From positions 6,519 to 70,518 of the forward strand of contig CAZWAW010000001.1 in assembly GCA_964632025.1 (NCBI GenBank): DNA of 64,000 bases. The letters run 5' to 3'. Below, piece after piece: positions 1 to 64,000 of the stretch. A program made the position numbers and the translations under genes. This DNA is from an uncultured Sporosarcina sp. (GTDB taxonomy: Bacteria; Bacillota; Bacilli; Bacillales_A; Planococcaceae). Position 1 is the stretch's first letter, and each line of letters starts with the position of its first letter. The notes beneath the pieces were generated by a model, which did no database searches, was not told the DNA's origin, and worked only from the letters and a program-made list of their open reading frames with translations.

Positions 1-843
1 TGTATTATCTTCCGAAACGAAATCTGTCCATGTACTTTGGAAAGTCAGGAACAGACCCGCGATTCCATAAATTGCAGAGCCAAGCCATTCAGATGGCAAT
101 TGGTATTGGCCAAATGGATAGAAGGCAAGGAACAGGCCAAGTGCAAAGAAAGTGCATAAAATCAGTACTTCATGGACATCAAAATAAATAAACAAATTGA
201 ATAAAAATAGCAAGAATAAAACGATATTGGCGCTAAATAAACCCCTGGAATGACCCATCCGTTTTTCATTCATCCAAAACAGTAGCGGAATAATTAGGAG
301 CAGCAGATATGGTACTTCAAGAGTTCCATTCAACACTTTGAAACTGTAAACGATGAAAAATAAGCTGGCAGACGCGAAAATGAGTTTGTCTTTCAAGTAA
401 TAGGCAAGTGGTAAAATACCGAGACCCCACATGAAGAAATCATCATAAACAGCTTCACTCAAATTAAACATTTGACCAATCAGGAAAATCCCGGCGCCAA
501 ACGCAAATACACCAATATAATAGAGACTTCGCGAAGTTCTTGGATAATGATCTTCCATTTTAAAACCACCTGCATAAAAACCGGCTGTCCCGAAGAATAA
601 TAGTAAGAACTTCGCAAGTTTCGGGATTTGGTGCCAATTGCCTGCGATGAAGCTCAGAATGCCAACGCCGATTAAAATCGCCCCAATGACTAGTAAGACC
701 CGTACAAAACTAAGTCGCTCAGTAGGTACGTACTCCGCCAGTAGTTTGCGCGCCTGATTCGTTTCCAATTGTCCTGTTTGTTCCAAAAAGAGGAATTCCT
801 TCTCAAGGACACGGTATTCTGAGTTACTGATTTTCCTTTTCAT
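1..843 (-). CDS. DUF2157-like integral membrane protein (3' end beyond window edge)
   Basis: Absent from the supplied track because there is no stop in the window. The reverse frame is open from ATG 843-841 to base 1, with RBS GGAGGT at 856-851. My translation is MKRKISNSEYRVLEKEFLFLEQTGQLETNQARKLLAEYVPTERLSFVRVLLVIGAILIGVGILSFIAGNWHQIPK..., followed by further TM segments. The soluble N-terminal helix plus FIAGNW motif recalls DUF2157 (from memory). Confidence 0.55.
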   Translation of the reverse strand, partial: MKRKISNSEYRVLEKEFLFLEQTGQLETNQARKLLAEYVPTERLSFVRVLLVIGAILIGVGILSFIAGNWHQIPKLAKFLLLFFGTAGFYAGGFKMEDHYPRTSRSLYYIGVFAFGAGIFLIGQMFNLSEAVYDDFFMWGLGILPLAYYLKDKLIFASASLFFIVYSFKVLNGTLEVPYLLLLIIPLLFWMNEKRMGHSRGLFSANIVLFLLFLFNLFIYFDVHEVLILCTFFALGLFLAFYPFGQYQLPSEWLGSAIYGIAGLFLTFQSTWTDFVSEDNT

Positions 844-1010
844 CTCATTGACCTCCGTTTCTTTTAGACTCGCTTATGCTAAGTATACCCGCAATTATTG
901 AGATGGAACATCGTAAATGCTAGTTATAGAATTAGACGGATGAACTAGTCCATTCGTTTCTTATTCCTTTAATAATTCTTTCTTTTTTAATAATTTCGAT
1001 GGAATTTCAC

Positions 1011-1033
1011 AAAAAAAACACTCATATTGAGTG
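1011..1033 (-). terminator. weak rho-independent terminator downstream of the prolyl hydroxylase gene
   Basis: Stem cactca/tgagtg (1019-1024 / 1028-1033) with a 3-nt loop. It is followed on the minus strand by an 8-nt U run (A run 1011-1018 on plus). Confidence 0.35.
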
Positions 1034-1071
1034 CTTTTCATGTTGTGTTAATAATTCAATTCAGTTCAATT

Positions 1072-1722
1072 TCATCTTAATTTTTGTTTTCTCATCCATT
1101 GCGTTGCGACCCACTTTTCACCCGTTATTACTGGTGCTCCACCATGCAAAGTTAAGTTGTTTAAGTCTTCGTCATTATAGAAATATTCAAAGTAAACCGC
1201 CATACCTTTTTGTGGCGTTACTGAAAGATTTAGTTTAGGGAAAAAAGTCTCTCCACCCTGTTCTACATCATTTAAGTACATAATTAGCGTACTAATTCTA
1301 TTATTGTTTGCAACTTTACTTGTTGATGAAAAAAAATCATAATGAGCTTTATACTCTTGACCAGGGGTATACTTAAGGATTTGAAGGCCTTCTCCGTGTT
1401 CAATGGGTATACTCATAATAGATGAAATCCTTTTTTCAACCCTAGCAACAATTTCGTTTTCACTTTCACTTTCTTGAAAAAACATGCTACTACTTGTTCT
1501 CAGATCATCTACTTCGCGTGTAGACCCAATTTTTGAACGTTGCATTTTGTCTTTTGACAAACTGATTAATTCATCGCATTCTTCGTTACTTAAAACATTA
1601 CCTAAAATCACGATCAATGGTTCTTCAAATTTAGTGATTATATCAATCTCTCTATCGGTTTTGATTTTATTGCCAACGTGACCAAATATAGTTTGTTCTT
1701 TATTCTCCGTTATCATCTTCAA
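1072..1722 (-). CDS. prolyl 4-hydroxylase-like 2OG-Fe(II) oxygenase
   Basis: 216 aa. It has the HxD iron ligands (AHYDFF), a distal His (LTLHGGAPV) and a KWVATQWMR tail typical of P4Hc-domain enzymes such as the Bacillus anthracis prolyl 4-hydroxylase. Confidence 0.85.
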   Translation of the reverse strand: MKMITENKEQTIFGHVGNKIKTDREIDIITKFEEPLIVILGNVLSNEECDELISLSKDKMQRSKIGSTREVDDLRTSSSMFFQESESENEIVARVEKRISSIMSIPIEHGEGLQILKYTPGQEYKAHYDFFSSTSKVANNNRISTLIMYLNDVEQGGETFFPKLNLSVTPQKGMAVYFEYFYNDEDLNNLTLHGGAPVITGEKWVATQWMRKQKLR

Positions 1723-1904
1723 ACGACCCCTTAAACTATTTGATTTTCAGAACGAGTACGTTTTTTTGCAATGACTATATTGGTTAACAGTCTTCTTTGA
1801 TTAATTCAATATTATTTTATCATATAATTTTAAGGTATCGCAAATTTGTAAAGCATTTTAATATAAGCCATTTTCAAAAACATCATTGCTTTATAATCGG
1901 CACC

Positions 1905-2215
1905 TTAGGAATAGAGTGTACTACCAACACCACTTTGTCGCTTGGTGATTGCCTCAAGCCATAAGTCCGTCAGAAGAAAACTAGGTGGGAGGGATTGAAC
2001 TGCATCCCTCCTCGGTCTTATGGCTCTAGCGTCTGCAGGATGCGGCGATATTGGGCTGCCTTTCATTAGTGTCGCTCCTTCGCTAGATTTATTCGTTATA
2101 CGGGTGAGGTAAACCACCTAGTTAATTCTAAATAAGTAGTGTGGAATATAGTAATGATTCCACTCCATACCACTTCGGCGCTTAAGGGACAATAAGGGCG
2201 ACAGTCACCATTATA
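1905..2215. ncRNA. candidate structured RNA of unknown class (strand undetermined)
   Basis: Visibly more G+C-rich than the flanks and has no credible ORF. Nested helices are 1958-1965/2017-2024 (gccataag/cttatggc) and 1988-1995/2004-2011 (ggagggat/atccctcc). There is a hairpin at 2141-2147/2157-2163 (gtggaat/attccac) and a 10-bp long-range complement at 1979-1988/2114-2123 (aactaggtgg/ccacctagtt). Confidence 0.3.
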
Positions 2216-2260
2216 AATCGGGAGAAATTCAGAAGAAAAGAGATAATGGTTCATATAGAA

Positions 2261-2299
2261 ATAGCCCACTCTATGTCAATTTGACACGGAGTGGGCTAT
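2261..2299 (-). terminator. terminator hairpin after queE
   Basis: 11-bp perfect stem atagcccactc/gagtgggctat, 38 nt downstream of the queE stop. The U tract on the minus strand is modest (ctatttctat). Confidence 0.5.
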
Positions 2300-2336
2300 A
2301 TTGCTGGATCTTATCTGCTACTTTAGGGTAGTTATT

Positions 2337-3044
2337 TTAAACGCCCCGTTTATTCCCCCATATAAGTGTATGCAACTGCGGCAACACTTTAACATCGTTC
2401 ATGATAGGGGAGTTGACGGTTAAATCGATTAACCACTCATACCGTTTTAGTAATGTCGAAACGAGTTGTGCATCATCGGTTGTCGTCGTATCATCATTTC
2501 CAGTCTGTAAAAAGAAAGGGAATGCCGGATAACGAAGATGAACTTCTTCCGCAAACTTGAAATCTTCTTCATCGAAAATGACGATTTTTATACTAGCAGT
2601 CGTATCAATCAGTTTTTCCATGAACGTATCCAGTTTGCTGAAATCAGTTATCATTCCAGAGCTGGGTGGTTTTGGAGAAAGCGTAATGTCGTCGATATTC
2701 AATAACCAATCCTGCCAAAAAGAAGCTTGCGTTTCAACTGCGACCTTCCAACCTTGTTCATGGCACAGGTCGACAAGTTCACCAATTCCTTTATGAAGGG
2801 CAGGGTTCCCACCTGAGATCGTAACATGTGAAAACGACTGTCCGCCTATTGCTTTAAGTTCATCTATGATTTCTACCGGCTGTTTCGAAGTGCTTTTTCC
2901 CGAACCGTCCCATGTAAAACTGGAATCGCACCAAGAACAAGAATAATCACATCCAGCTGTCCGAACAAACATCGTTTTTAACCCCATGACCATTCCTTCG
3001 CCTTGAATCGTCGGACCGAATACTTCCATAACAGGAATTTTCAT
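2337..3044 (-). CDS. queE: 7-carboxy-7-deazaguanine synthase (radical SAM)
   Basis: 235 aa. It has the QueE-type cluster motif CDYSCSWCDS and a TIQGEG N-terminus. It is the third gene of a riboswitch-led queC-queD-queE operon, with a 4-nt overlap with queD. Confidence 0.9.
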   Translation of the reverse strand: MKIPVMEVFGPTIQGEGMVMGLKTMFVRTAGCDYSCSWCDSSFTWDGSGKSTSKQPVEIIDELKAIGGQSFSHVTISGGNPALHKGIGELVDLCHEQGWKVAVETQASFWQDWLLNIDDITLSPKPPSSGMITDFSKLDTFMEKLIDTTASIKIVIFDEEDFKFAEEVHLRYPAFPFFLQTGNDDTTTTDDAQLVSTLLKRYEWLIDLTVNSPIMNDVKVLPQLHTLIWGNKRGV

Positions 3045-3466
3045 AGGTTTCCCTCCTGTTCAGGACGATAGATGACGTAGCTTGTCGGTGTTTCTCGGAC
3101 AATGACTTGTAGACAGACTGGCTTATTGCTTCTCGTTAGGAGAACTTCCTGAATTGATTTGCAAACTTGTTCCGCCAATTTCTCGGTCGTCGGGAAATTA
3201 CTGTTAAATTCAGGATGATCATTGAGCACAGAATGATCGTATTTATCATGAATGAGGTTTTTGAGCTCTTTGAAATCAATCAGGAAACCAATCGAATCCA
3301 GCTCATTTCCTCCAATTGTTATGTTTAGGTAATACGTATGTCCATGCATCACTTGGCATTTTCCAGCATCTTCGCTTGGAATGAAATGTGCCGCGGAAAA
3401 ATGCATGTCTTTGTTTAATTCAAAACGAAACGAATGATGAACTTGCGGATAAAATTGCTGCATCAT
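3041..3466 (-). CDS. queD: 6-carboxy-5,6,7,8-tetrahydropterin synthase
   Basis: 141 aa. It has PTPS/QueD motifs ([15 protein letters not shown]) and overlaps queC and queE by 4 nt each. Confidence 0.9.
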
Positions 3467-4137
3467 TCAGAAACACCTGCAGACTTTTGGGATAAATAAG
3501 TAGCGAGTCCATCATTCCGTAACACACAAGCAGGGCATTCTCCGCAACCTGTACTCGGAATTCCGTTGTAGCAAGTAAGTGTTTTGTCCTGCACAAAGTC
3601 GAACGCACCAAGTTCGTCAGACAATGCCCAAACTTCGGACTTATCGAGCCACATCAATGGCGTATGGATGACAAACTGCCCGTCCATCGCTAAGTTCAGT
3701 GTCACATTCAACGATTTAATAAAATTGTCACGACAATCAGGATAACCACTGAAATCCGTTTCACTCACACCTGTGATTAAGTGCCTAGCACCGATTGCGT
3801 CTGCATAAACTGCCGCAAATGACAGGAATAAATGGTTCCTACCTGGAACGAAAGTCGACGGCAATTCGCCTTCTACTTCCTTCACCTCGATATCATCTCG
3901 CGTCAAAGCATTCGCTGACAGCTGGTTTATTAAATTCATATCGAGCACTTTGAACGATACTCCGAGCTCGTCTGCAATTTGTCTAGCACACTCGATTTCC
4001 TCTGAATGGCGCTGACCATAGTCAAACGTCACCGTCGCAACTTCGCGAAAATTCTTCAATGCCCAAAATAAGCATGTCGTACTGTCTTGGCCGCCGCTAA
4101 AAACGACAACCGCTTTTTCATTTTTCAATATAAACAT
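3463..4137 (-). CDS. queC: 7-cyano-7-deazaguanine synthase
   Basis: It has the PP-loop [11 protein letters not shown] and the C-terminal zinc motif [11 protein letters not shown] place the start at the internal Met ([19 protein letters not shown] 4137-4135), preceded by RBS AAGGAG. The track ORF start at 4200 would read through the riboswitch. Confidence 0.9.
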
Positions 4138-4140
4138 CTC

Positions 4141-4176
4141 CTTAGTTTTTTTGAGAGGGAGTTTGCGAACCTCTTT
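4141..4176 (-). promoter_or_regulatory. preQ1-I riboswitch
   Basis: The minus strand reads AGAGGTTCGCAAACTCCCTCTCAAAAAAACTAAGGAG. This matches the class I preQ1 aptamer as I remember it from B. subtilis queC (AGAGGTTCTAGCTACACCCTCTATAAAAAACTAAGG). The A-rich tail runs into the queC RBS. Confidence 0.85.
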
Positions 4177-4307
4177 TTTGAACCCTGTTAATAATAGCAT
4201 AAGTGGGGGCAGACTACTAAACTAAGCCAAGCTTTCCGCATGCAATATGAACAAGGCATCACTCTTAGAGTGAAAGGTGTAGGCTATGAAAATAAGGAGT
4301 AAATAAA

Positions 4308-5035
4308 TTGAATGGGAAAACAAAATTGACGGGTCGGATTGTCATACCTGCCGCTCCTGACTATGACCAAGCACGTATGGATTATAATTCACGATATTCT
4401 AAGTACCCGAAAGTGATTTTTTTGTCAGTGGATTGAGGATGTTGTAAATGCTGTGAAATGGTCCCGAGAAAATGATGTCCAACTCCGGGAAAGAAGCGGT
4501 AGACATAGTTTGGAGGCTTTTGCTTTAGTAGATAAAGGAATTATTATAGATGTTAGCGAAATGACAAAAGTGCATGTTGATAAACAAAAAGGAACCGCTA
4601 AAGTGCAAACGGGTATCCAGTTAAGTGATCTTTATACGGAGTTATTTCGGTATGGTGTAACAATTCCAGGGGGTACGGCTCAAGATGTTGGGGTAGCTGG
4701 ACTAACACTTGGTGGGGGCAAAGTCTAGGAGGAGCAGAAAGTGATGTAGCATCGCCGGAAACGGCCTACTTCCACCGGGATGCAAAGTTCATTATAGAGT
4801 TTGCATCTCTGTGGACAATAATCGAGAAGAAGTAGAAAATCTGCGTTGGGTCAATCATTTTCGAAAAGCAATGCTACCCTATATGAAAGGATATTACGTG
4901 AACTTTCCCGATCTAGCAATTAGGCATTGGGAACACACCTATTACAGAGAAAACATAGATAGATTAATAAAAGTTAAACGCGAGTATGATCCATGTAACG
5001 TCTTCAAATTCCCTCAAAGTATTACTCTTAGCTAA
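4308..5035 (+). pseudogene. FAD-linked oxidase / berberine-bridge-enzyme-like protein, frameshifted and internally deleted
   Basis: Three frame pieces are present: LNGKTKLTGRIVIPAAPDYDQARMDYNSRYSKYPKVIF, then EDVVNAVKWSRENDVQLRERSGRHSLEAF...GGTAQDVGVAGLTLGGG (FAD_binding_4), then the BBE C-terminus YVNFPDL...IKVKREYDPCNVFKFPQSI. Together they span only about 730 nt, whereas intact homologues are about 450 aa. Confidence 0.7.
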
Positions 5036-5153
5036 CCAACCATACTATCTTATCTTATTAAGGTTTTGATACCTGCAACACGTTTCTAGAAAATACAATT
5101 CGATTGAATATAATAGAATAAGATAACACTAGTGCCAGTTACCTTAAATCAGC

Positions 5154-5195
5154 AAAAAAAGAATCCCTTCATCAATTAAATCAATGAAGGGATTT
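5154..5195 (-). terminator. rho-independent terminator of the NlpC/P60 gene
   Basis: Stem aatcccttcat/atgaagggatt, followed on the minus strand by a 7-nt U run (A run 5154-5160 on plus). Confidence 0.65.
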
Positions 5196-5198
5196 TAC

Positions 5199-6026
5199 TT
5201 ATAACCGTTTAAAACTATGAAATTTTGACTTCCAATAGCTATTGCTTAAGCTTGTTACTTGTGATTGCTTGCCTCCAGCATGGACGAACTTATTATTGCC
5301 AATGTAAATGCCAACATGCGAAATGCCTTTACGATATGTATTTTGGAAAAAGACCAAATCACCTGGCTTGGGGGAGGCTACTTTTTTCGATTGTGCAAAT
5401 TGACTAAGCGTGGTACGTGAAACGTTTTTTCCTGATTGTTTGAAAGCATATTGAACAAAACCACTACAGTCAAAGCCATTTTTTGTCGTTCCACCAAATA
5501 TGTAGGGTATAAATCTTAGCTTCATTGCCTGATCAACAACGTTTTTAGAAGCAGTGGATGATTTAGAAGTTGAGTTGTTTGTACTTGTCAAAAGAGAACT
5601 AAGTATCCATCCTGATGTTTTGTTGACTTTTACACGAAACCAAACATCGTTCCCAATTTTTTTTTGCTGTGAAACTGTTAACGTAGTCCCTTTTTTCACC
5701 TTAGCAACGATCTTATTAGCAGTACCGGCAGCGGAACGCACATTGATGTTGGATTTTGCTTTAAAGGAACCCGTCTTTGCCGTTGTTCTATTAGACGCTG
5801 AATTGGTATTCTTAGCTGACGTTTGTAAGACTTGATTTGGATAGAGTGCGTCTGATTTTAAGTTATTCCATTTTTTAAGATTGGTTATGGACACCTGGTT
5901 TGATTTTGAAATGTCCCATAGCGATTCTCCAGTTTGGACTTTATGTGTGCTTGCTTCTACATCACTAGTTGCCATTCCGAATGCTAAAGAACCTGCTAAA
6001 AGTAGTGAACATGCAATTTTTCTCAT
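5199..6026 (-). CDS. secreted LysM-SH3b-NlpC/P60 peptidoglycan endopeptidase
   Basis: 275 aa. It has a signal peptide, a LysM domain (HKVQTGESLWDISK...YPNQVL), an SH3b-like segment, and an NlpC/P60 core with the catalytic Cys (GFDCSGFVQYAF) and His (ISHVGIYIG). Confidence 0.9.
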   Translation of the reverse strand: MRKIACSLLLAGSLAFGMATSDVEASTHKVQTGESLWDISKSNQVSITNLKKWNNLKSDALYPNQVLQTSAKNTNSASNRTTAKTGSFKAKSNINVRSAAGTANKIVAKVKKGTTLTVSQQKKIGNDVWFRVKVNKTSGWILSSLLTSTNNSTSKSSTASKNVVDQAMKLRFIPYIFGGTTKNGFDCSGFVQYAFKQSGKNVSRTTLSQFAQSKKVASPKPGDLVFFQNTYRKGISHVGIYIGNNKFVHAGGKQSQVTSLSNSYWKSKFHSFKRL

Positions 6027-6169
6027 TATGTATTTCAGCCACCTTTTCTATGTATCATTGAAGGCTCAATGACTATATAGCTAATAGTAGAGAACTAAGT
6101 ATGTAAGTACAACAGCAGTTCGATTACAAATTCATTACACCCTCGTAAAAATAACGGGATATCTTGGAC

Positions 6170-6460
6170 TGGTATCCATTTTAGAGGAGGACGAGGTGAA
6201 TCTCGTATGTTTTTACTTCCACTTGCAGGGTTAGCTGTTATCGTACCCGTACTCGTTCCGAACTTCTTTCTATAGAGATGCTTCCGCGGAGTATTAGGCA
6301 ACGCGGTGGGTGGGCGTAGAGGTGCTAAAATTGGTGCTTCTGTACAAGGATTGTTAATCAGTTTCCTTTCGGCAATGTTGATGCCGTTCTAGGTTCACTT
6401 GGATTTGAAGGTACAACTTTTGGTGATTCTGATTTCGGTGTCATAGGCATTCTAAAGTGA
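6170..6460 (+). pseudogene. 3' remnant of a PTS ascorbate-family EIIC (SgaT/UlaA-like) gene
   Basis: Two frames give ...GNAVGGRRGAKIGASVQGLLISFLSAMLMPF and LGSLGFEGTTFGDSDFGVIGILK*. This resembles the conserved C-terminus of UlaA/SgaT permeases (from memory). No upstream part of the gene is present. Confidence 0.45.
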
Positions 6461-6573
6461 AAGCCTTGAAGAAAGGTCTTAATATGATTGACTTCTATAA
6501 ATTCTGCACGTATAATACCTAGTAAATAGGTAGGAATAGTTTATAAAACAATATCCTTGAAAGGGTGTTTACT

Positions 6574-7383
6574 ATGACAAGTAAAGCGATTTCAATTTAT
6601 GCAAATCAATTATATCTTTCGGGATCACTTCATCTCCCAGAAGCGATGCATCATAGGAAGGTTCCGCTTATTGTTTTGTTGCATGGATTTGTTGGTAGTA
6701 AAGTCGGTGAACATCGGTTATTTGTGAAAGCAGCTCGGTATTTCACGGAGAAGGGATACGCAGTTTTTCGTTTTGATTTTAGTGGTTGCGGGGAAAGTGA
6801 CGGCGATTATGCAGACGTTACGGTAACGAAGCAGCTAAGTGAGGTTCAGGCGGTGCTAAATTATGTATCAGTGTTACCTGAAGTAGATGCAAATAATATT
6901 ATTTTAATTGGTCATAGTCTTGGAGGTGCTGTCGCTTCATTAACAGCTGCAAAAGATCGTCGAATTCGTAAACTTATTTTATGGTCGCCAGTTGGTAAAC
7001 CATATGAAGATATTGCTAAAATTCTAGGCACGAGTGCTATGAAAACTGCAGAAACAAATGGGGTAGTAGATTATCATGGGTTTTATGTCAGTCAAATATT
7101 TTTAACAGATTTGAAAAATCATCATCCCCTTGGAGCGATTCGTTCGTATCAAGAGGCGGCGTTGATCATACATGCACAACGGGATGAGGATATTCCAAAA
7201 GAACATGCCGCCCGTTATTACGCATCATTGCAACAAAGGCCAATTCTTGAACGAGTCAATACGCATTATATTGAGGGGGCAGATCATACGTTTTCAAGCT
7301 ACACATTTGAACATGAATTATTTACGAAATCTGCTGAGTGGCTTGGAAAGTGTTGTGAGAACCCCCGTAAAATAGCATTATAG
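6574..7383 (+). CDS. alpha/beta hydrolase
   Basis: It has the nucleophile elbow GHSLGG, a later acid/His region (RDEDIP ... GADHTF) and the oxyanion-type motif LLHGF. I prefer ATG 6574, which is 8 nt after GAAAGGG, over the track GTG at 6565. Confidence 0.8.
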   Translation: MTSKAISIYANQLYLSGSLHLPEAMHHRKVPLIVLLHGFVGSKVGEHRLFVKAARYFTEKGYAVFRFDFSGCGESDGDYADVTVTKQLSEVQAVLNYVSVLPEVDANNIILIGHSLGGAVASLTAAKDRRIRKLILWSPVGKPYEDIAKILGTSAMKTAETNGVVDYHGFYVSQIFLTDLKNHHPLGAIRSYQEAALIIHAQRDEDIPKEHAARYYASLQQRPILERVNTHYIEGADHTFSSYTFEHELFTKSAEWLGKCCENPRKIAL

Positions 7384-7400
7384 GACAAAGGTCAATCGGA

Positions 7401-7441
7401 AAAAGTTGATGGGCTTATTAAAGAGCCCGTCAACTTTTTTT
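7401..7441 (+). terminator. rho-independent terminator
   Basis: Stem aaagttgatgggct/agcccgtcaacttt with one G-U pair, followed by a T run. Confidence 0.65.
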
Positions 7442-7628
7442 ACTTTCTTTTCAAAAATACTGTCCCTTATACAGATTCTGACCTATTTAAGTTAAGGCTT
7501 ATGTACAAGAACCAGCTACCTGAAATAAGTTAAGGGGATATAGATGAAATCCAACGTGGAAAACATGGATAGACCCAGGAATTAGTAGTTCATTCCTGGG
7601 CCTTACTAAGGTTCTATAAATGGATTCC

Positions 7629-8855
7629 CTAGGCAATTTTCTTTCGTTCTGTACGATCTACTACGGCGGCACCTACCATGTCACCTACTACATTTGTGGC
7701 AGTTCCACCCATTCCGATAATGGCGTCCACACCTGCAATTAATGCCACAACTTCAAGAGGCAATCCAAACATCGTTAGGACGGCTGATAAAGTGATTAAG
7801 CCAGCCGCGGGAACACCTGCTGTACCAATTGACAGGAGTGTACCTATCACGATAATCATGAAAAAGTCTGAAACGGAAAGGTTCAGGTTTGTAATGTTTG
7901 CAGCAAAGACAATAGACACGCCCATTCGGAGCGCTCCACCATCAGAGTTGAACACTGCGCCTAAAGGAAGAGCGAAATTTGCTGTCTTGTCTGAAATACC
8001 GGCTTTCTTTGCCGCTTCGATTGCGATAGGCAGAGAGGCGATACTACTGGATGTGAAAAAGGCGGTCGTATATGCATCCTTTGTTTGTTTGAAAAAACTG
8101 ACGATGGATGTACCGGATAATTTCAAGAAGCCCGTATAGACGAATACCCACAATATGAGTAGACCTAAATAGAAAACCGCCGTAAATGTCAGCAGTGCTT
8201 TAAAGGTCTCTAAGCCTTGACTGCCGAATGCAGTAGCACTGATGGCAAAAATACCGATGGGTGCATATAACAATACGCCACTCAAGATTTTGTAAAACAT
8301 GATATTAAGTGCAGTAAACATCTTGTCTAGCAACGTTCCGTAGTCCATCATCTGCTTATCCGGGGAGAATTTCATCATCGAAATTGCCATGCCGATAATG
8401 ACTGCTACAAATAAGATGGCCATCAAATCGCCAGTAGTGAAAGCGGCAAAAATATTCTTGGGCACGATTTGTAGTAAAACATCGGAAAAGTGGGGCATTA
8501 TCGGTTTGTCGACAGTCACATTAGGCAAGGCCATGTTTTTACCTGGAGCAAACCAAAGCGCAAGCGATAGTCCAATCAGAACGGCAGCCGCTGTAGTTGC
8601 CGTATAATATAGTATCAGTTTGCCACCTATCCGGCCAAGCTGCGTAACATTCATTTGATTCACAGCTAAAACTACCGTGAGGAAAATGACTGGAAGGGCA
8701 ACCAAGCTTAATAGATTTAAGAGCAAGGTGCCTAGTGGACTAAGAAATCCAGCGTTTGTCCCGAAGGTGATGCCGACAATCGCACCGAGGCTAAAACCGG
8801 TAGTTATTTTCACGACAAACGGAATTTTTTTATATATTTCCCATAATGATTTCAA
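7629..8855 (-). CDS. dicarboxylate/amino acid:cation symporter (DAACS family)
   Basis: 408 aa and polytopic. It has the SSSIASLP and NSDGGAL reentrant-loop-type motifs characteristic of the GltP/SstT family. Confidence 0.85.
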   Translation of the reverse strand: MKSLWEIYKKIPFVVKITTGFSLGAIVGITFGTNAGFLSPLGTLLLNLLSLVALPVIFLTVVLAVNQMNVTQLGRIGGKLILYYTATTAAAVLIGLSLALWFAPGKNMALPNVTVDKPIMPHFSDVLLQIVPKNIFAAFTTGDLMAILFVAVIIGMAISMMKFSPDKQMMDYGTLLDKMFTALNIMFYKILSGVLLYAPIGIFAISATAFGSQGLETFKALLTFTAVFYLGLLILWVFVYTGFLKLSGTSIVSFFKQTKDAYTTAFFTSSSIASLPIAIEAAKKAGISDKTANFALPLGAVFNSDGGALRMGVSIVFAANITNLNLSVSDFFMIIVIGTLLSIGTAGVPAAGLITLSAVLTMFGLPLEVVALIAGVDAIIGMGGTATNVVGDMVGAAVVDRTERKKIA

Positions 8856-9015
8856 TGGTTCATCACCTTATCTGTTAAGTTTTTTAGCGTACTCTATATG
8901 TTAACATACAAAAAGGTACCCGGTCCAAACACGATTTGAAATCGTATCAGAACAAGGTACCAAAAGATAAAAGAGACTTCTTGAATGCTGTACTAGTGAG
9001 CTCTTTTCTTTACCT

Positions 9016-9885
9016 CTAAAACCCAAAATGATTCCGCAGTAAATAAGCCACCCATTTACAATGAGGGTGAATTCGAATGTTTTCGAGTAACCCTTTCACA
9101 AGAGCAGGACTTAAAGTCGGTTCAAGTAGCTGTTGCTTCAGTAGGATTAATGATTCCTTTTCAATAGACTCCTCAATTTCTTTTATACATTGTTCAATGA
9201 CTACAAGGATTTGCTCCGTCGTTACTTCCTCTTGCGTAGGTTGTTTAAACAGTTGAATCAGCTCAGTTGAAATAAAAGGGATGGAAATATGTTTGGCTAG
9301 TACATTCGTTTTTTCTACCAGCGATTGAGTGAGTAAATTTAAATCTAATGGCAAGTTGTGGAATAAAAATAATTCTGAATAGGTTTTCATAAAGCCTTTA
9401 ATACAGTAAATTAAATCGTACTTGGTCTGTTCAATCTCTTCGCCATATAATCGTTCAACCATCGTTAAGATCACTTTCTCCATCAATTGATCATAGGCGC
9501 GAATTTTTAAGATGAATTCCTCGTTAAAGGATTGCATTTGTTCTTTAATAAGAATTTTTCCGAAGTCAGAGTGCTTATGAAAAGAATCGAAAATGGTGTA
9601 ATAAAATTTGTATAACAAATCTTCATCATTTTTTGTGCTTTTGACCTCGTAGTCAATATTGGTTATAAACTGAATCATAAAATGATCAATCAATGCTAAA
9701 ATCAATTCGTCCTTTGACTTGAAGGATAGGTAGAAGGCGCCTTTAGAAATACCACAATGTGCAGTTATCTGTTGTACAGAGGTGGCTTCGAAGCCCTGTT
9801 CCGCAAAAAGTTCTAAGGCCTTATCCATGATTAGTTGTTTTTTTATCATTATGATTTTATCGCTCCTAAGGTTCTTCGTTGACAA
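9016..9885 (-). CDS. TetR/AcrR family transcriptional regulator
   Basis: It has the N-terminal TetR HTH (ALELFAEQGFEATSVQQITAHCGISKGAFYLSF) and is divergent from the RND pump gene. The start is uncertain: TTG 9885, or an internal Met at 9849 or 9828. Confidence 0.8.
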   Translation of the reverse strand: MSTKNLRSDKIIMIKKQLIMDKALELFAEQGFEATSVQQITAHCGISKGAFYLSFKSKDELILALIDHFMIQFITNIDYEVKSTKNDEDLLYKFYYTIFDSFHKHSDFGKILIKEQMQSFNEEFILKIRAYDQLMEKVILTMVERLYGEEIEQTKYDLIYCIKGFMKTYSELFLFHNLPLDLNLLTQSLVEKTNVLAKHISIPFISTELIQLFKQPTQEEVTTEQILVVIEQCIKEIEESIEKESLILLKQQLLEPTLSPALVKGLLENIRIHPHCKWVAYLLRNHFGF

Positions 9886-9904
9886 CTGACTTGTTAGTCA
9901 TTAG
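9876..9904 (+). promoter_or_regulatory. putative sigma-A promoter of the RND gene with embedded inverted repeat (TetR operator candidate)
   Basis: TTGACA (9876-9881), a 17-nt spacer, then TAGTAT (9899-9904). The spacer contains tgact-N4-agtca (9884-9897). Confidence 0.35.
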
Positions 9905-9949
9905 TATAAATATTTGAGTTGGTAAAGTCAATTAGGGGAAGGTGTAAGA

Positions 9950-12900
9950 ATGAAAGGTTTAGTAAATTTTGTCCTGAAGAATAAATTAGCAGTATGGTTG
10001 CTAACAATTATCATTGTTGTATCTGGTATATATTCAAGTACACAAATGAAAACGGAGACACTTCCAGATATTTCAATTCCTTACTTAATGGTAATGGGTG
10101 TCTATCCGGGAGCTACTCCAGAGCAAGTGATGAAAGATGTCTCCATTCCGTTAGAAAAAGCGGTAGACAATCTTGAACATGTGAAATCCGTTTTTTCAAA
10201 TTCCTATTCTAATATGTCAAGTATTCAAGTGGAATACGAATATGGCATAGACATGGATGAGGCGAAGCGTGCATTAACATCCGCACTAGATACAGTTGTT
10301 TTACCAGAAGGAGCACAGGCACCAACGATTACAGCAATTAGCATGAACATGATGCCGGTTGTAGCACTAAGTGTAAGTAGTCAGACAGAGGATATTGTTG
10401 AATTAACGTCAACGGTAGAGGAAATACTACTTCCTAAAATCGAGAAAATCGATGGCATTGCATCTGCAGCGATTACAGGTCAGCATATTGAAGAAGTACA
10501 ACTAACGTATGACGATAAAAAAATGGCTGAACTGGGCATTACGCCAGATACAGTCAAGAAAATGATCCAAGCAAGTGATTTAGCTGTTTCACTGGGGCTT
10601 TACGAGTTTGAAGAAGGTGAGCAAGCTGTTGCAATAGACGGCAAGTTCATGACAGCGGATGAATTAAAGGAAATGCTTATTCCAGTAACACCATCCGCAA
10701 CAAACTCGTCCCCATTTGTGAAGCTAAGCGACATCGCTTCAATTGAGTTCGTAGGTAGAGTACAGTCGGTTTCACGTACAAACGGTGAAAACGCCATTGC
10801 CATTCAAATTATTAAAGGGCAACAAGCAAACACGGTTGATGTTGTTAACGCTGTGAAGAAGTTAATAAAAGAAGAACAGAAAACAATTGACGGTCTAGTC
10901 ATCGATGTATCACTTGACCAAGGTGCGCCAATTGAAGCATCGGTTTCAACGATGATTGAAAAAGCGTTATTTGGTGGCATGATCGCCATTTTAATCATTC
11001 TTCTCTTCCTGCGTGATTTTAAATCAACAATTATTTCAATCATTTCTATTCCAGTTTCGATTTTCATGGCTTTACTGTTACTGAACTGGATGGGGATTAC
11101 GTTAAATATCATGACGCTTGGTGCGATTACGGTTGCCATCGGACGTGTAATCGATGACTCGATTGTCGTCGTTGAAAATATTTATCGTCGTCTGCATTTA
11201 AAAACAGAAAAATTATCAGGTCGGGCGCTTGTACGTGAAGCGACAATTGAAATGTTCAAACCAATCATGTCTTCAACATTAGTAACAGTTGCGGTATTTG
11301 CACCACTTATTTTCGTAGGTGGTATGGTCGGTGAGCTATTCATGCCATTTGCATTAACAATGACGTTTGCGCTTGTTGCTTCGTTACTTGTTGCCATTAC
11401 AATTGTGCCTGCATTATCTCACTTCTTATTTAAGAAGAAATTATATAGTGAGAAGACAGAAAGCCGCCATAAAGAGGTTGGTAAATTAGCTTTATGGTAC
11501 AAAGGTGTTCTGGGCTGGAGTTTAAACCATAAAGTCATTACTTCACTAATTGCTATTGTTATGTTGGCAGGCAGTGTAGCATTAACACCATTAATTGGTT
11601 TTAGCTTTATGGGTAGTGAAGAAGAAAAAGTAATGTACTTAACGTACACGCCGGAAACAGGCGAGCTAATGGAAGATACGTTAGCAAATATTGAAGTTGT
11701 AGAACAAGAGCTATTAAAACATGAGGATATTGATATTGTTCAATTATCTGTTACTGAGACCGGAGATGCAATGTCTGCAATGATGGGCGGAGGATCAGGT
11801 GGCGCTTTAATGTACCTCATCTTCGACCCGAAAATGAAGAACTTTGCGGAAGCTCGCACGAAAATTGAAGACTATATGTTCAACATAGGTCAAACAGGCG
11901 AATGGAAGAGCCAAAACTTCACTTCAATGTCAATGTCTACGGATGGAGTTAGCTACACATTCTACAGTGAAAATTTAGATAAACTAAATGAAGCTGTAAA
12001 AATGGTAGAAGGCGTTATGAATGAAAACAATCGCTTAGAAGATGTTTCTTCAAGTGCAAAAGATGCTTACGTCGAATACAAATTCAAAGTAGAGCAAGAT
12101 GAATTACTGCAGTATGGGTTAACAACGGGGCAAATCGTCATGATGCTAAACCCGATGCGAACAAATGATGTATTAACAACGATTGAAAAAGATAAAAATA
12201 CATTAGAAGTGATTGTACAGCAAGAAGAAGCAGTAAAACCAAAATCAATCGATGATCTTTTAGCAACAGAAGTACCGACAGCACTCGGTACGACAATGAA
12301 ACTTTCTGAGCTTGTAACAGTTGAGAAGGGGACAACGCTAAATGCACTTGCTCGAAGCAAAGGTGAATATTTCGCAACGGTTTCAGGCACAATCATTGAT
12401 GCTGATATTTCAAAAGCAACATCAGAAGTAGATAAAGCAATTGATAAATTAGATTTACCTAAAGGTGTTACAGTCGGTACTGCGGGAGTGGCTGCAGATA
12501 TGACGGAAACATTTACACAACTGATTGTGGCGATGCTTGCGGCAATCGCAATCGTCTACTTCATCCTGGTTGTAACGTTCCGTGAGGGTGTCGCACCATT
12601 TGCGATTCTCGTATCGTTACCATTTGCAGTCATTGGTTCATTTGTTGGTTTATTAATCGCGGGTGAAACAATATCTGTATCGGTCATGATGGGTCTATTA
12701 ATGTTAATCGGTATCGTTGTCACGAATGCGATTGTACTTGTAGACCGTATTATCCGTATGGAACGCGCAGGTTTGAAAATGCGTGAGGCGGTTCTTGAAG
12801 CGGGTGTAACGCGTTTACGTCCAATCCTCATGACTGCGATTGCTACGATCGGTGCGTTGATTCCGTTAGCAATTGGATCAGGCGGCGGTGGCGGTTTGAT

Positions 12901-13036
12901 CTCCAAAGGTCTTGGTATTACCGTAATCGGTGGATTAATCAGTTCAACGTTGTTGACATTGATTGTCGTTCCAATCGCTTATGAACTATTATCCAAGCTT
13001 TTCAAGAAAAACCGTAAAGAAATAGAAGAAGATTAA
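9950..13036 (+). CDS. RND-superfamily efflux transporter (AcrB/SwrC-like)
   Basis: 1,028 aa. It has a 12-TM, two-large-loop organisation, the conserved GRVIDDSIVVVENI motif and a duplicated half. It is paired with a divergent TetR gene. Confidence 0.9.
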   Translation: MKGLVNFVLKNKLAVWLLTIIIVVSGIYSSTQMKTETLPDISIPYLMVMGVYPGATPEQVMKDVSIPLEKAVDNLEHVKSVFSNSYSNMSSIQVEYEYGIDMDEAKRALTSALDTVVLPEGAQAPTITAISMNMMPVVALSVSSQTEDIVELTSTVEEILLPKIEKIDGIASAAITGQHIEEVQLTYDDKKMAELGITPDTVKKMIQASDLAVSLGLYEFEEGEQAVAIDGKFMTADELKEMLIPVTPSATNSSPFVKLSDIASIEFVGRVQSVSRTNGENAIAIQIIKGQQANTVDVVNAVKKLIKEEQKTIDGLVIDVSLDQGAPIEASVSTMIEKALFGGMIAILIILLFLRDFKSTIISIISIPVSIFMALLLLNWMGITLNIMTLGAITVAIGRVIDDSIVVVENIYRRLHLKTEKLSGRALVREATIEMFKPIMSSTLVTVAVFAPLIFVGGMVGELFMPFALTMTFALVASLLVAITIVPALSHFLFKKKLYSEKTESRHKEVGKLALWYKGVLGWSLNHKVITSLIAIVMLAGSVALTPLIGFSFMGSEEEKVMYLTYTPETGELMEDTLANIEVVEQELLKHEDIDIVQLSVTETGDAMSAMMGGGSGGALMYLIFDPKMKNFAEARTKIEDYMFNIGQTGEWKSQNFTSMSMSTDGVSYTFYSENLDKLNEAVKMVEGVMNENNRLEDVSSSAKDAYVEYKFKVEQDELLQYGLTTGQIVMMLNPMRTNDVLTTIEKDKNTLEVIVQQEEAVKPKSIDDLLATEVPTALGTTMKLSELVTVEKGTTLNALARSKGEYFATVSGTIIDADISKATSEVDKAIDKLDLPKGVTVGTAGVAADMTETFTQLIVAMLAAIAIVYFILVVTFREGVAPFAILVSLPFAVIGSFVGLLIAGETISVSVMMGLLMLIGIVVTNAIVLVDRIIRMERAGLKMREAVLEAGVTRLRPILMTAIATIGALIPLAIGSGGGGGLISKGLGITVIGGLISSTLLTLIVVPIAYELLSKLFKKNRKEIEED

Positions 13037-13050
13037 TTGATTTAGATTAC

Positions 13051-13088
13051 AAAACGACCTCATCTTTTAATGGATGAGGTCGTTTTTG
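13051..13088 (+). terminator. rho-independent terminator
   Basis: Stem aaaacgacctcatc/gatgaggtcgtttt, followed by a T run. Confidence 0.75.
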
Positions 13089-13423
13089 TTAATGGATGCT
13101 ATGCATACTATGCAAAATCAAAAAAAGGACAATGAAAGTAAGATGAGTTTATGAAGTACCCACTGAAAAGTCTATGCGTATTCAAAATGGCCCCGGAGTT
13201 TTCGTTTACAATCATTTATCATTCACTTCATGATATAGGTAGCGATGATCCCAAGAATGATGCCCGTTATTATTGTTACTCCAAATACTATTACTTGCTT
13301 CAATTCTCCATCCCTTCAATTAGTTATTACTTGAAGTCTATTGATGAGGTCTGAAACATATTCGGTGAAAAAATAGACAAGCAATAAATTTTTGAAGTGA
13401 AGCGGTTATTTGCGCATACGGTT

Positions 13424-14525
13424 TTACAATTTCCCTTGAAATTTACTTTTATAATGAGCTAGCGCAAGTAAAGGGAAAATATATTGATAGCTATGGTAGT
13501 GAATGTAAAAACCACCACCCATTGCTTGCCCAACCCGATATGAAAGAGTTACTGAATCAGTCGAAGGTACGCCCGCTTTTTGTAGTGTATAGCTAATTAA
13601 GGAGGTATTCCACACCGTTGCGGTTGTAAATTGCATATGGGTATGACCGTGAATCGTGCATTTCATCGCTTTCAATCCTTTGACAGCCTGTAAGATGAGT
13701 GGGTCGCTGGTGGAATGACCAAGGGAGAGCAGGGCAAATATCATTAGGAACGTAGAACTGAAATAACTGCAAAGGGTACCATCTGGCTCAATGCGATCTA
13801 GCATATATTGTTTTGTTCGATTGATAGCTAAAGAATGAATAGTTTGAGAAAAACCTAGCAAACTTTTAAGATCATGTTCAATCAACGAAAAAAATCTTGG
13901 AGTTCTTGGCTATCAAGAAACTCATCTGTTGCCCCTGAAAGGGTAAGATTAGATAGATGAGGGTTTCTAGTTGTCGTTTTGACATATTTCTTATTTGTCA
14001 AAATCATAATCAGAGCGAGATTAGCTCTTCCATATACAGAAATATCGAAGGAGTTTATTGGGAAATGAAGCGGTAAGAGGATAATTTCAACCGGTATTGG
14101 GAAAGAGTCGGGCCATGGATATTGACCAGTTATCGCCAACATGATTTTTGTAAGCATATGTGATTTCTCAATACCACCAATTGCCAAAATAAACTTTTTT
14201 GCCGCAAGCAATCTATAGTCATCTTTGCTAACGTAGCCTGAATACGGCAGGGAGTAATAGGCTTCAACCGTGACGGATAGATTGCCATCATCTTCAGCAT
14301 GAAAAAGTTTCCGCGCACCATTTACCCTTGCTTACTCAAAATTCTTTCAGTTAGCTTACTAATTAAGTTTTTATCATTTATTTCCAGAGATCTTAGTGAA
14401 ATTATCATATAGGCATCGGTTGAAATACCCGTTTCAAAAGGGTAACCCCATGAACCATTGGATATCTGATCATTTTTTAGTTGTTGAACTAATTGGCTAA
14501 TCAACTGTTTTGTACGAAATGTCAA
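13424..14525 (-). pseudogene. sqhC: squalene-hopene cyclase-family / sporulenol synthase gene, fragmented and shortened
   Basis: Four consecutive minus-strand ORF pieces are present. The N-terminus is QLKNDQISNGSWGYPFETG. The middle pieces are FMLT.IMLAITGQYPWP and KQYMLDRIEPDGTLCSY...TATVWNTSLISYTLQKAG. The C-terminus is GGGFYIHYHSYQYIFPLLALAHY. These are colinear with B. subtilis SqhC as I remember it, but total only about 1.1 kb against about 1.9 kb. Confidence 0.7.
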
Positions 14526-14634
14526 TGTATCACCATCCCCTTAGTAATGGTTATTCATATCTATATAGGCCTATTCATAATCCTATAGGAAGAATGATTT
14601 CTAGTATGAAGAAAGTCTATTTCAAAGTCGAAAT

Positions 14635-15340
14635 TTGTGTTATTTACTACCTTACTTGAATGTCGCTACATTTATGGAGGTGATCTGGAATCGCTTTTGG
14701 GAGGATAGAGATTCCTACATCCTTACGATTGCGCTCATTATTAATGAACAAAGCTATTTGGAAAGCAGAATCGTGCGAAATTTCTTCTATAAAAGAAAGG
14801 TTTTTCAGACATTCGAGTTCGTACACCAGAATCTTCTTTCATGCAATCAAATCTTGTTTCCCTTCACTGATAATGGAAATAGGACAGAACAGGCATCTCT
14901 CACGGGGCTAACGCTCCATCAACGCCTTATGCTTGGAAAGGATTTATATCGGTTACTCTTTCATTAGGCAGACCTAGTGGAAAAGGTTTATCGCTGGGCA
15001 ACTACTCATCCACTATATTTGCTTCTTTACTGGGAACCTATTTAGATTTGTATTTTGTAGGAAGAAATTATTATGAGTTCCCGGTTCGCCCTTTCTCAGA
15101 TGTATTTTCGATTACTATTACATTTACAATAATCAGCCTTCCTTTATTAATAGGACTATATATCTTTATTTAGTAGATAAAATGTCAAAATGGAGTAGGG
15201 TCGTTTTCACTTTGATTCTTAGTGCTCTAGTGCCCTTCTTCATTGAGAAAGAAGTCGGCGCAATTAGTTTTTTTTCGACTTTGATAAGCAATTATAGAAG
15301 TTGGATGTTGGACTACCATTGTATTATGACTAAGTATTGA
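14635..15340 (+). pseudogene. decayed region: hypothetical-protein fragment followed by CBO0543-family membrane protein fragments
   Basis: The 110-aa ORF has no RBS. Downstream frames give ...SLLGTYLDLYFVGRNYYEFPVRPFSDVFSITITFTIISLPLL and MSKWSRVVFTLILSALVPFFIEKE... These resemble CBO0543-family proteins (from memory) but lie in different frames. Confidence 0.3.
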
Positions 15341-15365
15341 CAAGGGATATAGATTAAGATAATAT
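15337..15365 (+). promoter_or_regulatory. sigma-A-type promoter of the peptide ABC operon
   Basis: TTGACA (15337-15342), exactly 17 nt, then TAATAT (15360-15365). It lies about 120 nt upstream of the start codon. Confidence 0.5.
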
Positions 15366-15487
15366 TCATTATGTCGTATAAAACAAACCTGTACAGTATG
15401 AATTAACTTTTATACTATTCAGATGATATGCTGGTGGAAAAAGCAATACTGCAACGATGAAATTGCATAATTTAGGGGGACTAACAC

Positions 15488-17068
15488 ATGAAGTCGAAAA
15501 AAGTCAGTCTGTTATTGACATTATTTATAGTGGTTTTCGCACTAGTTGGATGTAGCGGTAAATCAAATGGAGATTCTGAGTCAGAAGGATCGGAAAAAGC
15601 GGGAAATAAAGAATATAAGTCAGAAGTAAATATCGCAGTGACTGCACAGCCACCAACATTAGACCCATCAATGACTGTGTCCCAAGTTGCATTGAATATT
15701 GCAGGCAATGTATTTGAAACATTGTACACGTTGAATGCTAATTATGAGCCGGTTCCAATGCTCGCTGAATCAGTAGACATTAGTGAAGACGGTAAGACGT
15801 ACACGTTCAAATTGAGAGAAGGCGTAAAATTCCATAACGGGGAAGAGATGACTTCGGAAGATGTTGTTGCTTCTATGAATCGTTGGGTTGTCACATCTTC
15901 ACGTGCTAAAGCACTGTTAACGAACGCGAAATTTGAAGTTCAAGATCCTTCTACAGTCGTGTTAACGCTTGAAAATGCAACATCTGATGTCTTGATTATC
16001 CTAGCTACTAAAGCGCAATTCCCGGCTATTATGCCAGCAGAATTGGTTGCGGCAGCAAGTGCTGAAGGTGTGGACAAATATATCGGTACAGGTCCATTCA
16101 AATTTGAAGAATGGAAACAAGATCAATACATTCATCTTGTTAAAAATGAAGACTATAAAGCGGTAGAAGCTGAGGCAAGTGGTCTTTCAGGTAAGAAGGA
16201 AGCATTTGTTGAGGATGTGTACTATCATTTCGTCACGGATCACTCGACGCGAATTGCAGGGATTCAAACAGGGCAATATGATATTGCTGAAAGTATTCCA
16301 CTGGAAAGCTATGAGCAATTAAGTAGCTCTGATGATGTAAAAGTCCATTCTTATGATGGTGGAGCGTTGACTGCGTTTTATAATACCAATGAAGGTTTAT
16401 TGGCAGATGTGAAAATTCGTGAAGCTATTACAACGGGATTGAAAATGGATGAAATTCTATTGGCAAGCTTTGCAAATGAAGATCTCTTCACATTAAACCC
16501 TGGGTATATGAACCCCAACCAAGCACAATGGGCTACCAACGCAGGTGAAGATATTTACAATCTGGGCGATGTAGAAAAAGCCAAACAACTGTTAAAAGAT
16601 GCAGGTTATAATGGTGAGGAAGTAACTTTGCTGACGACAAAAGACTATGCTGAAATGTATACAGCGACGCTTGTTATTCAAGAACAACTTCGTCAAATGG
16701 GTGTCAATGTCAAGGTTGAAAACTTCGATTTCCCAACATTCCTTGAACGGAAAAATGATCATTCTAAATGGGATATCTTTGTTGCGAGTACAGGCTATCA
16801 GTTGACTCCTCCACAGTTATTAGCTGTTACACCCGACTGGGCAGGAACGAAGGATGCAAAAATAACGGAAATATTGACAGCTATTCGATCGGCCAAATCT
16901 CCTGAAGTAGCGCAAGCGAAGTGGGATGAACTTCAAGGCTATTTATATGAATACCTACCTTCTACTGTCATTGGACATTATAAGAGTCTAATTGCTTCAA
17001 CGAATCAACTAGAAGGTTTCACCGTATTTGAAGCACCAATTATTTGGAATATGAAAGTGAATAAGTAA
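15488..17068 (+). CDS. ABC transporter substrate-binding lipoprotein, family 5 (oligopeptide/dipeptide/nickel type)
   Basis: 526 aa with a lipobox (LVGCSG). It has the typical SBP_bac_5 sequence (LDPS...NVFETLY...FKLREGVKFHNGE) and is the first gene of a five-gene operon. Confidence 0.9.
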   Translation: MKSKKVSLLLTLFIVVFALVGCSGKSNGDSESEGSEKAGNKEYKSEVNIAVTAQPPTLDPSMTVSQVALNIAGNVFETLYTLNANYEPVPMLAESVDISEDGKTYTFKLREGVKFHNGEEMTSEDVVASMNRWVVTSSRAKALLTNAKFEVQDPSTVVLTLENATSDVLIILATKAQFPAIMPAELVAAASAEGVDKYIGTGPFKFEEWKQDQYIHLVKNEDYKAVEAEASGLSGKKEAFVEDVYYHFVTDHSTRIAGIQTGQYDIAESIPLESYEQLSSSDDVKVHSYDGGALTAFYNTNEGLLADVKIREAITTGLKMDEILLASFANEDLFTLNPGYMNPNQAQWATNAGEDIYNLGDVEKAKQLLKDAGYNGEEVTLLTTKDYAEMYTATLVIQEQLRQMGVNVKVENFDFPTFLERKNDHSKWDIFVASTGYQLTPPQLLAVTPDWAGTKDAKITEILTAIRSAKSPEVAQAKWDELQGYLYEYLPSTVIGHYKSLIASTNQLEGFTVFEAPIIWNMKVNK

Positions 17069-17075
17069 GAAAATT

Positions 17076-17115
17076 CCTCCATTGCTATTTCAGCAATGGA
17101 GGATTCCGTATTTTA
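17076..17115 (+). terminator. intra-operon hairpin (partial terminator/processing stabiliser) after the binding-protein gene
   Basis: 12-bp perfect stem tcctccattgct/agcaatggagga with a 5-nt loop, followed by ttccgtatttt. Confidence 0.4.
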
Positions 17116-17141
17116 TCAAAAGATTAATAAGGAGGTTCGCC

Positions 17142-18092
17142 TTGATTATTTATATTATAAAGCGTATTTTGTCGTTGATTCCTGTACTTTTTGTTGTTTC
17201 AATTGCCATTTTTTTAATCATCCATTTAACGCCGGGCGACCCGGCATCTGTTATTTTAGGGATTGAAGCGACTTCGGAGCAAATTGCAGAGTTAAACGAG
17301 CAAATGGGACTGAATTTACCCTTGTACCAACAGTATATAAATTGGGTTTTGGGTGTGCTTCAGGGAGACTTTGGTGAGTCTTATTTTATGAAAGAGACTG
17401 TCATACAGGCGATTTGGGGACATTTGGGTCCGACAGCTTCTCTTGCTATATTGGCTGAGATTGTGGCATTAGTCATTGCTATACCTATTGGCATTTTCGC
17501 TGCCTATCGACGAGGAACTGTGGTAGACCAATCTTTAATGGGTGTTTCGTTAATCGGCATGGCTGTACCCAGCTTTTTACTGGGTTTATTGCTGATGTTA
17601 TTTGTAGGCGTTTACTTACAATGGCTTCCTGTTGCAGGATATAAGCCTTTAAGTAAAGGGCTATGGGAGCATTTTCAGTATCTTATCTTACCGGCGATTT
17701 CCTTAGGAGCGATTCAAGCTGCACTTGTTGCTCGTATGACGCGTGCATCTATGCTAGAAGTGCTGGATGCGAATTTTATCAAAACGGCTCGTTCTAAAGG
17801 TGTTCACGAGTATAAAGTTGTGTTCAAACATGCGTTGCGCAATGCATTTCTTCCAATCTTAACAGTTATCGGCCAATCGTTTGGGACACTGGTGACGGGA
17901 GCGGTTGTTGTCGAGACAATTTTTAATATTCCTGGCTTGGGCCAGCTCATTATTAATTCAATTGTAAGAAGAGACTTTGCAGTTATCCAAGGTGTCGTAT
18001 TATTTGTTTCGCTGATCTATGTGACAATCAATCTCGTGATTGATTTACTGTATGGTTTTGTGGACCCGCGGGTAAGGCTGGAGAGGAAATAG
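17142..18092 (+). CDS. ABC peptide transporter permease (DppB/OppB-like)
   Basis: I place the start at TTG 17142, 6 nt after TAAGGAGG. It has the typical N-terminus (L)IIYIIKRILSLIPVLFVVS and an EAA-like loop. The track start at 17082 lies inside the hairpin. Confidence 0.85.
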   Translation: MIIYIIKRILSLIPVLFVVSIAIFLIIHLTPGDPASVILGIEATSEQIAELNEQMGLNLPLYQQYINWVLGVLQGDFGESYFMKETVIQAIWGHLGPTASLAILAEIVALVIAIPIGIFAAYRRGTVVDQSLMGVSLIGMAVPSFLLGLLLMLFVGVYLQWLPVAGYKPLSKGLWEHFQYLILPAISLGAIQAALVARMTRASMLEVLDANFIKTARSKGVHEYKVVFKHALRNAFLPILTVIGQSFGTLVTGAVVVETIFNIPGLGQLIINSIVRRDFAVIQGVVLFVSLIYVTINLVIDLLYGFVDPRVRLERK

Positions 18093-18106
18093 CTAGGAGG
18101 GTGAGT

Positions 18107-19009
18107 ATGTCTGTCACAAGTAAAGATGTTGATTTTCAGCAAATCGCATCTGATTTAAAAAAACAGCAACGTCAATTAGTTATGAGACGCTTGTTAACGA
18201 ATAAGCTGATGGTTTTTGGGGGCATTATTTTCCTTGTTTTTGCTTTCATGGCACTTATCGGCCCAACTCTAATGTCTTATGATCCCTATGAAATGAAAGT
18301 AATGGAGCGATTACAAGCGCCTAGTGTAGCACATTTTTTAGGAACGGATGAATTTGGACGAGATCTTCTTACTCGAATCGTCTACGGTGCCAAGGTGTCG
18401 ATGGGTGTTGGACTTGCTGTGACAGTAATCTCATCCATTATCGGCTTAATCATTGGGTTATACGCTAGTTATTATCGGCTGTTAGATCACATTTTAATGC
18501 GGATTTGTGATGGTTTAATGTCGATTCCAGGCATTCTTCTGGCGATTGCCTTGATGGCTGCACTCGGCCCATCTTCAACGAATGTTATTATTGCATTATC
18601 AATTGTCTTTACGCCGAATATCGCACGTATTGTTAGATCCTCAGCGTTGATTATCCGAGAGCAAACGTATATTGAGGCTATGCATGCGCAAGGGGCGAGT
18701 ACAACGCGTATTATTTGGAGACATATTGCGCCCAATACGATTTCTCCACTCGTCGTACAGGCTACATTTGTTTTTGCAGAGGCCATTATTTCCGAGGCAG
18801 CATTGAGCTTCTTAGGAGCAGGGATTCCAGCGCCTGAACCGAGTTGGGGGAATATTCTTTTCGCAGGTAAATTAGTAATTTTTAAAGCGTGGTGGATGGT
18901 TGTGTTCCCAGCGGCGATTATTGTGTTATCCGTGTTGGGATTAAACCTTTTAGGGGATGGTTTACGTGATTTTATCGATCCTCATACGTCTAAAAAGAAT
19001 AAGAAATAG
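18107..19009 (+). CDS. ABC peptide transporter permease (DppC/OppC-like)
   Basis: ATG 18107 follows AGGAGGG. It has the conserved FLGTDEFGRDLLTRIVYGA motif. Confidence 0.85.
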   Translation: MSVTSKDVDFQQIASDLKKQQRQLVMRRLLTNKLMVFGGIIFLVFAFMALIGPTLMSYDPYEMKVMERLQAPSVAHFLGTDEFGRDLLTRIVYGAKVSMGVGLAVTVISSIIGLIIGLYASYYRLLDHILMRICDGLMSIPGILLAIALMAALGPSSTNVIIALSIVFTPNIARIVRSSALIIREQTYIEAMHAQGASTTRIIWRHIAPNTISPLVVQATFVFAEAIISEAALSFLGAGIPAPEPSWGNILFAGKLVIFKAWWMVVFPAAIIVLSVLGLNLLGDGLRDFIDPHTSKKNKK

Positions 19010-19042
19010 GGAATGAACTATTCGATACAAGGAGGTAAATCC

Positions 19043-20056
19043 ATGGAGAAGCAGCCTCTTTTGGAAGTGGAAAATATAAAGACGCATTTTTACACAGACA
19101 GGGGTCGTGTGACAGCTGTTGATGGCATTAGCTTTCGTCTGAACGCAGGTGAAATTATCGGCGTTGTTGGCGAATCTGGCTGTGGTAAAAGCGTTATGTC
19201 CCAATCAATCATGCGATTATTTGATGAAAGAAATACAGTGGAATATGAAGGGAAGGTTCTCTTTGAGGGCAAGGATTTATTGAAATTATCAAGAGCCAAC
19301 ATGCGAAAAGTTCGCGGTAATGATATTTCGATGATTTTTCAAGATCCGCTTAGTTCATTAAATCCTGTCTTTACAATTGGTGATCAAATTAGAGAGTCTA
19401 TATTATTGCATCAAAAGATCACTAAAAAAGAAGCCTATGCAAAAGCCATTGATATGCTACGACTGACAGGGATTCCTGCGCCAGAACAACGTGTCAACGA
19501 ATATCCCCATCAATTGTCTGGAGGTATGCAACAACGTGTGATGATTGCATTGGCACTGTCCTGTCAACCTAAACTATTAATTGCGGATGAGCCGACGACA
19601 GCACTGGATGTGACGATTCAGGCGCAAATTTTAGATTTAATAGTCGATTTAAATAAACAACTTGGTATGGGTGTACTGTTCATCACGCATGATTTAGGTG
19701 TGGTCGCCGAAGTTTGTTCCAAAGTAATGGTGATGTATTTAGGACAAATTGTTGAGGAAATTGATACAGAAAGTCTTTTTACAAAACCATTACATCCTTA
19801 TACAAAAGGTTTAATTAAGTCAATACCTCAATTAGAAGGAGATCGTTCTAAAAATCTGCATGTCATTGAAGGAACCGTACCATCATTAAATAACGTTCCG
19901 AAAGGCTGTCGTTTTGCAGCACGCTGTCCTTTTGCCGATGAACTCTGTAAAGAATCTGAACCAGAATTAAGGGTTCATCAAGGTGATCAAAAGGTTAGAT
20001 GTTGGCATTATGAAAAAATCAATCTACTGGAGGGAACGGCGCATGAGTCAGAATGA
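19043..20056 (+). CDS. ABC peptide transporter ATP-binding protein (DppD/OppD-like)
   Basis: It has Walker A GESGCGKS, signature LSGGMQQR, Walker B LLIADEPTTALD and an oligopeptide C-terminal domain (CRFAARCPFA). ATG 19043 follows AAGGAGG. Confidence 0.9.
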   Translation: MEKQPLLEVENIKTHFYTDRGRVTAVDGISFRLNAGEIIGVVGESGCGKSVMSQSIMRLFDERNTVEYEGKVLFEGKDLLKLSRANMRKVRGNDISMIFQDPLSSLNPVFTIGDQIRESILLHQKITKKEAYAKAIDMLRLTGIPAPEQRVNEYPHQLSGGMQQRVMIALALSCQPKLLIADEPTTALDVTIQAQILDLIVDLNKQLGMGVLFITHDLGVVAEVCSKVMVMYLGQIVEEIDTESLFTKPLHPYTKGLIKSIPQLEGDRSKNLHVIEGTVPSLNNVPKGCRFAARCPFADELCKESEPELRVHQGDQKVRCWHYEKINLLEGTAHESE

Positions 20057-21038
20057 AACAACGAGTAGGCAACCGATACTTGATGTTCAAAACCTCCAAA
20101 AGTATTTTCCTGTCATGAGTCAGCTGGGGCGTCTAGGCGGTGTCAAGAACAATGTCAAAGCCGTCAATGATGTTTCTTTTCAACTCTATGAAGGCGAAAC
20201 GTATGGCCTTGTTGGTGAATCAGGGTGTGGGAAAAGTACGACAGGACGTACTGTACTTGGTTTAACAGAGGCTACAAATGGTCAAGTGTTGTACCAAGGG
20301 CAGGATATTTTGGGTTTATCGAAAAAGGAGATACGGGGTATTCGTAAGGATTTACAAATGGTCTTTCAAGACCCATATTCCTCTTTAAATCCGCGCATTC
20401 GAATTGGCCAAATGTTAGAGGAACCCATGATTATTCACGCGATAGGCGGCAATAAACAACAAAGACGCCAGCGTGTATTTGATATTTTGCAAAAGGTTGG
20501 TCTACAGCCAGAGCATTACTACCGCTTTCCACATGAGTTTTCTGGTGGACAAAGGCAGCGATTAGGCTTGGCACGCGCACTTATTGTCAATCCGAAAATC
20601 ATTATTTGTGATGAGCCGGTTTCTGCACTAGATGTATCGATTCAATCTCAAATCATCAATTTGTTAAAGCATTTACAAGCGGAATTTGGGCTAACTTATC
20701 TTTTCATCACTCATGATATTAGTGTTGTACGCCATATTTCTGATCGAATTGGGGTTATGTATTTAGGGAATATTGTGGAGGAAGCACCCACAGATAGTTT
20801 ATTTGGAACACCTTTGCATCCTTATACGAAGGCGTTGTTTTCTGCAGTACCTAGCACGGATCGAACGAAGATGAAGGAACGAGTTGTATTACGCGGCGAA
20901 ATTCCATCGCCTTTAAATCCACCATCAGGGTGTATGTTCCATACAAGATGTCCTTTTGCGATGGACAAATGTAAGAGTGAGGTTCCGGTTTATAAGGAAA
21001 TTCACCCCCAGCATAAAGTAGCTTGTCATTTGTATTGA
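20043..21038 (+). CDS. ABC peptide transporter ATP-binding protein (DppF/OppF-like)
   Basis: It has Walker A GESGCGKST, signature FSGGQRQR and Walker B IICDEPVSALD. The start, ATG 20043, overlaps the upstream stop by 14 nt. Confidence 0.9.
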   Translation: MSQNETTSRQPILDVQNLQKYFPVMSQLGRLGGVKNNVKAVNDVSFQLYEGETYGLVGESGCGKSTTGRTVLGLTEATNGQVLYQGQDILGLSKKEIRGIRKDLQMVFQDPYSSLNPRIRIGQMLEEPMIIHAIGGNKQQRRQRVFDILQKVGLQPEHYYRFPHEFSGGQRQRLGLARALIVNPKIIICDEPVSALDVSIQSQIINLLKHLQAEFGLTYLFITHDISVVRHISDRIGVMYLGNIVEEAPTDSLFGTPLHPYTKALFSAVPSTDRTKMKERVVLRGEIPSPLNPPSGCMFHTRCPFAMDKCKSEVPVYKEIHPQHKVACHLY

Positions 21039-21064
21039 TTGACGAATAAGAGGAGGGAACTTTT

Positions 21065-21457
21065 TTGACGATTATCAATAAAGTTAATGGAGTAAACGGG
21101 ATATACAACGAAGCAGGACTACAGGTAGAAGGGAGCTTAGCGCCTAATATAAACGGTCTATCTCCAAAAGAATTGTTAGAAGCATCATTAGGCTTATGCG
21201 TTTCGATTTCACTACAGAAAATGTTTGAGCGGGATAATATTGTAGTCGAAGATAAGGATATTTCGATTGAGGTAACAGCAGTTAAAGGGGCAAATAGCCC
21301 GTCGCACTTTGAGAAATTTGATGTGACTATTGCGTTTCCTGATCACTTCTCTGATGAATACAAAAAAAAGTTGATTATTTCTGTTGATAGGGCTTGTACA
21401 ATTGGGAATACGTTGAAAAACAGTGTGGCGATTCAGACGATTGAACAAACTAAGTAA
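21065..21457 (+). CDS. OsmC family protein
   Basis: 130 aa. It has the OsmC-like core SPKELLEASLGLCVSISL and a second Cys region (VDRACTIGNTL). A TTG start follows AGAGGAGGG. Confidence 0.7.
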   Translation: MTIINKVNGVNGIYNEAGLQVEGSLAPNINGLSPKELLEASLGLCVSISLQKMFERDNIVVEDKDISIEVTAVKGANSPSHFEKFDVTIAFPDHFSDEYKKKLIISVDRACTIGNTLKNSVAIQTIEQTK

Positions 21458-21463
21458 ATAATG

Positions 21464-21496
21464 AGCCGCATCGAGCTAGACTTGATGCGGCTTTTT
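21464..21496 (+). terminator. rho-independent terminator
   Basis: Stem agccgcatc/gatgcggct followed by ttttt. It lies between convergent genes. Confidence 0.65.
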
Positions 21497-21500
21497 CATA

Positions 21501-22706
21501 TTACTGCGAACTCCGCGCATAACGAACATACACAACAAAAAAAAGTGCAGCACTGAGAAAGCGTAACCCAGAATTAATGTACATTGCAGTTTCCACACCA
21601 AAGACATTTAACAACCATATGCCAATTTGAGGAGCGAGGAAAGCCACAACTGCGAGTAATACATTGTACGTTGTTATGCAATAGGTCCTCGATTTTTCAG
21701 GCGATTGCTCGAGCAGTAAATTGAACAACAACAGCACAGTACCCGATAAGAAAAAGCCTGACGTCGTTTGCACGAGTGTTAAATAGTATAGATTAGTAGA
21801 TAGTACCGTTAAGAAAGGTGTCGTTGCCATACCAATAGCTGCCCACACAAAGACGCGAACATTTGATTTTTGTTCCGCCCATTTTTTCCATAAAGGGAAA
21901 GTCACAATTTGCATTAACATGCTGCCAACTGAAAACATGCTAATCCAAAAGATTGTTGCCCCAACAACCCGAACATGGTAAATGTTGAAAATCCCCCAAG
22001 CCATTTGCCAAGTGAAATTGAAAAAGAGTGCCCCCACTAGAAACCATACATAGCTGGAATGTTGAAAAATTGACCAATCCATCAATTTCTTTTTCGCTAT
22101 AGGTCCTTCGATTATTACGGGTCCTTCTTCGTGTTTCATCAATAAAAATACTTCCACTAATCCAAAACAAAATGCGATAGCGAATAATACTTGATAGGCT
22201 ACTACATTGTCAGACGCGTCTTTCATTAAAATTCCGATTAATAGGGTTGAAACAAGGCCAACCATTGTTAGAAACCGGTTGCGATCACTGAAAAATGCAC
22301 CACGTCTCGAATTGCTAACCAAGCCACCAATGAGCGTCTGCCATCCTATGTTGGCGACTGTATTTGGTATGCTCATTAATGCTAAAACAGCGAGAAATGC
22401 CCAGGCTTGAAACGCAGCAGATGGTAAGTAAACAAGCAAAATAATAAGTAAAAACATCAAACGCGCAAGCAACACTGCCATCGCTACAAGTTTCTTTTGT
22501 GTGTGTGCTCTATTTAACAAAACTGCAGCAGGAATAGTCATAAGCAATGCCATAAGTGGGGGCAGGGAACTTATTAGCCCTACTTGATAATTCGTTGCGC
22601 CTAAAATTGTAATCGCAAAAATCGGGAAAAAGTTATTCGAAAAGTTTAAAGCAATAGTCGAAGCCATTCCATGATAAATACTGATTTTTTCATTATAAGT
22701 TCGCAT
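21501..22706 (-). CDS. MFS transporter
   Basis: 401 aa, about 12 TM segments, with MFS-like loop motifs. The substrate is not inferable. Confidence 0.8.
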   Translation of the reverse strand: MRTYNEKISIYHGMASTIALNFSNNFFPIFAITILGATNYQVGLISSLPPLMALLMTIPAAVLLNRAHTQKKLVAMAVLLARLMFLLIILLVYLPSAAFQAWAFLAVLALMSIPNTVANIGWQTLIGGLVSNSRRGAFFSDRNRFLTMVGLVSTLLIGILMKDASDNVVAYQVLFAIAFCFGLVEVFLLMKHEEGPVIIEGPIAKKKLMDWSIFQHSSYVWFLVGALFFNFTWQMAWGIFNIYHVRVVGATIFWISMFSVGSMLMQIVTFPLWKKWAEQKSNVRVFVWAAIGMATTPFLTVLSTNLYYLTLVQTTSGFFLSGTVLLLFNLLLEQSPEKSRTYCITTYNVLLAVVAFLAPQIGIWLLNVFGVETAMYINSGLRFLSAALFFVVYVRYARSSQ

Positions 22707-23086
22707 GATATCTCCAAACTATTTTGAATTTAAATTCTTATGTATTGAATTATAAACCCGATTTTAGAGAAAACAAGTACTTTGAGACACGAAATTTCGG
22801 ATTATTTGGTTCCTTATTCTAACGTGAGAGTTTAAAAAATCATGTTTGTTCAAAATAATATGATCGTAGTTGTGAACTGGCACCGTCTTTTGACAACGTT
22901 ATGTAGTCCTTCTTATCTAAAAAAATAATTTCACTATTGTATTTTTTCATAGATTGCTTGTGTTCTGCTATATAAAAATGAGTGCCTTCTACTTTTGGAC
23001 CCAAAATCGAATACAACTTAAAGTCCTATCATATAATCAAAAAGAAGTTAATTGTTGGATTATTCTAAAATATTGGAGGGAGTTTA

Positions 23087-24541
23087 GTGGAGGGTTTTGT
23101 AAATGGTCTGAATAATATTTTGTGGAGTATGCCAGTCATCTATATTTTACTTGCGGTCGGTTTGTTTTTCTCTATATTGACACGCTTTTTGCAGGTGAGA
23201 CACATTAAAGAGATGGTTAGATTGATGTTTCAGGGGAAGAGCTCGAAAGCGGGTATTTCCTCCTTCCAAGCGCTATCGATTGCGCTTTCCGGACGGGTTG
23301 GGACAGGAAATATCGCGGGTGTGGCAACGGCAATTTATTTCGGTGGACCAGGAGCTGTCTTTTGGATGTGGGCAATTGCTTTCATTGGGGCTTCAAGTGC
23401 CTTTGTTGAGTCAACACTAGCACAAATTTACAAAGTGAAACAAGATGGACAATATCGCGGTGGTCCAGCTTATTTTATTGAGAAAGGGATAGGCTGGAAG
23501 TGGTTTGGGACTCTATTTGCAATTGCAGCTTTGATTGCGATGGCGGTCCTCATGCCAGGTGTCCAATCCAATTCAATTGCTGTTGGGATGAATAACGCTT
23601 TTAATATTCCTCAATGGGGAACTGGACTTGTGATCGTAACTATATTAGGTTTCATTATTCTAGGTGGAGTCAAGCGAATTGCGAACGTTGCACAGGTCAT
23701 CGTTCCGTTCATGGCGCTTGGATACATGTTGGTTGCACTCGTAATTATCGTAATGAATATCAATCTCTTACCTGAAGTCTTCACTTTGATTTTTAAAAGT
23801 GCTTTTGCCATGGATTCCGCTTTTGGCGGTATAATTGGTATGGCGATCATGTGGGGCGTGAAGAGAGGAATATTTTCAAACGAAGCAGGACAAGGAACTG
23901 GAGCGCATGCGGCCGCGGCGGCAGAAGTATCCCATCCTGTCAAACAAGGTTTGGTTCAGTCTTTTTCCGTCTACATTGACACATTGTTCGTTTGTTCAGC
24001 GACAGCATTCATGATCCTGTTTACGGGAATGTATAACACGCAAGCAGAGGACGGCACATATATCGTTAATAATATACCTGGTGTAGAACAGGGGCCAGGG
24101 TATACACAGGCTGCTGTTGACAGTGCTCTTCCTGGTTTTGGGGCAGGCTTCGTAGCCATTGCACTCTTTTTCTTCGCATTTACTACAATCATGGCTTATT
24201 ACTATATTGCAGAAACAAACATTGCTTATTTAACACGAAAGAAAAACAAGAAAACAGCTATGCTTTTGTTGAAAATCATCATTCTAATCACGACTTTCTG
24301 GGGAACAATCAGATCCGCAGAGTTGGCCTGGGCACTTGGAGATGTAGGCTTGGGTGTTATGGTATGGTTGAATGTCATTGCAATCTTACTATTGACCAAA
24401 CCGGCGCTGATTGCCTTGAAAGATTATGAAAGTCAGAAGAAGTTGGGGCTAGATCCTGTTTTCGATCCCAAAAAGCTTGGTATTAAAAATGCAGACTTTT
24501 GGGAAAATGAATACAAACAGGATTCAGAGGACGATTTATGA
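23087..24541 (+). CDS. alanine/glycine:cation symporter (AGCS family)
   Basis: 484 aa with AGCS signature regions (SGRVGTGNIAGVATAI, GGPGAVFWMW, FSNEAGQG). Confidence 0.9.
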   Translation: MEGFVNGLNNILWSMPVIYILLAVGLFFSILTRFLQVRHIKEMVRLMFQGKSSKAGISSFQALSIALSGRVGTGNIAGVATAIYFGGPGAVFWMWAIAFIGASSAFVESTLAQIYKVKQDGQYRGGPAYFIEKGIGWKWFGTLFAIAALIAMAVLMPGVQSNSIAVGMNNAFNIPQWGTGLVIVTILGFIILGGVKRIANVAQVIVPFMALGYMLVALVIIVMNINLLPEVFTLIFKSAFAMDSAFGGIIGMAIMWGVKRGIFSNEAGQGTGAHAAAAAEVSHPVKQGLVQSFSVYIDTLFVCSATAFMILFTGMYNTQAEDGTYIVNNIPGVEQGPGYTQAAVDSALPGFGAGFVAIALFFFAFTTIMAYYYIAETNIAYLTRKKNKKTAMLLLKIIILITTFWGTIRSAELAWALGDVGLGVMVWLNVIAILLLTKPALIALKDYESQKKLGLDPVFDPKKLGIKNADFWENEYKQDSEDDL

Positions 24542-24656
24542 TACTAGGCCTAACATCAAAGTCTGTTCTTGGCATTTAAAAGCATATGTAATGAAAAAAA
24601 TCTGATTCTAACATAATTCAGAATAGCATCAGAATCAGGTTCCTGAAATTCAGTTA

Positions 24657-24690
24657 AAATCAGCCATTTATGTGAATGGCTGATTTTTTG
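24657..24690 (+). terminator. rho-independent terminator
   Basis: Stem atcagccatt/aatggctgat followed by tttttt. Confidence 0.75.
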
Positions 24691-24866
24691 TGTTTTTATT
24701 CTATATGGATGAATTGATCGCCATTGACTGTCGCATAAAAGTCCTATTATATGTGAATAAATTTTGGGGGAATCGGTTGTGTTAAAATAGGACTACAAAT
24801 GTTTTTGCGAAATTGAATGAAATCAACAGTAGACAGATTATTCGTAATGTAGTTGGAGGGAAAAGT

Positions 24867-25562
24867 ATGAGGTTGAATCAATTTATTAGTTCATCGGGAC
24901 TTTGTTCAAGACGGAAGGTCGATGTATTGATTAAAGAGGGAAAAGTGACTGTGAACGGGGAGCAGATTTCACTAGGGCATGTAATTAGTGAAGGGGACCG
25001 GGTGGAAGTGGATGGGCTTCTTATAGAAGCGAAAGAAAATGATATATATATTATGCTCAATAAACCACCCGGTGTGACGTGTACCGCGACAAGTCGAATT
25101 GAAGGAAATATTATCGATTTCGTCAATTACCCGGAGCGGATCTTTCCTGTTGGACGGCTTGATAAGCAATCTGAAGGATTAATTCTTTTGACGAATGATG
25201 GTAGCATTGTCAATGAGCTTCTACTGGAAGAAAATAATCATGAAAAAGACTATATTGTAACGGTGGATAAAAAAATAACGGCCGCGTTTATAGAGGAAAT
25301 GGCTAGTGGCGTGGAAATTTATAATCCTAGAAAAAAAGGGAATGTATTAACAAAGCCATGTAAAGTTATTCAAATAGATGATAATTGTTTTAAAATTACC
25401 TTGTCACAAGGGTTGAACCGACAAATTAGAAGAATGTGCAGACGGTTTCAATTTAATGTTACTCGTTTACAGCGTGTAAGGATCAAAGAACTCCCACTTG
25501 GTGCGTTAGCTCTTGGTCAATGGCGCAAATTAACGGAAGAAGAAATAGCGGGGTTGAAATAA
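24867..25562 (+). CDS. rRNA pseudouridine synthase (RsuA/RluB/RluF family) with N-terminal S4 domain
   Basis: It has the S4 motif MRLNQFISSSGLCSRRKVD and the catalytic motif GRLDKQSEGLILLTNDG. ATG 24867 follows GGAGGG. The track start at 24813 has no RBS. Confidence 0.85.
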   Translation: MRLNQFISSSGLCSRRKVDVLIKEGKVTVNGEQISLGHVISEGDRVEVDGLLIEAKENDIYIMLNKPPGVTCTATSRIEGNIIDFVNYPERIFPVGRLDKQSEGLILLTNDGSIVNELLLEENNHEKDYIVTVDKKITAAFIEEMASGVEIYNPRKKGNVLTKPCKVIQIDDNCFKITLSQGLNRQIRRMCRRFQFNVTRLQRVRIKELPLGALALGQWRKLTEEEIAGLK

Positions 25563-25590
25563 AAACGTGTACAACTAGGAGTTCAGCAGG

Positions 25591-25627
25591 GTCATTAGTC
25601 TCCAGGAGAAGTACTGACTTTTTTTGT
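25591..25627 (+). terminator. terminator after the pseudouridine synthase gene
   Basis: Imperfect stem gtcattagtctcc/ggagaagtactgac followed by ttttttt. Confidence 0.45.
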
Positions 25628-25690
25628 TGGTTTATTCGTAAAGATGAATTTCCATAAAAAAGTCTGATGCAGGAAACTAAAAAGTTGCGG

Positions 25691-25719
25691 GAGTGTAACT
25701 ATTTCTTTTGGACATACTA
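25691..25719 (+). promoter_or_regulatory. possible forespore (sigma-G/F-type) promoter
   Basis: GAGTG (25691-25695), a 17-nt spacer, then CATACTA (25713-25719). Compare the remembered consensus GHATR-17/18-CATXHTA. It lies about 50 nt upstream of the small ORF. Confidence 0.3.
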
Positions 25720-25770
25720 CAATTTGAACTAATAAATTGAGGAAATAACAAAACGGAGGTGAAAGAAATA

Positions 25771-25923
25771 ATGCCGAAAAACAAAGAAGCAAATAGTGAT
25801 AGCAATAACAATAAAGGGAAGAAAGCCACTAGTGTAACGCCTCAAGGAAATCAAGATACGGAATTCGCTGCAGAACCAAAAAGCAAGCTAGAAGAAGTAG
25901 CCAAAAAGAAAAACACAAAGTAG
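25771..25923 (+). CDS. small hydrophilic 50-aa protein, minor acid-soluble spore protein-like
   Basis: It is below the track size cut-off. ATG 25771 lies 8 nt after ACGGAGGTG. The product is MPKNKEANSDSNNNKGKKATSVTPQGNQDTEFAAEPKSKLEEVAKKKNTK. A strong terminator follows immediately. Confidence 0.55.
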   Translation: MPKNKEANSDSNNNKGKKATSVTPQGNQDTEFAAEPKSKLEEVAKKKNTK

Positions 25924-25960
25924 ATTTTAGGTGCTCAACACATTGAAATAAATAAATAGA

Positions 25961-25996
25961 AATGCCCTGTCTTGAAATAAGAGACAGGGCATTTTG
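25961..25996 (+). terminator. rho-independent terminator
   Basis: Stem atgccctgtct/agacagggcat followed by tttt. Confidence 0.75.
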
Positions 25997-26025
25997 TAGC
26001 CTCACTATCAACCATCGTTAACGTA

Positions 26026-26200
26026 TCAATGAGCTTGCATCTTGTTCCGGTGGTTCTTCATTTTACGTATTTGATAAATCGCAATCAGTAAAAGTGCACC
26101 GATATAGAATATCAAAATTCGAATAGGAATATTATTGATAGCTTTTGGAATAACCTTCTCCGGATTTTCTGTTTTATTTGGATAACTAATCTTAACTGAA
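26026..26200 (-). pseudogene. internal fragment of an APC-family amino acid permease gene
   Basis: The minus-frame translation ...NKTENPEKVIPKAINNIPIRILIFYIGALLLIAIY carries the conserved (E)NPxKxIPxAIxxxxxRIxxFYxG block of amino acid permeases. There is no N-terminal or C-terminal remainder. Confidence 0.45.
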
Positions 26201-26287
26201 CACCGTTACCGATAATATAAAGTAAAAGCCTATTGGCTAACCAAGTTTGGCTGTCCAACACGCTTTTACTATACATAAATTTCTAAT

Positions 26288-26986
26288 TCAATAAATAACC
26301 TGATGACCGAAATTAAATTCGTGCCAGTTCTGAATTTCATATGTAGGCCGCGTAGTCGTTGAGTTTATCTTTTGTTGAGGATTGAACCAACAAGTATCGA
26401 TTCCGAAGTTATTGCCACCTTGAATATCAGATGAAAGTGAATCTCCAATCATTAAAACTCGGGACTTATCTGCTATTTGCAATTTATTGAAGGTATACTC
26501 GAATATCTCTGCCTGCGGTTTTTGGTAACCTGCTTCTTCGGATGTAATGATAGCTTCAAACGAATTTTTCAGCACTGATCCACCGATTCGTGCCAACTGA
26601 ACATTTTTAAATCCGTTAGTCAATATCACCAATTTGCAACCCGTGAGATTACTAAGCATTTCTGTCACACCGTCAATGAGATGGACTTCTTTGCCTAAGT
26701 TTTCAAGATAAGTCTGCCCAAATACTTCCGCGTCCATTTCGAGATCGTATTGCATGAACAATCGCTTAAATCTTTCCGTTTTCAACTCCGTCAATGTAAT
26801 GCGCCCTTGTTCCAAATCATCCCACAGCACCTCGCTGATTGTCTTGTAACTAGCCCTGTAGTCCCTTAATCCATTCGGGAATCCACTAGATTGGAATGAA
26901 TGAGAAAACGCACGTTTTTCGGTTTCACCAAAATCAAACAATGTATCATCTAAATCAAACAAAAATACATCATATTTCACAAACAT
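26288..26986 (-). CDS. HAD-superfamily hydrolase, YjjG-type noncanonical pyrimidine nucleotidase-like
   Basis: 232 aa with HAD motif I (LFDLDDTLFDF), motif II (ILTNG) and motif IV (GDSLSSDIQGG). Confidence 0.8.
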   Translation of the reverse strand: MFVKYDVFLFDLDDTLFDFGETEKRAFSHSFQSSGFPNGLRDYRASYKTISEVLWDDLEQGRITLTELKTERFKRLFMQYDLEMDAEVFGQTYLENLGKEVHLIDGVTEMLSNLTGCKLVILTNGFKNVQLARIGGSVLKNSFEAIITSEEAGYQKPQAEIFEYTFNKLQIADKSRVLMIGDSLSSDIQGGNNFGIDTCWFNPQQKINSTTTRPTYEIQNWHEFNFGHQVIY

Positions 26987-27090
26987 CTCATCCTTTACAA
27001 ACTGTATTTAGTAGTGTGATGACAGTATAACATGATATTCTCATTTAAAATGAGCAATAATTGTCACACATCTAACTACTTCTAGTCATC

Positions 27091-27138
27091 AAAAAAAGCG
27101 CGCGTGCAGAACTAGTTTATCTGCACGCACGCTTTTTA
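27091..27138 (-). terminator. rho-independent terminator of the urea transporter gene
   Basis: 13-bp GC-rich stem agcgcgcgtgcag/ctgcacgcacgct with one wobble pair. It is flanked by an A run (plus strand) and a T run, so it could act in both directions. Confidence 0.65.
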
Positions 27139-28077
27139 AATTTTCGGAAAAATCTTTCTTGCAGCTATAAACAACCAAGTACATAGGATAAAAGGGAACG
27201 TCAGTGCAGGAAGTCCAAGCGGGTTAAGAAGGAACTCCAAGCCTGCAGTAACCGGAACTGTCAAGGTGGCAGCTACTATCCCAGTCAGTGGAGTTTTTTC
27301 GGGTTTATTATCAAATACGAGACTGACGGCTATGATGGTCAAAACGGCGTTGTAATTATACAAACCTAAATTCAAAGATTGTGCATCTACACCCATAAAA
27401 TAGGCAGTTAGCCAAGATACAAAGGTACCAATAATTGCATAAACCCCGAATCGCCATCCCGCTAAGAAAAGCCCGGTAAGGATGAGAGCCCCTGTCAAAA
27501 GAGAGTCAATGATGAAGACTTCGCCGATACCTTTTATCAATCCAACAATTAAAGTCGGTGTCCCCTCTGTTTGCAAATTCCAGCGTGCGGGGGAGCTTAT
27601 AACAAAACCTGGATCCATATGAAGGACATCGGTCCGGTAAGTAACAAGTAGCCCAATCCACGTAATAAAGACGAATGGCACCGTTAGTATAGGAATTCCC
27701 CATTTAACAATCCTTTTCGTTAGAACAGCCATTACTAAAGCGGCAATAGCGGCGGCAATCAAAGCAATCAGCCAGCGATTATTCCCCGTTAAAAAAAGAA
27801 TGACGGCCATTCCACTTAAAACAGAATTGAAACTGTAAATCCCAGCGTGAATTAGTGAACGATCTCCATCAAAATATTGTGCGGTAATCGTTCCGACTAA
27901 AGAGGAAAGAAAAGCCATTAGGCCAAGGAATGGAGAATAAAGTGTGATGCCAATTAGAATGAGAAATCCTGAAAAAGCATTATCAACTAGAATAACTTGC
28001 GAAAATCCCTTTAATGACGACGAAATAAGTAATATGAACTTATTAAGAACAGTGGGTTTAGCGTTAATTTGCTGCAT
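27136..28077 (-). CDS. urea transporter (UT family)
   Basis: 313 aa. It has the N-terminal FSQVILVDNAFSGFLILIG motif and the internally duplicated 5+5 TM pattern typical of UT channels. Confidence 0.8.
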   Translation of the reverse strand: MQQINAKPTVLNKFILLISSSLKGFSQVILVDNAFSGFLILIGITLYSPFLGLMAFLSSLVGTITAQYFDGDRSLIHAGIYSFNSVLSGMAVILFLTGNNRWLIALIAAAIAALVMAVLTKRIVKWGIPILTVPFVFITWIGLLVTYRTDVLHMDPGFVISSPARWNLQTEGTPTLIVGLIKGIGEVFIIDSLLTGALILTGLFLAGWRFGVYAIIGTFVSWLTAYFMGVDAQSLNLGLYNYNAVLTIIAVSLVFDNKPEKTPLTGIVAATLTVPVTAGLEFLLNPLGLPALTFPFILCTWLFIAARKIFPKI

Positions 28078-28264
28078 GTGGACATCTCCTGTGTATTATT
28101 TGCATTAGTTGGATCAAAACTAGTTGTCCAAAGAACACGGAAATAAGTGAAATAAAGTACCTTTTCAATACTATTTAAGTATAGTACCATAAAAAGGGCT
28201 TTACTTATACAAAAAAAGGTGTAAAATAATATTTTGTAAATAAAAGTTCATTTAGGAGTGACTA

Positions 28265-28489
28265 ATGAAATTATCAGAGAAAAAAGTATTAATTGCCACG
28301 GGGATATTGTTTGTAATTGTCGCGGCCATGTTGAACCTCGGCAACAAAGTGATTGCTGAGAACATTGTGAATCAGCCTAGTATAGAAATCGTTTCATCAT
28401 CTTATAACGTCAATGATGGAAAACTGACTTTGGAATTCGAAAAATCGACTAAAGAATTACTATTCTTATCGAATATCGTCATTCGATAA
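28265..28489 (+). CDS. small membrane-anchored hypothetical protein, probably disrupted at its 3' end
   Basis: 74 aa. ATG follows AGGAGTG and the N-terminus has a TM anchor. The reading frame ends inside a perfect inverted repeat. A further 32 sense codons (EPTRQNDYFLVEAYISELTQGDMVRIIIEATV) continue in another frame to about 28610. Confidence 0.35.
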   Translation: MKLSEKKVLIATGILFVIVAAMLNLGNKVIAENIVNQPSIEIVSSSYNVNDGKLTLEFEKSTKELLFLSNIVIR

Positions 28490-28498
28490 GAATAGTAA
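28457..28498. repeat. perfect 18-bp inverted repeat with 6-nt spacer
   Basis: ttactattcttatcgaat (28457-28474), atcgtc, then attcgataagaatagtaa (28481-28498). I checked it base by base. No U tract follows. Confidence 0.9.
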
Positions 28499-28711
28499 TT
28501 CGTTTAGTAGAGAGCCTACAAGGCAGAATGATTATTTTCTAGTTGAAGCCTATATTTCCGAATTAACTCAAGGAGATATGGTAAGAATTATAATAGAAGC
28601 TACTGTTTAACAAAGGAATTAGAGATGGAACACAAAATACAAATGTTGAACGCATTCAAGAGCTTTTAGGTGCAATATCCATGTATTCATTATAAGATTG
28701 AAAAACCTATG

Positions 28712-28747
28712 ACTGATTGTCTCCGAATATGGAGCAATCAGTTTTTG
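28712..28747 (+). terminator. rho-independent terminator insulating the helicase operon from upstream transcription
   Basis: Stem actgattg(t)ctcc/ggagcaatcagt with loop gaatat, followed by ttttt. Confidence 0.65.
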
Positions 28748-28905
28748 ATTGTCCGAATATAGGGCTAGATATGCGGTCCCTTTAAATTAGGATAATTGTC
28801 AGCCCTTATTAGTATTTGGACCAATTGATTGTTTGTATACATTTTTCCTGAATACAGTGTCATACTTATTTAATAGAACCTATTTACGAAAGGAAGGCAT
28901 GCTTA

Positions 28906-31900
28906 ATGGGACATAAAACAACCATAAATGAGACGGTGCGATGTGGGCTTGAAATTACGGCTAACGCACGCAAAGAACTCATGAAATGGTCAAAAGATGA
29001 GCACGCCTTTTTTTCGATGCAGGTTGCCTTCGATGTACATATTGAAAAGCGCCCAACTAATAAACAAGGCAATATGTCGTTTTCGCTGTTCTTCGATAAT
29101 GGCTCGAATGAAGTCTTAGCTAAACGTTTAGACAATAGAATAGCCGTAATGGAATGTGTTTATCAAAATGATGGTTTTCTAGCAACAGGTTTTCACGTAA
29201 GGGGACGCAGAGAGCCCGTACAGACGAATAGACGTCTTCCTGTACGGTTAAAGTTTCTTGTGGGCCGTAGCACTGGCGTCGCGATGCCAATCGGGTTGTA
29301 CACAAGCATCCGGGAATTGCCAATTGCACAAGAACGCTCTGAGTATGTAAAGAAGAGAATTGCCAGCTGGGAAGGTTATTTACGTATACAAGAAAGCAAT
29401 GCGGATGTCGCAGATTTGACAGCGGCTTTTTCAATGGCCAGTTTTAATGAAGATTTCAGTAAATTAAGTATTGTTTGTAGTGGAATAAAAGGAAATGAAT
29501 GGAATACAGTTAAAGGGTTTAGTGCCAAGATGAAAGGGCTACCGAATGACATTGGTAGCGTTATAAATACAGATAGGTCTAAGAAAGTTATTGAAATCGA
29601 ATTGAGTCGGAATTATAAAGAGCTGGCTAGGCGAAATGAATGGCAGCCTAAATCTTTTAAGGAAGTCGTGTTCAGTAACTTTGCCGAACTTAGCCAAGTA
29701 AAAAGACTTAGGAAAGGTTTTAAAGATCTTCAAGATGGCCTTGCAGCCAATGCGAACTTAGAAAAGGTTCTTTTTGAGGAGCGGCCCGTTGTACGCATTT
29801 CGAAAAAACAGCAAGAACTTGTTTTTCATAACGAGTTAAATGAATACCAACAAGAAGCTGTAACTGGCGCAATGACATCAAATGATCTGTACGTGATTCA
29901 GGGTCCTCCAGGGACTGGAAAGACGACGGTTATCTCTGAGATATGTCATCAAAATGTCAAGGCAGGGTTGCGTACGCTTGTCGCCTCACAAGCAAATCTA
30001 GCAGTGGACAATGCACTCGGAAGATTGTTAGCCCATCAAGATATTCGAATATTACGGTATGGTCGAACAGATAGCATTGAAGAAGAAGGAAAAAAGTTTA
30101 TTGAAGAAAATGTAGCATTGAACTGGAAAAACGAAACGTTAGAAGCTGTGAATAATCAACTTCAGTCAAATTCGATTAAAGAGCAGCAACTCAAAGATGA
30201 TCTAGCTAGTTGTAAAGTACGATTGGAAAAACTTCAACTTGAATTGCTGTCAATAGATGAAAAGGTAAAGCAAAAAAAAGAGGCTGAAGCGCAACATCTT
30301 ATCCTTGTTAGTGAAATCGTGAAGCTCGGTAAAAAAGCAGTGATTTATAAAAAAGAACGCGAGGAACTAGTAGAAAAAGAGGCTGTGTTGAACCAACTAG
30401 CCGATGCCTTAATCGTGGAAATCAATCGACTTGAACAAATCATACAAATAGAAAACATAAGTCCAGAGACCATAGATCAGATGGAGAAATTAGAACCTCA
30501 AATAGAGAAAATACGTCATTACATAAGCTATCGTCAAACAATACAAATGATTGACGAGACAGAAAATGCTATCGCAATTATAGGTAAAGAACTTGAATTA
30601 AAAAGTAATAAAATCGATACGATTCATGTGTTTGTGAAACAGCTAGATTCAATAACCAAAATTGATTTATTAAAAAATCGGTTAGAATTTTTCGGAATTG
30701 TGCCGACATTTAATATGAATTGGAAAATGACCGAACTAAATAAGGTGATTGATTCAATTAAATCAGACACGTCTAGCGACGAATGCAGTGATTGGCAAGA
30801 ACTACAAAATCGACTATTAGCCGCTATTGAGATGATAGAGCGTTTGTTGAAAGACCATGGTTTCCTACCAAATGCAGTTAAAAGAACTGCAAATCAAAAA
30901 TATAGTTCAGTAAAAGATATTCATGGGCTTATTAATCGTGTTGGTAAGTTTTTAATTGATCCTTCGACTAAAAGTAGTCTTGAAACGAGAAATTATTCGG
31001 CTCAAAAATATGACAATCTCGATAAAATAGCCATTGCTTTGGAAATGTTACGTGAAAGAAAGAATTATGTGCAGACACAGCGCGGAAACTTAGAAAAACA
31101 AAATCAAATCAGGTTGGATGCCAAAAAAATGTTTGCAGATATTAAGACAGAAATAATCGATCACACTCATCAATTCATAACAGAAATAGAACAGGAAAGA
31201 AGCGCAATACAGCGCAATGCAGAAAGTCACCAAATAACGCTAAATGACCTCCGGCGAACAGCTGAAAAATTACAAAAAGAGGTAGAAACTGTCGATGTAA
31301 CAGTATCACTCAGTGAAGTGAAAATACAATTGCAGCAAAAAGAACAAGTCTATTCCGATTATATAGATAAGAAGGCATCGCTTAATCAATATACCTATGA
31401 GCTGGAAACCAAAAAAAGCGATGTCGACGTTAATGCTCAAAAATTGCAGAACAATAGAGCTACACTTCAAGCCATTAGCGATGAACTTGAATTGGTAAAT
31501 GAAGAGCGTCTTAAACATGAAAGACTACTAGTGCCCCTGGTGGAATTATTGGACCAGAATCCCGAAGAACAGCGTCAACAAGCGCAAGCTTCTATCATGG
31601 CTTTATCGAAAAGTATGAAGAAACTTAAAATAGATAAAGAGCGTTTACCTATCAGCCATTCACTCCAACAAGAATGGAGGACACTACTCACAGAAGCGAA
31701 TGAATATGATCTTGACGAAATTCGGAAAATGTATGTGCAACATGCGAATGTCATTGGGACAACTTGTGTCGCGTCTGCGAGACGTGATTTCATGGAGGAG
31801 TATCCGACATTCGATGTGGTCATTATCGATGAGGTTTCTAAAGCAACACCTCCCGAATTGTTACTGCCAATGTTAAAAGGGAAAAAGATTATTTTAGTTG

Positions 31901-32766
31901 GGGATCATCATCAGTTACCGCCACTTATGGGGCAAGATACATTAGAGGAATTGCTTGAGGAAAGTGACAATAATGAAGAAAAAAATGAACTAGAAAAACT
32001 GTTGAAAGAATCACTATTTGAACGTCTTTTTAGAACATTGCCGAAGCAAAACAAAACGATGCTCGCCATCCAGTACCGGATGCATGAAAGCATCATGGAA
32101 ACAATTACGCCTTTTTACAAAGAAGGAAATTATGGTCTTCAGTGTGGTTTAACGGACTCTGATTCTGTTCGTGATCATTTGATTGAATCCCGCTATGTGC
32201 AACGAAATGATCATCTTCTCTGGTTTGACATGCCGAATGAACCGAAGTATTTCGAGGAGAAGGTTAAAGGGGGAACAAGTCGCTTTAATCAAGCTGAATT
32301 GACGATGATTAAAAACCTCTTGATGGATTTAGATAAGGCAACTGAAAATGCGAAGAATGCTGGAAGAATGAAGCAAGAAGACAAAAAAAGTGTTGGTGTA
32401 ATAAGCTTCTATGGTGAACAGGTAAAAAGGGTAGATCGGTTGATTCAGCAAGAACTAATCCCGCAGCATTTACATTGCAGAACGGGATCAGTAGACAAGT
32501 TTCAAGGCATGGAAATGGACATCATTATTTTAAGTTTCGTTCGGAATCACCAAGATAAGGGGGGAGACATCGGATTTGCGAGGGACTACAGACGTCTAAA
32601 TGTTGCTTTGTCGCGTGCACGTGAGTTGCTCATAATCGTGGGGAGTTCGGGTATGTTCACGATGAGAACAAAACATCCAAGTTCCAGGGAAATGTATGGC
32701 CGTCTTTTAGAAAGCATCAAGTTGAAAAACGGATTTAGAAATCTTGAAGGTGCTGTTAAATCGTGA
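28906..32766 (+). CDS. Upf1/DNA2-like superfamily 1B helicase (AAA_11/AAA_12 type) with ~320-aa unknown N-terminal domain and ~530-aa coiled-coil insertion
   Basis: 1,286 aa. RBS AGGAAGG lies 8 nt before ATG 28906. Motifs: I GPPGTGKT (aa 333-340, nt 29902-29925); Ia TLVASQANLAVDNAL; II IIDEVSKA (DE at aa 975-976, nt 31828-31833); III ILVGDHHQLPP; IV AIQYRMH; V DKFQGMEMDIIILS; VI RRLNVALSRARELLIIVG. Aa ~400-930 between Ia and II are heptad-rich and charged (coiled coil). Confidence 0.9.
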   Translation: MGHKTTINETVRCGLEITANARKELMKWSKDEHAFFSMQVAFDVHIEKRPTNKQGNMSFSLFFDNGSNEVLAKRLDNRIAVMECVYQNDGFLATGFHVRGRREPVQTNRRLPVRLKFLVGRSTGVAMPIGLYTSIRELPIAQERSEYVKKRIASWEGYLRIQESNADVADLTAAFSMASFNEDFSKLSIVCSGIKGNEWNTVKGFSAKMKGLPNDIGSVINTDRSKKVIEIELSRNYKELARRNEWQPKSFKEVVFSNFAELSQVKRLRKGFKDLQDGLAANANLEKVLFEERPVVRISKKQQELVFHNELNEYQQEAVTGAMTSNDLYVIQGPPGTGKTTVISEICHQNVKAGLRTLVASQANLAVDNALGRLLAHQDIRILRYGRTDSIEEEGKKFIEENVALNWKNETLEAVNNQLQSNSIKEQQLKDDLASCKVRLEKLQLELLSIDEKVKQKKEAEAQHLILVSEIVKLGKKAVIYKKEREELVEKEAVLNQLADALIVEINRLEQIIQIENISPETIDQMEKLEPQIEKIRHYISYRQTIQMIDETENAIAIIGKELELKSNKIDTIHVFVKQLDSITKIDLLKNRLEFFGIVPTFNMNWKMTELNKVIDSIKSDTSSDECSDWQELQNRLLAAIEMIERLLKDHGFLPNAVKRTANQKYSSVKDIHGLINRVGKFLIDPSTKSSLETRNYSAQKYDNLDKIAIALEMLRERKNYVQTQRGNLEKQNQIRLDAKKMFADIKTEIIDHTHQFITEIEQERSAIQRNAESHQITLNDLRRTAEKLQKEVETVDVTVSLSEVKIQLQQKEQVYSDYIDKKASLNQYTYELETKKSDVDVNAQKLQNNRATLQAISDELELVNEERLKHERLLVPLVELLDQNPEEQRQQAQASIMALSKSMKKLKIDKERLPISHSLQQEWRTLLTEANEYDLDEIRKMYVQHANVIGTTCVASARRDFMEEYPTFDVVIIDEVSKATPPELLLPMLKGKKIILVGDHHQLPPLMGQDTLEELLEESDNNEEKNELEKLLKESLFERLFRTLPKQNKTMLAIQYRMHESIMETITPFYKEGNYGLQCGLTDSDSVRDHLIESRYVQRNDHLLWFDMPNEPKYFEEKVKGGTSRFNQAELTMIKNLLMDLDKATENAKNAGRMKQEDKKSVGVISFYGEQVKRVDRLIQQELIPQHLHCRTGSVDKFQGMEMDIIILSFVRNHQDKGGDIGFARDYRRLNVALSRARELLIIVGSSGMFTMRTKHPSSREMYGRLLESIKLKNGFRNLEGAVKS

Positions 32767-32786
32767 TTTGTAGGGAGGTCCCTGTT

Positions 32787-33542
32787 TTGAATGACTTAAA
32801 AGGAAGGTTAACGAAAGAACTGCAACAGGATTTTAATGTGAAAATAATGGGCTCTCTGTCATGGAGTTTACCTGTTAATTCAATCGAGATTGTATACCAG
32901 ACCGTTATGCGAACGAAAGTGGATATTCTTATGAAAATGATGTTGATTGCATTTGGAAAAGCCGATATTGCAACTGCTGAAGAGTTGAGTGACATTCTTC
33001 TCGTCGAACAGCTCTTTATCAATGATTTGATTGATAAAATGTCGAGAACTGGTGTAATCGAAAAAAGAGAAGGGTTTTACTCTTTAACAGAAGTTGGGGT
33101 CCGGCAGTTTAAAACAGGTATTTTTGTACATGAACCAGAAATAGGCTCAAGGCAGGCGCTTTTCAGTCCGTACCATGAATCTTTTTTGTATGGAGAAATT
33201 AAGAATATTGCGTATGAAGAGATGGAACTTTATCGTTTTAAAAGCGAATTGGATGATTGGACTGTAGCGACGCTGGAGGATTCGATTCTAATTGATGCGC
33301 TTAAGACGATGGGCATAGAATCAGGTGAAGGAAACGTTCAGATTGTTGTGTCCGAAATTGTAACTGCTTCTGACAATCAAGTCGACTTGGTTCCGTGTAT
33401 TGAATTTCATCTGTATAACGAGGCAGAGGATTTACTCTATGCAAGGGTGTGGAATACGCTGTCTGAACAATGGGATGAAACGCTCGAAGCACAATTGAAT
33501 GAAAAAGAACGGAAGAAGTGGCGGGGAATTTATTTGTTATGA
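32787..33542 (+). CDS. winged-helix (MarR/PadR-like) domain protein of unknown function, helicase partner
   Basis: The frame is open from GTG 32763, which overlaps the helicase stop (GTGA). The better start is TTG 32787, 8 nt after GGGAGG (32773-32778). A wHTH-like segment is DIATAEELSDILLVEQLFINDLIDKMSRTGVIEKREGFYSLTEVG. I cannot assign the acidic C-terminal ~140 aa. Confidence 0.7.
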   Translation: MNDLKGRLTKELQQDFNVKIMGSLSWSLPVNSIEIVYQTVMRTKVDILMKMMLIAFGKADIATAEELSDILLVEQLFINDLIDKMSRTGVIEKREGFYSLTEVGVRQFKTGIFVHEPEIGSRQALFSPYHESFLYGEIKNIAYEEMELYRFKSELDDWTVATLEDSILIDALKTMGIESGEGNVQIVVSEIVTASDNQVDLVPCIEFHLYNEAEDLLYARVWNTLSEQWDETLEAQLNEKERKKWRGIYLL

Positions 33543-33660
33543 CCATTTGAAATGATTATAGATATGTTGGAATTAAGAATCCTCTTAAATTCGCTACGGC
33601 ATCTTTGCTTAGTCAAAATTAGGTATGCATATCTTGCACATACATAGATATCAAAGTTAA

Positions 33661-33699
33661 AACGGGAGACTCCTTTGCTTGAGGAAATCTCCCGTTTTT
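33661..33699 (+). terminator. rho-independent terminator of the helicase operon
   Basis: Stem acgggaga/tctcccgt with an internally paired loop, followed by ttttt. It lies 120 nt after the partner-gene stop. Confidence 0.7.
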
Positions 33700-33924
33700 A
33701 ATTGTGCAAACTATTTGAAGAAATGCTAGATACACGACCTCTGAAATTGGTCATATGTGAGTGGATAGGATCAGACACTTGGGTTAGAGTTGATTTCAAA
33801 ACAAATTAAGATAGTTTTTTCGAAAAAGTTATGAAGTTAGGGGAAAAAGAGTATATTGGCTAAATTCACTATATTTAAGTGAGCGGAGGAGGATTTACCT
33901 GCGGCATCGCTAAATGGTGAGTGT

Positions 33925-33977
33925 AAAAAAAACAAAGTGTGCTGTATGAATTACTAACTCATGCAGCACACTTTTTA
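33925..33977. terminator. bidirectional terminator-like hairpin
   Basis: 16-bp stem aaagtgtgctgtatga/tcatgcagcacacttt with one mismatch, flanked by an A8 run upstream and T5 downstream. Confidence 0.5.
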
Positions 33978-34229
33978 TTGAAATCTTTAATTCGTTTTAT
34001 AATAATGAATCTACCCAGTACAATATCCCAGCTTTATTGGCATAATTACAAATACAAAAGTCTACCCTAAGCCATGTATTATATGGAGTAAAAAGAACGA
34101 GTGTTTGTAAGTCGAGTGGTAGCCGATGTGTGTCTCTGGGTATTTATTAATTCAGTACGTATGACAAAGTATTGCGACGGCTTAAAAAAGGTAGGTTCTT
34201 TTTTCTTTAGAAGTGAATGAGTAGTACAT

Positions 34230-34883
34230 CTACTTACTTGAATTTAGAATAATCTCCGTTATATAGTCCATCGTGATTTTCGAAGCCTTTTCGACTTCAT
34301 GGGTCGTTCGGTTATTTAATAAGTTAGTGAGCATACCTTGCCAAATTAGAATCGTCATTTCGTTGACCTTATCAATGTCAGCATTATCGATGAAACCCTC
34401 ATTTGCAGCAATTTCCAAAATGGACCGACCCCTTTTTGACACACTCCGTTCAAATAAAATGACTTTTAGTTCTTCTGGAAAATTAATCAGATCACTAGGG
34501 TAAATCTCGTAGTAATCTGCCAAGAGCTTTTCAGGATGATTACCTAAATCCATTATAAATACGGCATGAAAGATTTGCGGCTGTTGAAAGGAGTGCTTAC
34601 AAAAACATTCCCAAGAGAGTATGTATTTTTCCAATGGATTTCTCCCTTTTTCAATAGCGCTTCCCACGTCATCCGTATACGTTTTAAGGAACTTCATGGA
34701 AGCGAAAAATATCAAATGTGAAATCTCCGTAAAATAATTGTAAATCGTTGCACTGTTATAGCCCGCCCGATCGGCTACTTTTCGGATTGTGACATTTTCA
34801 ATCCCTTCTTCTTCAATTATTTCCGCTGTCGCATCAACAAAATATTTCCACATCCGGCTTCTTTGAATCTTCTTATTCCCCAT
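34230..34883 (-). CDS. TetR family transcriptional regulator (BetI-like context)
   Basis: 217 aa with the TetR HTH (IRKVADRAGYNSATIYNYF). It is divergent from the BCCT transporter gene. Confidence 0.85.
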   Translation of the reverse strand: MGNKKIQRSRMWKYFVDATAEIIEEEGIENVTIRKVADRAGYNSATIYNYFTEISHLIFFASMKFLKTYTDDVGSAIEKGRNPLEKYILSWECFCKHSFQQPQIFHAVFIMDLGNHPEKLLADYYEIYPSDLINFPEELKVILFERSVSKRGRSILEIAANEGFIDNADIDKVNEMTILIWQGMLTNLLNNRTTHEVEKASKITMDYITEIILNSSK

Positions 34884-35022
34884 CTATAAACACTCCTATA
34901 ATCTACATATTGTCAACTTTTTTTACATGAGTATGCCTAGTATACATTATCTACTAAAAAAAAAGACGATATTTAGATTGTTCTATGTTTTCCGATGTGC
35001 TAATATAATCAATATAAATAAA

Positions 35023-35034
35023 TAATCATGATTA
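35023..35034. promoter_or_regulatory. 12-bp perfect palindrome, candidate TetR operator
   Basis: TAATCATGATTA lies just downstream of an extended -10-like element, tgcTAATATaat (~34998-35009), in the TetR/BCCT divergent region. Confidence 0.3.
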
Positions 35035-35376
35035 GTTTTACTAGTCTGGTTTAAAAATACGCCTGGATATAAGTACATGTTTATCCTTCAAGAACAAGCA
35101 GTTTTATCTACATATCAGGGATTGGCGGTGGCAAGGAAATTATATGGAAATAGGATTCCCCTTAAATACTCGGTAAGTTCAATTAGCAATCGACTGAAGG
35201 GTAGAAACCCGAACTGATTGAAATTATCTGTGAACAGAAAAGTATGATTTATGGATGAGAGAAGAACTGGTGAATGATTACCAATTTTTTTCTTTACTGA
35301 AAGCGTTACCACTTAAAAGAAGTAGCTATAAATCATGGATTTTAACAAATTGAATTAGAAAAAGGGGATTGGAAGT

Positions 35377-36879
35377 ATGGGGAAAGTTCGAATTGATCCA
35401 TTTGTATTCTGGACATCAATCGTCGTTATTTTTGCGGCAACTGTGTTATTAGTGTTAAACCGAGGAACAGCGGAACCGTATTTAGATAAGTTAATGACTT
35501 CCATTACCTATAAAATGGACTGGGCATTTCAGTTTTTAACAATCGGATTATTTATACTACTGATTTATTTAGCATTTAGCCGTTTTGGGAAAATCAAATT
35601 GGGTGAAGGCAAGCCCGAATTCTCCACATTCAGCTGGGGGACAATGTTGTTCACAGCAGGCATGGGGACAAGTATTATGTATTGGTCGATGTTGGAACCG
35701 ATTTATTATTTCATGGGACCACCTTTCGGAATTGAGCCTGAGAGTAGTGAAGCGGCAGAGTGGGCATTGACGTATGGCTTATTCCATTGGGGAATATCAG
35801 CATGGGCACTTTATGCGTTCCCGACAGTTGTCATAGCTTACTCGTATTTTGTTCGAAAACGTCCTTCGTTAAAAATGAGCACTGCACTTAGTGGGGTTCT
35901 CGGAAAATATGCAGACGGCAAGATTGCAAAATTAATTGATGTGCTGGTAATTTGGAGTTTGGTCGGAGGTCTTGGTACATCACTTGGACTTGGTGTTCCA
36001 ATGGTTTCGGCAGTTGTCGCTAGCATTTTTGGGCTCGATAAATCATTGATGCTCGACACCATTATAGTGATCAGTATTACAATCATCTACTCTGCCAGTG
36101 CTTATATGGGACTGCATAAAGGAATTAAACGATTGAGTGACATAAACGTCTTCCTTGCATTGGCACTTGCGGTTTTCGTCTTCATTGCAGGACCGACTTT
36201 GTTCATCTTGACGTATTTTACCAACAGTTTCGGCATGATGATTCAAAACTTTTCGATGATGAGCTTTTATACAGATCCAATTAGCAAAGGTGGATTCCCA
36301 CAGGCTTGGACAGTCTTCTATTGGGCTTGGTTTGCTGCCACGGCTCCATTCATGGGCTTGTTTGTTGCACGAATTTCCAAAGGACGCACGATTCGCCAAC
36401 TTATTACACATATGCTGTTATGGGGATCAATCGGCGGGTGGACTTACTTTGCGGTTTTCGGCGGATACACGATGAATTTACAATTAGATAACATTCTTCC
36501 GGTAAAAGATATTCTATCTGATAGCGGAGGTCCAGCGGCAGTTGTTGAAATCTTGAAGTCATTGCCACTCAGCTACATTGTGTTACCATTCTTTGTGGTG
36601 TTGGCAGTAATTTTCCTTTCCACCTCACTTGATTCTGCGACCTATATCCTTGCGGCAATTGCGACGAAGGAAATAAAGGATGGACAAGAACCTGCAAGAT
36701 GGCATCGTATGGTATGGGGTGCAATCCTTGCAGTGCTGTCGGTAACCTTACTACTTGTAGGAGGATTACGTGTCATTCAAACTTCTGCCGTCATTGTATC
36801 CGTACCGATATTTGTTATTTATTTATTGTTAATCATTTCGTTCTTCAAATGGTTAAAGCAGGATTTTCCAACTAAATAA
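35377..36879 (+). CDS. BCCT family (betaine/carnitine/choline) transporter
   Basis: 500 aa with the BCCT signature tryptophan box (AWTVFYWAWFAATAPFMGLFVARISKGRTIRQ). Confidence 0.9.
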   Translation: MGKVRIDPFVFWTSIVVIFAATVLLVLNRGTAEPYLDKLMTSITYKMDWAFQFLTIGLFILLIYLAFSRFGKIKLGEGKPEFSTFSWGTMLFTAGMGTSIMYWSMLEPIYYFMGPPFGIEPESSEAAEWALTYGLFHWGISAWALYAFPTVVIAYSYFVRKRPSLKMSTALSGVLGKYADGKIAKLIDVLVIWSLVGGLGTSLGLGVPMVSAVVASIFGLDKSLMLDTIIVISITIIYSASAYMGLHKGIKRLSDINVFLALALAVFVFIAGPTLFILTYFTNSFGMMIQNFSMMSFYTDPISKGGFPQAWTVFYWAWFAATAPFMGLFVARISKGRTIRQLITHMLLWGSIGGWTYFAVFGGYTMNLQLDNILPVKDILSDSGGPAAVVEILKSLPLSYIVLPFFVVLAVIFLSTSLDSATYILAAIATKEIKDGQEPARWHRMVWGAILAVLSVTLLLVGGLRVIQTSAVIVSVPIFVIYLLLIISFFKWLKQDFPTK

Positions 36880-36947
36880 ATCTAGTTCAACTAAGAAGAG
36901 CTTCATTTGCACGCTAGGTTTTCAAATTATTACTTGGAGGTAATTAC

Positions 36948-38996
36948 ATGGTTTTCAATGTACGTGAATCGAACCGGTCGATTAAAACAAAATTTCCGAG
37001 AGAGGTTAAGGAAATTGAACATGTTTGGATTCCGTTATCGGACGGGACACGTCTATCGGCACGCATCTGGTTACCTTTAGACGCAGAACAAAATCCGGTT
37101 CCAGCTATTTTAGAATACCTCCCTTATCGTAAAAACGATTTTACAGCGTTAAGGGATTCGATTCGTCACCCGTACTTTGCGGGTCACGGCTATGCAAGCA
37201 TTCGCGTGGACATGCGTGGATGTGGCGATTCAGATGGAATTTTATATGACGAATATTTAAAACAGGAGCAGGACGATGGACTGGAAGTACTATCATGGAT
37301 TGAAAAGCAGCCATGGTTTACAGGCGGAGTGGGTATGATTGGGAAATCGTGGGGCGGTTTTAACGGCCTGCAGATGGCGGCACGTCGTCATCCCGCGCTG
37401 AAAACAATCATTACACTTTGTTCGACAGATGATCGTTACGCTGATGATGTTCACTATAAAGGCGGTGCACTTCTTGCGTCGGACATGCTTTGGTGGGGCT
37501 CTACAATGCTTGCCTACAATGCGCGACCTGCAGATCCCGCAGTTGTAGGGGATGCATGGAGAAAAAGCTGGTTGGAACGTTTAGAAAAAACACCGCCATT
37601 CGTAGAAGAATGGATGAGACACCAGCGTCGAGACGAATATTGGAAACATGGTTCCGTCTGTGAAAACTATGACGATATCGACATCCCTGTCTATGCAGTA
37701 GGGGGGTGGGCTGATGGTTATACCAATGCAATCCCCCGTTTACTTGAAGGACTGAAAGGTCCACGAAAAGGGTTGATCGGCCCTTGGGCGCATGAATATC
37801 CAGAAGTAGCGGTTCCTGGACCACAAATCGGCTTTTTACAAGAATGTATTCGTTGGTGGGATCACTGGTTAAAAGGCGTTGACACAGGAATCATGGAAGA
37901 ACCGATGCTACGTGCGTGGGTACAAGATAGCGTACCGCCTAAAACGGATTACGCAATTCGACCAGGTCATTGGGTTGCTGAAAATGAGTGGTCACCCGAG
38001 GAGCAAGAACAAAAAGCCTATTATCTGAACAAACAACAGCTTTCTGATAAACCGGTTGCGGAACAAGCAATCACTGTTTCAAGTGTTCAGCATCATGGAC
38101 TCTATTCCGGTGTTTTCTGCCCATTCGGACAGCCAGGAGACCTTCCTGCAGATCAGCGAATTGAAAATGGCCTTTCTGTAGTCTTTACATCTGACCCAGT
38201 AAATGAGGCGGTTGATATTCTAGGTTTCCCTGAGTTTACAGTTGAAGTAGCATCTGATCAGCCGAATGCATTACTCGCAGTTCGCCTGAATGACGTTGCA
38301 CCAGACGGTTCTTCGACACGCGTAACTTGGGGCGTATTGAATTTGACACACCGTAACAGCCATGAACATCCTGAACACCTGGAGCCAGGTGAAAAGTACA
38401 CGGTAACGGTTCGTATGAATGCAATCGGACACAATTTACCGGCAGGTCATTGTTGGCAATTAGCGGTATCGCCAACATACTGGCCTCACGCTTGGCCATC
38501 ACCTGAGCCAGTCACATTGACAGTCTTTGCAAATGAAAAGACATTTTTGGCGTTGCCTATCAGAGAACCTAAGGCTATAGATGGAGAATTACCACCGTTC
38601 GAACACCCGGAAACTGCAGCTGTAATGGAGCGTGTTATTCTACGCGAAGCAAACCGGACAAGAGAAATCCGGCATAATACAATAACAGATGTTTGGACGC
38701 TTGATGACTTTTCTGATGAAGGAGCAAGAATGCTTCCTAGTAACGGAATTGAATATGGCAGTACAAACCGCAACGTCTATTCCATTGCAGAAGAGGATCC
38801 ACAGTCTGCCAAAGTTCAATGTGATTGGACGCTGACTGTAGGACGCGGGGAGTGGCAAACGAGCCTGGAGAGTACCAGTATCATGACGGCAGACGATCAG
38901 CATTTCTATGTCACCAATGAACTGATTGCTTATGAAGGCGAGACGAAAGTATTCAATAAAACATGGAAAATAGAAGTTCCTAGGGATTTTGTGTAA
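36948..38996 (+). CDS. CocE/NonD family hydrolase (S15 X-Pro dipeptidyl-peptidase-like alpha/beta hydrolase)
   Basis: 682 aa. It has an N-terminal EYLPYRK-type motif, the nucleophile elbow GKSWGG and a large C-terminal beta-sandwich region typical of CocE/NonD. Confidence 0.85.
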   Translation: MVFNVRESNRSIKTKFPREVKEIEHVWIPLSDGTRLSARIWLPLDAEQNPVPAILEYLPYRKNDFTALRDSIRHPYFAGHGYASIRVDMRGCGDSDGILYDEYLKQEQDDGLEVLSWIEKQPWFTGGVGMIGKSWGGFNGLQMAARRHPALKTIITLCSTDDRYADDVHYKGGALLASDMLWWGSTMLAYNARPADPAVVGDAWRKSWLERLEKTPPFVEEWMRHQRRDEYWKHGSVCENYDDIDIPVYAVGGWADGYTNAIPRLLEGLKGPRKGLIGPWAHEYPEVAVPGPQIGFLQECIRWWDHWLKGVDTGIMEEPMLRAWVQDSVPPKTDYAIRPGHWVAENEWSPEEQEQKAYYLNKQQLSDKPVAEQAITVSSVQHHGLYSGVFCPFGQPGDLPADQRIENGLSVVFTSDPVNEAVDILGFPEFTVEVASDQPNALLAVRLNDVAPDGSSTRVTWGVLNLTHRNSHEHPEHLEPGEKYTVTVRMNAIGHNLPAGHCWQLAVSPTYWPHAWPSPEPVTLTVFANEKTFLALPIREPKAIDGELPPFEHPETAAVMERVILREANRTREIRHNTITDVWTLDDFSDEGARMLPSNGIEYGSTNRNVYSIAEEDPQSAKVQCDWTLTVGRGEWQTSLESTSIMTADDQHFYVTNELIAYEGETKVFNKTWKIEVPRDFV

Positions 38997-39005
38997 TCAA
39001 TAGTT

Positions 39006-39062
39006 CTCCTTGTACAGATAGAGTTCCTTTCCTTGGAAGCCTGTTTGTCACAAGGAGTTTTT
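39006..39062 (+). terminator. terminator after the hydrolase gene
   Basis: Outer stem ctccttgt/acaaggag followed by ttttt. The long loop has internal pairing. Confidence 0.5.
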
Positions 39063-39335
39063 AATGGGCTAACATTAAAAGTACTATTTTTACACGTATT
39101 TCTATGAGCCATATTATGAGTATGATTCACACTTTTAGAATTCATGATTATTTAATTGAATTAGATAAATAAGGTTGATTTCAATCGCAAGTATGATCAA
39201 AAGAGAAGGGTTTCGTTATAAAAATCTATGGGAGATAATTGGATACGTTTTTCCTATCAAGTACAAGGGATTTTAAATCGATTGAATAGTTACTTCTTAA
39301 AAAAATGAATGAGGTAAAGACCTTAGGGGGATCCC

Positions 39336-39860
39336 ATGACAGCTATACTATTTATCATCATTGCCATTAATATCGTATATGTATCCTTATTCACGTTACG
39401 CGTCATTCTTGTTATAAAAGGATACCGTACGGCGGCATCGATTCTTTCGATGGGCGAAGTGTTTGTTTACCTGATGGGTTTAACAATTGTCCTGGACAAT
39501 TTAGACAACCCTATCAATATCGCAGCGTATTGTGTTGGCTGGGGAATGGGTGTCTTCCTCGGAAGTAAGATTGAAGAACGCTTGGCACTCGGTTATATCG
39601 TCTTTGACGTCGTTGTTGATTCACTTGAGATTGAAATACCCATGAAAATCCGTGAACAAGGGTATGGCGTTACATCTTGGGTGGCAGACGGTAAAGACGG
39701 TAAACGACTCGTTATGAAAGTGTTAGCGAAACGAAATTACGAACAGAAATTAAGAAAACTCGTCCTTTCATTAGCGCCTAAAGCATTTATCATCTCCTAT
39801 GAACCGAACAAGTTCAATGGCGGATTTTTGCTCAAAAACCTAAACTCAGGACGAAGTTAA
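39336..39860 (+). CDS. UPF0316/DUF2179 membrane protein (YebE-like)
   Basis: 174 aa with three N-terminal TM segments and a C-terminal DUF2179-like domain. It resembles B. subtilis YebE (from memory). Confidence 0.75.
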   Translation: MTAILFIIIAINIVYVSLFTLRVILVIKGYRTAASILSMGEVFVYLMGLTIVLDNLDNPINIAAYCVGWGMGVFLGSKIEERLALGYIVFDVVVDSLEIEIPMKIREQGYGVTSWVADGKDGKRLVMKVLAKRNYEQKLRKLVLSLAPKAFIISYEPNKFNGGFLLKNLNSGRS

Positions 39861-39916
39861 TGTCCAAAAAATGTTCAAAGTGAATAACATTAAATATAGT
39901 GTGAGGGGTATGAAGA

Positions 39917-40891
39917 ATGGCTATATTAAAAGATTTATTTATTGGGTTATCCCAAAACCAACTACTAAATACTGCAGCAAAAAAATACGGTTTGAAATTA
40001 GGGGCACAACACGTCGTCGCAGGGACGAATGTTGCAGAAACGATTGAAAGTATAAAGGAACTGAATGCGCAAGGTATTACTTGTACGGTCGATAATTTAG
40101 GCGAATTCGTTTTTCAAAAAGAGGAAGCAATGGAAGCGAAAGAACAGATTCTTGAGGTAATCGAAGCAATCCATACACATAAAGTGGATGCACATATTTC
40201 ATTAAAGCCATCTCAACTTGGATTGGATATCGACTATGATTTCTGCTTGAATAACTTAACAGAAATCGTAAGTAAAGCGAGCGATTATGGTATTTTCATC
40301 AACTTCGACATGGAGGATCACAATCGTCTACAAGCATCGTTTGATTTATTAGAAACGCTATCTGAAGACTATATTAATATAGGAACAGTAATCCAAGCTT
40401 ATTTCTTCCGTGCAGTAGATGACATTAAAAAATATAAAAACTACCGCTTACGGATCGTGAAAGGTGCGTATAAAGAGTCTGAAGAATACGCGTATCAAGA
40501 TAAGAAAGTTATTGATGAAAACTATATCAAACTCATTGAATGGCATTTGTTAAATGGGAAATTCACATCAATTGCAACACATGACCATGTAGTCATTAAT
40601 CATGTGAAAAAGTTTGTGGAAAAGAACAATATTTCAAATGACAAGTTCGAATTCCAAATGTTATACGGGTTCAGAGTGGATATGCAGCTTCAATTGGCGA
40701 ATGAAGGCTATAACTTCTGTACATATGTTCCTTTTGGTAGTGACTGGTATGGCTATTTTATGAGACGTCTTGCGGAAAGGCCACAGAATTTAAATCTTGT
40801 TGTGAAACAAGTGTTTAATAAGAAAACGAATAAGGTTATTGGGCTGTCGGTAGGGGCATTTTTGTTAGGTAGGGTGTCTAAAAGGAAATAG
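39917..40891 (+). CDS. proline dehydrogenase
   Basis: 324 aa with monofunctional PutB/FadM-like PRODH motifs (VKGAYKE, MLYGFR, YVPFGSDWYGYFMRRLAERPQNL). Confidence 0.9.
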   Translation: MAILKDLFIGLSQNQLLNTAAKKYGLKLGAQHVVAGTNVAETIESIKELNAQGITCTVDNLGEFVFQKEEAMEAKEQILEVIEAIHTHKVDAHISLKPSQLGLDIDYDFCLNNLTEIVSKASDYGIFINFDMEDHNRLQASFDLLETLSEDYINIGTVIQAYFFRAVDDIKKYKNYRLRIVKGAYKESEEYAYQDKKVIDENYIKLIEWHLLNGKFTSIATHDHVVINHVKKFVEKNNISNDKFEFQMLYGFRVDMQLQLANEGYNFCTYVPFGSDWYGYFMRRLAERPQNLNLVVKQVFNKKTNKVIGLSVGAFLLGRVSKRK

Positions 40892-40916
40892 ATTTTTCAT
40901 ATAACCAATAGGTATT

Positions 40917-40955
40917 CCGGTTCGAATGAATTTACCATTTGAACCGGGACTTTTT
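40917..40955 (+). terminator. rho-independent terminator
   Basis: Stem ccggttcgaatg/catttgaaccgg with one mismatch, followed by gacttttt. Confidence 0.6.
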
Positions 40956-41172
40956 GCATTTATGATTCGGATGAAACTGTTTCAAAGCTTAAAGGACGCC
41001 TCCCGCGACAAGCCATTCAGAAAGCACATTTTATTACACTGGATTAAACCTGCAACCTGAAACACATATTGATATGTCTCATATGTGGGTGGATAGAATT
41101 AAAAACTTGTGCTACAGTTAATTCGCAGACAAGTTCAACTAGTTTAGTACATAAAAAATAAGAAATGTAGGG

Positions 41173-42072
41173 ATGGAACTTATGAAAATACTAGCGGTAG
41201 ATATTGGTGGAACATCTATTAAGATGTGCATGGCTGATGAAAAAGGGAATGCTTCTGCATTTAAAGAATTTGATTCTGAAGCTGAAAAGGGTGGACAATA
41301 CTTAGTTGATAATATAATCGAGAAAATTATAGAGACTTATACAGAGTTTGATGCCATTGGTATTAGTACAGCTAGTCAAGTAAATAGCGAAGAGGGCTCT
41401 ATCATTTACGCGAATGAAAACTTTCCAAATTATACAGGTATGAAAATAAAAGCTATTTTTGAAGCTAAGTTCGGAGTTCCTGTGAAGGTTGAAAACGATG
41501 TGAATGCGGCCGCTTTAGGAGAGAAACATTTTGGGGCTGGTAAGAACTTTAACGATTTCTTATGCTTAACTTACGGAACTGGTATAGGCGGCGCAATTGT
41601 AATGGATTCCACTGTTTATAAAGGGCTTAATGGAGGTGCCGGCGAATTTGGTCACCTGATTTTGCATCCTGGGGGCAAGCGGTGTAATTGTGGCTGTGTA
41701 GGATGTTACGAGATGTATGGATCGACTACCGCCTTAGTGAAAAAAGCATTGGAGATCGATATCAAATATAGCAATGGTCGAATGATTTTTGAAGGCTTGG
41801 AACAAGGCGATGTATCACTTGAGAAGGTGCTTAATGACTGGGTACTTGAAGTCGCATATGGCCTTGTTTCATTAACGCATATCTTTAATCCTCCAGCGAT
41901 TATTATAGGCGGTGGCGTGATGGAGCAAGAAAGATTAATAGCAATGGTGACTAACAAAGCAAAGGATTTAATGTTGAAAAGTTTTTCTAATGTGGAGATA
42001 TTGAAAGCGTCGCTCGGAAATAAAGCGGGATTATTAGGGGCTGCGTCATTGCATTTGCCTAGCAAAGACTAA
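41173..42072 (+). CDS. ROK family sugar kinase
   Basis: 299 aa. It has the ATP-binding motif [11 protein letters not shown], the ROK signature and the zinc motif [21 protein letters not shown]. The start could instead be ATG 41182. Confidence 0.85.
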
Positions 42073-42141
42073 AGGTTTACACCATACGGGTTTGTAAAGA
42101 TCGAAGTTTTGAAAGATAGCTCTTGTTGTTCTTTTACGAGT

Positions 42142-42177
42142 GAGAGTAATCACATTAAGTGGTTGACTCTCTTTTTA
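42142..42177 (+). terminator. terminator after the ROK kinase gene
   Basis: Imperfect stem gagagtaatcac/gtggttgactctc followed by ttttt. Confidence 0.4.
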
Positions 42178-42229
42178 TTATTTGTACACGATGATAACAT
42201 TCTATTTAGAAAAAAGGAGAGGTACAAGT

Positions 42230-42925
42230 ATGAACAACAAAGCAGGTTTTATGGGTGGCTTGTATGCTATTAGTGAATGGATAATGAAGTTTTCTTTGAT
42301 AAATCTGTTTTGGATACTCTTTAATATACCTATTGTTTTTTTACTTTTAAATCTATTATTCATTGAACAGATAGAAGAATTACCCCTTTTATTGATTCCT
42401 TTAATCATCCTTATGCCAATTTTATTCTTCCCCGCAACGACTGCAATGTTTGGGATGGTAAGAGGTTGGATCATTAAAGATGAAGATAGTAGCCATCTTT
42501 TCAAGTCCTATTGGCGATACTATAAAGAAAATTATAAAAGAAGTGTATCAAGTGGTCTAATTTTAACGATAGCTTGGATGATTTGGGCGGTAGATGTCTA
42601 TTACTTCTTCAATAATAATAGTATTATGATGTTTCTTTTTATGATCATGGGTATTATTTTATTTGTCTTTTCAATCAATCATTTTTCGGTTACAGTCCAT
42701 TATCATATGAAGTTGTTTACTGGATTAAAAAATACGCTTCTCCTAACGATAGGTAGTCCAGTGTTATTTATCACGGTGGCAATTAGTAGTGGTGTAGTCT
42801 TATATGTAAGCCTAAACGTTTTCAGGTTCTTCCTTCCCTTCTTAACGGGCTCGCTTATTGCGTTCTTGTCCTTTTCCGCATTTTATAGAAATTATTTAAA
42901 AATAACTGAAAAAAGTAAAAACTGA
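42230..42925 (+). CDS. YesL family (DUF624) membrane protein
   Basis: ATG 42230 follows AAAGGAGAGG. It has the typical YesL N-terminus (FMGGLYAISEWIMKFSLINLFWILFNIPIV) and is a paralogue of 58113-58796. Confidence 0.75.
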   Translation: MNNKAGFMGGLYAISEWIMKFSLINLFWILFNIPIVFLLLNLLFIEQIEELPLLLIPLIILMPILFFPATTAMFGMVRGWIIKDEDSSHLFKSYWRYYKENYKRSVSSGLILTIAWMIWAVDVYYFFNNNSIMMFLFMIMGIILFVFSINHFSVTVHYHMKLFTGLKNTLLLTIGSPVLFITVAISSGVVLYVSLNVFRFFLPFLTGSLIAFLSFSAFYRNYLKITEKSKN

Positions 42926-43014
42926 AATCACCTAAAATTTAATAGAAACTAATAAATCAATTATTTGTGTTGCGCAATTTGAAATTGAATGTTAGTCTAA
43001 AGATGCGTAATCAA

Positions 43015-43028
43015 TGCAACCGGTTTCA
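43015..43028. promoter_or_regulatory. LacI-family operator / cre-like site, copy 1
   Basis: TGCAACCGGTTTCA fits TGNAANCGNTTNCA. It lies about 100 nt upstream of the binding-protein gene. Confidence 0.4.
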
Positions 43029-43081
43029 TAAACGGTCTGGGGGTGATAAATCGATAGGTGATAGATACAAGCATGAAAATA

Positions 43082-43095
43082 TGCAACCGCTTTCA
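43082..43095. promoter_or_regulatory. LacI-family operator / cre-like site, copy 2
   Basis: TGCAACCGCTTTCA lies 30 nt upstream of the binding-protein start. Confidence 0.4.
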
Positions 43096-43124
43096 TTGAG
43101 GAAAACAAAAAAGGGGAGATTATA

Positions 43125-44426
43125 TTGAAAAATAAGAAGCATTTTATGGGTTTAGTTTCTGTACTGTTAATTTCTATGCTTGCATTAGTGGGATGCTCAG
43201 CTTCGGAAGGTGAAGGAAAAGACAATTCATCTGGGGATCAGGTAACAGTAGATATCTTTCAATTTAAAGTAGAAATTAAAGAACAATTTGAAAATCTGGT
43301 CAAAGTATATGAAAAAGAAAATCCTAATGTAAAAATTAATGTTAAAACTGTCGGTGGGGGAAATGATTATGGTGCATCTTTAAAAACAGCATTCTCTTCT
43401 GGTGAAGAACCAGCTATCTTTAACGTAGGTGGTCCATCGTCTGTTGCAGAGTATAGAGAATATCTTGCGGATGTATCTGATACAGATGCAGCAAAAATTG
43501 CCCTTGAAGGAACTCTAGACACTGTGCGAGATGGCGATGAGGTTCTGGGATTACCGTTTAATCAAGAAGGTTATGGCTTAATTTATAATAAGAGGATCTT
43601 TAAAGAAGCCGGAATTAATCCTGATGAAATTATTACTTTTAAAGATTTAGAGAATGCGGTTCAATCATTGGACAGTCAAAAGGAAAAACTAGGTATTGAT
43701 GCTGTGTTTGCACTTGCAGCTAAAGAAAAATGGGTTATTGGTAACCATCTAGCAAACATCTTCTTTGCACCAGAATTTAATAATGATGCTATGGAGGCTT
43801 TTAATGCTAAGACAATCGCATTTGAAAAAGGCGATGAATTGAAAAGGCATCTCGATTTGGAGAATAAATATTCTGTTCAACCCGTACTCAGCTTAGATTA
43901 TTCTCAGCAAGTTGAACAACTATTTTCTTTAGAGAAAGTGGCTATAATCCAACAAGGTAACTGGGTATTTAATTCTATTTACGATATGGATCCAGAATTG
44001 GCTGAAAACAATATCGGAATTATGCCAGTTCCTGTTGAAGGACTTGAAGGGCATATTCCAGCCGGTGTGCCAATGTATTGGGCTGTAAATAGTAAGAGCG
44101 ATGAAAAAGTAGTTCAAGCGAGTAAAGATTTCTTGAATTGGATGTATACATCTGAAACGGGTAAAACTGCTGTTTTAGAAGACTTTAAATTCATTCCAGC
44201 ATATAAAGATTATGATTCATCGAAAATAGCAGATCCACTTTCTCAAACAATTTATGAGTATGCTTCCAAGGGTAATACTATTCAAGGATGGGTATTCCAA
44301 GGTTCTCCAACTGGGTGGAGTGAGGGAGTACTCGGAGCTAGCATGCAAAAGTATTTAAGTGGTGGTATCGCTTGGGACGAAATGCTTAAACAAGCACAAA
44401 CGAAATGGGAAGAAGAACGAAAGTAA
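43125..44426 (+). CDS. sugar ABC transporter substrate-binding lipoprotein (family 1)
   Basis: 433 aa. A TTG start follows AAAGGGGAG. It has a lipobox (LVGCSAS) and the typical SBP_bac_1 layout. Confidence 0.9.
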   Translation: MKNKKHFMGLVSVLLISMLALVGCSASEGEGKDNSSGDQVTVDIFQFKVEIKEQFENLVKVYEKENPNVKINVKTVGGGNDYGASLKTAFSSGEEPAIFNVGGPSSVAEYREYLADVSDTDAAKIALEGTLDTVRDGDEVLGLPFNQEGYGLIYNKRIFKEAGINPDEIITFKDLENAVQSLDSQKEKLGIDAVFALAAKEKWVIGNHLANIFFAPEFNNDAMEAFNAKTIAFEKGDELKRHLDLENKYSVQPVLSLDYSQQVEQLFSLEKVAIIQQGNWVFNSIYDMDPELAENNIGIMPVPVEGLEGHIPAGVPMYWAVNSKSDEKVVQASKDFLNWMYTSETGKTAVLEDFKFIPAYKDYDSSKIADPLSQTIYEYASKGNTIQGWVFQGSPTGWSEGVLGASMQKYLSGGIAWDEMLKQAQTKWEEERK

Positions 44427-44506
44427 CTTGATTCACAAGCAAAATGCAGCTAACAAAAATCTGTTGGATCTTTTGTTAGCTGTACTACATATTGGGGGTG
44501 CTAGTA

Positions 44507-45367
44507 ATGCGTAATCGTGATTTGTCATTTTGGTTATTTTTAATGCCGGTAATTTTAAGTTTAAGTATTGTCATTATTATTCCATTTATTTATGGTTTCA
44601 TCTACTCATTCACGAATTGGAACGGTTTGGTAGCGACTGAATTTCTTGGTTTTAAAAACTATATTACTTTATTAAAAGATGAAGAATTCAGGGCATCCGT
44701 GTGGTTTACAACTAAATTTGCAGTCGCTTCGGTAATACTCCTAAACTTTTTAGGGTTAGGTCTAGCTTTGCTGGTAACTCGAAATATGAAAACAAGTAGT
44801 TTTATGAGAACTGTTTTTTTCATGCCAAACTTAATTGGAGGACTAATTTTAGGGTTTATTTGGCAGTTTGTTTTCATCAGTGTTTTTGGAAGTTTAGGAG
44901 ATTTACTTGGAATTGAGGCATTAACAGGTTGGTTGTCTACGACTGCGACAGGTTTTTGGGGATTAGTCATTTTAACGTCTTGGCAAATGGCTGGCTACAT
45001 TATGATTATTTATATTGCATATTTGGAGAATATACCAAAAGATTTACTTGAAGCGGCAGAAATTGATGGCGCATCTAGCTTTCAACGCTTTCGGAATATC
45101 ACTTTTCCACTAGTAGCACCCGCATTTACTGTTAGTATGTTTTTAACACTGTCTAGTTCATTTCAAATCTATGATCAAAACTTATCTTTGACAGATGGCG
45201 GACCATATAACTCTACACAAATGGTTGCAATGAGTATTGTTAAAGCAGCTTTCACTGAAAATAAGATGGCCTATGCCCAAACACAAGCCGTTATTTTCTT
45301 CCTGATTATTGCAACCGTTGCCGTTACACAAGTTTACTATAATAAAAAAAGGGAGGTGGACTTGTAA
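44507..45367 (+). CDS. carbohydrate ABC transporter permease (MalF/UgpA-like)
   Basis: ATG 44507 follows GGGGGTG. It has the EAA loop (LLEAAEIDGASSFQRFRNITFPL). Confidence 0.9.
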   Translation: MRNRDLSFWLFLMPVILSLSIVIIIPFIYGFIYSFTNWNGLVATEFLGFKNYITLLKDEEFRASVWFTTKFAVASVILLNFLGLGLALLVTRNMKTSSFMRTVFFMPNLIGGLILGFIWQFVFISVFGSLGDLLGIEALTGWLSTTATGFWGLVILTSWQMAGYIMIIYIAYLENIPKDLLEAAEIDGASSFQRFRNITFPLVAPAFTVSMFLTLSSSFQIYDQNLSLTDGGPYNSTQMVAMSIVKAAFTENKMAYAQTQAVIFFLIIATVAVTQVYYNKKREVDL

Positions 45368-46185
45368 TGAAGCAAAATCAACGTAATCTATATATAATAG
45401 AATTTTTCGGTATATTGCTTGCTTTGTTATGGCTCTCCCCTTTTTACTTAATGATTGTTAATGCGTTTAAAACAAAGAGGGAAATCTTCACGGATGTACT
45501 AGGATTGCCAAATGAATCCACTATGGATAACTTTGTAAAGGCCTTTGTCGATTTGGATTTTATGAAATCTTTTTTTAACTCCGTAATAATTACTGTTTTA
45601 GGAGTAGGGGTTATTATTATCTTTTCATCTATGGCGGGATATGCACTGGCACGGAATAAAAGTAAATTGAGTGGCATTATCTTGTTAGTTTTTGTTGCTG
45701 CGATGTTAATTCCGTTTCAATCAGTTATGATTCCACTTGTTTCGCTTTTTGGAAAAGCGGATATGCTGAATCGTCCAGGTCTCATCTTTATGTACTTAGG
45801 ATTTGGCTCTAGTTTATCAATATTCTTATATCATGGTGCAATGACTGGAATATCCAATTCAATGGATGAGGCGGCAATTATCGATGGAGCAAATAGATTC
45901 CAAGTGTTTTGGAAGATTATTTTTCCTTTACTAAAGCCTATTTCAGTTACAGTAGGAATATTAAATGTGATTTGGATTTGGAATGATTACCTATTACCGT
46001 CTCTTATATTGTCAGAATCAAGTGCGACAATCCCTATAAAAATGTTCCTTTTCTTTGGGCAATACACAAAACAATGGCATTTAGCATTAGCGGGGTTAAC
46101 AATCGCCGTGATTCCAGTTATTATCGGTTACTTTTTCGCACAAAAGCAAATTATCGAAGGGGTATCCGAAGGTGCCGTTAAATAA
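45367..46185 (+). CDS. carbohydrate ABC transporter permease (MalG/UgpE-like)
   Basis: The start overlaps the upstream stop (TAATG). It has the EAA loop (MDEAAIIDGANRFQVFWKIIFPL). Confidence 0.9.
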   Translation: MKQNQRNLYIIEFFGILLALLWLSPFYLMIVNAFKTKREIFTDVLGLPNESTMDNFVKAFVDLDFMKSFFNSVIITVLGVGVIIIFSSMAGYALARNKSKLSGIILLVFVAAMLIPFQSVMIPLVSLFGKADMLNRPGLIFMYLGFGSSLSIFLYHGAMTGISNSMDEAAIIDGANRFQVFWKIIFPLLKPISVTVGILNVIWIWNDYLLPSLILSESSATIPIKMFLFFGQYTKQWHLALAGLTIAVIPVIIGYFFAQKQIIEGVSEGAVK

Positions 46186-46205
46186 AAGTAAAAAGGATGA
46201 AGGTT

Positions 46206-47225
46206 ATGTCAGTAACGATTAAAGATGTTGCGGCTCAAGCAAATGTAGCCCCATCTACCGTTTCACGTGTAATTTCAGATAGCCCCCTCATTAGTGAGAA
46301 AACGAAGAGGAAAGTCCAAAAAGTTATGGATGAAATGGGTTATCATTTAAACTATAATGCGCAAATGCTTGCTACACAATCAACAAAGACAATCGGTATT
46401 ATTATGAAAAACTCTACGGCAGAATTTATGCATAACTCCTTTTTTCCAGAAGTCATTCGGGGAATCAGTGCCTTGTGCAGTAAGCATGATTTCAGTATCA
46501 GTCTAACTACAGGGGAATCTGAGGAAGAAATCTTTACTGATACGGTGAAAATGGTACGTGGAAAAAGAGTAGATGGCATGATTGTCTTATACTCAAAAAA
46601 AGATGATAAAGTGGTTCCTTATTTAATTGAATCTGGCATTCCTTTTGTCGTTATCGGTAAACCTCTAATTGAATCCGGTAAGATCATGTTTGTAGATAAT
46701 GACAACGTTCAAGCAGCGAAAGAAGCGACAGATTTTTTACTAAGCCTTGGACATGAAAAGATTGCATTTATTGGCGAAGATAAGCAGTTTGAAGTAAGTG
46801 AAGCTAGATTAAATGGTTTCATTCAAGCGGTAAAAGGAAAGAACTTGGATATTCCAGAGGGGTTCATTAAGAATATACAATTCGATCTTAACCATGGCAA
46901 ACAAATTGTCACTGAATTAATGAGTATGGCTGAGCCACCTACTGCATTAGTTGTCTCAGATGACTTAAATGCATTAATTGTGTTGACTGCTTTAAGTGAA
47001 AAAAATATCAAAGTACCGGACGATATGAGTATGATTGTCTTTAATAATTCAGTTATATCGAAAGTAGCCAATCCGCCCTTAACAACAGTAGATACACAAA
47101 TATTTCAATTGGGCTATGAATCTGCGAACTGCCTAATCGAACTGGTGAAAGATCCGCAAATGTTTAGAAAAAGTGTCATCATACCAACTGTTATTGTCGA
47201 AAGAAATTCGTGTTTACCCCTGTAA
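46206..47225 (+). CDS. LacI family transcriptional regulator
   Basis: It has the HTH motif TIKDVAAQANVAPSTVSRVIS and a periplasmic-binding-fold effector domain. Confidence 0.9.
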   Translation: MSVTIKDVAAQANVAPSTVSRVISDSPLISEKTKRKVQKVMDEMGYHLNYNAQMLATQSTKTIGIIMKNSTAEFMHNSFFPEVIRGISALCSKHDFSISLTTGESEEEIFTDTVKMVRGKRVDGMIVLYSKKDDKVVPYLIESGIPFVVIGKPLIESGKIMFVDNDNVQAAKEATDFLLSLGHEKIAFIGEDKQFEVSEARLNGFIQAVKGKNLDIPEGFIKNIQFDLNHGKQIVTELMSMAEPPTALVVSDDLNALIVLTALSEKNIKVPDDMSMIVFNNSVISKVANPPLTTVDTQIFQLGYESANCLIELVKDPQMFRKSVIIPTVIVERNSCLPL

Positions 47226-47255
47226 GTAGGGACAATACGAAATTTCAAGCATAAA

Positions 47256-47269
47256 TGCAACCGGTTGCT
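47256..47269. promoter_or_regulatory. LacI-family operator / cre-like site, copy 3
   Basis: TGCAACCGGTTGCT (core palindrome GCAACCGGTTGC) lies 40 nt upstream of the ThuA-like gene. Confidence 0.4.
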
Positions 47270-47309
47270 TGAATTCATGCAACAGATTATTTTGAAGGAG
47301 GAACTATTC

Positions 47310-48035
47310 ATGAAAATCGTCGTATGGAATGAAAATCGTCATGAACAAAAAAATCCAGTTGTCGCAGCTATTTACCCTGATGGAATTCACGGAGCCATTG
47401 CTGGCTTTTTACAACAAGACGCTAACCAGGTAAAAACAGCGACACTAGATGAACTAGAACATGGTTTAACGCAAGAGGTTTTGAATGATACCGATGTACT
47501 CGTTTGGTGGGGGCATCTTGCGCATGATGAAGTACAAGATGAGGTAGTAGAAAGAGTTAAGAAACGTGTATTGGAAGGCATGGGCTTGATTGTCTTGCAT
47601 TCAGCTCATTTTTCTAAGATATTCAAGACATTGATGGGGACGACTTGTGACCTTAAATGGCGTGAAGCAGATGAGAAAGAACGATTATGGGTTGTTGATC
47701 CGAGCCATCCAATTACAGAAGGCATCGGGGAATATATCGAACTTGAAAAAGAAGAGATGTATGGGGAACACTTTGATATCCCAGCACCTGATGAGTTAGT
47801 ATTTGTCAGTTGGTTTGAAGGTGGAGAAATATTTAGAAGTGGGGCCACATTTAAGCGCGGCAAAGGGAAGATATTCTATTTCCGCCCAGGGCATGAAACA
47901 TACCCTACATATTACAATAAAGATGTGCAACAGGTTATTCGTAACGCGGTGAAATGGGCTTTGAATTCGAATACACCAACACCAATCTATGGCAATGCTA
48001 AGTCATTGGAAAATATTTCTAATCACAACGGGTGA
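47310..48035 (+). CDS. ThuA domain-containing protein (trehalose-utilisation-like)
   Basis: ATG 47310 follows GAAGGAGG. It has the typical ThuA N-terminus ([12 protein letters not shown]) and WWGH / HSAHFSK motifs. Confidence 0.8.
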
Positions 48036-48057
48036 AAACAACTGGAGGAGTGAGGTA

Positions 48058-49083
48058 ATGTCGAAATTGCGAGTTGCTGTTATTGGATGCGGAAGCATTG
48101 CTAGATATAGACATTTAGGAGAATTTAATAACCATTCCGGAGTAGAAATTGTCGCTGTCTGTGACATTATTGAAGAAAGAGCACAAGAGATTGCGCAACA
48201 ATACGGAGCAAAAGCGTATACGAGCTATGAAGAGTTATTTGAAGTGGAAAAACCGGATGCAGTGAGTGTTTGTTTACCAAACTATTTACATGCACCCGTT
48301 TCCATTGCTGCTTTACAAGCGGGTTGTCATGTCTTATGTGAAAAGCCTATGGCAACATCGAAAGCTGAAGCAGAAGAAATGATTGAAGCGGCGAAAAATA
48401 ATAATAAAAAATTAATGATCGCGCATAACCAACGTTTTGTACCATCGCACGCTAAGGCACGAGACTTAATTGCGAAAGGTGAAGTAGGTAAAATCTATAG
48501 CTTCAGAACTGCATTTGGACATGGCGGGCCTGAAGGGTGGAGTATTGACGGTAAGGATAGTTGGTTTTTCAATAAAGAGCAAGCTTTTATTGGAGCGATG
48601 GGGGATCTCGGTGTACATAAAGCTGATTTGCTCCGCTACTTACTTGGTGAAGAATTTGTCGAGGTAGCTGGCTTTATTGAAACAAGTGCAAAAGAAAATA
48701 CAGATGTTGATGATAATGCTGTTTGTATTTTAAAGTCTGAAAGCGGTGTGATTGGCACACTTGCAGCTAGTTGGGCTTATACGGCAAAAGAAGATAATTC
48801 CACAATTATCTATGGTGAACATGCTACTTTACGTTTAGAAGATGATCCAAACTATTCGTTAATTGTGCAATATAAAAATGGTGAAGTTGTTAACTATGAA
48901 TTGGGTGGAATTCAATCTAATGCCGAAGGTGGTCAAACAACCACGCAGATCATTGAACATTTTGTGGATTCGATTGTGCAAGATACTGAGCCACTCATTA
49001 ATGGTGAAGAAGGTATGAAATCATTACAGGTAATTCTGGCAGCTTTGGAATCAATGGAGACAAAACAATTCACAAAAATTTAA
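48058..49083 (+). CDS. Gfo/Idh/MocA family oxidoreductase
   Basis: ATG 48058 follows GGAGGAG. It has a Rossmann N-terminus (VAVIGCGSIARYRH) and EKP motif (VLCEKPMA). It is a paralogue of 56960-57997. Confidence 0.9.
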   Translation: MSKLRVAVIGCGSIARYRHLGEFNNHSGVEIVAVCDIIEERAQEIAQQYGAKAYTSYEELFEVEKPDAVSVCLPNYLHAPVSIAALQAGCHVLCEKPMATSKAEAEEMIEAAKNNNKKLMIAHNQRFVPSHAKARDLIAKGEVGKIYSFRTAFGHGGPEGWSIDGKDSWFFNKEQAFIGAMGDLGVHKADLLRYLLGEEFVEVAGFIETSAKENTDVDDNAVCILKSESGVIGTLAASWAYTAKEDNSTIIYGEHATLRLEDDPNYSLIVQYKNGEVVNYELGGIQSNAEGGQTTTQIIEHFVDSIVQDTEPLINGEEGMKSLQVILAALESMETKQFTKI

Positions 49084-49105
49084 CTAACCATTGGAGGTGC
49101 GAATC

Positions 49106-50074
49106 ATGAAACTAGGCGTATTTGCTGTTTTATTTGCAGAAAAATCATTTGAAGACATGCTGGATCACGTGAAAAAAGCAGGTGTAGAGTCTGTTGAAAT
49201 TGGCACAGGCGGCTATCCAGGGGATGCCCATTGTAATGTAGATGAGCTCCTTGCAAGTGAGGATAAACGGAAGGAATATCTTGATAAAGTCCAATCACGC
49301 GGGCTAACAATTAGTGCCTTCAGCTGTCATGGTAACCCGGTTTCACCAAATAAACAAGTCGCACAAAACGCCCACGATACATTCGTGAAAACGGTTAAAC
49401 TGGCACAGTTATTAAATGTGCCAGTTGTTAATACATTTTCAGGAACGCCAGGCTCCCATGAAGGCTCAACGCATTCAAACTGGCCGATATCTCCATGGCC
49501 AACAGAGTACTCGGATATTTATAAGTGGCAATGGGAACAAAAACTCATTCCATACTGGAAAGAACAAGGGAAATTTGCTGAAGATCACGGTGTGAAAATA
49601 GGGATTGAGCTTCATGGTGGGTTTTCAGTACATACACCCTATACCCTGTTGAAATTAAGAGAAGCAACCTCACCAGCTATTGGAGCCAATTTAGATCCAA
49701 GTCATCTTTGGTGGCAAGGGATTGATCCGGTCGCGGCGATTAAAATTTTAGGAAAAGAAAATGCCATTCATCATTTTCATGCCAAAGATACATTTATTGA
49801 CCAGGACAATGTGAACATGCATGGCTTGACAGATATGCAACCATACGGAGATGTTCAAACACGCGCATGGACATTTAGGTCTGTCGGCTGTGGGCATAGT
49901 ATCCAAGAATGGTCTGATATGATGAGTGCTTTACGCACCTATGGCTATGATTATGTTGTGAGTATTGAACATGAAGATCCGTTAATGTCGGTTGATGAAG
50001 GATTTTCACGCGCAGTGACGAATCTGAAATCAGTAATTATTAAAGATCAGCCTGCCGATATGTGGTGGGTATAA
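49106..50074 (+). CDS. sugar phosphate isomerase/epimerase (xylose isomerase-like TIM barrel)
   Basis: ATG 49106 follows GGAGGTG. It has AP_endonuc_2-type metal-ligand regions (IELHGG, HAKD, SIEHED). It is a close paralogue of 58883-59851. Confidence 0.85.
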   Translation: MKLGVFAVLFAEKSFEDMLDHVKKAGVESVEIGTGGYPGDAHCNVDELLASEDKRKEYLDKVQSRGLTISAFSCHGNPVSPNKQVAQNAHDTFVKTVKLAQLLNVPVVNTFSGTPGSHEGSTHSNWPISPWPTEYSDIYKWQWEQKLIPYWKEQGKFAEDHGVKIGIELHGGFSVHTPYTLLKLREATSPAIGANLDPSHLWWQGIDPVAAIKILGKENAIHHFHAKDTFIDQDNVNMHGLTDMQPYGDVQTRAWTFRSVGCGHSIQEWSDMMSALRTYGYDYVVSIEHEDPLMSVDEGFSRAVTNLKSVIIKDQPADMWWV

Positions 50075-50083
50075 CAAACAGAA

Positions 50084-50129
50084 AAAGTTGCGCTGTATGA
50101 GCTAGATATTCATGCGGCGTGACTTTTTT
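50084..50129 (+). terminator. rho-independent terminator
   Basis: Stem agttgcgctgtatg/catgcggcgtgact. All non-Watson-Crick positions are G-U on the plus-strand RNA. It is followed by tttttt. Confidence 0.6.
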
Positions 50130-50223
50130 ACGGCCAAATTAATGCATGTATTCATATAGTAGACCTGTATCGAATGATCACCAATAAATTGTAGATAATT
50201 TAAAAATGAGAAGAGTGGTATGA

Positions 50224-51264
50224 ATGAGTGTATTAAGAGTTGGAATCATTGGTGCTGGGGGAATTGCTAGTGGTGTACATGTCCCTAGTTATTTGAACAG
50301 CGAGTACAAGGTGGAAATAGTGGCAATTGCTGACGTTATAGTGGAACGTGCACAACAAGTTGCAGAATTATTTACGATTCCTCATGTCTTTTCTTCTTAT
50401 AAAGAAATGCTTGAGAACGTAGAATTAGATGCAGTAAGTGTTTGCGTGCCCAATAAATTTCATGCGGAAGCTACGATTGCCGCGCTTGAGGCAGGTTGTC
50501 ATGTGTTGTGTGAAAAACCACCGGCAATGACTGTGGAAGAAGCACAACTAATGGTTAAAGCGGCAAGCGATTCGGGAAAAATTTTAACATACGGTTTTCA
50601 TTATCGCTATCGACCTGAAGTGGAAATCGCAAAATCGTTTATTGATGCGGGAGAAATGGGCGATATTTACGCCGCTCGCGTTCACGCTATTCGCAGGAGA
50701 GGAATTCCGGGGTGGGGTGTATTTACGAATAAGGAATTACAAGGCGGTGGTCCATTGATCGATATTGGCGTTCATATGCTAGATACCGCTCTCTATCTGA
50801 TGGGCTATCCAGAACCTGACGTTGTGTTAGGGAAAACACATCAACAAATAGGCCATAAAAAAGGAGTGGGGCTATTTGGTGATTGGGACTATGAAAACTA
50901 TACGGTAGAAGATATGGCTGTTGGTATGGTGACATTTAAAAATGGGGCAACTTTAACATTGGAAGCTGCTTTTGCTGCAAATGTCGAAAAAGATGAGACG
51001 ATGCAGGTTACCTTGATGGGTAATAAAGGGGGAGCTGATATATTTCCTTTGAAAATTTATCAGGAGAAATACAACACATTAATCGATAGTACTCCCGCTT
51101 ATTTACCAGAAGTAAATGGTCATCAGCTTGAAATCCATCAATTTGTAGAATGCTGCTTGGGAGGTAAGACCCCATTAAGTACACCAGAACAAGGGCTTAT
51201 CATTCAAAAAATCGTGAATGCTATTTATGAATCTGCGGAAACTGGAAAGGCAATACAGTTTTAA
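50224..51264 (+). CDS. Gfo/Idh/MocA family oxidoreductase
   Basis: 346 aa with a Rossmann N-terminus (VGIIGAGGIA) and EKP motif (VLCEKPPA). It is the source copy of the remnant at 62293-62570. Confidence 0.9.
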   Translation: MSVLRVGIIGAGGIASGVHVPSYLNSEYKVEIVAIADVIVERAQQVAELFTIPHVFSSYKEMLENVELDAVSVCVPNKFHAEATIAALEAGCHVLCEKPPAMTVEEAQLMVKAASDSGKILTYGFHYRYRPEVEIAKSFIDAGEMGDIYAARVHAIRRRGIPGWGVFTNKELQGGGPLIDIGVHMLDTALYLMGYPEPDVVLGKTHQQIGHKKGVGLFGDWDYENYTVEDMAVGMVTFKNGATLTLEAAFAANVEKDETMQVTLMGNKGGADIFPLKIYQEKYNTLIDSTPAYLPEVNGHQLEIHQFVECCLGGKTPLSTPEQGLIIQKIVNAIYESAETGKAIQF

Positions 51265-51363
51265 AAACCAGCTTAGGAATAATTTGCTATGCCGTACTTA
51301 AAGCTGTTTATCTAACTTTAAATTGACATTTAGTTTGTTTAGAACTTGAAATAATTAATATGG

Positions 51364-51411
51364 TGCGCTTGGTAATTTGCTGACGACAGCATCTACCTAG
51401 CGCATTTTTTG
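51364..51411 (+). terminator. rho-independent terminator
   Basis: Stem tgcgcttggta/tacctagcgca followed by tttttt. Confidence 0.6.
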
Positions 51412-51558
51412 TGGGAGAATTTAACTAAGAGAAAAATGAAATATAAAAGTAATTTAAATAGGGTCCATTACGATAAGTCTTTATGGAGTGACTTTTAATT
51501 CCGATATTAAGGATTAGTTCTCAGTTAATTGAAAATGTGTAAAATTTAAAATACAGTG

Positions 51559-51587
51559 TTGACAAAAGTGCTAATTAATAGTAATAT
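51559..51587 (+). promoter_or_regulatory. sigma-A promoter of the second LacI gene
   Basis: TTGACA (51559-51564), exactly 17 nt, then TAATAT (51582-51587). Confidence 0.55.
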
Positions 51588-51591
51588 TCAG

Positions 51592-51609
51592 AATGTAATC
51601 GATTACATT
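51592..51609. promoter_or_regulatory. 18-bp perfect palindromic operator (autoregulatory site)
   Basis: AATGTAATCGATTACATT lies immediately downstream of the -10 element. An identical copy is at 52909-52926. Confidence 0.55.
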
Positions 51610-51639
51610 GCAAATAGATTTCGAAAGTAGGCTGTTAAT

Positions 51640-52623
51640 ATGGCTACCATTCAAGATGTCGCTCGAAAAGCAGGGGTTTCTGTCGCGACAGTTTCAAGGG
51701 TATTGAACAATCAGAATGTCGTAGCGAAGGAAACGGCAATTAAGGTAGAAAAAGCAATTAATGAACTAAATTATGAACCTAGTGTGCTGGGGCGTAACTT
51801 GAGGACGTCAGAAAGTAGGCTAATTCTTGTGCTGATTCCTAGTATTGCAAATCCATTCTACACTGAAATAATAAAAGGCCTTGAGGATACTGCAATTGAA
51901 CAAGATTATAACATTCTCCTTTGCGAAACAGGTTCCAATCCAAAAAGAGAATCGATTTATATTAATTTAGTAAGGAATCGCTTAGCGGATGGGGTTATTT
52001 CTATGGATCCAGCTGTAGATAAGGTGAGGCTGACCGAGCTGGCTAAAAAGTATCCAGTTGTGCAGTGTAGTGAATATGATAAATTTGGAACTATTTCCTA
52101 CGTAACTATTGATAGTGAATTAGCTGCATACCAAGCAGTAAGGTATTTAATTCAGATAGGTCATAAGAGAATTGGACTTATCAATTCAGATAATAAATAT
52201 TTATATGCTCGTGATCGGTATGAAGGTTATATTAAAGCTCTGAATGAATTTGATATACCAATTAACACTGATTGGATCTACAATGTTGAAAGTGTAAGAT
52301 TTCAAGATGGGCAGCAAGCAATGAGGAGACTATTAAATCACCCGGATAGGCCAACTGCAATATTCGCTGATTCCGATGTACTAGCTATCGGTGCTCTAAA
52401 AGAAATTAATTCTAATGGATTGAATGTACCAAAAGATATTGCGTTAGTCGGGTTTGATAATATTGATTTTTCCAATATGACTTATCCAACTTTAACTACT
52501 ATTTCACAACCAATGTATAAAATGGGAATTGCATCAGCGAATATGATTATTCAAAAAATTAGAGGGAAAAAAGTAGGGAATGTTATTTTAGACCATGAAC
52601 TTGTCATTCGTGAGTCTACTTAA
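51640..52623 (+). CDS. LacI family transcriptional regulator
   Basis: It has the HTH motif TIQDVARKAGVSVATVSRVLN and a sugar-binding effector domain. Confidence 0.9.
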   Translation: MATIQDVARKAGVSVATVSRVLNNQNVVAKETAIKVEKAINELNYEPSVLGRNLRTSESRLILVLIPSIANPFYTEIIKGLEDTAIEQDYNILLCETGSNPKRESIYINLVRNRLADGVISMDPAVDKVRLTELAKKYPVVQCSEYDKFGTISYVTIDSELAAYQAVRYLIQIGHKRIGLINSDNKYLYARDRYEGYIKALNEFDIPINTDWIYNVESVRFQDGQQAMRRLLNHPDRPTAIFADSDVLAIGALKEINSNGLNVPKDIALVGFDNIDFSNMTYPTLTTISQPMYKMGIASANMIIQKIRGKKVGNVILDHELVIREST

Positions 52624-52908
52624 TTTTACGCTTAAAAAAGATTGATAATTCAACTAAATTCGTTTAGGTGTGTTTTATAATTAAATTGAAAATTTAGTAT
52701 TAATAAAGTCAGTCATATCTTATTAGTATCTAAATGAATGAATTAGATGACAAAGCGAATATATTATGGCTGTGTTGTTTTTTTTTATAAGAAATAATTT
52801 TCATATAAATACAATGATATTGGGGAGGTGATTATGAAATTAAATCAATAAAAGAATAAATGTAAGGTGAAGAACCGTTCAATAATTCGGTTCTAATTTT
52901 AAAACCCT

Positions 52909-52926
52909 AATGTAATCGATTACATT
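52909..52926. promoter_or_regulatory. 18-bp perfect palindromic operator, second copy
   Basis: AATGTAATCGATTACATT lies about 90 nt upstream of the TIM-barrel gene that heads the second cassette. Confidence 0.55.
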
Positions 52927-53013
52927 CCGGAAGTGAGAAAAATGTAGGCTTTGAAATCAACTAATAACTTTTATATGGTAGCACTGAAATCTAATAAAAA
53001 GGGGAACTGACAA

Positions 53014-53778
53014 ATGCAAAGTATACCAATTGCTCTTCAAATGTTTTCATTACGTAATGAAAGTGAAAAAGACTTTATCGGAACTTTAAAAAAGGTGGCT
53101 GATATGGGGTACGACGGAATAGAGTTTGCTGGCTATGGGGGATTAGCCGCAGAAGAATTAAAAATGGTATTGGATAATATTGGTTTGAAAGCAGCTTCTA
53201 GCCATGTTTCACTTACCACATTAGAGACAGAGTTGGAGGAGATTATTAACTATCAGCATATTATAGGTAGTAAAAATATTGTTTGTCCATATCTTCCACC
53301 GGAAAGACGGGGAAAAGAAGATTACTATAATCTAATTCCATTCCTAAACAAAGTGGGGGAAAGGTGTTTTGATGAAGGTATTACTTTCTCATACCATAAT
53401 CATGATTTTGAATTAATTGAATTAGAAGATGGGAAAAGACCACTTGAATTATTAATGGAAGAAACAAACCCTAAATGGGTTCAAACAGAATTGGATATTT
53501 ATTGGTTAACAAAAGCCGGGGAAAATCCAGTCGAGTGGATAGAACGCTATCAAAATAGGACTCCATTAATTCACTTAAAAGACATGACCACTGACGGTGA
53601 ACAGTTTTTTGCTGAATTAGGCACCGGCGGAGTAGATATTGATGGGGTTTTAAAGCAAGCAAGTAATTCGAATTTAGAATGGTGGGTTATAGAACAAGAT
53701 CAAAGCAGACGTACTCCACTGGAAAGCGTCAAAATTAGCATCGATTATTTAAAAACAAAATTTGCAACTATTTCTTAA
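53014..53778 (+). CDS. sugar phosphate isomerase/epimerase (TIM barrel)
   Basis: 254 aa in the AP_endonuc_2 family (GYDGIEFAG, YHNHDFE, HLKD, VIEQD). Confidence 0.85.
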   Translation: MQSIPIALQMFSLRNESEKDFIGTLKKVADMGYDGIEFAGYGGLAAEELKMVLDNIGLKAASSHVSLTTLETELEEIINYQHIIGSKNIVCPYLPPERRGKEDYYNLIPFLNKVGERCFDEGITFSYHNHDFELIELEDGKRPLELLMEETNPKWVQTELDIYWLTKAGENPVEWIERYQNRTPLIHLKDMTTDGEQFFAELGTGGVDIDGVLKQASNSNLEWWVIEQDQSRRTPLESVKISIDYLKTKFATIS

Positions 53779-53810
53779 ATACTAAACTTAAATAATGGGG
53801 GGACATTATT

Positions 53811-55088
53811 ATGAAAAGATTATTATTCATGTTAATAGCTAGTTCAGTGTTGTTTTTAGTTGCATGTGGAGGTAAAGATTCGTCTGCACCAGAGGGGACT
53901 GCTAATGACGATAAAGTAATTGAGTTTTGGCATATTGAACCAGGTGAAAAGGGTAAAATATTCGAAGAAGTGGCACAGCAATTTGAGGAAGATAATCCGG
54001 GAGTTAAAGTAAAGTTAACCCGTATTCCTAATGATTCATTTAAACAAAAGCTATCGGTAGCAATGTCCGGTGGAGAGGTACCCGACATATTCCAAAGTTG
54101 GGGTGGCGGATGGTTAAAAAACTTTGCAGATGAAGGTAATGTACTAGATATTACGGAAGATGTAGAAGAAGGCCATTTTAATCAGCTAGCTTTAGATAAT
54201 TCTACTTATAATGATAAGTTATATGGACTGCCACTAGGACTAACGATTGATGTCGTGTTTTATAATAAAGAAATATTTGATAAATATGGATTAGAGGCAC
54301 CAAAGACATTTGATGAATGGCTTAAAGTTATTGATGTTTTAAATGAAAATAATGTTATTCCGATTGCTCTAACAAATCAAACTAAATGGCCTGGAGCATA
54401 TTATTTAATGAACTTTGCAGCTCGCATTGGCGGTCCTGATTTGTTTAACAGTGCGTTTAAACGTGAAGGTAAAGGTTTTGATGATCCTGCATATGTCCAA
54501 GCGGGAGAATACATTCAAGAATTAGTGAAAAGAAACGCATTTAATCCAGGATTTAACGGTGTTCCATATGATGAGGGACAAGGTCGACAATTATTGTATT
54601 CAGGACAAGCAGCAATGATGGATATGACAATATCACTGCTAAATAATATTAAGGATGAAGCTCCAGAATTTGAAGAAAAGCTAGACTTTTTCCTTTTCCC
54701 TACAGTACCTGGAGGAAAAGGTGACCAAACACAAGTTGGTGGATCGGCATCCCCAGTTTTTTCAGTTTCGCAGGATAGTGAAGTTGCTGACTTATCGGTA
54801 GCATTACTCAAAGCACTTACAACTGAAAAAATAGCACATGAATATGTAAAACGTACTGGCTCTTTGAGTTCCGTTGCTGGAATAGAACCAGAAGATAAGT
54901 TAGTCAAACGTTTTTTTGAAATCACGGAAAGTGCTACACACATCCAAATGCCTTATGACCAAACTTTACCACCTGAATTAGGAGAAAAACATAAGGATAC
55001 TACTCAAGCAATCTTTGGTTTGGATATGACACCAGAAGAGGCTGCAAAACAAATGGAGAAAAAAGCAGTGGAATTGTTGGATAAATGA
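53811..55088 (+). CDS. sugar ABC transporter substrate-binding lipoprotein
   Basis: 425 aa with a lipobox (LVACGG) and the SBP_bac_1 layout. Confidence 0.9.
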   Translation: MKRLLFMLIASSVLFLVACGGKDSSAPEGTANDDKVIEFWHIEPGEKGKIFEEVAQQFEEDNPGVKVKLTRIPNDSFKQKLSVAMSGGEVPDIFQSWGGGWLKNFADEGNVLDITEDVEEGHFNQLALDNSTYNDKLYGLPLGLTIDVVFYNKEIFDKYGLEAPKTFDEWLKVIDVLNENNVIPIALTNQTKWPGAYYLMNFAARIGGPDLFNSAFKREGKGFDDPAYVQAGEYIQELVKRNAFNPGFNGVPYDEGQGRQLLYSGQAAMMDMTISLLNNIKDEAPEFEEKLDFFLFPTVPGGKGDQTQVGGSASPVFSVSQDSEVADLSVALLKALTTEKIAHEYVKRTGSLSSVAGIEPEDKLVKRFFEITESATHIQMPYDQTLPPELGEKHKDTTQAIFGLDMTPEEAAKQMEKKAVELLDK

Positions 55089-55146
55089 TAGCTGGGGGAG
55101 AGTCCATCATCTCCCCATCTTCATTAAATAGAGGAGGAGGGAAATT

Positions 55147-56088
55147 GTGGAGACAGAACTTACTGCTTCTGAATCAAAGGGAATAAAATCAAGAAGTAAA
55201 ATAATTGATAAAAAGGTTAAAAAAGCAATGACGATTAGCCTTTTTATCGCGCCGGCGTTAATCATTTACTCTTTATATGTTATTTATCCCATTTTAACTA
55301 CTTTAAACTATAGTTTTTTTGAATGGAATGGCATAAGTGATAAAATGTTTATTGGTCTGGATAACTACATTAGGATGTTTAACGATGATGTTTTTTGGGT
55401 GTCACTCAAAAATAATGGTTGGGTAGTAATTGCTTCAGTTTTTATTCAGATTCCATTAGGATTAGTTATGGCGTTGTTGCTTTTCGCTCCTATTAGGGGG
55501 ATTCGTTTCTTTAATGGTATTTACTTCATCCCCTTTCTAATGTCTACAGTTGCGGTCGGTATGTTATGGCGATTAATGTACGATCCAATTAATGGGACAA
55601 TTAATCAGTTAATAAACCTATTTGGGTTTGAAAATGTCGCTTGGCTAAGCGAAAAGAACACTGCTATATTTTCAGTGTTGATGGTAGTCGTATGGCAATT
55701 TTCACCGTTTTATATGATTCTTTTTAAAGCAGGAATAGTTGGAATATCGGAGGAAATGTATGAAGCGGCAGACATTGATGGAGCAAATTATCTACAAAAA
55801 TTTGCTAAAATCACGTTGCCATTATTAGCACCGACAATCGTAACATCGTCTATTTTAGCAATCGTAGGTTCCTTAAAGTCATTTGATTTATTCTATATTA
55901 TGACGGGTGGCGGCCCGAACCATGGTACAGAGATACTAGGCACTTACATGTATAAGCAAGCTTTTATAAATTATAACATGGGGTATGCAAGTGCTATTGC
56001 TTTTGTAATGTTTGGACTTGCTTTAGTTGTAGTAATAATCATTCAGTATCTTGATTATTATCGTAAAAAGAAAGGTGATTTACTATGA
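55147..56088 (+). CDS. carbohydrate ABC transporter permease
   Basis: It has the EAA loop (MYEAADIDGANYLQKFAKITLPL) and a GTG start after GAGGAGGAGGG. Confidence 0.85.
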   Translation: METELTASESKGIKSRSKIIDKKVKKAMTISLFIAPALIIYSLYVIYPILTTLNYSFFEWNGISDKMFIGLDNYIRMFNDDVFWVSLKNNGWVVIASVFIQIPLGLVMALLLFAPIRGIRFFNGIYFIPFLMSTVAVGMLWRLMYDPINGTINQLINLFGFENVAWLSEKNTAIFSVLMVVVWQFSPFYMILFKAGIVGISEEMYEAADIDGANYLQKFAKITLPLLAPTIVTSSILAIVGSLKSFDLFYIMTGGGPNHGTEILGTYMYKQAFINYNMGYASAIAFVMFGLALVVVIIIQYLDYYRKKKGDLL

Positions 56089-56906
56089 TTGCTATACTTA
56101 AGCGAGGTCCACTATACCTATTTGCCTTACTATTATTACTATTTACAGCTTATCCGTTCGTATATATGATTTCAACGGCATTAAAGAGCCAACCGGAATT
56201 TTACGAGGCCCCATTTGCTTTGTTTTCATCATTCAATTTTGAGAACGTCAAAACTGTCTTTGAAATGGGATTAACTCAATACTTTACAAATAGTGTTCTA
56301 ATAACTGTTACATCTGTTTTGGCCGTTATGTTATTTGCATCAATGGCGAGTTATCCTTTAAGTAGAATGAACTTTAAATTGAGTGGTCTAGTATATATAC
56401 TTTTTATCGCTGGAATGATGCTTCCGATTCATGCAACATTGATACCAATATTTAAACTTACCCAAAGTATGGGGTTATATGATAATCTATGGGCATTATT
56501 TGGACCGTATATAGCATTTAGTTTACCAATATCCGTTTTCATCTTGACCCAATTTATGCGGGATATTCCTAAGTCATTAGAAGAGGCAGCGGAGTTGGAT
56601 GGGGCATCGCACTTCAGTATATTTTGGAGAGTAATCTTACCGATGGTTTCTCCAGCATTAATGACTGTACTAATTTATAATTTTATCCATTTGTGGAATG
56701 AATTTGTCTTTGCGCTTGTGTTAATTTCTACACCAGAAAAAATGACGCTTCCACTCGGTCTACAAAATTTCAAGGGAGAGTTTTCTGTTAATATTCCAGG
56801 ATTAATGACTGCATTGGCATTAGCTAGTATTCCGGTGCTTCTGGTTTACTTGTTTTCCCAAGAGAAAGTTACTACAGGATTAGCTGGAGGGGCAGTAAAA
56901 GAATAA
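56085..56906 (+). CDS. carbohydrate ABC transporter permease
   Basis: It has a 4-nt overlap with the upstream gene and the EAA loop (LEEAAELDGASHFSIFWRVILPM). Confidence 0.9.
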   Translation: MIAILKRGPLYLFALLLLLFTAYPFVYMISTALKSQPEFYEAPFALFSSFNFENVKTVFEMGLTQYFTNSVLITVTSVLAVMLFASMASYPLSRMNFKLSGLVYILFIAGMMLPIHATLIPIFKLTQSMGLYDNLWALFGPYIAFSLPISVFILTQFMRDIPKSLEEAAELDGASHFSIFWRVILPMVSPALMTVLIYNFIHLWNEFVFALVLISTPEKMTLPLGLQNFKGEFSVNIPGLMTALALASIPVLLVYLFSQEKVTTGLAGGAVKE

Positions 56907-56959
56907 TGGCTGTTGATTTATTTTGAGAAAATTTATTATTATATGGGGGATTGAAATTT

Positions 56960-57997
56960 ATGGGGACATTAAAAATAGGAGTAATTGGGTGTGGAAGTAT
57001 TGCAAGAAGACGGCATTTACTAGAATATGAGGCGAACTCAAAAGTAGAAATTATAGCAGTTTGTGATATCGTTTCCGAAAGAGCAGATGAAATGGCTACC
57101 AAATATAATGCAAAAGCATTTGTTGATTACAAGAAATTATTAGCTATCGAAGATCTAGATGCTATTAGTGTTTGTCTACCGAATTATTTACATGCTACAG
57201 TTTCTATTGACGCTTTAAATGCAGGATGTCATGTGTTATGTGAAAAGCCAATGGCGATATCTAAAGAGGAAGCCGAAAATATGATCAAAGCCGCTGAAAA
57301 AAATGATAAGAAATTAATGATTGCTCACAACCAGCGATTTGTTTCGTCGCATCAAAAGGCAAAACAGTTAATTGATAATGGAGAGCTCGGGAAAATTTAT
57401 AGTTTTCGAACTACTTTCGGTCATCCGGGACCAGAGAAGTGGAGTATTGATGGAAAGGCGAGCTGGTTCTTTGATAAGGAAAAGGCATTTATTGGAGCTT
57501 TAGGAGATTTAGGTGTACATAAATCAGATCTAATGCGGTATCTTTTGGGTGAAATTGCCGAAGTAAGCGCGTTTGTAGAAACAAATGCAAAAGAGAATAC
57601 AACAATTGATGATAATGCCGTTTGTATAATGAAGACGGCAGATGGTGTGATTGGTACCCTAACTGCTAGCTGGTCTTATGTGGCAGGAGGAGACAATTCT
57701 ACAGTGATTTATGGTGAAAAAGCAATATTAAGATTAGAGGATGATCCAGTTTATTCTTTAATTATACAGTATGTAAATGGAGAAACGGTAAATTATGAAT
57801 TAGATAAAATTCAGACAAATGAAGTGGGCGGTCAAACAAATACTCATGTTATTGATCATTTCGTCGATTCTATCATCCATAACACGGAGCCCTTAATTAA
57901 TGGAGAAGAAGGCAAGAAGTCGTTAGAAGTTATTTTAGCAGCACTCGATTCGAGTACAACAAAGAAAATTATTCAACTAAATGCGGAAAGTAATTAG
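56960..57997 (+). CDS. Gfo/Idh/MocA family oxidoreductase
   Basis: ATG 56960 follows GGGGGA. It is colinear with 48058-49083, with roughly 70% identical residues by eye. Confidence 0.9.
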   Translation: MGTLKIGVIGCGSIARRRHLLEYEANSKVEIIAVCDIVSERADEMATKYNAKAFVDYKKLLAIEDLDAISVCLPNYLHATVSIDALNAGCHVLCEKPMAISKEEAENMIKAAEKNDKKLMIAHNQRFVSSHQKAKQLIDNGELGKIYSFRTTFGHPGPEKWSIDGKASWFFDKEKAFIGALGDLGVHKSDLMRYLLGEIAEVSAFVETNAKENTTIDDNAVCIMKTADGVIGTLTASWSYVAGGDNSTVIYGEKAILRLEDDPVYSLIIQYVNGETVNYELDKIQTNEVGGQTNTHVIDHFVDSIIHNTEPLINGEEGKKSLEVILAALDSSTTKKIIQLNAESN

Positions 57998-58112
57998 GGT
58001 AAAATAAAGATAATCGCAACAAGACAGAATTGAAGAGGGTTCTTAGTAGAGTGGTATTGTTCATTAGGCCCTTGAACACAAATATATGATTTTATTGGCA
58101 GAGGTGAATAAT

Positions 58113-58796
58113 GTGGAAAACTCTACTAGTCTTATGGGATCTCTTCACGGTTTATGTGATTGGATTATGAGGTTCTCTATTATTAATATGCTTTGGATAA
58201 TTTTTAATATACCCATTATCTTAGCTAGTATACTAATGATTTTTACAGAGCCAAAAGAAGGCTATTATGCCTTAGTAGTATTGATTGCTCTATTGATACC
58301 ATTACTATTTTTCCCTGCAACAACAGCAATGTTTGCATCAGTAAGACAATGGGTTATGCAAGGAACTATAAGTCCTTTGTTGAAATCTTATTGGGGTTAT
58401 TATAAAGAAAATTACAAGAAAAGTTTTCTTGGGGGACTTATTTTAACAGCTGCCTGGACAGTATTGATTGCGGATTATTATTACTTTGTTAATAGAAGCA
58501 CTCTCTGGTTGTATATAGTACTCATAATAGGAGTTTTCTTATTTGTTTTTTCGATGAATTTCTTTTCAGTTGTGTCACATTACAATTTAAGATTGTGGCC
58601 GCTATTTAAGAATGCATTGCTTGTTACAATAGGGAATCCGTTATTGACTGTAGTGGTTTTTATCGGGAGTAGTATCATTTTATATGTAAGTTTCTATATT
58701 CTTCTATTTTTAATTCCACTTTTTTCAGGAATACTAATAGCCTACTTATCATTTGTACTTTTTTATAGAATGTATTTAAAAACGACGACTATGTAA
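58113..58796 (+). CDS. YesL family (DUF624) membrane protein
   Basis: I prefer GTG 58113, 7 nt after AGAGGTG, because it aligns with the paralogue N-terminus (..SLMGSLHGLCDWIMRFSIINMLWIIFNIPI). Confidence 0.7.
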   Translation: MENSTSLMGSLHGLCDWIMRFSIINMLWIIFNIPIILASILMIFTEPKEGYYALVVLIALLIPLLFFPATTAMFASVRQWVMQGTISPLLKSYWGYYKENYKKSFLGGLILTAAWTVLIADYYYFVNRSTLWLYIVLIIGVFLFVFSMNFFSVVSHYNLRLWPLFKNALLVTIGNPLLTVVVFIGSSIILYVSFYILLFLIPLFSGILIAYLSFVLFYRMYLKTTTM

Positions 58797-58882
58797 ATGC
58801 GTACGAATTGAATAAAGGTTGAAAATAGTATTGAAATAAATTGTTTGAAATAGAGCTAATAAAAACTATGGAGGATAGATAA

Positions 58883-59851
58883 TTGAAACTTGGTGTATTT
58901 GCAGTTTTATTTTCACAAAAACCATTTGAAGAGATGCTCGATTATGTACAAGCCGCTGGTTTGCAGGCGATTGAAATTGGAACTGGTGGTAATCCTGGGG
59001 ATGCGCATTGTAATGTCGACGAACTTCTCGCAAGTGAAGACAAGCGGAAAGAATATCTTGAAAAAATCCATTCGCGTGGATTAACGATTAGTGCATTCAG
59101 TTGCCACGATAATCCGGTTTCCCCAAATAAACAAGTTGCACAAAATGCGCATGAAACGCTTGTAAAAACGATTAAACTAGCACAGTTATTAGATGTACCT
59201 GTCGTTAATACGTTTTCAGGAACACCGGGTTCGCATGACGGTTCCAAACATTCGAACTGGCCAATATCCCCGTGGCCAACGGAGTACTCAGATATTTATA
59301 ACTGGCAATGGGAACAAAAACTGATTCCTTATTGGAAAGAAATCGGGAAGTTGGCAGAAGATAGCGGCGTGAAAATCGGGATCGAGCTGCATGGTGGATT
59401 CTCCGTGCATACCCCTTACACATTGTTGAAATTAAGAGAAGCGACTTCACCTGCAATTGGTGCGAACCTAGATCCTAGTCATCTTTGGTGGCAAGGGATT
59501 GACCCAGTTGCAGCGATTAAAATTCTTGGTAAAGAAAATGCGATTCATCATTTCCATGCGAAAGATACCTTTATTGACCAAGAAAACGTCAATATGCATG
59601 GTCTAACAGATATGCAGCCTTACGGGGATGTGCAATCTCGTGCGTGGACATTCCGTTCTGTCGGATGTGGTCATAGCATTCAAGAATGGTCGGATATGAT
59701 GAGTGCACTTCGCACATATGGCTATGATTATGTTGTCAGCATTGAGCATGAAGATCCATTGATGTCAGTAGACGAAGGATTTTCACGTGCAGTTACGAAT
59801 TTGAAGTCGGTACTTATCAAAGATAAGCCCGTGGATATGTGGTGGGTGTAA
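58883..59851 (+). CDS. sugar phosphate isomerase/epimerase (xylose isomerase-like TIM barrel)
   Basis: A TTG start follows GGAGGA. By my manual count it has about 31 differences in 322 aa relative to 49106-50074. Confidence 0.85.
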   Translation: MKLGVFAVLFSQKPFEEMLDYVQAAGLQAIEIGTGGNPGDAHCNVDELLASEDKRKEYLEKIHSRGLTISAFSCHDNPVSPNKQVAQNAHETLVKTIKLAQLLDVPVVNTFSGTPGSHDGSKHSNWPISPWPTEYSDIYNWQWEQKLIPYWKEIGKLAEDSGVKIGIELHGGFSVHTPYTLLKLREATSPAIGANLDPSHLWWQGIDPVAAIKILGKENAIHHFHAKDTFIDQENVNMHGLTDMQPYGDVQSRAWTFRSVGCGHSIQEWSDMMSALRTYGYDYVVSIEHEDPLMSVDEGFSRAVTNLKSVLIKDKPVDMWWV

Positions 59852-59861
59852 GGAAATAAGT

Positions 59862-59906
59862 AGTTGTGACCTATGAACTTCTAGCTCATAGGTCACAACT
59901 TTATTT
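59862..59906 (+). terminator. rho-independent terminator
   Basis: 15-bp perfect stem agttgtgacctatga/tcataggtcacaact followed by ttattt. Confidence 0.65.
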
Positions 59907-59962
59907 GTCTATCTGTTAGTCAAGTATAATGGCATCAACTCAACTAATAAAAGGGAGATGGC

Positions 59963-61096
59963 ATGATGAAATCGATTAATATCGGGATGATAGGCTATAA
60001 ATTTATGGGGAAGGCACACAGCAATGCTTACCGTGCATTGCCAATGTTTTTTCCTAACAATATTCAGCCTAAGATGAAAGTTATCTGTGGAAGAAATGAA
60101 GAGGCTGTCTCCGAGGCAGCTAAGCAATTCGGTTGGGAAGAATATACGACAGACTGGAAAGACCTTTTGAAACGGGATGATATTGATTTAATCGATATAA
60201 ATGCACCGAGTAATGTACATAAAGAAATTGCGATTGAAGCCGCTAAAGCAGGAAAACATCTTTATTGTGAAAAGCCATTAGCTTTTACATTAAAGGATTC
60301 TCGTGAAATGCTGCTGGCCGCTGAAAAAGCGGGTGTAAAGCATATGGTTGGCTTTAATTATCGTTTTACGCCGGCTGTCATGCTTGCAAAAAAGTTAATT
60401 GTAGAAGGTCGTTTAGGGGAAATATACCATTATCGTGCGTGGTTTTTACAAGATTGGATTACAGATCCAGACTTCCCACTCGTATGGAGACTTCAAAAAG
60501 AAATTGCTGGCTCGGGTGCCCACGGTGATTTGGGGGCGCACCTTATTGATATGGCCCATTATTTGATTGGGGACATATCAGAAGTAATTGGTATGAGTGA
60601 GACATTTATTAAAGAAAGACCACTAAGTGGAGAAGGCACTAAAAAAGGGCCTGTTACGGTCGATGATGCAACATTGTTTTTAGCGAAATTTGCAAACGGA
60701 GCACTCGGTAGCTTTGAAGCAACACGTTTGGCAACAGGACATCGAAGTAAAAATTCATTTGAAATCAATGGTAGTAAGGGGAGTGTTATTTTTGATTTTG
60801 AGCGAATGAATGAACTGCAAGTTTATTTTGAGGATGATGCAGAAGATGTACAAGGATTCCGTCGAGTGTTGGCGACTGATTCTGCACATGCGTATTCCGA
60901 GGCGTGGTGGCCAACTGGGCATGCGATTGGCTACGAGCATACATTTACCCATGCATTTGTGGAGTTAATGGATGCTTTCCGTGAAGATCGGCAACCCGTC
61001 CCTAATTTTAAAGATGGGGTAAAATGTCAACAAGTTCTTGAGGCAGTCGATCAATCAATAGAAAAGAGACAATGGATTCAGGTATCGAACCTTTAA
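59963..61096 (+). CDS. Gfo/Idh/MocA family oxidoreductase
   Basis: 377 aa with N-terminus IGMIGYKFMGKAHSNAY and EKP motif (LYCEKPLA). Confidence 0.9.
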   Translation: MMKSINIGMIGYKFMGKAHSNAYRALPMFFPNNIQPKMKVICGRNEEAVSEAAKQFGWEEYTTDWKDLLKRDDIDLIDINAPSNVHKEIAIEAAKAGKHLYCEKPLAFTLKDSREMLLAAEKAGVKHMVGFNYRFTPAVMLAKKLIVEGRLGEIYHYRAWFLQDWITDPDFPLVWRLQKEIAGSGAHGDLGAHLIDMAHYLIGDISEVIGMSETFIKERPLSGEGTKKGPVTVDDATLFLAKFANGALGSFEATRLATGHRSKNSFEINGSKGSVIFDFERMNELQVYFEDDAEDVQGFRRVLATDSAHAYSEAWWPTGHAIGYEHTFTHAFVELMDAFREDRQPVPNFKDGVKCQQVLEAVDQSIEKRQWIQVSNL

Positions 61097-61167
61097 TGTT
61101 TTTTGAGGGAGTTAAGGTGAAATCTATGCAAGTTTGGAAGAAATCAATGAAAAATGGGGGAGAAAGA

Positions 61168-62268
61168 ATGGGGAAAGTAAAAGTAGGTATTATCGGTTGT
61201 GGAACAATTAGTTCTATTTATATGGAGAACATCCCGACCTTTAACAATCTTGAACTTGTTGCGTGTGCAGATTTAGATATAGATCGGGCGCGTGCTCAGG
61301 CGGAGAAATATCAGATTCCAGTGGCTTGCACGGTGAAAGAGTTATTAGAAAATCAAAATGTAGATTTAGTTATCAATTTAACAATCCCAAAGGCACACGC
61401 GGAAGTCGCGATTGAGGCGCTTAAAAATGGTAAGCATGTCTATGGTGAAAAGCCTTTAGCGGTCACACGTGAAGAAGGTAAAGAAATTTTAGCTATTGCC
61501 AAAGAAACAGGGCTACTTGTAGGGAGTGCGCCGGATACATTTTTAGGTGCGGGTGTCCAAACGGCTATCGATTTAATTGAAAAGGGTGAAATCGGCGTTC
61601 CGATTGGAGCTTCGGCCTTTATGATCGGACGCGGTCCTGAACATTGGCATCCAGATCCGATTTTTTATTATAAGGAAGGCGGCGGACCGATGTTTGATAT
61701 GGGTCCCTATTATTTAACAGCACTCATTGCTTTGTTGGGGCCAATTAAGCGACTTTCTGGTTCAGTTGGCATTAGTTATCTAGAACGAACGATTTTAAGC
61801 GAACCAAAAGCAGGTACAAAGATTATGGTAGAGACCCCGACACATATTGCAGGAACACTCGATTTTTCTTCTGGTGCAATCGGAACAATCACGACTAGTT
61901 TCGACGCATTTGGTGGGACAAGCCTTCCATCAATTGAGATATATGGCAGTGAAGGTACTATACTTGTTCCTGATCCGAATACGTTTGGTGGCCCCGTTCG
62001 ACTTCGAAAGCGGGACGAAAAAGAATTTGTTGATATCGAGTTAACCCATAATCATGATGCAAACAGTCGTGGAATTGGTGTTGCTGACATGGCGAAGGCA
62101 ATTTTAAGTGGTAGTTCATATCGAGCGAATGGGGAACTTGCTTACCATGTGCTTGAAGCAATGCATGGTTTCCATGATTCTTCTGAACAAGGAACGTTTT
62201 ATCATATGCAAAGTACCTGCGAGAGACCGGATCCACTGCCCGTTGACAATCAATTTTCACATGCATAA
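61168..62268 (+). CDS. Gfo/Idh/MocA family oxidoreductase
   Basis: ATG 61168 follows GGGGGAG (MGKVKVGIIGCGTISS). It has the EKP motif (VYGEKPLA). The track start at 61072 overlaps the previous gene and lacks an RBS. Confidence 0.85.
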   Translation: MGKVKVGIIGCGTISSIYMENIPTFNNLELVACADLDIDRARAQAEKYQIPVACTVKELLENQNVDLVINLTIPKAHAEVAIEALKNGKHVYGEKPLAVTREEGKEILAIAKETGLLVGSAPDTFLGAGVQTAIDLIEKGEIGVPIGASAFMIGRGPEHWHPDPIFYYKEGGGPMFDMGPYYLTALIALLGPIKRLSGSVGISYLERTILSEPKAGTKIMVETPTHIAGTLDFSSGAIGTITTSFDAFGGTSLPSIEIYGSEGTILVPDPNTFGGPVRLRKRDEKEFVDIELTHNHDANSRGIGVADMAKAILSGSSYRANGELAYHVLEAMHGFHDSSEQGTFYHMQSTCERPDPLPVDNQFSHA

Positions 62269-62292
62269 GCGTCAAATAATTCCCATCTAATT

Positions 62293-62570
62293 TTCGGGAT
62301 AGGGGGTATTCACAAATAAGGAATTGGTAGGCGGGGATCCGTAGATCGATATTGGGGTACAAATGCTAGATACTGCCCACTATCTGGCGGGATATTGAGA
62401 ACCTAACGTTGTGTTAGAAAAAACGCATCAAAAAATTGATTATCAAAAGGGTGTTGGACTGCTTGGAAGGAAAGACCCCATTAAGTACACCAGAACAAGG
62501 ACTTATCATTCAATAAATGGTGAATGCTATTTATGAATCTGCGGAAACTGGGAAAGCGATACAGTTTTGA
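62293..62570 (+). pseudogene. decayed, internally deleted copy of the 50224-51264 oxidoreductase gene
   Basis: Nucleotide similarity is visible by eye to ~50703-50880 (..gatcgatattgg..atgctagata..) and to 51165-51264 (aagaccccattaagtacaccagaacaagg.cttatcattcaa...gaatctgcggaaactgg.aaagc.atacagtttt.a). About 290 nt between these blocks are missing and stops are present. Confidence 0.75.
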
Positions 62571-62594
62571 GGTGCTATTAAAGAGATTTGAACC

Positions 62595-62647
62595 AAAAAG
62601 GTTGTGCAGTATGAATCTTGAATTCATACTGCACAACCTTTTTTTAT
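62595..62647. terminator. bidirectional rho-independent terminator
   Basis: 19-bp stem aaggttgtgcagtatgaat/attcatactgcacaacctt, flanked by A5 and T6 runs. It lies between convergent genes. Confidence 0.75.
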
Positions 62648-63585
62648 AAAGTAAGAATTTTTGTCACACTGCGAGAAATTTCATGCGTATTGATTGTAGA
62701 TTCTATCTGTTTGTTTTTCACGCATTTTATAAACTCTTCGACCTCATAGTACATAGAATCAAATTCATGTTTAACAGAGATATCTTCAGTTTGACCGTCT
62801 TTGTATTTGATAATAATCTGTTTAGGATCACTGATTCTATCGATTTCGATGACACCATTCTCACCCTGGATTTCATTGGCAGAATGGGAATCTGAAATTT
62901 TGGAGTACATAATAACAGCTTCAAATTCATCGTAATTTAAGATCATACTTCCTTGGCCATCTGCACCAGTGGATAGTAAATAAGAGTTTTTGAGTACAGA
63001 TTTAGGTTCACCGACTAGATGAATAATAGGCGCGATACAGTAAACACCTAAGTCCGTTTTGGCACCATTCCCCAGTTCGGGTTTAAAAGCATTTTCAATA
63101 ATACCTGCTTTGTATTTATCGTAACGCGAAGAGTATTGATTATAATGAAACACGAATCGTCGGAGTGGGCCAATTTTAGCTAGGTTCTCTTTCAAGTTGA
63201 GAAATGTAGGTGTAACCGTGGATTTCATAGCTTCCATATAGGTTGTTTGATATTCTTTAGATGCATTAATTACTTGATCCATTTCATTTACGGACGTGAC
63301 AGCCGGTTTTTCGCAAAGAACATGAATACCATTTTTCATGGCTAAGATACTTTGTTCTGCATGAAAGGAATTTGGTGATGCAATATAAACGGCCTCAATA
63401 TCACCGCTTTGAAACATTTCAAGCATATCTGTATACACGCGTTCGACATTATGTTTCTCTGCAAACGCTCTTCCTGTATCCTCAGTCCTTGAATAGACTG
63501 CACCGATGCTAAACTCGGGATGTTCTTTAGCTGCTGTAATTAATCGATCTGTAATCCAATTCGTTCCAATTATTCCGAACTTCAA
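62644..63585 (-). CDS. Gfo/Idh/MocA family oxidoreductase
   Basis: 313 aa with N-terminus MKFGIIGTNWIT and EKP motif (VLCEKPAV). Confidence 0.9.
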   Translation of the reverse strand: MKFGIIGTNWITDRLITAAKEHPEFSIGAVYSRTEDTGRAFAEKHNVERVYTDMLEMFQSGDIEAVYIASPNSFHAEQSILAMKNGIHVLCEKPAVTSVNEMDQVINASKEYQTTYMEAMKSTVTPTFLNLKENLAKIGPLRRFVFHYNQYSSRYDKYKAGIIENAFKPELGNGAKTDLGVYCIAPIIHLVGEPKSVLKNSYLLSTGADGQGSMILNYDEFEAVIMYSKISDSHSANEIQGENGVIEIDRISDPKQIIIKYKDGQTEDISVKHEFDSMYYEVEEFIKCVKNKQIESTINTHEISRSVTKILTL

Positions 63586-63641
63586 AGTAATTACCCCTTT
63601 TAGTAATTTTATTATGAATTGTACTTGTCACGTACGTAAAT

Positions 63642-64000
63642 CTAGCCCTCAATTCCAAATGAAAACACCGTCTGCTTTTCATATAATTCATTAGCCTTTA
63701 AGATAACGGGCGGAAAGCCCCCGTGATGCAAGGAGGCAGGGGAGGCTTGTGTTTCAAAACAGACACCTAAATAAGGTTTTGATTTACCTTCTGCTAGATT
63801 TAGCCCTTCATCGAGAGTATTCGATGTGTACATAACTACACCTGGTTGGTTGGTCTTAATCGTCATCACTCGACCACTTGTTTCTTCTTTTACACTGATG
63901 TTTTGATGTTGAGTTTGATTGAGAATAAAGTAATGATCATACCCATGATCAGCAACTCTACTTTGTGCTGAAAAGGAGTTAAAACCGTCAACAAGCTTCC
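63642..64000 (-). CDS. aldose 1-epimerase (galactose mutarotase family), 5' end beyond window
   Basis: The frame stays open to the window edge: ..DGFNSFSAQSRVADHGYDHYFILNQ...GVVMYTSN...KPYLGVCFETQASP. These are typical mutarotase C-terminal motifs. The track ORF starts at an internal Met. Confidence 0.8.
   Translation of the reverse strand, partial: KLVDGFNSFSAQSRVADHGYDHYFILNQTQHQNISVKEETSGRVMTIKTNQPGVVMYTSNTLDEGLNLAEGKSKPYLGVCFETQASPASLHHGGFPPVILKANELYEKQTVFSFGIEG

Follow-up and report, generated by a model that had tools for sequence, protein, structure and literature searches.

A predicted helical stalk of about 530 residues in the RecA1 domain of an Upf1-like helicase and its small wHTH partner in a family of Bacilli

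The locus and its two genes

A gene for an Upf1-like SF1 helicase and, directly behind it, a gene for a small partner protein lie on the forward strand of the 64-kb stretch of DNA that was analysed as a whole (the window). The helicase is designated P0001 and the partner P0122, the latter being read here from residue 9, with a TTG start at 32787 that lies 8 nt past GGGAGG and 20 nt past the helicase stop codon. The features of the locus are as follows.

28906..32766, + strand: Upf1-like SF1 helicase gene (P0001), 1286 aa, from its single ORF and translation
5' of the ATG of the gene at 28906..32766, + strand: ribosome-binding site of the helicase, AAAGGAAGG
28906..29310, + strand: N-terminal region conserved across 121 homologues, aa 1-135 (column entropy 0.8-1.5)
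29326..29733, + strand: stalk helices and beta-rich 1B-like domain preceding the motor, aa 141-276 (AF2 secondary structure)
29803..30102, + strand: initial portion of RecA1, including motif I (nt 29902-29925) and motif Ia (motif positions, alignment)
30103..30651, + strand: outgoing strand of the predicted stalk, aa 400-582, helices 400-515 and 520-582 (AF2, periodicity)
30661..30999, + strand: distal part of the predicted stalk, aa 586-698, five short helices with a probable turn near aa 670 (AF2)
31000..31692, + strand: returning strand of the predicted stalk, aa 699-929, helices 699-793, 802-882 and 886-929 (AF2, periodicity)
31693..31995, + strand: remainder of RecA1, including motif II DEVS (nt 31828-31839) and motif III (motif positions, alignment)
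31996..32715, + strand: RecA2 domain (Pfam AAA_12, aa 1033-1248, E 3.1e-44)
32787..33542, + strand: partner gene, ~251 aa, putative wHTH module of the MkoB type

SF1 motifs I, Ia, II, III and VI are all present in the two RecA-like domains of the helicase, and these motifs are invariant across 100 homologues, over which the first part of RecA1 is itself near-invariant. Motif I (GPPGTGKT) occupies aa 333-340, motif Ia aa 359-369 and motif II (DEVS) aa 975-978, with GDHHQLPP at aa 999-1006 and RRLNVALSRA at aa 1229-1238. IGHMBP2, DNA2, UPF1 and Sen1 were returned as PDB sequence matches. An AF2 model of the helicase, built from a 100-sequence alignment (mean pLDDT 80.9, pTM 0.59), starts after aa 86, and residue numbers given here are those of the model plus 86. 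In a VIA fold comparison this model matched UPF1 (Z 23.9, rmsd 6.1, 541 aligned), IGHMBP2 (Z 23.5, rmsd 8.4, 562 aligned) and DNA2 (Z 23.2, rmsd 7.5, 563 aligned); Sen1 was matched with Z 22.7, rmsd 9.7 and 583 aligned, and target-normalised Foldseek TM values reached 0.70 against UPF1 and IGHMBP2. The core fold is thus of the Upf1 type, with a stalk and a 1B-type accessory domain N-terminal to RecA1. This accessory region consists in the AF2 model of a helix (141-166), strands (171-257) and a second helix (259-276), and the PDB sequence search aligned aa 141-276 with IGHMBP2 from residue 137 on. The conserved region at aa 1-135 gave no family match in Pfam, NCBIfam or PADLOC, and ESM Atlas gave no usable match for aa 1-140. 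A promoter and terminator scan found no more sites than in shuffled sequence, and Rfam returned for 27900-34400 only two hairpin-like matches, far under their gathering scores.

Homologues of the partner are ~250 aa long. Its AF2 model (pLDDT 88.8) has a long beta-hairpin at residues 26-52, followed by a MarR-like wHTH at aa 51-120 (Z 11.1, rmsd 1.6, 67 aligned); residues 120-259 of P0122, searched as part of the whole partner model, gave no fold match. The PADLOC MkoB profile was matched by 57 of 74 members of the partner family (best E 3.4e-8). In another family, the gene after a stalk-bearing helicase encodes a 615-aa MkoB-like protein that has a PLD domain, and the partner aligns to aa 29-267 of this homologue, of which all 17 matching genomes of the present family cover only ~aa 3-279. 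Neither Pfam nor PADLOC matched a PLD in P0122, which ends where the PLD would start, and tblastn detected no PLD remnant downstream within the window. Searches of Pfam, NCBIfam and PADLOC placed no nuclease family in either protein. Judged by these alignments, the partner corresponds to the wHTH-containing N-terminal part of MkoB and lacks the PLD nuclease. A shared-word search scored no longer, fused forms of the partner, which is weak evidence since the genome search did find the 615-aa form, and ESM Atlas returned only unnamed "hypothetical protein" clusters.

The insertion and its predicted architecture

The original prediction described a coiled-coil arm at 30103..31693, and its position holds: these coordinates correspond to aa 400-930, inside RecA1, in a single ORF whose Pfam AAA_11 match is split across aa 310-1007. 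We define the insert as aa 400-929 (~530 residues). Motifs Ia and II are ~605 residues apart, close to the ~590 that had been stated. The same prediction had the site hold the stalk, 1B and 1C elements of Upf1-like helicases; this is right for 1C, which alone lies between motifs Ia and II in these enzymes, but not for 1B and the stalk, which precede motif I. The flanks of the insert align to DNA2 626-721 and 728-797, to IGHMBP2 186-269 and 342-405, and to UPF1 chain positions 180-252 and 315-379, with a gap between the flank alignments of ~6 residues in DNA2 and ~72 in IGHMBP2. As far as alignment can place it, the insert occupies the position of subdomain 1C of Upf1/IGHMBP2, and both of its ends are anchored only a few residues apart in the RecA1 fold.

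The possibility that the insert is an artefact of assembly or annotation, in which two genes were fused or a mobile insertion was included, is negligible. No evidence for it was found. The 120 homologues among the matches listed are all 1257-1304 aa long with a query cover of 98-100%, 84 genomes hold one continuous near-full-length helicase match, and a further 10 carry the two ends of the helicase within a single ORF of ~1250 aa. The stretch is also found in the DNA runs of several studies, and no RNA run was among those listed for it.

The insert was expected to consist of two arms dominated by K, E, Q and L, and it does, these residues making up 0.47 and 0.44 of the two arms as against 0.27-0.35 elsewhere in the helicase. 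The arms are poor in Pro and Gly, with two of each in aa 400-590. AF2 models aa 400-929 as almost entirely helical; the long helices span 400-515, 520-582, 699-793, 802-882 and 886-929 (116, 63, 95, 81 and 44 residues), and most 10-residue block means of pLDDT in the outgoing strand are 69-88. The claim that the arms are heptad-rich is borne out in part. Using hydrophobicity averaged over the helicase family, a coiled-coil-like period of 3.48-3.54 was found in three long helices (3.48 in 400-515, z 5.6, and in 802-882, z 8.3; 3.54 in 699-793, z 4.0), but a crude single-sequence heptad score exceeded the 99th percentile of composition-matched shuffles only at aa ~421-460 and ~761-800. The period of helix 520-582 peaks at 3.36 (z 5.4), and helix 886-929 has no significant periodicity by the family average. 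Indels of 7 residues occur in the returning strand at 731, 755, 765 and 790.

A band of covariation between the two halves of the insert peaks at i+j = 1340, where the anchors predict 400+935 = 1335. None of 300 and none of 200 column permutations reached its value, which is ~2 times that of the best parallel band; under a harsher reversed-and-shifted null, 7 of 72 trials did. Because the anchors in RecA1 are close together, three of the long helices have a period near 3.5 residues, indels of 7 residues occur and the covariation falls at i+j≈1340, we infer that the two strands pack as one antiparallel hairpin, the same register placing its turn near residue 670. The uninterrupted two-helix stretch would measure ~26 nm (~179 residues at ~0.15 nm each). 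Fold searches with the whole helicase model returned helicase cores only and are therefore uninformative about the stalk.

These data also bear on the notion of a passive spacer, in which the insert would be either a neutral expansion or a linker made of a charged, non-packed single alpha helix that binds no particular partner. The high K/E/Q content and rapid sequence drift of the arms are what such a spacer would display, yet the length of the insert is conserved with frames intact in 95 of 121 family genomes, and we regard the reading as very improbable. A single alpha helix in particular is rejected because of the significant 3.5-residue hydrophobic periodicity and the covariation between the halves.

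The distal part differs from what had been foreseen. The stretch at aa 595-705 was said not to look helical, whereas AF2 gives five short helices (586-595, 602-620, 627-650, 669-684 and 686-693) separated by short loops and one 18-residue loop (651-668), and the period here is 3.62, as in ordinary packed helices. The idea of a non-helical apex is accordingly only partly right: the segment is distinct from the arms, being richer in aromatic residues and holding an indel cluster, but it is helical apart from its loops, that at 651-668 included. Indels in the family form two clusters, one in the distal part (615-621, 661-664 and 686-692) and the other in the returning strand (731-733 and 787-797); among near relatives they fall mainly in the distal part and, on the arms, in the returning strand only. 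Column entropy among 121 homologues is 1.6-2.0 in the distal part against 2.0-2.6 in the arms and 0.2-0.9 in the core, so that conservation in the helicase is lowest in the arms. A comparison of insertion length and apex conservation among homologues had been proposed. The length is near-constant in the family; in the distal part, conservation of at least 90% among 100 homologues is confined to L637 and L648, and no polar residue is invariant.

Related systems and distribution of the pair

The helicase belongs to a large bacterial group of MkoA/CnuH-like helicases, many of which have a helical insertion and a downstream wHTH-effector gene. Helical insertions are widespread among its closest relatives: of the 137 cluster representatives in which both flanks are present, 125 have 171-1074 residues at the insert site and the remaining 12 have 52-69. 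In a homologue from another family, motifs I and II are likewise 642 residues apart.

CnuH helicases are described as carrying "a large helical insertion" past Walker A, in which coiled coils are predicted; a wHTH-effector gene typically lies next downstream of helicases of this family, and an AF2 multimer model sets the wHTH against the insertion (PMC11090510). Compared with that description, the proteins studied here share with CnuH/CnuE the Upf1-like SF1 helicase with its large, partly coiled-coil helical insertion after Walker A, the stalk and OB/1B-like element before the motor, and the downstream gene that opens with an elongated wHTH module, for which contact with the insertion was proposed from the multimer model. 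They differ in that the locus has no McrBC-like CnuB/CnuC or TerY-P genes of CoCoNuT systems, the surrounding ORFs of 100 aa or more, from 19013 to 44426, encoding transporters, metabolic enzymes and regulators. SmpB-like and RNase-toxin-like N-terminal domains were not found in the helicase by Pfam, NCBIfam or PADLOC, and the partner lacks a HEPN, PLD or Vsr effector.

As originally described, Mokosh type I comprises the helicase MkoA, which also bears a Ser/Thr kinase domain, and the PLD nuclease MkoB with the motif HxK(x4)D (10.1101/2022.05.11.491447). The present helicase core matches PADLOC MkoA (E 1.3e-110; COG1112 type), and for the partner family the match lies in the N-terminal part of MkoB. 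The MkoA profile is, however, matched well only in a C-terminal stretch (aa 887-1273 against 716-1099 of 1112), whereas canonical MkoA proteins match it over their full length with E 1e-168 to 1e-221. Two of three canonical MkoA proteins have an N-terminal kinase-like region (those of loci L046 and L049 match the kinase-type PD-T4-6, E 1e-44 to 1e-52), while P0001 has no kinase match in Pfam, NCBIfam or PADLOC. Further differences are the lack of a PLD in the partner, the little or no insert in canonical MkoA, and the family-wide, single-copy rather than sporadic occurrence of the pair. What was known already is the helical insertion of CnuH-type helicases; what differs here is the nuclease-less partner and the family-wide single-copy pair.

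This pair is single-copy, with frames intact, in 95 of 121 genomes of one family of Bacilli and is rare outside it. The partner lies directly 3' of the helicase in 11/11 and 12/12 loci examined and is present in 16 of 20 genera searched; the genera without it (g3, g9, g12 and g21) also lack a full-length helicase. The genes flanking the pair vary among most genera (12 loci), and the only shared flanking ORF is an upstream one of ~140 aa, present in 4 of the 12.

The original prediction also likened the arm to those of SMC and Rad50. The likeness is one of form and not of descent: both have a long antiparallel coiled coil that starts and ends in an ATPase domain and bears a distinct distal element, but the ATPase here is an SF1 helicase rather than an ABC head split between N and C termini, and Pfam and a motif scan found neither a hinge domain nor a CxxC hook in the stalk. 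A zinc hook is ruled out, as had been anticipated, for the insert has no CxxC and its sole cysteines are at 436 and 627. The stalk could still serve self-association, two helicases joining through their distal parts or coiled coils in the manner of SMC hinges or Rad50 hooks so as to bridge or encircle nucleic acid. We consider this quite unlikely. A long antiparallel arm with a distinct distal part, its near-constant length in the family and the 642-residue spacing in the homologue from another family would suit such a role, but the ABC head and hinge-like or CxxC motifs are lacking and few distal residues are conserved.

Possible role of the stalk

In the literature searched, insertions of the MkoA/CnuH-like kind have so far been noted from sequence and predicted models only, and neither a solved structure nor a tested function of one was found. 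Among the papers listed, the Mokosh and ZNFX1 literature yielded no account of the structure or role of such a stalk or of a PLD-less form, and CoCoNuT supplements may list related loci. The present locus offers a simple, well-conserved case: a single helicase is paired with one small partner, a nuclease is absent and the length of the stalk is fixed, in a host whose relatives include Sporosarcina and Psychrobacillus strains that are easy to grow. Such a locus could reveal what the stalk is for, be it partner docking, self-association or the probing of targets.

Our preferred reading, to which we assign roughly even chances, is that the ~530-residue antiparallel stalk at the 1C site is a platform that couples the motor to the wHTH partner in a nuclease-less pair. 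The stalk would be an antiparallel coiled coil with a small helical distal part, growing out of RecA1 of an SF1B helicase, and may link motor and partner both physically and allosterically. As the partner is without a nuclease, the pair in this lineage would act as a helicase with a nucleic-acid-recognition unit and not as a helicase-nuclease. The dynein stalk and the ClpB/Hsp104 M-domain are also antiparallel coiled coils inserted in an ATPase, although these are AAA+ rather than SF1 proteins and unrelated in sequence, and no sign of register sliding or chaperone binding was seen here; the dynein stalk and the ClpB M-domain couple the ATPase to a distal binding site, which provides an analogy for the stalk.

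Prediction of a complex between the stalk (aa 380-950) and the partner gave a median ipSAE of 0.45 (best of three controls, 0.00), above a mark that 116 of 157 solved complexes attained, as did 2 of 215 mismatched pairs; those that reached it at 0.60 or below were only 18 of the 157 solved complexes, yet both of the mismatches. Agreement among the runs extends to at least 92% of contacts, with a partner pLDDT of at least 78. The model thus lends weak support to docking of the partner on the stalk.

A more far-reaching version of the coupling hypothesis, which is speculative and on balance improbable, is that a pair of the Mokosh/CnuHE type lost its nuclease and became fixed as a single-copy, vertically inherited operon throughout most of a single family of Bacilli. 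The pair would have been recruited to a task that needs no nuclease, be it housekeeping surveillance of RNA or DNA or immunity by displacement only, with the ~26 nm stalk as a mechanical link passing signals between a tip-bound partner and the motor. The locus could tell whether a defence-type helicase module persists across hundreds of species without a killing domain, and such persistence bears on how Mokosh-like systems sense their targets. Mokosh-like systems have been linked to the eukaryotic MOV10L1/PLD6 pair (10.1101/2022.12.12.520048).

It is also conceivable, albeit unlikely, that the stalk is an overgrown 1C "prong", a probe or gate by the nucleic-acid channel that reaches into or around its target, such as a duplex, an R-loop, a polymerase or a ribosome, and governs unwinding or the choice of substrate, the partner being bound elsewhere. 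Both 1C and the prong make contact with RNA, and Sen1 depends on its prong for function. The insert, which lies exactly at the 1C site, shares with 1C of Upf1/IGHMBP2 and the Sen1 prong its insertion point between motifs Ia and II and the core fold around it, but 1C has ~60-70 residues against ~530 here, arranged as a long hairpin. A second point in favour of this alternative comes from canonical Mokosh type I, where the distance from motif I to motif II is 161 (L047), 179 (L049) and 310 (L046) residues, corresponding to little or no insert, and where the MkoB partners at these loci keep the same wHTH N-terminal module. A wHTH partner can therefore accompany a helicase without a stalk, and its binding need not involve one. 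On the other hand, a stalk of ~26 nm far exceeds what lining a channel would need, its arms are the most variable part of the protein, and the predicted complex lends weak support to contact between stalk and partner.

A large insert in the motor of a Upf1-like helicase

The stalk is a real feature, and its outline was well seen in the original prediction. It belongs to a helicase whose ATG is preceded by a Shine-Dalgarno-like sequence, AAAGGAAGG.

28906..32766, + strand: helicase gene, single ORF of 1286 aa
Helicase aa 333-340: motif I, GPPGTGKT
Helicase aa 359-369: motif Ia
Helicase aa 975-978: motif II, DEVS

These positions leave a gap of about 605 residues between motifs Ia and II; motifs III and VI lie C-terminal to motif II. 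Pfam AAA_11 is split, spanning aa 310-1007, and is followed by AAA_12 (aa 1033-1248). From its sequence, this is a Upf1-like SF1 helicase whose RecA1 houses a very large insert, as had been proposed; aa 400-930 correspond to nt 30103-31693 of the window. The nearest solved proteins by sequence are IGHMBP2, DNA2, UPF1/Nam7, SETX/Sen1, Aquarius and ZNFX1. No SF1 motif varies among the homologues, so the helicase would likely be an active translocase. In a fold search, the AlphaFold2 model outside the insert matched UPF1 (Z 23.9, rmsd 6.1, 541 aligned), IGHMBP2 (Z 23.5, rmsd 8.4, 562 aligned) and further DNA2, Sen1, SETX and ZNFX1, matches that concern the non-insert parts and say nothing on the stalk.

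The insertion site was mapped by aligning short queries from both insert flanks to solved helicases. The flanks aligned to DNA2 626-721 and then 728-797, to IGHMBP2 186-269 and then 342-405, and to UPF1 chain positions 180-252 and then 315-379. At the site of the ~530-residue insert, DNA2 has about 6 residues; the 60-70 or so in IGHMBP2 and UPF1 are their subdomain 1C. The stalk helices and 1B barrel, which the original prediction put between motifs Ia and II in typical Upf1-like helicases, are N-terminal to motif I in both the alignment and the AlphaFold2 model. The stalk emerges from the motor beside the 1C place of Upf1-like helicases.

Predicted hairpin and its conservation

Helicase aa 87-1286 were modelled with AlphaFold2 from a 100-sequence alignment that joined the window protein to 99 homologues sharing 28-86% identity with it. 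The model had a mean pLDDT of 80.9 (77.1-80.9 over five models) and a pTM of 0.59, with block pLDDT along the stalk arms mostly 70-89.

aa 400-515 and 520-582: long helices, outgoing strand
aa 586-595, 602-620 and 627-650: short helices, distal part
aa 651-668: 18-residue loop, distal part
aa 669-684 and 686-693: short helices, distal part
aa 699-793, 802-882 and 886-929: long helices, returning strand

The segment that the original prediction took for a non-helical apex does differ from the arms, but is helical in the AlphaFold2 prediction. No CxxC zinc hook is present in the insert, as had been noted, and the suggested likeness to SMC/Rad50 arms holds in form and no further.

Hydrophobicity, averaged over the alignment and z scored against shuffles, was periodic at aa 400-515 (period 3.48, z 5.6), 699-793 (3.54, z 4.0) and 802-882 (3.48, z 8.3) and in the distal part (3.62, z 3.6), with a peak at 3.36 in helix 520-582. 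By the same test, helix 886-929 had no significant periodicity and RecA2 no comparable signal. Several indels among relatives are of exactly 7 residues. Covariation between the outgoing and returning halves, calculated as mutual information summed along anti-diagonals, peaked at i+j = 1340, where the anchors (400+935) predict 1335. This peak exceeded the best band in all 300 column permutations and, at 0.0147, was about double the best parallel band (0.0082); a more stringent null preserving local autocorrelation reached it in 7 of 72 trials. Repeating the calculation with a seven-letter alphabet and no gap states gave top eight band centres of 1337-1344 and a value reached in 0 of 200 permutations. 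Together, the periodicity, the 7-residue indels and the covariation band support reading the insert as a single antiparallel hairpin with a turn near residue 670, in which the outgoing strand would break up into short helices over roughly its last 65 residues. It is the family average that shows the heptad pattern clearly, not this single sequence: a crude single-sequence heptad score rose above the 99th percentile of shuffles in two places only, around aa 421-460 and 761-800.

The best 120 database homologues, from Sporosarcina, Psychrobacillus, Filibacter and similar genera, are 1257-1304 aa long at 98-100% query coverage, and keep the length of the insert with few gaps while its sequence drifts. 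Column entropy was 2.0-2.6 in the arms, 1.6-2.0 in the distal part and 0.2-0.9 in the motor. Of the insert residues, only W407 and W924 never vary in the 100-sequence alignment, and four more (T411, L637, L648 and L928) are conserved at 90% or above. Cluster representatives were also searched (1.84 billion), and both flanks were recognisable in 137 of the first 148 representatives fetched from the best 150 hits. At the insertion site, 125 of these 137 carry 171-1074 residues low in Pro/Gly, and the other 12 carry 52-69. The insertion is thus no peculiarity of the window gene; it is common, and variable in length, across this branch of the bacterial Upf1-like helicases. This kind of insertion is already known from comparative genomics. 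According to the CoCoNuT paper, CnuH helicases bear a sizeable helical insertion, with predicted coiled coils, past Walker A; a gene for a wHTH-effector protein typically lies next to helicases of this family, on their downstream side; and an AF2 multimer model places the wHTH near the insertion (PMC11090510). The literature searched yielded no solved structure of, and no tested role for, the helical insertion.

The wHTH partner and the Mokosh relatives

A wHTH protein is encoded directly downstream of the helicase, at all 11 loci of one set and all 12 of a further set (4 of these from the same genomes).

32787, + strand: start of the partner gene, TTG, 8 nt after GGGAGG and 20 nt past the helicase stop, ~251 aa

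The listed ORF start, a GTG at 32763 overlapping the helicase stop, is probably too early, since homologues are about 250 aa long; the TTG fits them better, so the two genes are spaced rather than overlapping. The AF2 model of the partner (pLDDT 88.8) comprises, from N- to C-terminus, a helix, a long beta-hairpin, a winged helix, a beta-rich part and a conserved helix; the winged helix (aa 51-120) is MarR-like (Z 11.1, rmsd 1.6, 67 aligned). Nothing significant was found in Pfam, and 57 of 74 partner family members matched PADLOC MkoB, the nuclease of Mokosh type I, in its N-terminal region (best E 3.4e-8).

In G387, a genome of another Bacilli family, a 1303-aa helicase with the same motif I-II distance as the window helicase (642) is followed by a 615-aa protein. 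Nearly the whole partner aligns to aa 29-267 of this protein (31% identity, E 6e-33), and the remainder contains a domain like PLD, matched by Pfam PLDc_2 (E 4.5e-6) and PADLOC MkoB (E 3.6e-24). The window partner stops where that PLD would start. When 251 genomes of the class were searched with the 615-aa protein, the window's family yielded 17 matching genomes, and in every one the match covered only about aa 3-279. Some 690 bases (33543-34229) lie between the partner and a convergent TetR-family gene; they hold only ORFs shorter than 45 aa, with no PLD remnant by tblastn and nothing from Rfam that reaches the gathering score. Directly after the G387 pair come two proteins, a 285-aa one with a DnaJ domain and a 621-aa one with ankyrin repeats (L032, 9618-12337); the latter matches PADLOC candidate systems PDC-M16A and PDC-M72A, so this locus may be a larger defence module.

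Mokosh type I, as defined in the preprint that describes it, pairs a Upf1-like helicase bearing a kinase domain with a separate PLD nuclease (bioRxiv 10.1101/2022.05.11.491447). The window helicase matched PADLOC MkoA at E 1.3e-110, mainly over its C-terminal 390 residues. In contrast, the MkoA proteins of three Mokosh type I loci (L046, L047 and L049, in G033, G507 and G098), each followed by MkoB, matched across the full profile (E 1e-168 to 1e-221); two of the three had kinase-type N-terminal matches, and their motif I-II distances were 310, 161 and 179 residues. In both L046 and L047, MkoB carries an HxK(x4)D motif. At the position of the kinase-like domain of canonical MkoA, the window helicase has a strongly conserved region (aa 1-135, window 28906-29310) with no match in Pfam, NCBIfam, PADLOC or Atlas; the helicase as a whole had no kinase match in Pfam, NCBIfam or PADLOC. 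Because two type I defining features, the kinase and the PLD, are lacking, the pair is filed as a relative of the MkoA/CnuH helicase group and not as a Mokosh system. In G078, a 1020-aa MkoA-like helicase with a motif I-II distance of 336 precedes a 513-aa protein with no PADLOC match, which may be another effector type (L048, 195-4773).

Our preferred reading is that the stalk would couple the motor to the wHTH partner. When the stalk (aa 380-950) and the partner were predicted as a complex, the median ipSAE was 0.45 and the best control scored 0.00, a result rated 'weak support'. In the calibration, 116 of 157 solved complexes and 2 of 215 mismatched pairs reached the mark; at scores of 0.60 or under, only 18 of the 157 and both mismatches did so. 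Runs agreed in at least 92% of contacts, with partner pLDDT of at least 78. However, canonical Mokosh helicases with no or a short insert still have an MkoB with the same wHTH module, so the stalk is not required for the partnership. The stalk may instead be a self-association arm, or an extended 'prong' probing a target.

Distribution and genomic neighbourhood

Full-length stalk-bearing helicases were found in 95 of 121 genomes and 17 of 21 genera of the window's family (84 as one continuous match, 10 with both ends in one ORF of ~1250 aa, 1 split over two contigs); three more genomes gave weak partial matches only. The helicase is almost always single-copy, with a second, more distant full-length match in G034. 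The partner occurs in 279 of 301 genomes and 16 of 20 genera searched with it; in the four genera without it (g3, g9, g12 and g21), a full-length helicase is likewise missing. Beyond the family, 2 of 232 genomes of the class carry the partner. Defence systems are usually sporadic, and this distribution, with a single copy, family-wide presence and few occurrences elsewhere, does not follow that pattern. Mokosh type I loci are sporadic in the sampled genomes, and in G033 and G098 a canonical locus stands alongside the PLD-less stalk-bearing pair. A new variant appears to be represented here: a fixed-length hairpin stalk in the helicase and an MkoB-like partner without nuclease, the two genes forming an operon kept in single copy through most of a bacterial family.

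Around the pair, the window encodes transporters, metabolic enzymes and regulators and no defence genes; flanking genes differ between most genera. Immediately upstream of the helicase, 4 of 12 loci, from different genera, share an ORF of ~140-150 aa (L041, L043, L044 and L045). In the window, an 830-base gene-poor stretch upstream of the helicase contains a palindrome with a 20-bp stem (28456-28499, - strand), listed as terminator-like, with only 4 G-C pairs. The same genome has a second, partial Upf1-like helicase match on a short contig (C161, 2649-3533); it lies in an open frame of 407 aa, is 37% identical to helicase aa 939-1250 and may belong to a canonical Mokosh-type gene.
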